From: an archaeon
GTDB lineage: Archaea; Iainarchaeota; Iainarchaeia; Iainarchaeales; CSSED10-239
Length of the DNA: 32,000 nt
Assembly (NCBI GenBank): GCA_035400625.1
Contig: DAOMZT010000001.1
Span: 30,001-62,000, forward strand
Reading direction: 5' to 3'
Part shown: one piece after another, positions 1-32,000 of the stretch
Numbering within the stretch: position 1 is the stretch's first letter
How the letters are laid out: every line of letters starts with the position of its first letter
Made by a program: the position numbers and the translations under genes
Notes under the pieces: generated by a model
The model's input: only the letters and a program-made list of their open reading frames with translations
Told to the model about the DNA's origin: nothing
The model's database searches: none

Positions 1-317
1 ATATCCCAATGACCTGTGCATTCTGCAAGATAAGAAACATTGTTGTCTTCTTTTATAAAAGAAATTAACTGTGCTTGAACCTCTGGAGAAATATTTGTTA
101 ATCTTATCATTGTTCTGTAACTGGTATAGCCTAATTTTACAAAATTAATAACTGTGTAATAGCCTAGAATAATTTGGCGTTTTTCTAGATTGATTAGACG
201 ATAGCTTAAGACCTGCTGGGAGGTTTTAAGAAGCTTTGCGATATTAGAGATCGGTTGCCTTGAATCTTTCTCCAATTCCAGTAAAAAGCGCATATCAAAT
301 TTGTCTATTTCCTGCAT
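1..317 (-). CDS. Lrp/AsnC-family transcriptional regulator (partial; C-terminus runs off the left edge)
   Basis: Absent from the ORF track because it is open at the window edge. The reverse complement from the ATG at 317-315 reads MQEIDKFDMRFLLELEKDSRQPISNIAKLLKTSQQVLSYRLINLEKRQIILGYYTVINFVKLGYTSYRTMIRL... This is the AsnC-type HTH pattern followed by the start of the ligand (RAM) domain. Confidence 0.8.
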   Translation of the reverse strand, partial: MQEIDKFDMRFLLELEKDSRQPISNIAKLLKTSQQVLSYRLINLEKRQIILGYYTVINFVKLGYTSYRTMIRLTNISPEVQAQLISFIKEDNNVSYLAECTGHWD

Positions 318-357
318 ATTTGTATTTATGAGAAAAATGCATATAAATATTGCGATT

Positions 358-374
358 TCACAAAAATTTTGTGA
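358..374. promoter_or_regulatory. Perfect 8-1-8 palindrome TCACAAAA-A-TTTTGTGA, with an extra half-site TCACAAAAT at 398-406; candidate operator in the divergent Lrp / 496-aa ORF promoter region
   Basis: Read directly from the sequence. It lies between TATA-like ATATAAATAT (341-350, 24-33 nt from the Lrp ATG) and GATATATAAAG (380-390, about 45 nt before the ATG at 435). Confidence 0.35.
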
Positions 375-434
375 GAAAGATATATAAAGCTTCAAATTCA
401 CAAAATATTTAATTCAAGCCAAAAGTTTTCAAAT

Positions 435-1925
435 ATGAAAACAATCCTTGTAATTCCCCCCTACTTTCCGTTAATCGCTACGGAAGATGAGAATATTGAC
501 AAAGAACCTAACAACGACCTACCAAAACCCCTTCTGCTTATGCCATATTTTCCGTTTTCTCTTAAGTCTTTTTCTTTCTTGTTCCTTGATTTTGAGATAA
601 TGCATTCTAAAAAACCAAAAACACTTGATTCTTGTCTGGAATTGATAATGAAACAAAAGCCTAAAAAAATTGTTTTTGATTTCTTGCAAGAACAACAATT
701 TGAAAAATACAATCAAAATCTGCAAAACATTATTGAAAAAATCAAAACACTATATCCTGAAATTAAAATTGAAGAATTGAAAAACAACAAAGAAGGAAAT
801 TTTGAAGAAAAGAATTTAGAAAAGATAAAGGAAATTAGAAAATATGCTGTAAGAAATGAACAAAAGCTTTTTGTCATACAGGATTTAGCGAATTTAAAAG
901 ATGTTTACAAAATATTAAACCAAGAAATTTATGACTTCTGGTTTTTTAACTTTAGATCTCATTCTTTAAAAGAAATATTAAAATTAAAAAAAGACTATTT
1001 TGATCTAAATTATTATCTTACTTGCGATTTTGAAAAACTTAATTGCCAAGATGCAAGATTATTATCAGAAAATGGGCTTGAAAAACTATATTTGAAATTA
1101 AAGATAAACAACAAATCTTTTGATTGTTTTTCAGAACATTTAGAGAAACTAAAAAACATCTCTTCTTTTTGTAAAATTGAGCTAACGATTATCCCTGAAA
1201 TCTCAGAAATAAAAAATATTGAACTGATTGATTTTCTAAACACCTTAGATTTAGAAAAAATAAAATATACTATTAAGCAAACAACAAGAAAAATAGAAAC
1301 AAAAACAGAATTTATTAATTTCGGGGTGTTGGCTTTACTTAATGCTCTTGAAAAAAAAGAAGAACTTAAAAAGAGGCTAATAGAAATACCAAAAATAAAA
1401 GACAAAACAACATTTGAACAAATTATTTCTTTTATTTTCAAAACAGAAAAGAAATATTTGGAATTTTATATTGACATCATACATTTCCTTGATGGTTTTT
1501 TCACAAAAGAAGAAATTATTGATTATCTAAATAGATTACACCCAGAAACCAAAAAAGAAAATATTGAAAAAATCGTTTATAATTTTATATCGCTTTTAGA
1601 AAAAGAAATGTTTATCGATTATGTTGATTCTAAAAAAGAACAGAAATCACATTATATAAGTGCACTGCCAAGAAATAACAATCTTTTTTACATGTACTCC
1701 TGTTCACAAAAAGGATATATCTTGGGGAAAAACCAAAAACTGGAAGAAGTGCCAAAAGATGTTTTCTTTTTCTTTGTGTTCTCTAAAGGAATCTTCATGC
1801 TTAGAGAAATTGCAAACAAGCTTCGTCTTCTGTTTAAGGACAAAAAAGAGTTTAGCAAGGACAACTACCTTAAGAGCACAGAGAAGATATACAATACTCT
1901 TAAACAATATGGGCTTTGCAAATAA
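435..1925 (+). CDS. Hypothetical 496-aa K/E-rich protein with no confidently recognised family
   Basis: Long uninterrupted ORF in an AT-rich genome where stop codons are frequent by chance. The N-terminus (ILVIPPYFP ... KPKKIVFDF) loosely resembles the B12-binding-type N-domain of class B radical SAM proteins, but no CxxxCxxC motif is present. Confidence 0.6.
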   Translation: MKTILVIPPYFPLIATEDENIDKEPNNDLPKPLLLMPYFPFSLKSFSFLFLDFEIMHSKKPKTLDSCLELIMKQKPKKIVFDFLQEQQFEKYNQNLQNIIEKIKTLYPEIKIEELKNNKEGNFEEKNLEKIKEIRKYAVRNEQKLFVIQDLANLKDVYKILNQEIYDFWFFNFRSHSLKEILKLKKDYFDLNYYLTCDFEKLNCQDARLLSENGLEKLYLKLKINNKSFDCFSEHLEKLKNISSFCKIELTIIPEISEIKNIELIDFLNTLDLEKIKYTIKQTTRKIETKTEFINFGVLALLNALEKKEELKKRLIEIPKIKDKTTFEQIISFIFKTEKKYLEFYIDIIHFLDGFFTKEEIIDYLNRLHPETKKENIEKIVYNFISLLEKEMFIDYVDSKKEQKSHYISALPRNNNLFYMYSCSQKGYILGKNQKLEEVPKDVFFFFVFSKGIFMLREIANKLRLLFKDKKEFSKDNYLKSTEKIYNTLKQYGLCK

Positions 1926-1989
1926 CCTCACATAATAGCTTTTAATATGTTTCTATTATATGATATTTATAATAAAAGTGAAACATAAC

Positions 1990-3126
1990 ATGTCAGAAGA
2001 AGAATTTAAAGTAACACCTTGGGAAATTGAAGGAAAGGTTGATTATCAGAAATTAATAAAACAATTTGGAACAAGTGAGATAAATAAGCAGATACTTGAA
2101 AAATTAAGATTAAAAACCAAATCCAAGAAACTACATCCTTTCTTTAGAAGAGGATTTATTTATTCACATAGAGATTTTGATAAGATATTAGAAGAAATAG
2201 ACAAGCAAAATTTCTTTATCTATACTGGTAGAGGCCCATCAGGAAGAATGCATATTGGACACCTTATTCCTTTTATTATCTCTAAATGGTTTCAGGACGA
2301 ATTTGATTGTAATGTTTATATAGCGATGTCAGATGATGAGAAGTTTTTGTTTAAAGACAAGTTGAACTTTGAAGAAATGGAAAAGAACTCCAAAGAAAAT
2401 TTCAAAGAAATATCTGCTGTTGGTCTTAATCCTGATAAGACTTTTTTCTTTTCAGATATTGAGTATATTCAAAAACTATATCCTGTAGCTTTGAAGTTTG
2501 CAAAAAAAATAACTTTTTCTACAGCTAAAGCGGTGTTTGGATTTAATAATGATAATAACCTTGGACAATTTTTTTATCCAGCAGTTCAGATTGTTCCAAC
2601 AACTTTTGAAAAAAAACATTGCTTGATACCTGCAGGAATTGATCAGGACCCTTATTGGAGAATACAAAGAGATATTGCTGAAAAGCTAGGATATAAGAAA
2701 GTTGTAGCTGTGCATAACAAGCTTTTGCCACCATTGCAAGGAATAGACGGGAAGATGTCAAGCTCAATTGGAGAAACTGCAATATTTTTGGATGATGATT
2801 TTAAGACTATTGAAAAGAAAATAAATAAATATGCTTTCTCTGGCGGACAGCCTACAATTGAAGAACAAAGAAAAAAAGGCGGAAACACAGATGTGTGTGT
2901 TGTTTATTCTTGGTTAGAGATATTATTTGAAGAAGATGACCAAAAGCTTGAACAAAGGAAGAAAGACTGTAAAGCAGGAAAGATACTTTGCGGAGAATGC
3001 AAGAAATACTTATCTGAAAAAATCTCAGTTACCTTAAAGAAACACCAAGATACAAAAATAAAAAACTCTCCACTTATAGAGAAATACAAGTATAGTGGAA
3101 AGCTTGCAAAAACTATGTGGCAGTGA
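1990..3126 (+). CDS. trpS: Tryptophan--tRNA ligase, archaeal/eukaryotic type
   Basis: Class I aaRS signatures are present: TGRGPSGRMHIGHLIPF (HIGH) and GKMSSS (KMSKS). The N-terminal VTPWEIEGKVDYQKLIKQFG is typical of archaeal TrpRS. The track ORF starts at 1960, but the ATG at 1990 (MSEEEFKV) removes an odd MIFIIKVKHN leader. Confidence 0.92.
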   Translation: MSEEEFKVTPWEIEGKVDYQKLIKQFGTSEINKQILEKLRLKTKSKKLHPFFRRGFIYSHRDFDKILEEIDKQNFFIYTGRGPSGRMHIGHLIPFIISKWFQDEFDCNVYIAMSDDEKFLFKDKLNFEEMEKNSKENFKEISAVGLNPDKTFFFSDIEYIQKLYPVALKFAKKITFSTAKAVFGFNNDNNLGQFFYPAVQIVPTTFEKKHCLIPAGIDQDPYWRIQRDIAEKLGYKKVVAVHNKLLPPLQGIDGKMSSSIGETAIFLDDDFKTIEKKINKYAFSGGQPTIEEQRKKGGNTDVCVVYSWLEILFEEDDQKLEQRKKDCKAGKILCGECKKYLSEKISVTLKKHQDTKIKNSPLIEKYKYSGKLAKTMWQ

Positions 3127-3135
3127 AATCCATAC

Positions 3136-3732
3136 ATGAAAAAAATAAGAATTGCAATCGACTTAGATGATACTTTAGTTCCTACTGTGGATCTTGTTGT
3201 TAAAGAAATACTTAGTGATAAAAGCTTTCCTGCCTTTAGGGGCTATCAATCTATTAAGGACTTTACATATGATGAAGAGCTGGCACTTTATAGGTATATA
3301 AGAAAAACAATAAACAAACAAGACATTTCTAAATTTATGCCAATGCCAAGATCTGTTCTTGCCATCAAAAAACTTGCAAAAGATTTTGATCTTTATATGG
3401 TGACTGCAAGAACCAAGAACGTTAAAAAGCACACAAGAATTTGGTTAAATTATCATTTTCCAAAAATGTTTAAAAAGATAATATTTGGGCAATATAGAAA
3501 AGAAGGGGAATTTAAGAAGACAAAAGGAGAGATATGTAAAGAACTTGGAATTTCAATGATTATAGATGACAGAATAGATTATGCTCTTGATTGTTATAAG
3601 CATGGGGTAAAAGCAATTGTCTTTGATTATAAGGACGGCTATCCATGGTCAAAGGGTAAGCTTCCAAAAGATGTTAAAAAAGCAAAGGATTGGAAAGAAG
3701 TTTTAGAAATTATCAAAAAGACAAAGTTTTAA
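3136..3732 (+). CDS. HAD-superfamily hydrolase, 5'(3')-nucleotidase-like
   Basis: Motif I is IAIDLDDTL (DxDxT), motif II is MVTART, and the distal acidic motif is MIIDDRIDY. At 198 aa it is a small cap-less/C1-type HAD. Confidence 0.65.
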   Translation: MKKIRIAIDLDDTLVPTVDLVVKEILSDKSFPAFRGYQSIKDFTYDEELALYRYIRKTINKQDISKFMPMPRSVLAIKKLAKDFDLYMVTARTKNVKKHTRIWLNYHFPKMFKKIIFGQYRKEGEFKKTKGEICKELGISMIIDDRIDYALDCYKHGVKAIVFDYKDGYPWSKGKLPKDVKKAKDWKEVLEIIKKTKF

Positions 3733-3760
3733 ACAAGTTTTATATTTAATTATATTATAT

Positions 3761-3833
3761 AGCCTGGTAGTGTAGCGGCCAAGCATGCAAGACTCTGGAT
3801 CTTGCGACAGGAGTTCGAATCTCCTCCGGGCTA
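3761..3833 (+). tRNA. tRNA-Gln (anticodon CUG), 73 nt, no intron, no encoded CCA
   Basis: Hand fold. The acceptor AGCCTGG/CCGGGCT has 7 bp with one G-U and an A1-U72 pair. The D arm is GTGT-AGCGGCCAA-GCAT. The anticodon arm is CAAGA-CTCTGGA-TCTTG (U33, CUG, G37). The variable loop is CGAC, the T arm is AGGAG-TTCGAAT-CTCCT, and the discriminator is A. Confidence 0.9.
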
Positions 3834-3857
3834 TCATTGTGATTTGAGGGAATTACT

Positions 3858-4097
3858 ATGGGAATATTTGATGCTTTTAAAAAGAAAGAAAAAACAGAAG
3901 AAGAAAAGAAAAAAATTGAAGAGCTGAAAAAACAAAAAGAAAAGCCTGTTGCACAAATTGACCTTGCTAATTCTAAATACCCTGATCAAGTGTGTGCAGT
4001 ATGTAGCCAGAAAGGCTGTGACAAGAAATGGGGCGGGCAATACTGGCATAAAAAGTGCTTGCGTTCTGTTAAGGGAATGGCAAGAGACATGATTTAA
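3858..4097 (+). CDS. Small (79 aa) Lys/Glu-rich protein with a C-terminal Cys/His knuckle; function unknown
   Basis: GAGGG sits about 8 nt upstream of the ATG. The C-terminal half carries CAVCSQKGCDKKWGGQYWHKKC (CxxC ... HxxC), which is compatible with a small zinc-binding fold. Confidence 0.5.
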   Translation: MGIFDAFKKKEKTEEEKKKIEELKKQKEKPVAQIDLANSKYPDQVCAVCSQKGCDKKWGGQYWHKKCLRSVKGMARDMI

Positions 4098-5092
4098 TTT
4101 CTTATTTTTTTATTGCTTTTGTCAAAGATATTACCAACAATTTCTTCAAGAATATCTTCAATTGTTAATAGGCCAATAACTTCTCCTGACCTATCAACAA
4201 CAATTGCCATCAAAACAGACTTATCTTCAAAATCATAGAAAATATCTCCTATTTCTTTAGTTGGAGAAACAAACTCTATTGGCCTAATTATGTTTTTTAT
4301 TAATTCATTACTTTTCTTTTCCTTAATTGCCTTTAAGACATCATCAACATCTACAATGCCAATAATATTGTCTTCATCTTCAAAATAAACAGGATATCTT
4401 GAATGGCCACACCTTGAGATTATATCTATTGCCTTATTTATTTTTATATCTCCATTTATGATTTTCATTTTCTCTCTAGGAGTCATAACTTTTGTTACTG
4501 GCGTGTCTTCAAAGTCAAGAACTTTATGCATAATCTTTGCTGCACCACTACTAAGCACACCTTCTTTTCTGCTTAAGGTTAAAATTATCTTTAACTCATC
4601 TTCAGAAATCTTCTTTTCTTTCTTTGGGCGAATACATTTGCTTACAAGTCTTGATAAAAAAGAATACATCTTTATCAAGGGATAGAAAAGAATAGAAAGA
4701 AAATGAATTGGCCTTGAAGCTAGCAAAGAAATACTTTCTGCGTGCTGTACAGCAAAAGTCTTTGGAAAAATCTCTCCAAATGTTAAAATTATAAGAGTCA
4801 TAACTCCTGCAGCTATTGCTACACTTTTTGAACCAAAAGCAGTTATAAATAGACTTGTGGCTAAAGCAGAAGCAGAGATATTAACAATGTTGTTGCCAAT
4901 AAGAATTGTAACAATAAGCGTGTGAGGATCTTTCTTAAGTTTATAAAGGGTTTGAGAACCTGATGTGCCTTTCTTTAAAAGAGACTTTACTCTAATAATG
5001 TTTATAGACATTAACGCAGTTTCAGATGCAGAAAAAAATGCTGAAAGTGCAACTAAAATGAATAAAATTATGATTTGAAAAAAAGTGCCCAT
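4094..5092 (-). CDS. CNNM/DUF21 transmembrane domain plus tandem CBS-domain protein (HlyC/CorC-type putative Mg2+/Co2+ transporter), lacking a CorC_HlyC C-terminal domain
   Basis: The N-terminus IILFILVALSAFFSASETALMSIN is the DUF21 signature. The CBS pair is seen in VMTPREKMKII...YPVYFEDEDNIIGIVDVDD and VVDRSGEVIGLLTIEDILEEIVG. Confidence 0.85.
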   Translation of the reverse strand: MGTFFQIIILFILVALSAFFSASETALMSINIIRVKSLLKKGTSGSQTLYKLKKDPHTLIVTILIGNNIVNISASALATSLFITAFGSKSVAIAAGVMTLIILTFGEIFPKTFAVQHAESISLLASRPIHFLSILFYPLIKMYSFLSRLVSKCIRPKKEKKISEDELKIILTLSRKEGVLSSGAAKIMHKVLDFEDTPVTKVMTPREKMKIINGDIKINKAIDIISRCGHSRYPVYFEDEDNIIGIVDVDDVLKAIKEKKSNELIKNIIRPIEFVSPTKEIGDIFYDFEDKSVLMAIVVDRSGEVIGLLTIEDILEEIVGNIFDKSNKKIRN

Positions 5093-5265
5093 TTGTCTTA
5101 CAACCTTCTAATATAATTAAAAATAAAAGAGTTTTTAAACATTATTATTAGAAAAGATTTGGAAATTACTCTTATGTCGTCCAAGAAATAGTGTGTTTTT
5201 ATAAACTGGCTTTTACAAACTTGCATAAAAAAAGATTTTAAAAAAACAGAAAGAAAATGTTGAAT

Positions 5266-5778
5266 CTATAATCCAACATATTGTCTTATTCTTTGCTTGA
5301 TTTTTGTGATATTATCAAGATAGATATTTAGCTTTTTTTCTATTACTGACATTTGCTCTTCAGTATCTTTTACTTGACCAGCAACAAAAAAGCTTTCTGA
5401 GCCTAGGCCATTATACTTTAGTAATTCTTTTCTTAAAGAAAGGTATTCTGTTAAAGTATAATAATATGCAGTGTAATTCTCATACATTCTTGTAAACAAA
5501 ACCCTTGTTGTATCATCTTTAAAATATCTTCTACCGTCTATTTCAAAATGATTCTTTGTTTTTGCACCAAGGCTGTTTTTATTAACAACTGCATCTACAG
5601 CATCAATGTGCCCTTCTAGCCAATTGATATCTCTTGCTCTATAATCACATCTTTTTATAACTGCAGAACCGGATAACTTGTTTGTTTCCTTGATTAATGT
5701 TTCATCAATCACAACATCATCTGCACTTTTCTTACCAAAAAGCTTTTTAAAGAATGATCTTACCATGTTTTTCACCAA
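5266..5778 (-). CDS. Hypothetical protein (170 aa)
   Basis: Clean ORF, co-directional with its neighbours. No recognisable motif. Confidence 0.5.
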   Translation of the reverse strand: MVKNMVRSFFKKLFGKKSADDVVIDETLIKETNKLSGSAVIKRCDYRARDINWLEGHIDAVDAVVNKNSLGAKTKNHFEIDGRRYFKDDTTRVLFTRMYENYTAYYYTLTEYLSLRKELLKYNGLGSESFFVAGQVKDTEEQMSVIEKKLNIYLDNITKIKQRIRQYVGL

Positions 5779-5901
5779 ATTCCCTATTTTTATTTTTCTT
5801 AAATTTATTAAAAAGTATATATATTGTGCCTATAGTATTTAAATTAATATCTTTTTGCAATATCAAAAATTAGTCAAAAAAACAAGCAGAGAACTATTTT
5901 G

Positions 5902-6432
5902 CTAAAAACCAAACTTCTTTGCTAATTTTTCTTTCTGAATTAGTTTCCTTAAATCTGTTGCCAAATCTATAGGAGAGACAGAAACCACATTAAAATCACA
6001 AAGCCTATTCCAGCCTACATCTCCTTTATACCTTGGTAGAATATGGAAGTGAAGATGCTGTATGCTTTCACCAGCAATCCGTCCAATACTGCAACCAATA
6101 TTATAGCCTTCTGGCTTCATAAATTTATCAAGCATAAAAACAGAAAGATTAATAAGATTAAATAACTCTTTGGACTCAAGAGTTGTTAAATCAAAAATCT
6201 GATTAACATGCCTTTTTGGGATGACTAATAAGTGCCCTGCTGCATAAGGATATTTGTTTGTTTTAATAAAAGACCTTTTTGTTTCAAAGACAGAATATTT
6301 AGAATCTTTATTTTTAGAACAGAATGGGCATTTTTCCCTGTCTTTTGTGCTTTCTTTTTCTGCTGTTGATTTAGAGACATATTCCTTTCTCCAAGGAGCA
6401 TAAAGTGATTTACATTTATCTTTTACTATCAT
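5902..6432 (-). CDS. HIT-family (histidine triad) nucleotide hydrolase/transferase
   Basis: Histidine triad QHLHFHILPR. The N-terminal APWRKEYV and CPFC elements are as in Ap4A-phosphorylase/GalT-like HIT branches. Confidence 0.85.
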   Translation of the reverse strand: MIVKDKCKSLYAPWRKEYVSKSTAEKESTKDREKCPFCSKNKDSKYSVFETKRSFIKTNKYPYAAGHLLVIPKRHVNQIFDLTTLESKELFNLINLSVFMLDKFMKPEGYNIGCSIGRIAGESIQHLHFHILPRYKGDVGWNRLCDFNVVSVSPIDLATDLRKLIQKEKLAKKFGF

Positions 6433-6446
6433 ATTATCAAAACCAA

Positions 6447-6641
6447 TTAACTTAATATTTCTTTTTCTGTATACAGAATCTCTATTATTTTTTCAGTAAT
6501 GCAATTGTTATTATAAAGATGATCCAAGAACTCCTGAACAATCTTGTGATGTATCTCTCTTGGTGTTCTTAAGAATAGATGGCCTAAGCGTGGCACATTA
6601 TTTACAAATGGTAATGCGATAGTTACTATTCTTGTTTTCAT
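6447..6641 (-). pseudogene. 64-aa relic resembling the N-terminal region of methionyl-tRNA synthetase with an internal deletion
   Basis: IVTIALPFVNNVPRLGH resembles the MetRS HIGH-region consensus (..T.alPY.NG.pHlGH), with the first His replaced by Arg. It is directly followed by FLRTPREIHHKIVQEFLDHLYNNNCI, which resembles the MetRS segment F.RTt...H...vq.f...Ly..g.iy that normally lies about 70 residues later. It ends 14 nt before the HIT gene. Confidence 0.4.
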
Positions 6642-6681
6642 AATATATATTAAAAATAAAATATTTAAAAAAAGCTTGCAT

Positions 6682-7347
6682 TTAGATAAACTTTAATTTA
6701 TATAAAAGAATGTATGCAAGAGACACCATTATCACATAAACTACAGCTTTTATCAAATTCCAAGCAACCAGATAGATAAGATATGTAAATCTCATAGATT
6801 GAGTAATTAAAGACATCTGAATATATTGAGAAGGGAACACAAAGAAAGCAATAATTGTTAATATTGACTCTAATAAGAAAATTATTGTAATGATTTTAAA
6901 AACTCTACACCAAGCAACATTAAATGGAACATTGTGCTTTGAAGTGGATAGACCCATAAAAATAATAGAAGCAACATTTACACAAAAGATCAACACTGAA
7001 AAAACCAAAAAGAAAAGATTTTCTTGAATTATTGTTAGCATTGTTGAGTTTACACTAAAAGCTATTGCTTGTAAAATAAAATCAAGAAATACTGTTACTA
7101 TAAGAACAATAAAAGGAATCCATAAATAATTAAAATATCCGTTTTTGTCATACATGTCCTTAAAGAAATTTTTGCTTTCTTTTATTTCATAATATGTTGG
7201 ATTTGCAGGTATTGTTTCTAAAACAAAGCCATTTCTGTTTGCTTTTTCTGTAACTTCTCTTCTTTGGTGAGGAGTTATCTTTTTTGTTCTTTTAACATTT
7301 GTTTTAGTATATCGGTTATTTGGGTATTTATTTCTTCTTTTATTCAT
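6682..7347 (-). CDS. Hypothetical integral membrane protein with a basic N-terminal tail
   Basis: The N-terminus MNKRRNKYPNNRYTKTNVKRTKK is followed by 4-5 hydrophobic spans (WIPFIVLIVTVFLDFIL, LFFLVFSVLIFCVNVASIIFMGL, etc.). Confidence 0.55.
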   Translation of the reverse strand: MNKRRNKYPNNRYTKTNVKRTKKITPHQRREVTEKANRNGFVLETIPANPTYYEIKESKNFFKDMYDKNGYFNYLWIPFIVLIVTVFLDFILQAIAFSVNSTMLTIIQENLFFLVFSVLIFCVNVASIIFMGLSTSKHNVPFNVAWCRVFKIITIIFLLESILTIIAFFVFPSQYIQMSLITQSMRFTYLIYLVAWNLIKAVVYVIMVSLAYILLYKLKFI

Positions 7348-7395
7348 TATACATCACATCTATTTATGATTAATTATATTAATAAGCTTTTGGTT

Positions 7396-9327
7396 TTAGT
7401 GGTTTTTTAGAAAGGCTACCAATTTCTTATCTATAAGCTCACTTGCCTCTTTTCCGTCAAGCAAGCCTTTTGTTTTTGCCATAAATCTGCCCATCAATAG
7501 ACCTTTGGCTCTCTCTTTTTGTGCTATTATCTTTTCTTTGTTTTCTTCAATAATCTCTGAAAGAATCTTTTCAATATCGATTTTTTCTAGATCTTTAAAG
7601 ATGCCTAGGTTTGCTATAACCTTATCAATGGGGTTATCTGAGTTGTTATATTCTAGATAAACCTCCATTAATTTTGATTTTGGGATCTTATTAAAATCTT
7701 TGTAAGAGAAAAACTCCAATAGCCCATCACTGGTTATATTTTCTAAATTTATTTTGCCGTCTCTTGAAAGATTAATCAAGTCCTCAAGAAGAAAGACAGC
7801 AACTTGTGTTGGATTAAGAGTTGGATTGTTTTTTAGGATCTTTTCAAAAGTAACTGCGAAGTTATCAAGAATCATTTTTTCTGCTAGCTGTTTACTGATT
7901 TTGAAGTTTTCTGTATAAAGCTTTCGTCTTTGTTCAACAGACAATGGCATTTCTTTTCTTGCAACATCAAGAATTTCTTTTGTAAAGATAATTGGTAATA
8001 GATCAGTCTCAGGATACATTCTTGAACCACCGGATGAAATTGGCCTTTGGTATTCTGTGTTGCCTTCGGTGTTGACAAGTCTTGTTTCTTCAGGCACACC
8101 TTTAGAGAAAAAATTTATTCTTTCTTCAAGAACTTCTTTAACTTGATCTATTTCTTGTTTATCACACATGACAAGAATGAAAGAATCTTTAGGTGTTAGT
8201 TTTAGTGCAGAATTTATGTTTTTTATGTCTTCAGAAGTTATGCCGTAATTTGGAAGCTCATCGGCATGGAAGAGACCCTTAAGAGTGGTCTTGGCTTTTA
8301 GAATGCTTGCAAGCTCTGTTCCTACTCTTCTGTTTGGCTGAACCTCTTTACCTAAAAGACCAGAAAAGCTAGGTAAGGCAAAACCAAAAATGTTTTTCTT
8401 CTGCTCAAGAGAAGATTTGATTGCCTTTGATTCTGTTTTTTTGAAAAGAGCAGTTAAATCAATTTCTGAGAGCTTTATTTCTTCTATCTTTCTTTTTTGT
8501 AGCTCTTCTTTTAGCTCTAGAAGATTTAATTGCCTAACTATTTCTCTATCTATGATCTCTGGGATCATCTCAAGGTCCTGACAACCCTTGATCTCTGTTC
8601 TAGAACCGTTAGCAATCGAGATGTTGATGTCTTGACGAATTGAACCAAGCCCTCTTTTTACTTTGCCTGTTGTTCTGAATAGCTGTCCAAGAAATAATGC
8701 GACTTTTTTAGTGTCTTCGGGCGTGTGCATATCGTGCCAAACAACCATCTCTATCAAAGGGATACCTAGGCGATCTAGAGAATAAATAACTTCTGTGTCT
8801 TTTCTTTCTATTGCTCTTGCGGCATCTTCCTCTAAAAGAATCTTATCGATTCGAACTTTTCCAAAATCAAAATCTAGATAGCCATCTGTTGAAATCATTG
8901 CTGTTCTTTGAAAGCCAGAGACATTAGAACCGTCAATTACTTGCTTTCTCATGATTATTGACTTGTCTACAAGTTTTGAGTTTGTAAGATTTGAAATAAT
9001 TACTGCAATCTTTAATGCTTCAGGGTTTGTTCTTATTGGTGGCTGACAATCAGCCTCAACCAAACAATTACAAGCATTATAAAAATGATAAACATAGGTC
9101 TTTGCTTTCTTTTGCTCTTCAAGAGCAGTTACATCAAACTCCCCTGTCTCTGAATAAACAGCACGAAGTTTTCTTTTTATTATTCTGTCTGGTTTTGTAT
9201 CTTCCTTTATCAATAGAGATTTACAATTACAGAAAAGCTTGCCAGTATCAAGTTGTTGATGAATCTCAAGACCACAAGCTAAACCTAATTTCTCATAATC
9301 GCAATTTTTAAGTTCTTCTAATTTCAT
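7396..9327 (-). CDS. gatE: Glutamyl-tRNA(Gln) amidotransferase subunit E
   Basis: The N-terminus YEKLGLACGLEIHQQL and the overall 643-aa GatB-like core with insertion and tail are typical of archaeal GatE. It sits 2 nt downstream of gatD. Confidence 0.93.
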   Translation of the reverse strand: MKLEELKNCDYEKLGLACGLEIHQQLDTGKLFCNCKSLLIKEDTKPDRIIKRKLRAVYSETGEFDVTALEEQKKAKTYVYHFYNACNCLVEADCQPPIRTNPEALKIAVIISNLTNSKLVDKSIIMRKQVIDGSNVSGFQRTAMISTDGYLDFDFGKVRIDKILLEEDAARAIERKDTEVIYSLDRLGIPLIEMVVWHDMHTPEDTKKVALFLGQLFRTTGKVKRGLGSIRQDINISIANGSRTEIKGCQDLEMIPEIIDREIVRQLNLLELKEELQKRKIEEIKLSEIDLTALFKKTESKAIKSSLEQKKNIFGFALPSFSGLLGKEVQPNRRVGTELASILKAKTTLKGLFHADELPNYGITSEDIKNINSALKLTPKDSFILVMCDKQEIDQVKEVLEERINFFSKGVPEETRLVNTEGNTEYQRPISSGGSRMYPETDLLPIIFTKEILDVARKEMPLSVEQRRKLYTENFKISKQLAEKMILDNFAVTFEKILKNNPTLNPTQVAVFLLEDLINLSRDGKINLENITSDGLLEFFSYKDFNKIPKSKLMEVYLEYNNSDNPIDKVIANLGIFKDLEKIDIEKILSEIIEENKEKIIAQKERAKGLLMGRFMAKTKGLLDGKEASELIDKKLVAFLKNH

Positions 9328-9329
9328 AA

Positions 9330-10664
9330 TTACTCAAATCCATCAAAATCAGCAGGAACTTCTTTTTTTGTAATTTCTCCTGAGATGTCTTTTGACATAT
9401 ATTTTATTATGTCTTCTTTTGTCTTAAATCTTGCTAATGCTACACCTAGCTTAATGCAAGCAACCTCTGGTAACATATCATGATGATCAAGATAATTAAC
9501 CCCAGCCTTTGTTAAGTTTCTAAGATTAGAATAAACATTTCCATTTACTCTGCCAAATAAGCACTGGGTTGTCATAATAATAATTATGCCTTTCTTTGAG
9601 GCCTTCTCTAAATATGGTAGACAATCTTTTGTTTTATCTGTTAATTTGTTTGTGGAGTCGTCTGTTGGGACAAGACCTAGGCCAGTGCCTTCTAAAATTA
9701 GGCCTTTGTAACCTTTAGAGATATACCAATCAATAACTTCTGGATTAAAGTTTGGATATATCTTTAATAATGCAACAGTGTCGCTAAAAGAAATGTCAAG
9801 ATGTGGCTTTTCTTTTTGAATTTCCCAAAAGAGCTTCTTGTCTTTTAGGTATTCTATTTTGCCATTCTGATAAACCTTAGCAAGAGCAGTATCATTAACT
9901 GCCCTAAAAGCATCCCTTCTTGAAGTGTGCATCTTTCTGCATTTTGTAGCCCTTATGATATGGCAAAAATCATCACTTATTGAGCCATGCATAGAAGTGT
10001 AGACGCCAGGTATTTTTTCTTTAATAAAATGAGCAGCACAAACTAGATTCATAGCGCCATCAAAACTTGCCCTGTCAGGAGACCTCTGAGCACCAACCAT
10101 CAAAACTGGCTTGTTAAAATTTGAAAGCATAAAGGAAAGAGCAGTTCCTGTTATTGTTAAGGTGTCTGTTCCATGAGAAATTATCACGCCATCAATCTCA
10201 TCATCAATTAATTGCTCATAGACTGCTTTTGCTATCGCTTGCCAATCTTTGTAGCACAGATCCTCACTTGCTTTTTGAATAACCGGCACTATCTTTTTAA
10301 TATTAACAATCTCTAAAAGCTCAGGAACTGTTGATAATATCTCCTCAGGGGTTCTTGACATGTTTACACCGCCTGACTTATAATCAACATGTGTTCCGAT
10401 TGTTCCACCGGTTGCAACTAGACAAATAGAAGGAAGAGCAGGGTTTTGCTTAATCTCAAGCTTATAAGTTTTGCCAATTTCTTTTTTTTCTGAAAGCAAC
10501 TCATACTTTGTGTCTTTATCAAGAATTACAGAAATGTTATAGCCATTATCTTTTAGTTTTATTGTTAGTTCATTTCCTGAGATATTAACAATGTGACCAA
10601 GATAAGTAATGTTCTTTTTTATAATCTTAATAAGCTTGCCTCTGTCCTTCTCTGAGATGTCCAT
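9330..10664 (-). CDS. gatD: Glutamyl-tRNA(Gln) amidotransferase subunit D (asparaginase-like)
   Basis: An N-terminal domain of about 85 aa is followed by the asparaginase motifs VATGGTIG and HGTDTL. The gatD-gatE pairing supports the call. Confidence 0.93.
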   Translation of the reverse strand: MDISEKDRGKLIKIIKKNITYLGHIVNISGNELTIKLKDNGYNISVILDKDTKYELLSEKKEIGKTYKLEIKQNPALPSICLVATGGTIGTHVDYKSGGVNMSRTPEEILSTVPELLEIVNIKKIVPVIQKASEDLCYKDWQAIAKAVYEQLIDDEIDGVIISHGTDTLTITGTALSFMLSNFNKPVLMVGAQRSPDRASFDGAMNLVCAAHFIKEKIPGVYTSMHGSISDDFCHIIRATKCRKMHTSRRDAFRAVNDTALAKVYQNGKIEYLKDKKLFWEIQKEKPHLDISFSDTVALLKIYPNFNPEVIDWYISKGYKGLILEGTGLGLVPTDDSTNKLTDKTKDCLPYLEKASKKGIIIIMTTQCLFGRVNGNVYSNLRNLTKAGVNYLDHHDMLPEVACIKLGVALARFKTKEDIIKYMSKDISGEITKKEVPADFDGFE

Positions 10665-10725
10665 AATTAAAAACTCCTGCTTTGCCTAAAATATATATAA
10701 GAAAAAGAATATATAAAGCTAATGC

Positions 10726-11142
10726 CTAGTGGCCATATCTCTTAAACAAAAACTTATGGCAGAAATATCTTGTAAGAAACATTAAAAACCCAGATAATAT
10801 ATTTGCAAGTATATAGTTCATATGACAATTTTCAACAAACACAAACAATAACCAGAGATTAGCTAATATTGTAATAATGGAAATACTAAAATAAATAAAG
10901 GTAAAAACAGAATTAACTTTTTTTTGCTTGTGTGTTCTTTCTTTAACTATGTATTTCTTGTTTAAAAGATAATTTACATAAAGACCAGAAAGTATGCCTA
11001 TAACTGCTGATAACAAATAATGTAATTTTAATACCTCAGTAAATAAAACTAAAATGCCTAGATGTACAAAAGTCCCTACAAATCCTAGAGTTGCATACTT
11101 AAGAAATATCTTTTTATTATATATTAAAGAATTACTTATCAA
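10726..11142 (-). CDS. GtrA-family membrane protein (glycan translocation-associated)
   Basis: 138 aa with 4 TM spans. KYATLGFVGTFVHLGILVLFTEVL matches the GtrA N-terminal pattern. The only in-frame start before that motif is TTG at 11142, so the start is uncertain. Confidence 0.7.
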   Translation of the reverse strand: MISNSLIYNKKIFLKYATLGFVGTFVHLGILVLFTEVLKLHYLLSAVIGILSGLYVNYLLNKKYIVKERTHKQKKVNSVFTFIYFSISIITILANLWLLFVFVENCHMNYILANILSGFLMFLTRYFCHKFLFKRYGH

Positions 11143-11303
11143 CTCATAATAAACCGCATGTAAAAAGCCTGGTTTTTTTTAGTAAGAAGTGTTTCTCTAA
11201 AAGATATCTTTTTTCGTCTAAACATTTTATCGCATTTTATTGTAATTTGTTTATATTATTTAGCAAAATAAAGAATATAAATGCTTTCTATTATCTTATT
11301 TAT

Positions 11304-12692
11304 ATGGACAAAACAAATTTTGAAGACACATTAGATAAAATTACAAGATATTTAAAAACCAAAAACCTTGATTATTTTGATATTAGACTAGAGAATACAA
11401 AAAGTAATAGGATCTCGTTAGAAAATAAGATTGTTAAGGAAATAAATATTAATGATATTACTGGTATTGGAATTAGGATTATTAATAAAGGACATCTTGG
11501 CTTTTGTTCAAGCAACAACATTAACAACTACAAGCAAATAATTGATGACTGTATCAAGGCAAGCAGAAAGACCTCAAAAAAAATCAAATTTGAAAATTGG
11601 GAAAGCAATAACAAGACTGTTAAAGACAAATATAAGGACTTTGAAGAAATGGATTTAGAAAAGAAAGTAAAAGAGCTTAAAAAAATTAATGAAGAGACAT
11701 TAAAAACAAAAACCAACTATAAAATACTGCAATCAAATATAAATTATATTGAAAAAACAAGACAAAAATATTTTGTGAGCCCAGATTCTTTTATTTTTCA
11801 AAAAGATCCTCACTTGATTTTTTATAGTTCTATTACCGGAAAGATTGGAAAGACTATTGAGAATTATATGGAGAGGGCAGGAGAATGTGGAGGACTTGAA
11901 AAACTTGATTTTAGAAAACTTAAAAAGCTTACAAATAAAAATATTAAAAATGTTTCTGAGATGTTAAAGGCTAAACCATGCCCTGCAACAAAAACAGATA
12001 TAATATTAACACCAAACTTGGTAGATCTTTTGGCACATGAGGCAATTGGGCACGCTTCTGAAGCAGACGCTGTTGTTAACCATTCTTCTGTTCTACAACT
12101 AGGACAAGTGCTAACTGAGAATAAAGAAATAACAATTGTTGATGATCCTACACTTAAAGAATTTGGATATTTTGCTTATGATGATGAGGGCACAAAAGCT
12201 AGAGCAAAAACAATTGTTAAGAAAGGAGTGGTTAATGATTATCTTCTTGATATTGAATCAGCAACCACTCTAAAAATGAAACCAAACGGTAATGCCAGAG
12301 CTGATGGATTTTCACATAAGCCAATTGTTAGAATGAGTAATACTTATTTTAAAGAAGGAAAAGACAAGCTTGATATGGTGCTAAAAGACTTTTCAGGTTA
12401 TCTTCTTGATGGCTTTGCTGGAGGACAGGTTGATCCTAGTGTTGGAACATTTATGTTTGGTATCAAGAAGGCCTATAAGTATAATAAGGGAAAAGTTATT
12501 GGAACATTTAAGCAAGCCTCAATTTCTGGAAACATCTTAGATTATTTGAAAAATGTAACGGCAGTGACAAACAAGATTGGAGAGTTTGGTTTTGGGTTTT
12601 GTGGTAAAGAGGGACAAACTGCTTTTGTCTCAGGTTCTGGTCCGCATCTAAAGATTGATAATGCAGTATTAGGAGGAACCAAACATGAATAA
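11304..12692 (+). CDS. tldD: TldD-family metallopeptidase
   Basis: LAHEAIGHASEAD (HExxxH) and the C-terminal GGQV...G.F glycine-rich region. The track ORF starts at TTG 11247, but the ATG at 11304 (MDKTNFEDT) is more plausible. Confidence 0.85.
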   Translation: MDKTNFEDTLDKITRYLKTKNLDYFDIRLENTKSNRISLENKIVKEININDITGIGIRIINKGHLGFCSSNNINNYKQIIDDCIKASRKTSKKIKFENWESNNKTVKDKYKDFEEMDLEKKVKELKKINEETLKTKTNYKILQSNINYIEKTRQKYFVSPDSFIFQKDPHLIFYSSITGKIGKTIENYMERAGECGGLEKLDFRKLKKLTNKNIKNVSEMLKAKPCPATKTDIILTPNLVDLLAHEAIGHASEADAVVNHSSVLQLGQVLTENKEITIVDDPTLKEFGYFAYDDEGTKARAKTIVKKGVVNDYLLDIESATTLKMKPNGNARADGFSHKPIVRMSNTYFKEGKDKLDMVLKDFSGYLLDGFAGGQVDPSVGTFMFGIKKAYKYNKGKVIGTFKQASISGNILDYLKNVTAVTNKIGEFGFGFCGKEGQTAFVSGSGPHLKIDNAVLGGTKHE

Positions 12693-13983
12693 AAACAAAA
12701 TATTTGATGTTTGTGAAAGAATTGCAAAAAAAGAAAAAGTAGAATTTAGTTATAGTAATGTTTATTCTTCATCTGCAAAGATAGAAAGCTTTGATGTCTC
12801 AAAAATCAATAATCAAGAAGCATCTGGGCTTCTAGTAAGAGCAATTGTTGATGGTTATTCAGGATATACAACAATAACAGAAATAACTGAAAAAAACATA
12901 AAAGAAGCAATTGAGAAAGCAAAAAAAATAGCTAAGTTAAAGAAAGGAATAAAGATTAAAGATTTTGGCGGAGACAAGAACAAGAAAACATACAAAGTAG
13001 ACAAAGAAATCTTAGAGCTGGATATTGTTGATAAAATTCCAGAAATAAAGAAGAACCTGACAAAAGATAAGCACATTAAATCCTATGAGGGCGGTTTTAG
13101 AGTATCAAAGAACTATACATTTTATATTAACCCACATACATCTAAAGAAAGTAACCAAGGAGGAGCAAATATAGGCTTGCAGATAAACACAAAAGATAAA
13201 AGCCCATCAAACGGGGGAGATTCACAAACATTTACAAAAGCAAAAGATGTGGATTTTGTTTCTGTAATTGACAAAGCAAAAGACAAAGCCAAGTTTTTGT
13301 TAAACCCTGTACAAGGAAAGAAAGGAAACTATAATCTTATTTTCAGCCAAGAGGCAACCGCACAAATAATTCTTAGCTTTATTGTGCAACCAACAATTGG
13401 GGAACTAATATATAAGAAACAAAGTTATCTTTTTGATTCTCTGGGCAAAGTTATTTTTTCTAAAAATCTAACAATTACTGAAAAGCCACAGCTTGATTAT
13501 TTTGTGGGCTCGGAAGAGATTGATGATGAGGGGTTTAAGACAACAGAAAAGAAAATAATTGATAGAGGTAAATATGCAACAACTATCTATGATCAAGAAT
13601 ACTCTGTGATTTCAGGAAAGAAAGAAACAGGAAATGGTTTTAGGACAGGTGTTTATTCTCCAGTCACTTGTGGTTTTACAAACCTTGTTGTAGCTCCAGG
13701 CAAGCAAAAAGAAAAAGACATCATCTCAAACACAAAAAACGGGATCTATGTTCAAGATGTCATGGGCATACACACAAGCAACATGGCTAATGGAGAATTC
13801 TCTCTTACCATCAATTCTGGAAAAGAGATAGTTGATGGCAAATATAAAGATACCATAACAAACCTCAACTTTACAGGTAATTGTAAAGATGCATTTAGGG
13901 ATATGGAATTAACAAAAGAACAGAAGTTTTTCGGCTCAGCTCTTATACCCGCTATGGTTTTAAAGAAGAGAAGATTGATTTAG
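12685..13983 (+). CDS. pmbA: PmbA/TldE-family protein, metal-site-less partner of TldD
   Basis: Same fold pattern (..GLLVRAIVDGYSGYT.., ..GIYVQDVMGIHTSNMANGEFSL..) without HExxxH. It overlaps tldD by 8 bp. Confidence 0.8.
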   Translation: MNKNKIFDVCERIAKKEKVEFSYSNVYSSSAKIESFDVSKINNQEASGLLVRAIVDGYSGYTTITEITEKNIKEAIEKAKKIAKLKKGIKIKDFGGDKNKKTYKVDKEILELDIVDKIPEIKKNLTKDKHIKSYEGGFRVSKNYTFYINPHTSKESNQGGANIGLQINTKDKSPSNGGDSQTFTKAKDVDFVSVIDKAKDKAKFLLNPVQGKKGNYNLIFSQEATAQIILSFIVQPTIGELIYKKQSYLFDSLGKVIFSKNLTITEKPQLDYFVGSEEIDDEGFKTTEKKIIDRGKYATTIYDQEYSVISGKKETGNGFRTGVYSPVTCGFTNLVVAPGKQKEKDIISNTKNGIYVQDVMGIHTSNMANGEFSLTINSGKEIVDGKYKDTITNLNFTGNCKDAFRDMELTKEQKFFGSALIPAMVLKKRRLI

Positions 13984-14002
13984 ATTATTAATCAATAACA
14001 TT

Positions 14003-14644
14003 TCATTTTGTTTTTTCTAAAACAAAAAATAAATGATATTTATTAAATCTTGGTCTAAATTGTTTTTTAATCAAGAAATGTTTTTTAATTATTTTTATTA
14101 TTTTGCTTTTAGAAAAACCAATTTTATTTACTTCCCAATAATGGCAATCCGAATCAGAAACTACACCTTTATTTTTAATAGGTATTGGCAAATCTATATA
14201 AAAATAAATTTGGTGTATTTTTGGAAGCCACATGTGAAACTCCACACCTATTTTTCTTATAGGAATTGATATAATTACAAATTTTTTAGACACCATTTTC
14301 AATTCAATTAATGATTTTTCGAAATCAGAAAATGGAATATGTTCTAAAACTTCAAATGCAACAACAGTATCAAATGAATTATCAGGAAAAGGCAATTTTC
14401 TTATATCTCCAATTATATCTGGTTTTAAATTTTCATTAATGTCTAGGGAAGTTACCTTTATACCTAATTCTTTTAATTGATTATAAACCAATTTATTTCC
14501 AACACCTATTTCTAGAACTGATTTTGGATTTGTATTATATATTTCATTTAATTGATTTAAATAAGATACGAAATCGGTATAATTATTACAACTTTTCCAA
14601 TAATATTCATATTTTATACTTTTTTCATATTTTTTAGTACCCAT
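14003..14644 (-). CDS. Class I SAM-dependent methyltransferase (Methyltransf_11-like)
   Basis: Motif I VLEIGVGNK, post-I acidic residue SLDIN, and motif II/III FDTVVAFEVLEHI. Confidence 0.8.
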   Translation of the reverse strand: MGTKKYEKSIKYEYYWKSCNNYTDFVSYLNQLNEIYNTNPKSVLEIGVGNKLVYNQLKELGIKVTSLDINENLKPDIIGDIRKLPFPDNSFDTVVAFEVLEHIPFSDFEKSLIELKMVSKKFVIISIPIRKIGVEFHMWLPKIHQIYFYIDLPIPIKNKGVVSDSDCHYWEVNKIGFSKSKIIKIIKKHFLIKKQFRPRFNKYHLFFVLEKTK

Positions 14645-14653
14645 TATTAATCA

Positions 14654-15778
14654 CTACAAAAATTTTTCTGCAATTTTTCTCCAAGACAATTCTTTTTCGA
14701 CATAAATTCTACTGTTTTTTCCCATTTTTTTTCGTAATTTTGCATTTTTAACCAAAAATTGTATTTTTTTAGATATTTCTTTTACTCTTGCATTAATGGC
14801 AAACCCGTTATTATATTTTATAATCTCGGAATCCGCAACATTACAAATTATTGGTAGAGAACAAGACATTGCTTCAAATAAACTTATAGTTGATTCACAA
14901 GGATAAATTGCAATATCCGCTGCCGAAAAATATTTGTACATTTCATTATTTTTGACTGCTCCAATAAATATTACTTTTTGTTTTCGTGATAATTTTTCTA
15001 GTTTTTGCCTATAAACTGGATCGCCATCACCTAAAATAATTAATACAACGTTATCTATTCTTGATTTACTTATTGCTTTAAGAATTAAATGCACACCTTT
15101 ATTTTCAGTGATTTTTCCTGTATATATTAAAACAACTTCTTTTGGAGAAATACTATATTTTTGTCTTATTTTTCTCCTTAATAATTTATTAAATTTAAAT
15201 AGATTTGAATCAACACCTAAAGCACCAACAATTACAGGTTTTTTAAATTTATAATATAAATTTACGTGCTTTAATCCATCTTGTGATTTTATAATTAATT
15301 TATCTGCCATTCTTTCTATCAATTTAAAATTAAAAAAATAGTAATAAATTGATTTTATTGCACTTATTTTTTTAAATGGAGTATATGGGTGATCATCATA
15401 AATTAATTTAAAACTAAATTTTTTCTTTAATTTTGCAACTCTATATGCATTAAAGGTATCCATGCCATGACAAATCAAAAGATCAGGACTTATTTTACTT
15501 ATTTCTTTTTCTAAACCAATTAACCAATTTTTTGTACCAAATTCTAATTTGGATTTTAACCTTATAATTTTAAAACCATCAATATTTGTTATGCCAACCC
15601 CAATTTTTCTATCACCTAATATTTTTTCAGCCGTATTTTCATAATTTGGAAAAGGATAATATCTATCAGAAGTAATAACAGTCACTTCATGTCCCATTTT
15701 TGCATGTTCTTTTGCTAGATAATATTCTTGATATCCCAATTGAGGTTGTATATAATCACACACATGAACTATTTTCAT
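14654..15778 (-). CDS. Glycosyltransferase, GT4 family (GT-B fold)
   Basis: N-terminus MKIVHVCDY...GYQEYYLAKEHAKMGHEVTVIT. The C-terminal half has GKITENKG...LGDG... and the EX7E-like region ESTISLFEAMSCSLPII. Confidence 0.8.
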   Translation of the reverse strand: MKIVHVCDYIQPQLGYQEYYLAKEHAKMGHEVTVITSDRYYPFPNYENTAEKILGDRKIGVGITNIDGFKIIRLKSKLEFGTKNWLIGLEKEISKISPDLLICHGMDTFNAYRVAKLKKKFSFKLIYDDHPYTPFKKISAIKSIYYYFFNFKLIERMADKLIIKSQDGLKHVNLYYKFKKPVIVGALGVDSNLFKFNKLLRRKIRQKYSISPKEVVLIYTGKITENKGVHLILKAISKSRIDNVVLIILGDGDPVYRQKLEKLSRKQKVIFIGAVKNNEMYKYFSAADIAIYPCESTISLFEAMSCSLPIICNVADSEIIKYNNGFAINARVKEISKKIQFLVKNAKLRKKMGKNSRIYVEKELSWRKIAEKFL

Positions 15779-15970
15779 AATTTATCTTATTTTTCAAAAT
15801 TTATTTTTATTGTATCAAATAATTATTTATTACACAAATTAATATAATTATATGGCAAATATAATTAGATTTTAATTTCGTGAGCATTTTATTTTTTTAT
15901 TTAAAATCTTTCCACAATAACACACCCTTTAGATTAAAATATTCAAGTATATATCAAAATTGCTCGATTT

Positions 15971-16819
15971 TTATTTCTTACCTATATCCTGTTTATATGA
16001 AAAACCTATACCACCACCCGCTCTCCAATGCTTTTTAGGTATTTCTGAAAAATATAAAAATTGCCTTCCAAAATTTAGAGAAAATGTAAATAAATCTGTT
16101 GACCAGTGAGAGCTATTGCCTAAAATAATGGCATTTTTTGTTAATTTATCTTTTATAGCAATATATTCTTTATATTCATAGCCTTCTAAATGATCACTAT
16201 CGTTAATAAAAAGATCTATTTTTTTATTAAATTTTTTTAAAGATTTTATTGAGTCACCATATAATATTTTGCTATATTTAGAATATTCACCTGCAATTAA
16301 ATATCCTGCTTTTGGATTTATGTCCGTTCCATAGTGATAACCAACAAAACCTTCTTCTTTATTTTTCATAAGTGCCGCTATTAAAATACAAGAACCTAAT
16401 CCTTTATCAACACCAGTTTCTACAATAATTTTTGGTTTTATTGCTCTTACAATTGCATACCACCCGATTTTTCTAGCAAAATATACTTTTTCATCACATC
16501 TATATCTCTCACTATTTTTTTGAGTTGTTATTTTAATATGCAGTTTTAATTTATCATCGTTTTCTATCTCTGAAAAATATTTTAAAATTAAATCATATGG
16601 TTTTTGTGTAACATACGAAATTGTCTGCGCCAAATATTTTTTATTAATTTCTGTTAGATCATAAGAACTAAAGTTTGTTGTTTCTTTTGATTTAAATAAC
16701 CAAATAAATGAGAAATATATTTTTTTACTAATTTCTGAAACAATTAAATAAAATCTATAACCAAAAGCACATATACTTCTTACAATTGGAATTTTTGATA
16801 TTGTTTTCTTTAAATTCAT
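15971..16819 (-). CDS. Putative class I methyltransferase-fold protein (Methyltransf_24 / CmcI-like)
   Basis: PKIIVETGVDKGLGSCILIAA (glycine-rich motif I) and DLFINDSDH. An N-terminal hydrophobic segment is present. Confidence 0.5.
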   Translation of the reverse strand: MNLKKTISKIPIVRSICAFGYRFYLIVSEISKKIYFSFIWLFKSKETTNFSSYDLTEINKKYLAQTISYVTQKPYDLILKYFSEIENDDKLKLHIKITTQKNSERYRCDEKVYFARKIGWYAIVRAIKPKIIVETGVDKGLGSCILIAALMKNKEEGFVGYHYGTDINPKAGYLIAGEYSKYSKILYGDSIKSLKKFNKKIDLFINDSDHLEGYEYKEYIAIKDKLTKNAIILGNSSHWSTDLFTFSLNFGRQFLYFSEIPKKHWRAGGGIGFSYKQDIGKK

Positions 16820-16855
16820 AAATCTCCCTTCAGTGTATATATTTTATAAAATAGA

Positions 16856-17971
16856 TTACTTTTTTAATTCATTGTTTACTATACCCTTAAATTTTTTTGC
16901 AGAAATTTCTGATAAATAATTATCAAGAAAATGTTTCCTTATCTTTGTAGCATGTTTTAAATTAATAATTTCTTTTTTATGCTCATTCAAAAACTTATAA
17001 ATATCCACATATTTTTTGTCTTCTGCTACAAAACCTAAAAAATCAGTAGATGCTATGTTTTTTATTGCCCCTACATTGTAAGTTAAAACCGGTATTCCAT
17101 ACATAAACGACTCTAAAATAACTAAAGGGAAACAATCATTATGGGTAGGATATATGAAGCAATTTGCTTTTTCAAAATACTTACTTTTAGCTAATCCGTG
17201 TTTGGCACCTCGCAAAATACATTCTTTTTCTAAATTTAATTCTTTTTGAACTTTTTTAAATTTATCTTCAAAATCTTTTGAACTAAACCCTCCTACAAAA
17301 TCACAAGTAAAATCAACATTATTATCTTTTAACATTTTACAAATATACAATACATCTATTGGTCCTTTAAATTCAAGCATATTGGATAAAAACAACAAAT
17401 TTAATTTATCTTTACATCTATTCTTTAATATTGTATTAAATTTAAACTTAATCTTATCAGGAATTCCATTTGGTAAAAAATACATTTGGTCTACAAGAAT
17501 TACTTTAGAATATTCTGAAATCAATGCAGGAGACAAAATGATAGTTTTTATATTTTTAAAAACAAATTTAAAATAGTGATATTTATATTTTTTATTTATA
17601 TAATTTGATAACCCTTTAGCATGAAATTGAACTAATATTTTGACTCTAAATAATTTTACTAGCAATATATAAAAGCTATCTCTTAATAATGCCAACCCTG
17701 ATGGGGCAACTTCCATATATATTAAATCAGGTTTATGAAAAATTAAATGAAATAATAATTTAAAATAATTTTTAAAAAAAACAAATATAGTAAAAAAATT
17801 AAATCGCCCCATTTGGGATATTGAGTTATAACTATTCAATTTAATCACACTTGTTTTATATTTTTTGTCATTCTTTATTAAATTATAGTAAAACTCATTA
17901 ATTTTTACAGCACCTGTTTTAGGTGGGACCCTCCTAATTAAAAATAATATTTTTTTAACCATATTTATCAA
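16856..17971 (-). CDS. Glycosyltransferase, GT4/GT1-type (GT-B fold)
   Basis: C-terminal pattern LLFLSNMLEFKGPIDVL...FIYPTHNDCFPLVILESFMYGIPVL (E-x7-E-like). It overlaps the upstream gene by 4 bp. Confidence 0.75.
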   Translation of the reverse strand: MINMVKKILFLIRRVPPKTGAVKINEFYYNLIKNDKKYKTSVIKLNSYNSISQMGRFNFFTIFVFFKNYFKLLFHLIFHKPDLIYMEVAPSGLALLRDSFYILLVKLFRVKILVQFHAKGLSNYINKKYKYHYFKFVFKNIKTIILSPALISEYSKVILVDQMYFLPNGIPDKIKFKFNTILKNRCKDKLNLLFLSNMLEFKGPIDVLYICKMLKDNNVDFTCDFVGGFSSKDFEDKFKKVQKELNLEKECILRGAKHGLAKSKYFEKANCFIYPTHNDCFPLVILESFMYGIPVLTYNVGAIKNIASTDFLGFVAEDKKYVDIYKFLNEHKKEIINLKHATKIRKHFLDNYLSEISAKKFKGIVNNELKK

Positions 17972-18669
17972 TTCAATATACTTTTTATATAATCTAATTT
18001 GTTTGTAATTATATCTATTCCTTTTGTTCTCAAAGTATCATATTCCCATGTAATGTGTAAAGTTATGCAATTATACTTCTTTAAAGGCATATTTTCTAAA
18101 GTACCATAATAATCAGATGTAACACACCTTAATTTGCGATTAAAAAAATAATTTTCAGAAAAAACAGTTTTAAATCCTTGATTAATTAATGCTATTTTTG
18201 TGTTCTTATTTAATATATTACAAGGTGGCACATAAATATCAATCTCTTTATTAAAATATCTATTTAGTATATTTTTTCCTTTTTCTATTTTTTCAGAAAT
18301 TTCGCTAACAGATTGATTTTCAAATTCATCAAACTGGTCCATTATTGTGTGGGTATTGTAAGGATCATTATTAGATTCTAATATTTTTGAATAATAATCA
18401 TAATTATGAGAATATCCATGCATTATTGGAATTAAATATTTATATTCTAGAATTCTATTATCAAAAAAATCAACAAGCACCTTTGGAACAATTGCTAAAT
18501 AAAAATACAATTGTCTTTTTTCAAATTCATCAAAAATCTTAAAAAAAGGTGTTAAATCATCTAATACAGGTCTTATCCCAGATGGATAATCATCTATTCT
18601 TATTGTTCTTTCCTTGTGGTTAAAAAATGTTAAAAATTTATTTAAAATAATTCTTTTTGACATAATCAC
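17968..18669 (-). CDS. Putative NodB-fold / DUF2334-like polysaccharide deacetylase-type protein
   Basis: IRIDDYP (compare the NodB motif-1 D-D) and MHGYSHNYD (compare the NodB motif-2 H-x3-H), then YVPPCN. This is a weak, motif-only call. Confidence 0.35.
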   Translation of the reverse strand: MIMSKRIILNKFLTFFNHKERTIRIDDYPSGIRPVLDDLTPFFKIFDEFEKRQLYFYLAIVPKVLVDFFDNRILEYKYLIPIMHGYSHNYDYYSKILESNNDPYNTHTIMDQFDEFENQSVSEISEKIEKGKNILNRYFNKEIDIYVPPCNILNKNTKIALINQGFKTVFSENYFFNRKLRCVTSDYYGTLENMPLKKYNCITLHITWEYDTLRTKGIDIITNKLDYIKSILN

Positions 18670-18692
18670 ACAAATTTTATAATTAATAGAGA

Positions 18693-19388
18693 TTATTTTT
18701 TTGTATCAATACATTTCAAATATCTTAAACCAATTATACTTCTATACACCTTTTTTTTTGAATGTTTAAAATCTGTTATTAATCTATAAAGCCATTCAAT
18801 TTTTAAATTAACCCAAATTCGTGGGGCTTCGGATTTATCTTTTGTTAAAAAATCAATTGCTGCGCCAATATTAATATATTTGCATTTATATAAAGAAAAT
18901 AACTGATTAGATAATATCTCTTGTTTTGGGGCACCAATAGCAACCCAAATATAATCAGGGTTAAACTTTTTTATTAATCGCAACATTTTTGTTTTTATGT
19001 CTTCTGAAAATTCAAATTCAGAAATATAAGGTGGATTATAAACCTCTATATTATTAAGTGGTATGCCAGTAATTTTATTTAATTTCTGCCTATTACAATT
19101 TGCAATAAAAAAATGCTTCTTTGATTTAGCGAAATTAGAAAGAATAAAACACTTTGTAATTGAAGGGCCTCTTTGCTGTTTTAAATTTAATTTTGAAGAA
19201 ATATATTTTCCATCAGGAAAATTAATATTATTTTCATTAGATATAAAATCAGCATATAATTTATTATTTTTATAATGCCAAAGGCTTTCATTATTTAAAA
19301 AATTAAAAATTTTATTAGAGTTAGTTTTAATTAAATTAATTGGGTTTTTTTTCGAAAATAGCAACTTCTTCATCTCTAAAAACCTCAT
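18693..19388 (-). CDS. WecG/TagA/CpsF-family glycosyltransferase (GT26)
   Basis: The family hallmark VAIGAPKQEILS, plus PDGKYIS and the PDYIWVAIG context. Confidence 0.8.
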   Translation of the reverse strand: MRFLEMKKLLFSKKNPINLIKTNSNKIFNFLNNESLWHYKNNKLYADFISNENNINFPDGKYISSKLNLKQQRGPSITKCFILSNFAKSKKHFFIANCNRQKLNKITGIPLNNIEVYNPPYISEFEFSEDIKTKMLRLIKKFNPDYIWVAIGAPKQEILSNQLFSLYKCKYINIGAAIDFLTKDKSEAPRIWVNLKIEWLYRLITDFKHSKKKVYRSIIGLRYLKCIDTKK

Positions 19389-19408
19389 ATATAATATGTT
19401 TGTCTAGC

Positions 19409-19455
19409 TATAAAAAGATATCTTATTAAATTATAAAAACAAATAGTTATAAAAA
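19409..19455. promoter_or_regulatory. Divergent promoter region with three TATAAAAA boxes (19409-19416, 19432-19439, 19448-19455)
   Basis: Read directly from the sequence. The outer boxes each lie 21-28 nt from the flanking start codons (19388 on the minus strand, 19476 on the plus strand). This fits archaeal TATA boxes driving leaderless or near-leaderless mRNAs. Confidence 0.4.
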
Positions 19456-19475
19456 TATCTAAATAGTAATTATTT

Positions 19476-20531
19476 ATGAAAACTGCACTAATAACTGGAA
19501 TTACAGGACAAGATGGTTCTTATTTAACTGAGTTTCTTTTAGAAAAAGGTTATGTAGTACATGGAATTATTAGAAGAGCAAGTGTTTTAAATACTTGGAG
19601 AATCGACCACTTATATAATAATCCTGAAATATTAGATAAGAAACTATTTTTACATTATGGAGACATTACAGATACTACTTCAGTACTAAATATTATTAAA
19701 GAAACAAAACCTGATGAAATATATAATCTTGCAGCACAGAGCCATGTTAAAGTTTCATTTGAAATTCCAGAAATTACTGCACAAATAGATGCCGTAGGCG
19801 TATTAAGATTACTAGAAGCAATTAGAAAACTAAATTTAGATAAAAAAATAAAATTATATCAAGCATCAACTTCAGAATTGTTTGGCAAAGTTATAGAAAC
19901 ACCTCAAAATGAAAATACACCTTTCTATCCTAGAAGTCCATATGGAATAGCAAAACTTTATGCTTTTTGGATTATTAAAAATTATAGAGAAGCATATAAT
20001 TTGTTTACTTGCAATGGAATATTATTTAATCATGAAAGCGAAAGAAGAGGATTTAATTTTGTAACACGAAAAATCACAATTGGACTTTCTAAAATAAAAT
20101 TAGGTAAGCAAGATTTTTTAGAATTAGGTAATTTAGATGCGAAAAGAGATTGGGGATATGCAAAAGATTATGTTGAAGCTATGTGGTTAATGCTACAAAA
20201 AGATACACCTGATGATTATGTAATTGCTACTGGAGAAACACACACAATTAGAGAATTTATTGAATGTGCTTGTAAAGAATTAGATATTCCATTAATTTGG
20301 CAAGGAGATGGATTAAATGAAATTGGTATAAATAAAGACAATGGTAAAACAATTATAAAAATAAATCCTAAATACTTTAGACCAACAGAAGTCGATCTCC
20401 TTTTAGGAGACCCATCTAAAGCAAAAAGAGATTTGAGTTGGGAAGCCAAAACTAAGTTTAAAGATTTAGTAAAAATAATGGTTAATCACGATTATAATTT
20501 AATAAAAAATAATAAAATAATATTATATTAA
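19476..20531 (+). CDS. gmd: GDP-mannose 4,6-dehydratase
   Basis: [45 protein letters not shown] (YxxxK) and NHESERRG are all canonical Gmd segments. Confidence 0.93.
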
Positions 20532-20542
20532 AGGTGGTAAAA

Positions 20543-21487
20543 ATGAATACAAATTCAAAGATATTAATTTTAGGAAGTGGGGGGCTATTAGGTAGTGCAA
20601 TACACAGACAATTATTAAAAAAAGGATATACAAATATTTTAACCCCTAGAAGTAAAGAACTGAATCTTTTAGAAAAAGACCAAATTGAGAACTATTTAAA
20701 ATCTGAAAAACCAGAATTTATATTTATGATTGCCGGATTAGTTGGAGGGATACAAGGCAATAATAAAAGACCTGCTGATTTCTTGTATCAAAACAGTGTT
20801 ATGATATTAAATGTCATAGAAGCAATTAAAAATAATTGCCCAAAAGCAAAATTATTATACCCTGGATCCACATGTATATATCCTAAAGAAAATCCACAAC
20901 CAATTAATGAAGATAGATTTATGGCTGGAAAATTAGAGGAAACAAATAAAGGATATGCTGTAGCTAAAGGCGTAGGGGTTACTGCTTGTCAATTATACAG
21001 AAAACAATATGGAATTGATGCAATATGTGTAATGCCTACTAATTTATATGGATTTAACGACAATTACGATATAGAAAATGGACATATGCTTCCTGGATTA
21101 ATTAAAAAAATACTTTTAGCAAAAAAAAACGGAGATACACAAATTATACTTTGGGGTACAGGAACACCCAGAAGAGAAGCACTATATAGCGAAGATTGTG
21201 CTGATGCAATAATTTATTTAATGAATAATTATTCTTCAGATCAAATGATAAATATTGGGACAGGTTTTGATTATTCTATAAAAGAAATTGCAGAAATAAT
21301 AAAAAAAGAGATTGGTTGGGATGGCGAAATTAAATGGGATCTTTCAAAACCAGATGGTACTTTTGAAAAAAGAACAGACATACAAAGACTTAAAAAAATA
21401 TATCCTGAATTTAATCCAATAACATTAAAAGAAGGGGTTAATAAAATAATAAATGATAAAGAACAAATAGAAAGAATACTAAAATAA
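20543..21487 (+). CDS. fcl: GDP-L-fucose synthase (GDP-4-keto-6-deoxymannose 3,5-epimerase/4-reductase)
   Basis: ILILGSGGLLGSAI (Rossmann), YAVAKGVG (YxxxK) and PTNLYGFNDNYD. AAGGTGG (20531-20537) lies 5 nt before the ATG at 20543. The track start at GTG 20534 is less likely. Confidence 0.88.
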   Translation: MNTNSKILILGSGGLLGSAIHRQLLKKGYTNILTPRSKELNLLEKDQIENYLKSEKPEFIFMIAGLVGGIQGNNKRPADFLYQNSVMILNVIEAIKNNCPKAKLLYPGSTCIYPKENPQPINEDRFMAGKLEETNKGYAVAKGVGVTACQLYRKQYGIDAICVMPTNLYGFNDNYDIENGHMLPGLIKKILLAKKNGDTQIILWGTGTPRREALYSEDCADAIIYLMNNYSSDQMINIGTGFDYSIKEIAEIIKKEIGWDGEIKWDLSKPDGTFEKRTDIQRLKKIYPEFNPITLKEGVNKIINDKEQIERILK

Positions 21488-21527
21488 CACTAAGTGTTAC
21501 TATTAAATTTTATAAATGAGGTTATAT

Positions 21528-22508
21528 ATGAATATACTTGTTTGTGGTGGAGCTGGTTATATTGGAAGCCACACTGTTAAAGAACTTAAAAAAAGAGGTC
21601 ATAATCCAATAGTTTTTGATAATTTAGAAGCAGGACACAAAGAGGCAATTTCAAATTCAAAATTAATAATTGGAGATTTATCTGATTATCAACTACTGAA
21701 AGAAACACTAATTAATGAAAAAATAGATGCAGTTATACATTTTGCAGGATACATTGATGCTGCAGAATCTGTGTATCATCCTGAAAAATATTATGAAAAT
21801 AATGTAGTTAACACTATAACTCTTCTTAATTGCATGAATCAATGTAACATAAAAAAAATAATATTCTCATCTAGTGCCGCAGTCTATGGAATACCAAAAA
21901 CTAATCCGGTTACAGAAGATGCAAAACTAGAACCTATCAACAGTTACGGAGAAACCAAACTAGTTGTAGAAAGAATATTACATTTTTTTGAAGTCGCTCA
22001 TAATTTTAAATATATAGCACTAAGATACTTTAATGTATCAGGAGCAGATATAGAGGGTGAAATTGGGCCAGAACGTAATCCCCCAATACAATTAATTACA
22101 AAAGTTATTAAATCAATTGTTTCAGAAAAAGAATTCTATATTTTTGGAAACGATTTTGATACAAAAGATGGGACAGGAGTAAGAGATTATATACATGTAA
22201 CTGATTTAGCACAAGCACATATTCTTGCATTAGACTATCTTGAAAGAAATAACAAATCAAATATTTTTATTGTTGGAAGTGGAAATGGCTTTTCAGTTAC
22301 AGAAATAATTGATATGGCTCAAAAAACAATTGGCAAAAATGCTATTATAAAAAACTCAGAAAGAAGAGCAGGAGATCCTCCTATTGTTCTTGCAGATATA
22401 TCAAAAATTAAAAAAGAACTGGGATGGGAACCAAAATATTCAGATATTAAAACCATTATTTCTAAAGCATATAATTGGCACAAAATGCACCCAAATGGAT
22501 ATAAATGA
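21528..22508 (+). CDS. galE: UDP-glucose 4-epimerase
   Basis: MNILVCGGAGYIGSH, SSSAAVYG, YGETKLVVE (YxxxK), RYFNVSGAD and VRDYIHVTDLA. GAGGT lies 5 nt before the ATG at 21528. Confidence 0.88.
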   Translation: MNILVCGGAGYIGSHTVKELKKRGHNPIVFDNLEAGHKEAISNSKLIIGDLSDYQLLKETLINEKIDAVIHFAGYIDAAESVYHPEKYYENNVVNTITLLNCMNQCNIKKIIFSSSAAVYGIPKTNPVTEDAKLEPINSYGETKLVVERILHFFEVAHNFKYIALRYFNVSGADIEGEIGPERNPPIQLITKVIKSIVSEKEFYIFGNDFDTKDGTGVRDYIHVTDLAQAHILALDYLERNNKSNIFIVGSGNGFSVTEIIDMAQKTIGKNAIIKNSERRAGDPPIVLADISKIKKELGWEPKYSDIKTIISKAYNWHKMHPNGYK

Positions 22509-22573
22509 ATATTATAGACTAGATTAAAAAAACTTGCAAAACGGTTCTTTTAATATAATTAATTAAATCATTA

Positions 22574-24016
22574 CTAAATTTTTATTGTTTCTTTTATTTG
22601 TTTTAGAGTTATTGTTTTTGTTATAAATAATGTTGATATGTAGATTATCACACCAATTGCAATAGAAATTAACACATCAAACTTGTTGTGTAATACCCCT
22701 ATTGGATAAAAATAATTATAAAATATTAACCCTAATAACATAATTCCAGATGCAATCGCTGGTTTTATTAATGGGGAGAAATAATCTATTTTGATTATAT
22801 CAGATCTTATTTTTTTGTAACTTAAAATAAATATAACAACTTCTGCGATTATTGTTGTGATTGCTGCACCAACAATCCCTAACCAAGGTACAAATATAAA
22901 ATTTAATAAAAGATTTGTTCCGGTAGATACACCTAAAATCTTTAAAGAATATTTTTCTAAATTATTTGTAATTAATAAATAATAATTAACTAAGCCAACA
23001 GAGTTTAATAAAAAGAAAAGCATAACTAATTGAAATGCAATTGTACCGCCAAGATATTGACTTCCAAAGACTAGAGTTATTATTTGAGGTGCAAGATAAA
23101 TACAACCAATTGTTGCTGGGGCAGAAAACAAATAAATTAACAATAAATATTTATCAACTATGGATTTTAATTTCAGTTTATTATTTGAAACATTTGAAAG
23201 AACTGGGAAAAATGTAGTGCTTAAAATACCGATAAAACTTAAAAGAAAACCCAAAAATGTATTGCTTATAGAATATAAACCAGTTGCATAATTGCCCCTT
23301 ATATAAGTAATAAATATTCTATCTATATTAAAATAAATTGTCCAAAAAATGCATGTAAAAATAAAAGGAGATGCCAATATTAATTTTTGTTTAATGTATT
23401 TTTTATTTAATTTTAGATTTTTAATTTTTATAAATTTTTTAATTGCAAAAAAAGAAAAAACAAACACTACAACACTAGCTACTGCATTAGCTACAATTAT
23501 TCCAAACAATTTATAGTTCAAGACAATTACAAGGATCACTCCTAAAGTGTATGTAACTTTTTGAATAGCATCAGAGATTGCTTGATATTTGTTTTCTTGA
23601 AAACTAATTAAAAATGAAAGATTAAAATTACCTAATAAAAAAAAGCCCATGCCAATTGCATAAATTATAATTAAATCTATAGTTGATGATTTTTGAAATA
23701 AAGCAAAAATAAAAACAACTAAAATAAATAACAACGAAATTATAATTCTAAATAAAAAAAGATTGTTATAATATTCTTTGGCTTTTTTTGTGTTTTTTGA
23801 TATATCCCTTATAATCAAAGTATTTATCCCTAGATCGCCAATTATTGAAAAAATACTAACGAAAGAAATTATGAAGTTTAATTGACCATAGCCTTCTACT
23901 CCTAAATATCTTGGAATCAAAGTGATAGTTATGATTGAAAGAAGATAAATTATAATCTTAGAGAAAGCCATCCATTTTAGATTTTTAACAATTTTTTTCT
24001 TTTCGTGGGATTCCAT
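22574..24016 (-). CDS. MOP-superfamily oligosaccharide/polysaccharide flippase (Wzx-like)
   Basis: 480 aa with at least 12 hydrophobic spans. The N-terminus KNLKWMAFSKIIIYLLSIITITLIPRYLGVEGYGQ is typical of the Polysacc_synt family. Confidence 0.8.
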   Translation of the reverse strand: MESHEKKKIVKNLKWMAFSKIIIYLLSIITITLIPRYLGVEGYGQLNFIISFVSIFSIIGDLGINTLIIRDISKNTKKAKEYYNNLFLFRIIISLLFILVVFIFALFQKSSTIDLIIIYAIGMGFFLLGNFNLSFLISFQENKYQAISDAIQKVTYTLGVILVIVLNYKLFGIIVANAVASVVVFVFSFFAIKKFIKIKNLKLNKKYIKQKLILASPFIFTCIFWTIYFNIDRIFITYIRGNYATGLYSISNTFLGFLLSFIGILSTTFFPVLSNVSNNKLKLKSIVDKYLLLIYLFSAPATIGCIYLAPQIITLVFGSQYLGGTIAFQLVMLFFLLNSVGLVNYYLLITNNLEKYSLKILGVSTGTNLLLNFIFVPWLGIVGAAITTIIAEVVIFILSYKKIRSDIIKIDYFSPLIKPAIASGIMLLGLIFYNYFYPIGVLHNKFDVLISIAIGVIIYISTLFITKTITLKQIKETIKI

Positions 24017-24088
24017 GTTGATTTTCTTATTTGTTTGATATAAATATATTTTACAAATATTTATTAAGTATTTGGATTTAAGATATAT

Positions 24089-24535
24089 GTGAGCTTAATT
24101 GATTTTGTTGTAAAAAAGATAATAAAAAAAATGCCTTTGATCAATAGAATTAGTGAAGTGTTGATATGTTACTTAATTATTTCTATTATTGCAACAGTCT
24201 ATGATTTGGCTTTGCTTTTTATATTTACTGAGTTTATTGGCATTAACTATCTTATCTCTGCAACAATATCATACTGTATAGGTATTATTGTAGGATATAT
24301 TGGACAAAAAACCATAACTTTTAAAGACAAAGACAAAAGAATTGCAAAACAGTTTGGATTGTTTGCTTTTATTTCATTAATCGGATTGTTGATCAATCTA
24401 GGAGTGTTAAAGCTTTGCGTGGATGTCATAGGCTTGCATTATATGATTGGAAAAGTTATTGCTATAGGTGTTGGTTTTGTTTGGAACTATACAGCAAACA
24501 AGAAAATCACATTTAAAAAAAGAGAATCTAATTAA
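24089..24535 (+). CDS. GtrA-family membrane protein (second copy in the window)
   Basis: 4 TM spans, with ..LLFIFTEFIGINYLISATISY.. and the C-terminal WNYTANKKITFKK (GtrA pattern). The start is either GTG at 24089 or ATG at 24131. Confidence 0.75.
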   Translation: MSLIDFVVKKIIKKMPLINRISEVLICYLIISIIATVYDLALLFIFTEFIGINYLISATISYCIGIIVGYIGQKTITFKDKDKRIAKQFGLFAFISLIGLLINLGVLKLCVDVIGLHYMIGKVIAIGVGFVWNYTANKKITFKKRESN

Positions 24536-24546
24536 GATACCACTTA

Positions 24547-24612
24547 AATCTATGTTAAGTCTACTTAACATAGATTCGAATCTGTGTTAATTACAATTAA
24601 CATAGATTTTTT
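24547..24612 (+). repeat. Four alternating-orientation copies of an AATCT(A/G)TGTTAA unit forming two tandem hairpins, followed by T6
   Basis: Segment 1 AATCTATGTTAAGT (24547-24560) pairs with segment 2 ACTTAACATAGATT (24563-24576). Segment 3 AATCTGTGTTAATT (24579-24592) pairs with segment 4 AATTAACATAGATT (24595-24608) with one G-U. A TTTTTT run spans 24607-24612. The element starts 12 nt after the GtrA stop codon. Confidence 0.6.
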
Positions 24613-24650
24613 ACTAAATAAAGAAAAATACATTTAAATTGCAAAATAAC

Positions 24651-25319
24651 ATGAATACAGCAGAAATCAACAAAATCTATTATGTGCTTGAGAAAGCACT
24701 TAAAAAATATCCTTTGCCTTTTGCTGAGAGTGTTTATTTAGAATATAAAAAGCCTTTTTTTGTTTTGATTGCAACTATTCTTTCAGCAAGAACATTAGAC
24801 AAGACAACAGATGTTGTTTGCAAAAGGCTGTTTCTTAAAGTCAAAAGCTTTAAAGACCTAGAAAAGATATCTCAAAAAGAACTTGAAAAACTGCTATACC
24901 CAGTTGGGTTTTATAAGACTAAAGCCAAGCACTTAAAAGAATTACCTAAAGTGGTTAATGAGAAATTTGCAGGTAAAGTGCCTGATGAGATTGAGCAATT
25001 GTTAACGCTTCCTGGAGTTGGTAGAAAAACAGCTAACCTTGTTGTTTCTGTTGCCTTTGGTAAGCCAGGAATCTGTGTGGATACACATGTACATAGAATT
25101 ACTAATATCTTAGGGATAGTAAAAACAAAAAATCCACCAGAAACAGAAAAGGCCTTAAGAGAAGTTTTGCCTAAAAGGCTATGGAATAAAACAAATTATC
25201 TTTTTGTAACACTTGGGCAAAATATCTGCTTTTCTAGAAAGCCAAAATGTAGGGAATGCCCTATTGCTAAGATGTGTAGTGTTGGAAGAAGATTGAATAA
25301 TTCTAAAAAGACCTTCTAA
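24651..25319 (+). CDS. nth: Endonuclease III (HhH-GPD DNA glycosylase/AP lyase with a 4Fe-4S cluster)
   Basis: LPGVGRKTANLV (HhH), VDTHVHRI, and the C-terminal CFSRKPKCRECPIAKMC (C-x6-C-x2-C-x5-C). The ATG at 24651 is preferred over the track start at TTG 24639. Confidence 0.9.
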   Translation: MNTAEINKIYYVLEKALKKYPLPFAESVYLEYKKPFFVLIATILSARTLDKTTDVVCKRLFLKVKSFKDLEKISQKELEKLLYPVGFYKTKAKHLKELPKVVNEKFAGKVPDEIEQLLTLPGVGRKTANLVVSVAFGKPGICVDTHVHRITNILGIVKTKNPPETEKALREVLPKRLWNKTNYLFVTLGQNICFSRKPKCRECPIAKMCSVGRRLNNSKKTF

Positions 25320-25368
25320 GTTGGCACAATCTGTCTTGTAGTATTTACCATCAGAAGCAGGCATTTTC

Positions 25369-25393
25369 AGTTGTTGACAATTTGTCAACAACT
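25369..25393. terminator. Perfect 12-bp-arm palindrome AGTTGTTGACAA-T-TTGTCAACAACT between convergent genes; probable bidirectional terminator
   Basis: Read directly from the sequence. It is followed by a second small hairpin, AATTGG(25401-06)/CCAATT(25413-18), and by T/A runs. It lies between the nth stop (25319) and the beta-propeller gene stop (25450). Confidence 0.5.
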
Positions 25394-25449
25394 CAATTTC
25401 AATTGGTGACTGCCAATTCGCAATTTTCAAAAAAATAGAAAAAGAAAAG

Positions 25450-27621
25450 TTAGTTTAAGCTAACTTTTGTCTTATCTTCGGTTTCAAAGTTGTAGGTTAC
25501 TAGCTGGTTGTCTGAGATGGTATATAGCTCATCGCCGATATACAAAGATCTTAAGATGCCACTATACCAGCTTTGACTGTTTTTGTGATTGATAATCTCT
25601 TTTTCAACAATATCTTTTTCTGTTAACTCAAGAACATAGAAATTCATTCCTGGCTCTCTAGTATTGTAATATTCATTTACTGGAATTACTACTAGATTGT
25701 TCTTTTCAATATATAAGAAGGCCTTGTGATCGTTTTGTATTGGTGTGTAAGAGTTATCAGTATCAACAACATAAGTTGAGACTTCTTTTGGGTCTTTATA
25801 ATCTGAGACATCAAACAAGCTTACTTTTACACCTGCTTGAGAGACACCACCCCACTTGTTGGTTTTTGTGTCTTGACCAACACCAAGTATTAAGGTATCG
25901 CTTATTGGATGCAAGTAATTGCTATAACCAGGTATCTTTAAGAAACCTAAAACCTCTGGGTGCTTTCTATCACTTAAATCTATAACAAAGAAAGGATCCA
26001 TTTGTCTAAAGGTAACTAAATAGACTTTATCATCCATAAACCTTACACTATAGATTGATTCATCCTCTGCTAAGCCATCAAGCTCAGAATACTTTTCAAG
26101 AGATGAATCTAGAATTACTATTGCATTTTCGTTTTTGTAATCTTCATTTCTATATGTAATTGCAACCCTTAGATAACCATCCTTATCTTCATCTAAAGAA
26201 AACTGGTTTAGAAGATCTCCTTGGACAAAGCCAGTTGTTATGTCTCCAAGCTTACCATCTGCCTTTAACTCTATCTTGTTGATGAAAGTCTTTTCTCTTT
26301 CTTTTTGCTTTTTTTGATAATAATTTTCTGTTGCATCTTGTATATCATCGTATAATTCTTCTTTTTTATCTTCATCTAAAGAATTATAATAGTCATTTAA
26401 GATCTCTAAAAGCTTTTCAGGGTCATCAATATTCTTTTCTATTTGGGATTTTACTGAACTTGGATAAATTTCTTTGTAGATTTCTTTAAAGACATCTATA
26501 TTGTTATTATAATAGCCATACAATCTCCAGCCCCAATATTGGTTTTCCTTATGAGCAATATACAGGTTGTTTTCGCTCATATAGATTGTGCTGGAATAAT
26601 CAAGTAATAGGTCTAGAGAATCAATCACTGAATCCTTAGAATCGCTATATTTTAAAGTTGTAACTGTATACATGTTTTTATTTTCTGGCGTTCCATCCTT
26701 TGGCATTACTACAGTTCTTTCTGTGCTTGAAACTTTTCCTGCTTTTGTTTCTATTATTGGGTTGATTATTATATCATCTAATAATATTGGATTAGCATAA
26801 TAGAAACTATAGTTGTTTGTGATTAGATAGACATAGCCGTTTTTTAATCTTGATTGATAATACATACCATCAATTTCAATTTTACTTAACTCTTCTAGGG
26901 CGTTTTCTTTTATCTTGTAAGTTGTAACTACTGTTGTTGGTATTGATAATCTTTGAGGGTAAAGCAAAGAATTATCAAACTTTGACTCTAAGTGATATTT
27001 TGTAGTTACTAGGTATAGTAAATCTTGATCAAGCAATATAGTTTGGATTGTTTCTTCAGGGGTATAATATAAATAATGTCTATTATCTTTTGGTTCTTTT
27101 GAAATCATCAAATCATAGATATCATTAAGTGGTGGATTAACATTGTTTATAACTATTAACTTGTGATCTTTGCCAATAAAGATCTTATCTCCGTTTGTTT
27201 TAACAATATCTCCTTCATCAATGCCTTCTACTTGGACATTAGTTCCGGAATAGTCTTGAGAAACTCCAGTTGCAGAATCATAGCTACTCTCCATTACTAC
27301 TGGAGCAGGAGCACCATCAGTCATGGCACCCCCTACTGAAAGAGACTTCAGCCCTTCATTTCTACTAGAGCTTGTTGAGCCTTGCTGTAAAAGAAGCAAC
27401 ATGTCTTCTTTAGTTAAAACTAAAAAATCAGAGCCTTTAAAATAAACTGGTTGAGTCCGGGTTTTTGTATTGATTGTTGTTGGAGTGTTGGTGTTTGGGT
27501 CTTGAGTAGTGGTTGTTACTACAGGGGCTTTATTAGAATTAGTATTTGTAAGAAAAACAAAAAATAACCCTACCAGTAATATTCCTATTATAATATATAA
27601 AATTGAGTTTTTATTTTTCAT
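25450..27621 (-). CDS. Secreted/anchored beta-propeller-domain protein (Beta_propel, PF09826-like)
   Basis: An N-terminal TM/signal anchor (ILYIIIGILLVGLFFVFL) is followed by a Thr/Pro/Asn linker. Family-typical blocks are VQVEGIDEGDIVKTNGDKIF, VYLVTFRQMDPFFVIDLSDRKHPEVLGFLKIPGYSNYLHP, GVKVSLFDVSDYKDPKE and NDHKAFLY. GGTGG lies 7 nt upstream of the ATG. Confidence 0.8.
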   Translation of the reverse strand: MKNKNSILYIIIGILLVGLFFVFLTNTNSNKAPVVTTTTQDPNTNTPTTINTKTRTQPVYFKGSDFLVLTKEDMLLLLQQGSTSSSRNEGLKSLSVGGAMTDGAPAPVVMESSYDSATGVSQDYSGTNVQVEGIDEGDIVKTNGDKIFIGKDHKLIVINNVNPPLNDIYDLMISKEPKDNRHYLYYTPEETIQTILLDQDLLYLVTTKYHLESKFDNSLLYPQRLSIPTTVVTTYKIKENALEELSKIEIDGMYYQSRLKNGYVYLITNNYSFYYANPILLDDIIINPIIETKAGKVSSTERTVVMPKDGTPENKNMYTVTTLKYSDSKDSVIDSLDLLLDYSSTIYMSENNLYIAHKENQYWGWRLYGYYNNNIDVFKEIYKEIYPSSVKSQIEKNIDDPEKLLEILNDYYNSLDEDKKEELYDDIQDATENYYQKKQKEREKTFINKIELKADGKLGDITTGFVQGDLLNQFSLDEDKDGYLRVAITYRNEDYKNENAIVILDSSLEKYSELDGLAEDESIYSVRFMDDKVYLVTFRQMDPFFVIDLSDRKHPEVLGFLKIPGYSNYLHPISDTLILGVGQDTKTNKWGGVSQAGVKVSLFDVSDYKDPKEVSTYVVDTDNSYTPIQNDHKAFLYIEKNNLVVIPVNEYYNTREPGMNFYVLELTEKDIVEKEIINHKNSQSWYSGILRSLYIGDELYTISDNQLVTYNFETEDKTKVSLN

Positions 27622-27902
27622 ATGTTTTCCACCTTTTTAAATTTTATAGATATGTAAGAAACAAATATATTATAAATAGAAATTATTAATTAGGTTTTTA
27701 CCTAAAAAAGAAATTGCTCTTTAGATTTTTATATGAGCAATCTTAATTATTAAAATAGGCAGAAAAGAGAAAAGAATAGAAATCTTTTTCTCTTTTTTAT
27801 TTGAATATTACTATCGGCAGAAAAAAGGAAGGAAAAGTTCCTTTTGCAGTTCTATTACCAAATTGGGGGTTTTAAAATCTATTACCATTTCTATTCTAAA
27901 AC

Positions 27903-28358
27903 TTACTTAACTACAAAATAAACCTTTCTTCCAGAGTTGACTTTCTGTAAGTGGTTTGCTTTTACTAGGTTATTTAATCTCTGACTTGCAGCATTTGTTC
28001 CTTTATAGCCAAACATTTCTTTGATTTCTTCGGCATCAGCTTTTCCATGCTCCTTTATGTAGCTGATAATCCGTTCGTCTGTTTCTGGCAAAAGAACAAT
28101 TTCTAGGTTATTATTTGAGGTGTTTTTATTTTGTATGGAAGATTGTAACTTTTCGTACTTTTCATTGATTTCACTTAAGATTCTGTTGGTTTCCTTTCTT
28201 TCTTCAAGTAACTTGAAGACCAGAACAGAAAGGACTAAAGGATCTTGAGTTTTTTCCTGAATTGCCATTAAGTCAGACAACCCTAACTCCTTGAATTGAT
28301 TTCCTAACAATTGCTCAAGGAACATTCTTTTAGTCTTGTCTGTGTCATTATCTGTCAT
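27903..28358 (-). CDS. Putative winged-helix DNA-binding protein with an N-terminal coiled-coil region
   Basis: The C-terminal ETDERIISYIKEHGKADAEEIKEMFGYKGTNAASQRLNNLVKANHLQKVNSGRKVYFVV has the H1-H2-H3-wing pattern of MarR/ArsR-like wHTH domains. Confidence 0.55.
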   Translation of the reverse strand: MTDNDTDKTKRMFLEQLLGNQFKELGLSDLMAIQEKTQDPLVLSVLVFKLLEERKETNRILSEINEKYEKLQSSIQNKNTSNNNLEIVLLPETDERIISYIKEHGKADAEEIKEMFGYKGTNAASQRLNNLVKANHLQKVNSGRKVYFVVK

Positions 28359-28360
28359 AG

Positions 28361-28383
28361 TATATCATGATATAGTCATGACT
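28361..28383. promoter_or_regulatory. Two adjacent perfect palindromes sharing a TCATGA core (TATATCATGATATA 28361-28374; AGTCATGACT 28374-28383) between a TATA-like element and the wHTH gene ATG
   Basis: Read directly from the sequence. The TCATGA cores at 28365-28370 and 28376-28381 are 11 nt apart. On the minus strand, CTTTTTATATT lies just upstream. Confidence 0.35.
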
Positions 28384-28710
28384 TTAATATAAAAAGATCG
28401 CTTTCGCTTTTTTTAGAAAAAGAAGTTTTTTGGTTAGAAATCCTAACCATTGGTTGTTTTTTAGCAAAAAAAATAGGCTTTTATCAAAAATTAGGGTCTA
28501 TAAGCGAATTTTGTTTCTTGCTAAGTATATTGTACAAACAACGCAAGCCGTAAGTACTCCTGAAAACTCAAGAACATCTAAAAGCATCATAACCTATCAC
28601 CATTTTCCTTTAAATTTTATATATCTGTATTAGTTTTGCAACTATCTTATTAATAAATGATTGTGTTTGATTTTTTAACTTTTAAGCACAAAAAAATAGG
28701 AAAGGAAACT

Positions 28711-29796
28711 TTAGAACACTCTGGACTCTCTTCTTGGAAATCTAAAGCCATAACTTTTGGTTTTCTCAAGTATCTTGTTAGTAATTAGATCTATTTCTTG
28801 AAGAGTCAAGCGACTTCTTATGTCTGCCTCTATTAAAACTGAAGGGTAGGTGTATTTTGGGTTAAAAGAAGATATCTCAGACACCATTTGAACAAGCTTT
28901 TCTGTGTAGTCCTTTAGAGAAAGACCAAACTCCTTGTAATAAACAAACTCCAGCCTTAGAGGATAATCATTATCTGAAAGTTTCAAATAACAACAATAGA
29001 GATTGTCCCTTATCTCTTCAGGGAAATCAGAAAGTATTGGGTGGGACTTAGGATCCTTGGAATATTTAAAGACACCTGTTCTTTGATTTTTAGAAAGCAG
29101 AGAAAAAACTAAAAAAGCATCAAATAACTCAAAGTCAAAATTTTGATCATTAAAGATTTCTTCTTTTAAAACTGAAAAGAAACGATTTGCCCTAGAGTCT
29201 TCAATTGCACCTGCTAAGAAAATCTTTTTCTCTCTTGCTTCTTTGTAAACAAACAAGAATCTAGAAAGCAAATACTCGTATTTCTTTTTTTGAGGACAAT
29301 CCCTTGTTGGCTTGTTGATGTATTGAGGAATTATGGAGCCGTCAAACAAAAGAAGGTCGGGGACGTTGTTGCATTGTCCAAGAATTAGTGAAGAAATTTG
29401 CAGTTCTTTTTCTAAGCGAGAAATAGATGTGTTCCACATTATTTCTTCTAGTTCTAATGAAGAACTTGAAAGATAGGGTTTTGGCAGATTATACATGTTT
29501 GGAAAATACCTATAGTCTTTTAATTCCCCGTCTTGATAATCAAAAAACACCCCGCTTTCTTTTATGATTGTAATATTTGCAAAATTTAGTTGCTTAGACA
29601 CAAACCCTGAATCAACACCTGCAACTTTTAAAGAAAAGTTTCTTTCATATGAAATGTTCTCTATCAGTTTTTCTTCAGGATTATAAGGATTAGCTACTTC
29701 AGAGATATTAAGAGATCTAAGACGAGAAATAAAGACTTGATTCTTATTATAGGTATTAAGCATCTGCTCAACAATGTTATTAATATCTTGTTCCAT
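28711..29796 (-). CDS. nurA: NurA-like 5'-3' nuclease domain protein
   Basis: KVAGVDSGF (Asp62), SRLEKELQ (Glu129/131), DLLLFDGSIIPQ (Asp152, 21 residues after Glu131) and the C-terminal YTYPSVLIEADIRSR match the order and spacing I recall for the NurA catalytic motifs. The call is motif-based only. Confidence 0.6.
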   Translation of the reverse strand: MEQDINNIVEQMLNTYNKNQVFISRLRSLNISEVANPYNPEEKLIENISYERNFSLKVAGVDSGFVSKQLNFANITIIKESGVFFDYQDGELKDYRYFPNMYNLPKPYLSSSSLELEEIMWNTSISRLEKELQISSLILGQCNNVPDLLLFDGSIIPQYINKPTRDCPQKKKYEYLLSRFLFVYKEAREKKIFLAGAIEDSRANRFFSVLKEEIFNDQNFDFELFDAFLVFSLLSKNQRTGVFKYSKDPKSHPILSDFPEEIRDNLYCCYLKLSDNDYPLRLEFVYYKEFGLSLKDYTEKLVQMVSEISSFNPKYTYPSVLIEADIRSRLTLQEIDLITNKILEKTKSYGFRFPRRESRVF

Positions 29797-29798
29797 GT

Positions 29799-30287
29799 TT
29801 ACTCCAAATTTAATTCTTTCAATAACTCTTTTTCAGTAATTAATTTCTCTTTTTTTAATTTTTTTCTTATTTTCTTAACATATTCTATATCTTCTATAGT
29901 TTCATATTCATCTAGTTTTTCTTTAATAAACTTCATAAATTTCTTATCATTAGTTTCTTTCCCTGCAGTTATATAATATATTTTCAATTGAGGGGATTTT
30001 AATACATTTGTAAATTCTGAATTTGTTTCTGGGTTAAAATAAGTATATATGTATTTTCTATGCCCTACAGAAAGAATGTATATTTTATCAGATTTAAATT
30101 CATAAATAACCCTATAATTTCCTATATGTAAACTTCTACAACCGCTTAGTTCGTGTGACAGTGGTTTTCCTAGTTCTGGGTTTTCAGATAATTGCTCTAG
30201 TTTTTTAAATATTTGATCTTCGATTTTTTTGTCTAATGATTTTAATATTTTCTTTTGTTTTTCTGTAATATAAATCTCAAAGGTCAT
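29799..30287 (-). CDS. RelE/ParE-family toxin domain (aa 1 to about 80) fused to a C-terminal extension of about 80 aa
   Basis: KSLDKKIEDQIFKKLEQLSENPELGKPLSHELSGCRSLHIGNYRVIYEFKSDKIYILSVGHRKYIY is a standard RelE/ParE pattern. It overlaps the upstream antitoxin gene by 4 bp. Confidence 0.75.
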   Translation of the reverse strand: MTFEIYITEKQKKILKSLDKKIEDQIFKKLEQLSENPELGKPLSHELSGCRSLHIGNYRVIYEFKSDKIYILSVGHRKYIYTYFNPETNSEFTNVLKSPQLKIYYITAGKETNDKKFMKFIKEKLDEYETIEDIEYVKKIRKKLKKEKLITEKELLKELNLE

Positions 30288-30505
30288 ATCCTTCCCATCT
30301 CTTTTTTTAAATCAGAAAATTTAATCCCTTTCCCTTCTTTATATTCTTTTCTTGCTTGCGTAACTTCTTTTAAGTCATCAAGCATTTCCATATGATTTAT
30401 TTTTTCGGCAAATGCTTTTCTTGCAACTTCACTCCACCTTATTTCAGAATAATTCTTCATTTTATCATACATTTCTTGCGAAATACTTAGAGTCATATTT
30501 GGCAT
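30284..30505 (-). CDS. Ribbon-helix-helix (CopG-like) type II antitoxin
   Basis: MTLSISQEMYDKMKNY..WSEVARKAFAEKI shows a beta-alpha-alpha pattern, followed by a K/E-rich tail. GGTGA lies 6 nt upstream of the ATG. The gene sits immediately 5' of the RelE-like gene. Confidence 0.7.
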   Translation of the reverse strand: MPNMTLSISQEMYDKMKNYSEIRWSEVARKAFAEKINHMEMLDDLKEVTQARKEYKEGKGIKFSDLKKEMGRI

Positions 30506-30547
30506 AGTTTATCACCAAATAAGTTAATAATCAAACAGTTTTTAAAT

Positions 30548-30572
30548 ATGTGTAACCGCATAAACTACACAT
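30548..30572. promoter_or_regulatory. Inverted repeat ATGTGTA-N11-TACACAT in the antitoxin promoter region; candidate autoregulatory operator
   Basis: Read directly from the sequence. It lies 43-67 nt upstream of the antitoxin ATG, and AT-rich TATA-like tracts flank it on both sides. Confidence 0.3.
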
Positions 30573-30652
30573 TTCTAATTATTATAAATATATTATAGAA
30601 TTAGTAGTTTAAAAAGCTTTTGAGGGTAGATGTCCAGTGCGAAAAAAGAAAA

Positions 30653-31543
30653 TTACATCGCCTCTAGTCTTTTGATTCTTTCTTGTATTGGTGGATGAGT
30701 GGAGAACAGATTTGACAACCCACCTGATGAAAGAGGATTAGCAATATAAAGATGAGCAGTGCCTTTACTTGCATTCTTTACTGGCTGATTAAATCCAGAA
30801 ATCTTTCTTAAAGCACTTGCAAGCCCTTGAGGATATCGTGTTAATTTTCCTGCTGAAGAGTCTGCAAGATATTCTCTGTTTCTAGATAATGCCATTTGAA
30901 TAATAAAAGCAATAAGCGGAGCAAGAATAACTAAAACAATTGCAAGAATTAACAAAGGTATATTCTTATTATCTCGATCTCCACTACCACCATAAATCAT
31001 CCCTCTTAAAGCAATATCTGAAGTTATTGAAACAATACCAAAAAGAACAGAAACAAAGGTCATAACCTGTATATCTCTATTCTGTATATGAGACATCTCA
31101 TGAGCAATTACTCCCTCTAGTTCTTGCCTATTCATCATCTCTAAAAGACCAGTAGTTACAGCAATAGATGAATGCTTTGGATTTCTTCCAGTAGCAAACG
31201 CATTTGGAGACTTATCTTCAATTACATAAACTTTAGGTTTTGGTATTCCCGCAGAAAGAGACAAGCCCTCAACAAGATTAATAAGATAAACATGTTTCTT
31301 CTCATCAGCCTCTTTTGCGCCACTTGTTGCTAAAACAATTTTGTCACCTAGAAAATAACCAATAATTGCATAAACTATTGCAATAACACCAGCAATAAAC
31401 AATATTCCAAAACCTGTAAAATTAAAGATGTACTTTATTGCAATGGCAAGTAAAAATATAAATGCAAAAAAACCAATAAATAAAAATACGGTTTTTAGTT
31501 TATTACTATTAATCTCACTAAAAATATCTCTTCTTTCTGCCAT
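30653..31543 (-). CDS. htpX: HtpX-like M48 zinc metalloprotease (membrane)
   Basis: HEMSHIQNRD (HExxH), two N-terminal and two central TM spans, and the C-terminal STHPPIQERI. Confidence 0.9.
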   Translation of the reverse strand: MAERRDIFSEINSNKLKTVFLFIGFFAFIFLLAIAIKYIFNFTGFGILFIAGVIAIVYAIIGYFLGDKIVLATSGAKEADEKKHVYLINLVEGLSLSAGIPKPKVYVIEDKSPNAFATGRNPKHSSIAVTTGLLEMMNRQELEGVIAHEMSHIQNRDIQVMTFVSVLFGIVSITSDIALRGMIYGGSGDRDNKNIPLLILAIVLVILAPLIAFIIQMALSRNREYLADSSAGKLTRYPQGLASALRKISGFNQPVKNASKGTAHLYIANPLSSGGLSNLFSTHPPIQERIKRLEAM

Positions 31544-31642
31544 AATTTATCAGTTATTAATCAGTTGTTTACTATATAATAGATAATAATAACATTTAAA
31601 AAGAAATACATCTTAAAAATAATAAGCACAAAATGGAGAGAT

Positions 31643-32000
31643 TATGACAAAAAACAAATATGAATATTATAATCCTGATTTTCAAAAAATTATAGAAAAT
31701 ATTAAAAAAAACAATTTAACAATAAAAGATCTCTCTGAATATTTTCTTAAAAATAACACATCTGATAAATCACAAGTAATCAAAGAACTTTTAAGACTAA
31801 ACAATATTGAAGATATAATATACGGTTCCGAAATAATAGATGAAAAAAAACAACTTCTTTCTAAATTTCTAGAAAAAGAATTATCAGATTACATAGTAAA
31901 TTACTTTATGGGCTATAGACAGCTAACCAAAATATTTGAACAAAGAAATATTGAAGAGATAATAATTAATGATTTTGATAAAGTGTTTATTATTGATAGA
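31643..32000 (+). CDS. Type II/IV secretion-system-family ATPase (archaeal pilus/archaellum assembly type), N-terminal fragment that continues beyond the window
   Basis: The ORF is open to the window edge and GGAGA lies 4 nt upstream of the ATG. The end of the visible part, MGYRQLTKIFEQRNIEEIIINDFDKVFIIDR, matches the G.L..l..d..ieEI.iN....v.v motif preceding the ATPase core. The Walker motifs are not in the window. Confidence 0.5.

Follow-up and report, generated by a model that had tools for sequence, protein, structure and literature searches.

When a DNA nuclease gene follows a toxin-antitoxin (TA) pair almost without a gap, do the three genes form one functional unit, or did a cassette come to lie in front of a core gene? 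This question is raised by the window, the whole 32,000-nucleotide stretch of Iainarchaeota DNA analyzed here, in which genes for a 73-aa RHH antitoxin, a 162-aa RelE-type toxin and a 361-aa NurA follow each other on the minus strand (Table 1). The original prediction had offered a three-component toxin or abortive-infection module and, alternatively, a TA cassette inserted before a housekeeping nurA. Our analysis favors the second reading: RHH-RelE is likely an accessory, exchangeable type II TA cassette of the RelBE family in the htpX-nurA spacer, and nurA an independent core gene.

Table 1. Features of the nurA locus in window coordinates, listed in the direction of transcription.
Feature	Position	Strand	Basis or remark
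htpX (M48 peptidase), upstream core neighbor, outside the cassette	30653..31543	-	PF01435, 123.6 bits
Putative operator, imperfect palindrome TTAGAAATGTGTA ... TACACATATTTAA (sense strand)	30542..30578	-	Repeat search
TATA-like box TTTAAAAA	about 30546-30539	-	Overlapped by the promoter-proximal arm of the palindrome
RHH Shine-Dalgarno GGTGAT	30511..30516	-	5 nt 5' of the RHH ATG; read from sequence; kept in relatives
RHH antitoxin gene, 73 aa	30284..30505	-	ORF
RelE-like toxin gene, 162 aa	29799-30287	-	ORF
RelE-type toxin domain, residues 1-85	30033..30287	-	PF05016
Toxin linker, residues 86-114, FNP..N..FT..L.SP..K..YITAGK.TN	29946..30032	-	Invariant alignment positions
Antitoxin-like toxin tail, residues 115-162	29802..29945	-	hhalign; includes the nurA Shine-Dalgarno
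nurA Shine-Dalgarno GGAG	29805-29802	-	Within the relE 3' end
nurA, 361-aa nuclease, housekeeping orthologue	28711..29796	-	PF09376, AF2, Foldseek
Oligo-T run T7	28690..28696	-	15 nt past the nurA stop; sense-strand scan; likely archaeal terminator
151-aa wHTH-like protein, downstream core neighbor, outside the cassette	27903..28358	-	Weak ArsR/MarR-type matches

Re-reading of the sequence reproduced the gene coordinates and junctions originally described. The RHH and relE genes overlap by 4 bp (ATGA, common to both at 30287-30284), and the relE stop codon TAA (29801-29799) is followed by AC and then by the nurA ATG at 29796, leaving a 2-nt gap. Tight gene packing, a genome-wide feature that had at first been missed, is the norm here: further 2-nt gaps lie at 9327/9330 and 20531/20534, and another tight junction in the window is a 4-bp overlap at 17968/17971. 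In a compact genome, genes packed this closely can look like a functional module, and comparative neighborhoods tell the core gene from the cassette. The base composition of the cassette showed no clear anomaly, and an Rfam search returned nothing relevant.

On its Pfam score, the match of its model to solved NurA structures and its invariant acidic residues, the 361-aa protein is a genuine NurA. PF09376 matched residues 57-291 with 34.7 bits against a gathering cutoff of 21 and was present in 104/104 homologues, several of which are named NurA by NCBI. The AF2 model (pLDDT 92.2, pTM 0.90) had the S. solfataricus NurA 2ygk as its top Foldseek match (E 2.2e-11, TM 0.55/0.61), followed by T. kodakarensis HerA-NurA (9x1n) and P. 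furiosus NurA (3taz/3tal/3tai) and then by EndoV and PIWI. A NurA profile search of PDB sequences gave nothing at E <= 0.01. The motifs GVDSG (D62), RLEKE (E131), LFDGS (D152, 21 residues past E131) and YPSVLIEAD (D325) occur in the order originally noted, and their four acidic residues are invariant across 56 NurA homologues spanning 24-90% identity. They probably correspond to the residues that form the catalytic site in solved NurA structures. The protein thus shares with the HerA-NurA system (2YGK, 9X1N, 3TAI) the NurA fold, the Pfam signature and the invariant acidic residues. By orthology, nurA is a housekeeping gene, predicted to encode a nuclease for DNA-end resection whose active site is intact. 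The domain assignments first made for all three proteins were right, with PF09376 for NurA, PF05016 (55.4 bits) for the RelE-like toxin and RHH_12 for the antitoxin.

Clustering of nurA with herA is typical, although not obligatory, for the NurA family. The original prediction had reported no herA, mre11 or rad50 nearby, and this held over a larger region: HerA (DUF87), Mre11 and Rad50 domains were absent from the 32-kb window (ORFs of at least 90 aa scanned) and from the 10 kb past its right end (L001), about 42 kb in total. We compared about 120 related loci, a biased sample because most of them were fetched via NurA. The host clade is a Forterrea-like, AT-rich, family-level group of Iainarchaeota (DPANN), taken here as the loci with NurA at 50% identity or more. 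Across this clade the HtpX-NurA-wHTH backbone is kept. The htpX gene lies upstream of nurA throughout, directly upstream (23-225 nt) in cassette-free loci, and the wHTH-like gene lies downstream in nearly all loci. HerA was not found within 8 kb on either side of nurA in any clade locus.

Orthologues at 40% NurA identity or less showed a different arrangement. In these, herA lies +9 to +2200 nt downstream of nurA in the same orientation, rad50 is often close by and no TA pair is present, and in one outgroup genome (P0121) the order is nurA-mazG-herA. The clade is monophyletic in the NurA tree and sister to these herA-linked orthologues. Whereas its NurA is orthologous to the herA-adjacent NurA of other Iainarchaeota, its nurA lies without herA, mre11 or rad50 within 8-42 kb and follows htpX or a TA cassette. 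Gene order across the tree indicates that nurA has left herA in the Forterrea-like clade and now sits after htpX, while outgroups keep nurA-herA. A family-level DPANN clade thereby breaks a near-universal linkage, and in the phylogeny this break falls together with the appearance of the cassette. We also searched for HerA itself with a profile built from 11 outgroup HerA sequences, checking the matches by accession and composition. No HerA of the AT-rich clade was among the best 120 matches listed, in which the fraction of F, Y, M, I, N and K (FYMINK) was 0.27, compared with 0.40 in the clade NurA. A literature search on HerA/NurA in DPANN found nothing relevant.

The state of the spacer upstream of nurA proved to be variable, an aspect outside the original prediction. 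Among 32 distinct NurA lineages, 12 carry RHH and RelE, 7 carry RHH only, 13 carry neither and none carries RelE only. The 0 toxin-only versus 7 antitoxin-only lineages show decay in the direction that one would predict if the toxin is genuine and the antitoxin its antidote. In Forterrea, three strains whose nurA genes are nearly identical differ in their upstream state: a cassette of RHH and RelE260 (L070), a precise deletion of the toxin over about 790 bp that kept RHH (L074, complete genome CP045477), and absence of the cassette (L078). In the L017/L055 and L024 loci, RHH is cut down to 44-48 aa. In the NurA tree, the different cassette states are interspersed on either side of the clade's basal split. 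Since the cassette is present, or left as remnants, on both sides of this deepest split, it is old and persistent in the clade. The recurrence of the three-gene order, suggested earlier as a test, was thus found in relatives, but only as one of several states.

These data bear on the reading of a joint module of RHH, extended RelE and NurA, serving for instance in abortive infection or stress, with NurA as a second effector or under the control of the toxin's tail. Several observations would fit it. The spacing of the three genes is identical and tight in all '162-type' loci, the association occurs on both sides of the basal split, and it is in this very clade that nurA is uncoupled from herA. 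Every cassette of the family that we saw belongs to this one locus in front of nurA, among them the cassettes of both long-form toxins, which were retrieved without starting from NurA, and the extra toxin parts (antitoxin-like tail or NUDIX) could be sensors or adaptors. However, NurA stands alone in 13/32 lineages with all catalytic residues kept, near-identical NurA proteins have three upstream states, and the orthology of NurA to the herA-linked proteins is clear. In the L060-L062 loci htpX stands between nurA and the cassette, with the cassette following htpX. PADLOC matched none of the three proteins to a known defense model, and a literature search for a NurA-TA link or module found none. 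We therefore consider a true three-component module very improbable.

Cassette and NurA also do not co-diverge. Two comparisons (75/75% and 50/50% identity) had suggested co-inheritance, and this was overturned by an analysis of 55 pairs, in which identities were not significantly correlated between RHH and NurA (Spearman 0.15) or between RelE and NurA (0.12). The correlation between RHH and RelE in this analysis was strong (0.69, p 5e-9). For example, the L001 and L015 loci share 87% identity in NurA, but only 49% in RHH and 43% in RelE. In tripartite TA systems (paaR-paaA-parE, toxin-antitoxin-chaperone), the third gene strictly co-occurs with the pair and acts on it. The window resembles them in having three packed, co-oriented genes with a small DNA-binding protein first and a RelE/ParE-fold toxin; in contrast, its third gene is a core housekeeping gene found with or without the pair. 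Insertion of a TA cassette before a housekeeping nurA, the second of the earlier proposals, agrees with the distant orthologues, in which nurA adjoins herA without TA. To this we add that the cassette is old, confined to this locus as sampled, and probably the source of the promoter from which nurA is read. A TA cassette family that persists at one spacer with allele replacement and directional decay is a natural system for studying archaeal TA turnover. Clade NurA was not found on viral contigs; one viral contig carries an unrelated, short RelE.

The antitoxin is supported as an RHH-type, aRelB-like protein, its RHH fold being predicted by the precomputed Pfam match RHH_12 (PF26688). Our own NCBIfam scans gave weak VapB_Sulfo and RelB matches, all below the cutoff, and a profile search of PDB sequences gave no match. 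Its C-terminus carries K.G..I....L.KELG, a motif typical of aRelB. In the cassette loci compared, the RHH gene is always 5' of the toxin gene and overlaps it. The palindrome upstream of RHH has 13-nt arms (85% complementary) and an 11-nt spacer. The region 5' of RHH in 10 other cassette alleles contains a GTGT..ACAC palindrome, then TTTATAAA/TTTAAAA and then GGTGAT. We infer that the palindrome serves as an autoregulatory operator. In the proposed mechanism, an RHH dimer, alone or with the toxin, would bind the palindrome over the TATA-like box and repress the cassette promoter, and the ATGA overlap would couple the translation of RHH and relE.

A sense-strand scan found the stretch from the RHH promoter to the start of nurA free of oligo-T runs; upstream of the T7 run, the next one outside nurA follows htpX (30647-30642). 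Because the gap to relE is 2 nt, nurA has its own Shine-Dalgarno and no oligo-T terminator intervenes, nurA would come third on an mRNA that is under antitoxin control and would end at the T7 run. To judge from this layout, the antitoxin-controlled promoter probably drives nurA as well. In cassette-free relatives the htpX-nurA spacer can shrink to 23-36 nt, which suggests that nurA is generally carried on the transcript of the gene upstream. The coupling to the cassette would then be positional, an operon fusion, with no functional dependence. NurA is retained after loss of the toxin alone or of the entire cassette. If nurA is read in this way, end-resection capacity would be tied to TA autoregulation.

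Alternatively, nurA could be expressed independently, from a promoter inside the relE 3' end, with the cassette mRNA ending or being processed before nurA. A TATA box is easily hidden in AT-rich coding sequence, and in Forterrea about 40 nt 5' of the nurA ATG, including a T/A-rich box, are kept with or without the cassette. But synonymous-site conservation in the last 150 nt of relE in the window lineage revealed no promoter-like block beyond codon constraints, and the missing terminator, the 2-nt junction with a Shine-Dalgarno inside relE and the short spacers of cassette-free relatives all favor read-through. Thus, independent expression of nurA is unlikely in our view, and we retain the reading in which it is co-transcribed with the cassette.

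The toxin-less loci raise another alternative, namely that RHH, with or without the toxin, has become a dedicated regulator of nurA and that the toxin is dispensable baggage. In the 7 lineages with an orphan RHH, this gene lies directly 5' of nurA and usually overlaps its start codon, and after the toxin deletion in Forterrea the operator and promoter were kept together with RHH. One orphan form, RHH91, has kept an undamaged reading frame in each of three diverged lineages, and its dN/dS of 0.18 equals the NurA value for the same pair and is rough because dS is near saturation. From the overlap with the nurA start and this purifying selection, the sequences suggest that the antitoxin may have gained a role tied to nurA. 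On the other hand, RHH is shortened in some loci and absent from 13 lineages, so nurA needs no RHH, and an orphan antitoxin can also be kept because it protects the cell from cassettes that arrive later. We give a domesticated regulator only a small chance and prefer an accessory cassette in front of an independent nurA.

As for the toxin, PF05016 (ParE_toxin) matched residues 12-79 only, with 55.4 bits against a cutoff of 23. A profile of the toxin family matched only RelE-type toxins in the PDB (2khe, 3g5o, 4fxe/4v7j and 3bpq), of which 4fxe/4v7j is E. coli RelE and 3bpq is M. jannaschii RelE3. The N-terminal domain was modeled by AF2 with a pLDDT of 72-90 and the topology b-a-a-b-b-b. R59, Y62, R77 and Y81 are invariant among 11 toxin alleles and probably correspond to R61/R81/Y87 of E. 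coli RelE. By profile and model, the toxin has a RelE-type fold with catalytic residues and is predicted to be an mRNA interferase.

The pair as a whole resembles RelBE systems (E. coli RelBE, 4FXE; M. jannaschii RelBE3, 3BPQ): a small antitoxin gene lies 5' of, and overlaps, the gene for a RelE-fold toxin, a palindromic operator lies in the promoter, the basic and aromatic mRNA-interferase residues are conserved, and decay leaves antitoxin-only remnants. The aRelBE of P. horikoshii is a further archaeal type II system of this kind. Unlike RelBE toxins of about 85-95 aa, the toxin here has 162 aa, with a conserved linker and a copy of the antitoxin C-terminal half or, in sister alleles, NUDIX; a DNA-repair nuclease gene follows the cassette without a terminator.

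About 77 toxin residues, overlooked in the original prediction, fall outside the RelE domain. We found that the C-terminal 48 residues are homologous to residues 26-73, the C-terminal half, of the RHH antitoxin family (hhalign probability 97.3%, E 1.9e-11, score 57.9). The score was 15.9 for a reversed control, and 300 column shuffles gave a mean of 10.5 and a maximum of 19.5. The tail is therefore a copy of the antitoxin's toxin-binding half, and its dN/dS is 0.13-0.34, a rough value with dS near saturation. Among 1.84 billion cluster representatives, all 162 profile positions were covered only by the protein's own cluster. In sister toxin alleles from other lineages the extension is a NUDIX domain, and a literature search for RelE-Nudix fusions found nothing relevant. 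Among the 1.84 billion protein clusters, a RelE toxin with an antitoxin-half copy or NUDIX is essentially confined to this group.

This architecture suggests cis-regulation of a RelE toxin, and the tail could, speculatively, act as a built-in neutralizing or regulatory element. CapRel(SJ46) and EzeT are toxins with a built-in (cis) antitoxin element. Like them, the toxin here combines a toxin domain and an antitoxin-related segment in one polypeptide. It differs in that a full antitoxin gene of its own exists alongside it, that the fused segment has no DNA-binding ribbon, and that fold-back of the tail onto the toxin is hypothetical, with low AF2 confidence (45-57 over the extension, where no fold could be assigned).

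A bolder idea joins these features to nurA: NurA, uncoupled from HerA (or after loss of HerA), would now be under a stress-responsive RelBE switch whose toxin carries the cis tail or, in sister alleles, a NUDIX sensor domain, so that derepression would free an mRNA interferase together with a DNA-end nuclease. We regard this as a long shot; were it true, the locus would be a previously undescribed TA-gated DNA nuclease module and not mere juxtaposition. A minor observation concerns the linker between the toxin domain and the tail: it was modeled with low AF2 confidence, and its motif L[KR]SP..K also occurs in the L011 and L070 toxins.

The three minus-strand ORFs were borne out exactly as described in the original prediction, including the coordinates, the ATGA overlap and the 2-nt gap (see table). 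We also found that the Shine-Dalgarno sequence of nurA, GGAG, lies within the final relE codons. In Pfam searches, the 361-aa protein matched NurA (34.7 bits, cutoff 21), and the 162-aa protein matched ParE_toxin (55.4 bits), which covers toxin residues 12-79 only. The antitoxin gave only sub-threshold VapB/RelB matches in our own scans. The predicted lack of repair partners nearby held as well: HerA, Mre11 and Rad50 were found neither in the window nor in the 10 kb beyond its right edge. The rest of the window (29% GC) carries ordinary archaeal housekeeping and cell-envelope genes, among them GatD/GatE, a class I aminoacyl-tRNA synthetase, TldD/PmbA, glycosyltransferases, EndoIII and HtpX.

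Features of the window and of related loci (L-numbers)
Feature	Position	Strand	Remarks
tRNA-Gln(CTG)	3760-3835	+	Sole RNA gene detected in the window
AAAGTCATGACTATATCATGATATACT, 27 nt	~28359-28385	minus	Directly upstream of the 151-aa wHTH gene; two TCATGA palindromes
30-codon ORF	28498-28590	minus	Unannotated, conserved; between nurA and the wHTH gene; own GGTGAT Shine-Dalgarno
Oligo-T run (T7)	28696-28690	sense	After nurA
nurA, 361 aa	29796-28711	minus	Start 2 nt past the relE TAA
RelE-like toxin gene, 162 aa	30287-29799	minus	ATGA common with the RHH stop
RHH antitoxin, 73 aa	30505-30284	minus	ORF; precomputed Pfam match to RHH_12
Palindrome, putative operator	30542-30578	minus	Overlaps a TATA-like box, then GGTGAT Shine-Dalgarno
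TTCGCACTGGACATCTACCCTCAAAAGCTTTTTAAAC	~30605-30641	minus	Non-coding, somewhat GC-rich; right after the htpX stop
Oligo-T run	30647-30642	sense	After htpX
RelE-NUDIX fusion, 260 aa	L070:7192-7974		Before nurA; ParE_toxin and NUDIX both above Pfam cutoffs
RelE-NUDIX fusion, 267 aa	L063:7142-7945		Before nurA; ParE_toxin and NUDIX both above Pfam cutoffs
HAD gene	L013:7136-7819		Outgroup Iainarchaeota; between nurA and herA
MazG gene	L119:4684-5004		Outgroup Iainarchaeota; between nurA and herA
Free-standing 96-99-aa ORF	L077:1286-1585; L079:7155-7454		Also in L072 and L075; between htpX and RHH or nurA

Residues D62, E131, D152 and D325 of NurA are invariant in 56 homologues. The best structural matches of its AlphaFold model (pLDDT 92, pTM 0.90) were S. 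solfataricus NurA (E 2e-11), the T. kodakarensis HerA-NurA complex and P. furiosus NurA, with the related folds EndoV and PIWI ranking after the NurA structures. The 361-aa protein is a genuine NurA, orthologous to the housekeeping NurA. The identical protein occurs on two contigs, one from JGI (813 kb) and one from NCBI (599 kb). Its homologues carry the names Diapherotrites, Iainarchaeum or Ainarchaeum, and one relative, at 55% identity, is Ca. Forterrea multitransposorum (complete genome CP045477); thus the window organism belongs to the Iainarchaeota, as a DPANN archaeon of AT-rich composition. The NurA of this clade was absent from the viral contigs searched.

To compare the locus across relatives, about 120 loci were fetched. 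NurA proteins at least 50% identical to that of the window form one clade, in which htpX precedes nurA and a wHTH-like gene of 151 aa follows it. What lies in the spacer after htpX and before nurA differs among these loci. Over 32 distinct NurA lineages, the spacer contained RHH and RelE in 12, RHH alone in 7 and neither in 13, where 23-225 nt separate htpX from nurA; RelE without RHH was found in 0/32. The lone RHH usually overlaps the nurA start, and is shortened to 44-48 aa in 2 of the 7. The deepest split of the clade has cassette-bearing members on either side. Two more long-form toxins, retrieved independently of NurA, again lie in the order HtpX-RHH-RelE162-NurA-wHTH. The order in L060-L062 is nurA-htpX-RHH-RelE, indicating that in these loci the cassette keeps to the htpX 3' end and not to nurA. 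Within the Forterrea population, three spacer states were found with near-identical nurA and flanking genes: L070 carries RHH together with a RelE of 260 aa, a precise deletion (~790 bp) has removed the toxin gene alone from the complete genome (L074), and L078 is cassette-free, its last ~40 nt before nurA being common with L070. Another locus, L055, retains a truncated RHH remnant only.

Two early comparisons had pointed to parallel divergence of cassette and nurA, which the full set of 55 pairs did not bear out. RHH and RelE identities were correlated (Spearman 0.69, p 5e-9), and those of NurA with RHH (0.15) and RelE (0.12) were not significantly so. L001 (the window's locus) and L015 share 87% identity in NurA, 49% in RHH and 43% in RelE, and at least two cassette alleles circulate in the window's own subclade. 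The toxins of L001 and L122 are 66% identical in the N-domain and 82% in the antitoxin-like tail, a mosaic that indicates recombination inside the cassette. Replacement or recombination of the cassette is thus independent of nurA.

The proposal of a three-component module including NurA was therefore not supported. Strict co-occurrence and co-evolution were both tested, and the 13 lineages with nurA and no cassette, together with the lack of co-divergence, speak against it. None of the three proteins matched the PADLOC defence models, and no NurA-TA module was described in the literature searched. The comparative loci instead favor the alternative first offered beside it, a TA cassette ahead of a housekeeping nurA, with refinements: the cassette is an accessory element that is old, exchangeable and, as far as sampled, bound to this locus, and its promoter probably drives nurA as well.

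Several signs point to a functional cassette. Among solved structures, the profile of the toxin family matched only RelE-type mRNA interferases, and 11 alleles all retain R59, Y62, R77 and Y81. RHH, the toxin domain and the extension each have dN/dS well under 1, with dS near saturation. Decay across the 32 lineages was strictly directional, leaving antitoxin-only remnants and never the toxin alone. The palindrome/TATA-like/GGTGAT layout recurs upstream of RHH in ten other alleles.

Oligo-T runs follow htpX and nurA, and the sense-strand scan revealed none from the cassette promoter up to the start of nurA. The relE 3' end holds no conserved promoter-like block beyond codon constraints, and the htpX-nurA spacer of cassette-free relatives can be too short for a promoter. 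These observations suggest that the window's nurA is most likely the third cistron of an antitoxin-controlled transcript. Members of the window's subclade share the conserved TTCGCACTGGACATCTACCCTCAAAAGCTTTTTAAAC element; the L055 copy is 570 nt away from htpX, still ahead of the RHH remnant. This element may serve the cassette as an upstream promoter or in processing.

Residues 86-162 of the toxin are not RelE, and are strongly conserved in eight close homologues. The final 48 residues show homology to the cognate antitoxin family, at its residues 26-73 (hhalign probability 97%, E 2e-11, score 57.9; reversed control 15.9, 300 shuffles at most 19.5). The copied segment is without the antitoxin's N-terminal ribbon strand, and its AlphaFold confidence is low (45-57). 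Among 1.84 billion cluster representatives, all 162 profile positions were covered by the toxin's own cluster only; the remaining matches were a few partial long forms and otherwise canonical RelE of 80-95 aa. By these searches, the architecture is rare and the tail antitoxin-derived. In L070 and L063, the extension is a complete NUDIX domain instead, and RelE-NUDIX fusions were not described in the literature searched. A separate wHTH(DUF7347)-NUDIX gene lies directly 3' of nurA in L011. The free-standing ORF of 96-99 aa is similar to the C-terminal extension of the 188-aa L011 toxin (62-71% over about 50 residues), indicating that toxin extensions exist as separate genes too.

In NurA relatives at most 40% identical, herA follows nurA on the same strand at +9 to +2200 nt, sometimes after a small hydrolase gene, and rad50 is often near. 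No herA was found within 8 kb either side of nurA in the clade loci. A HerA profile search gave thousands of matches, and among the 120 listed, the AT-rich clade was apparently not represented, as judged by accession series and amino-acid composition. HerA in this clade may be more divergent, or absent, and it is mainly this question that leaves some probability for a more novel reading. The genes wedged between nurA and herA in L013 and L119 encode small nucleotide- or phosphate-hydrolases, and herA is followed there by a conserved ~500-aa protein with no Pfam match. Four Diapherotrites HerA homologues (P0162, P0221, P0227, P0231) are ~850 aa long, about 340 aa above the usual length. Two of these have a precomputed PF14528 match, and their ATPase domain is interrupted by an insert, consistent with an intein.

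Downstream of nurA, the 30-codon ORF encodes MMLLDVLEFSGVLTACVVCTIYLARNKIRL, a small hydrophobic peptide that is probably a single-pass membrane peptide and whose protein sequence is conserved across six related loci. The 27-nt element beyond it is invariant in seven lineages while its flanks vary, and probably serves as operator for the wHTH protein.
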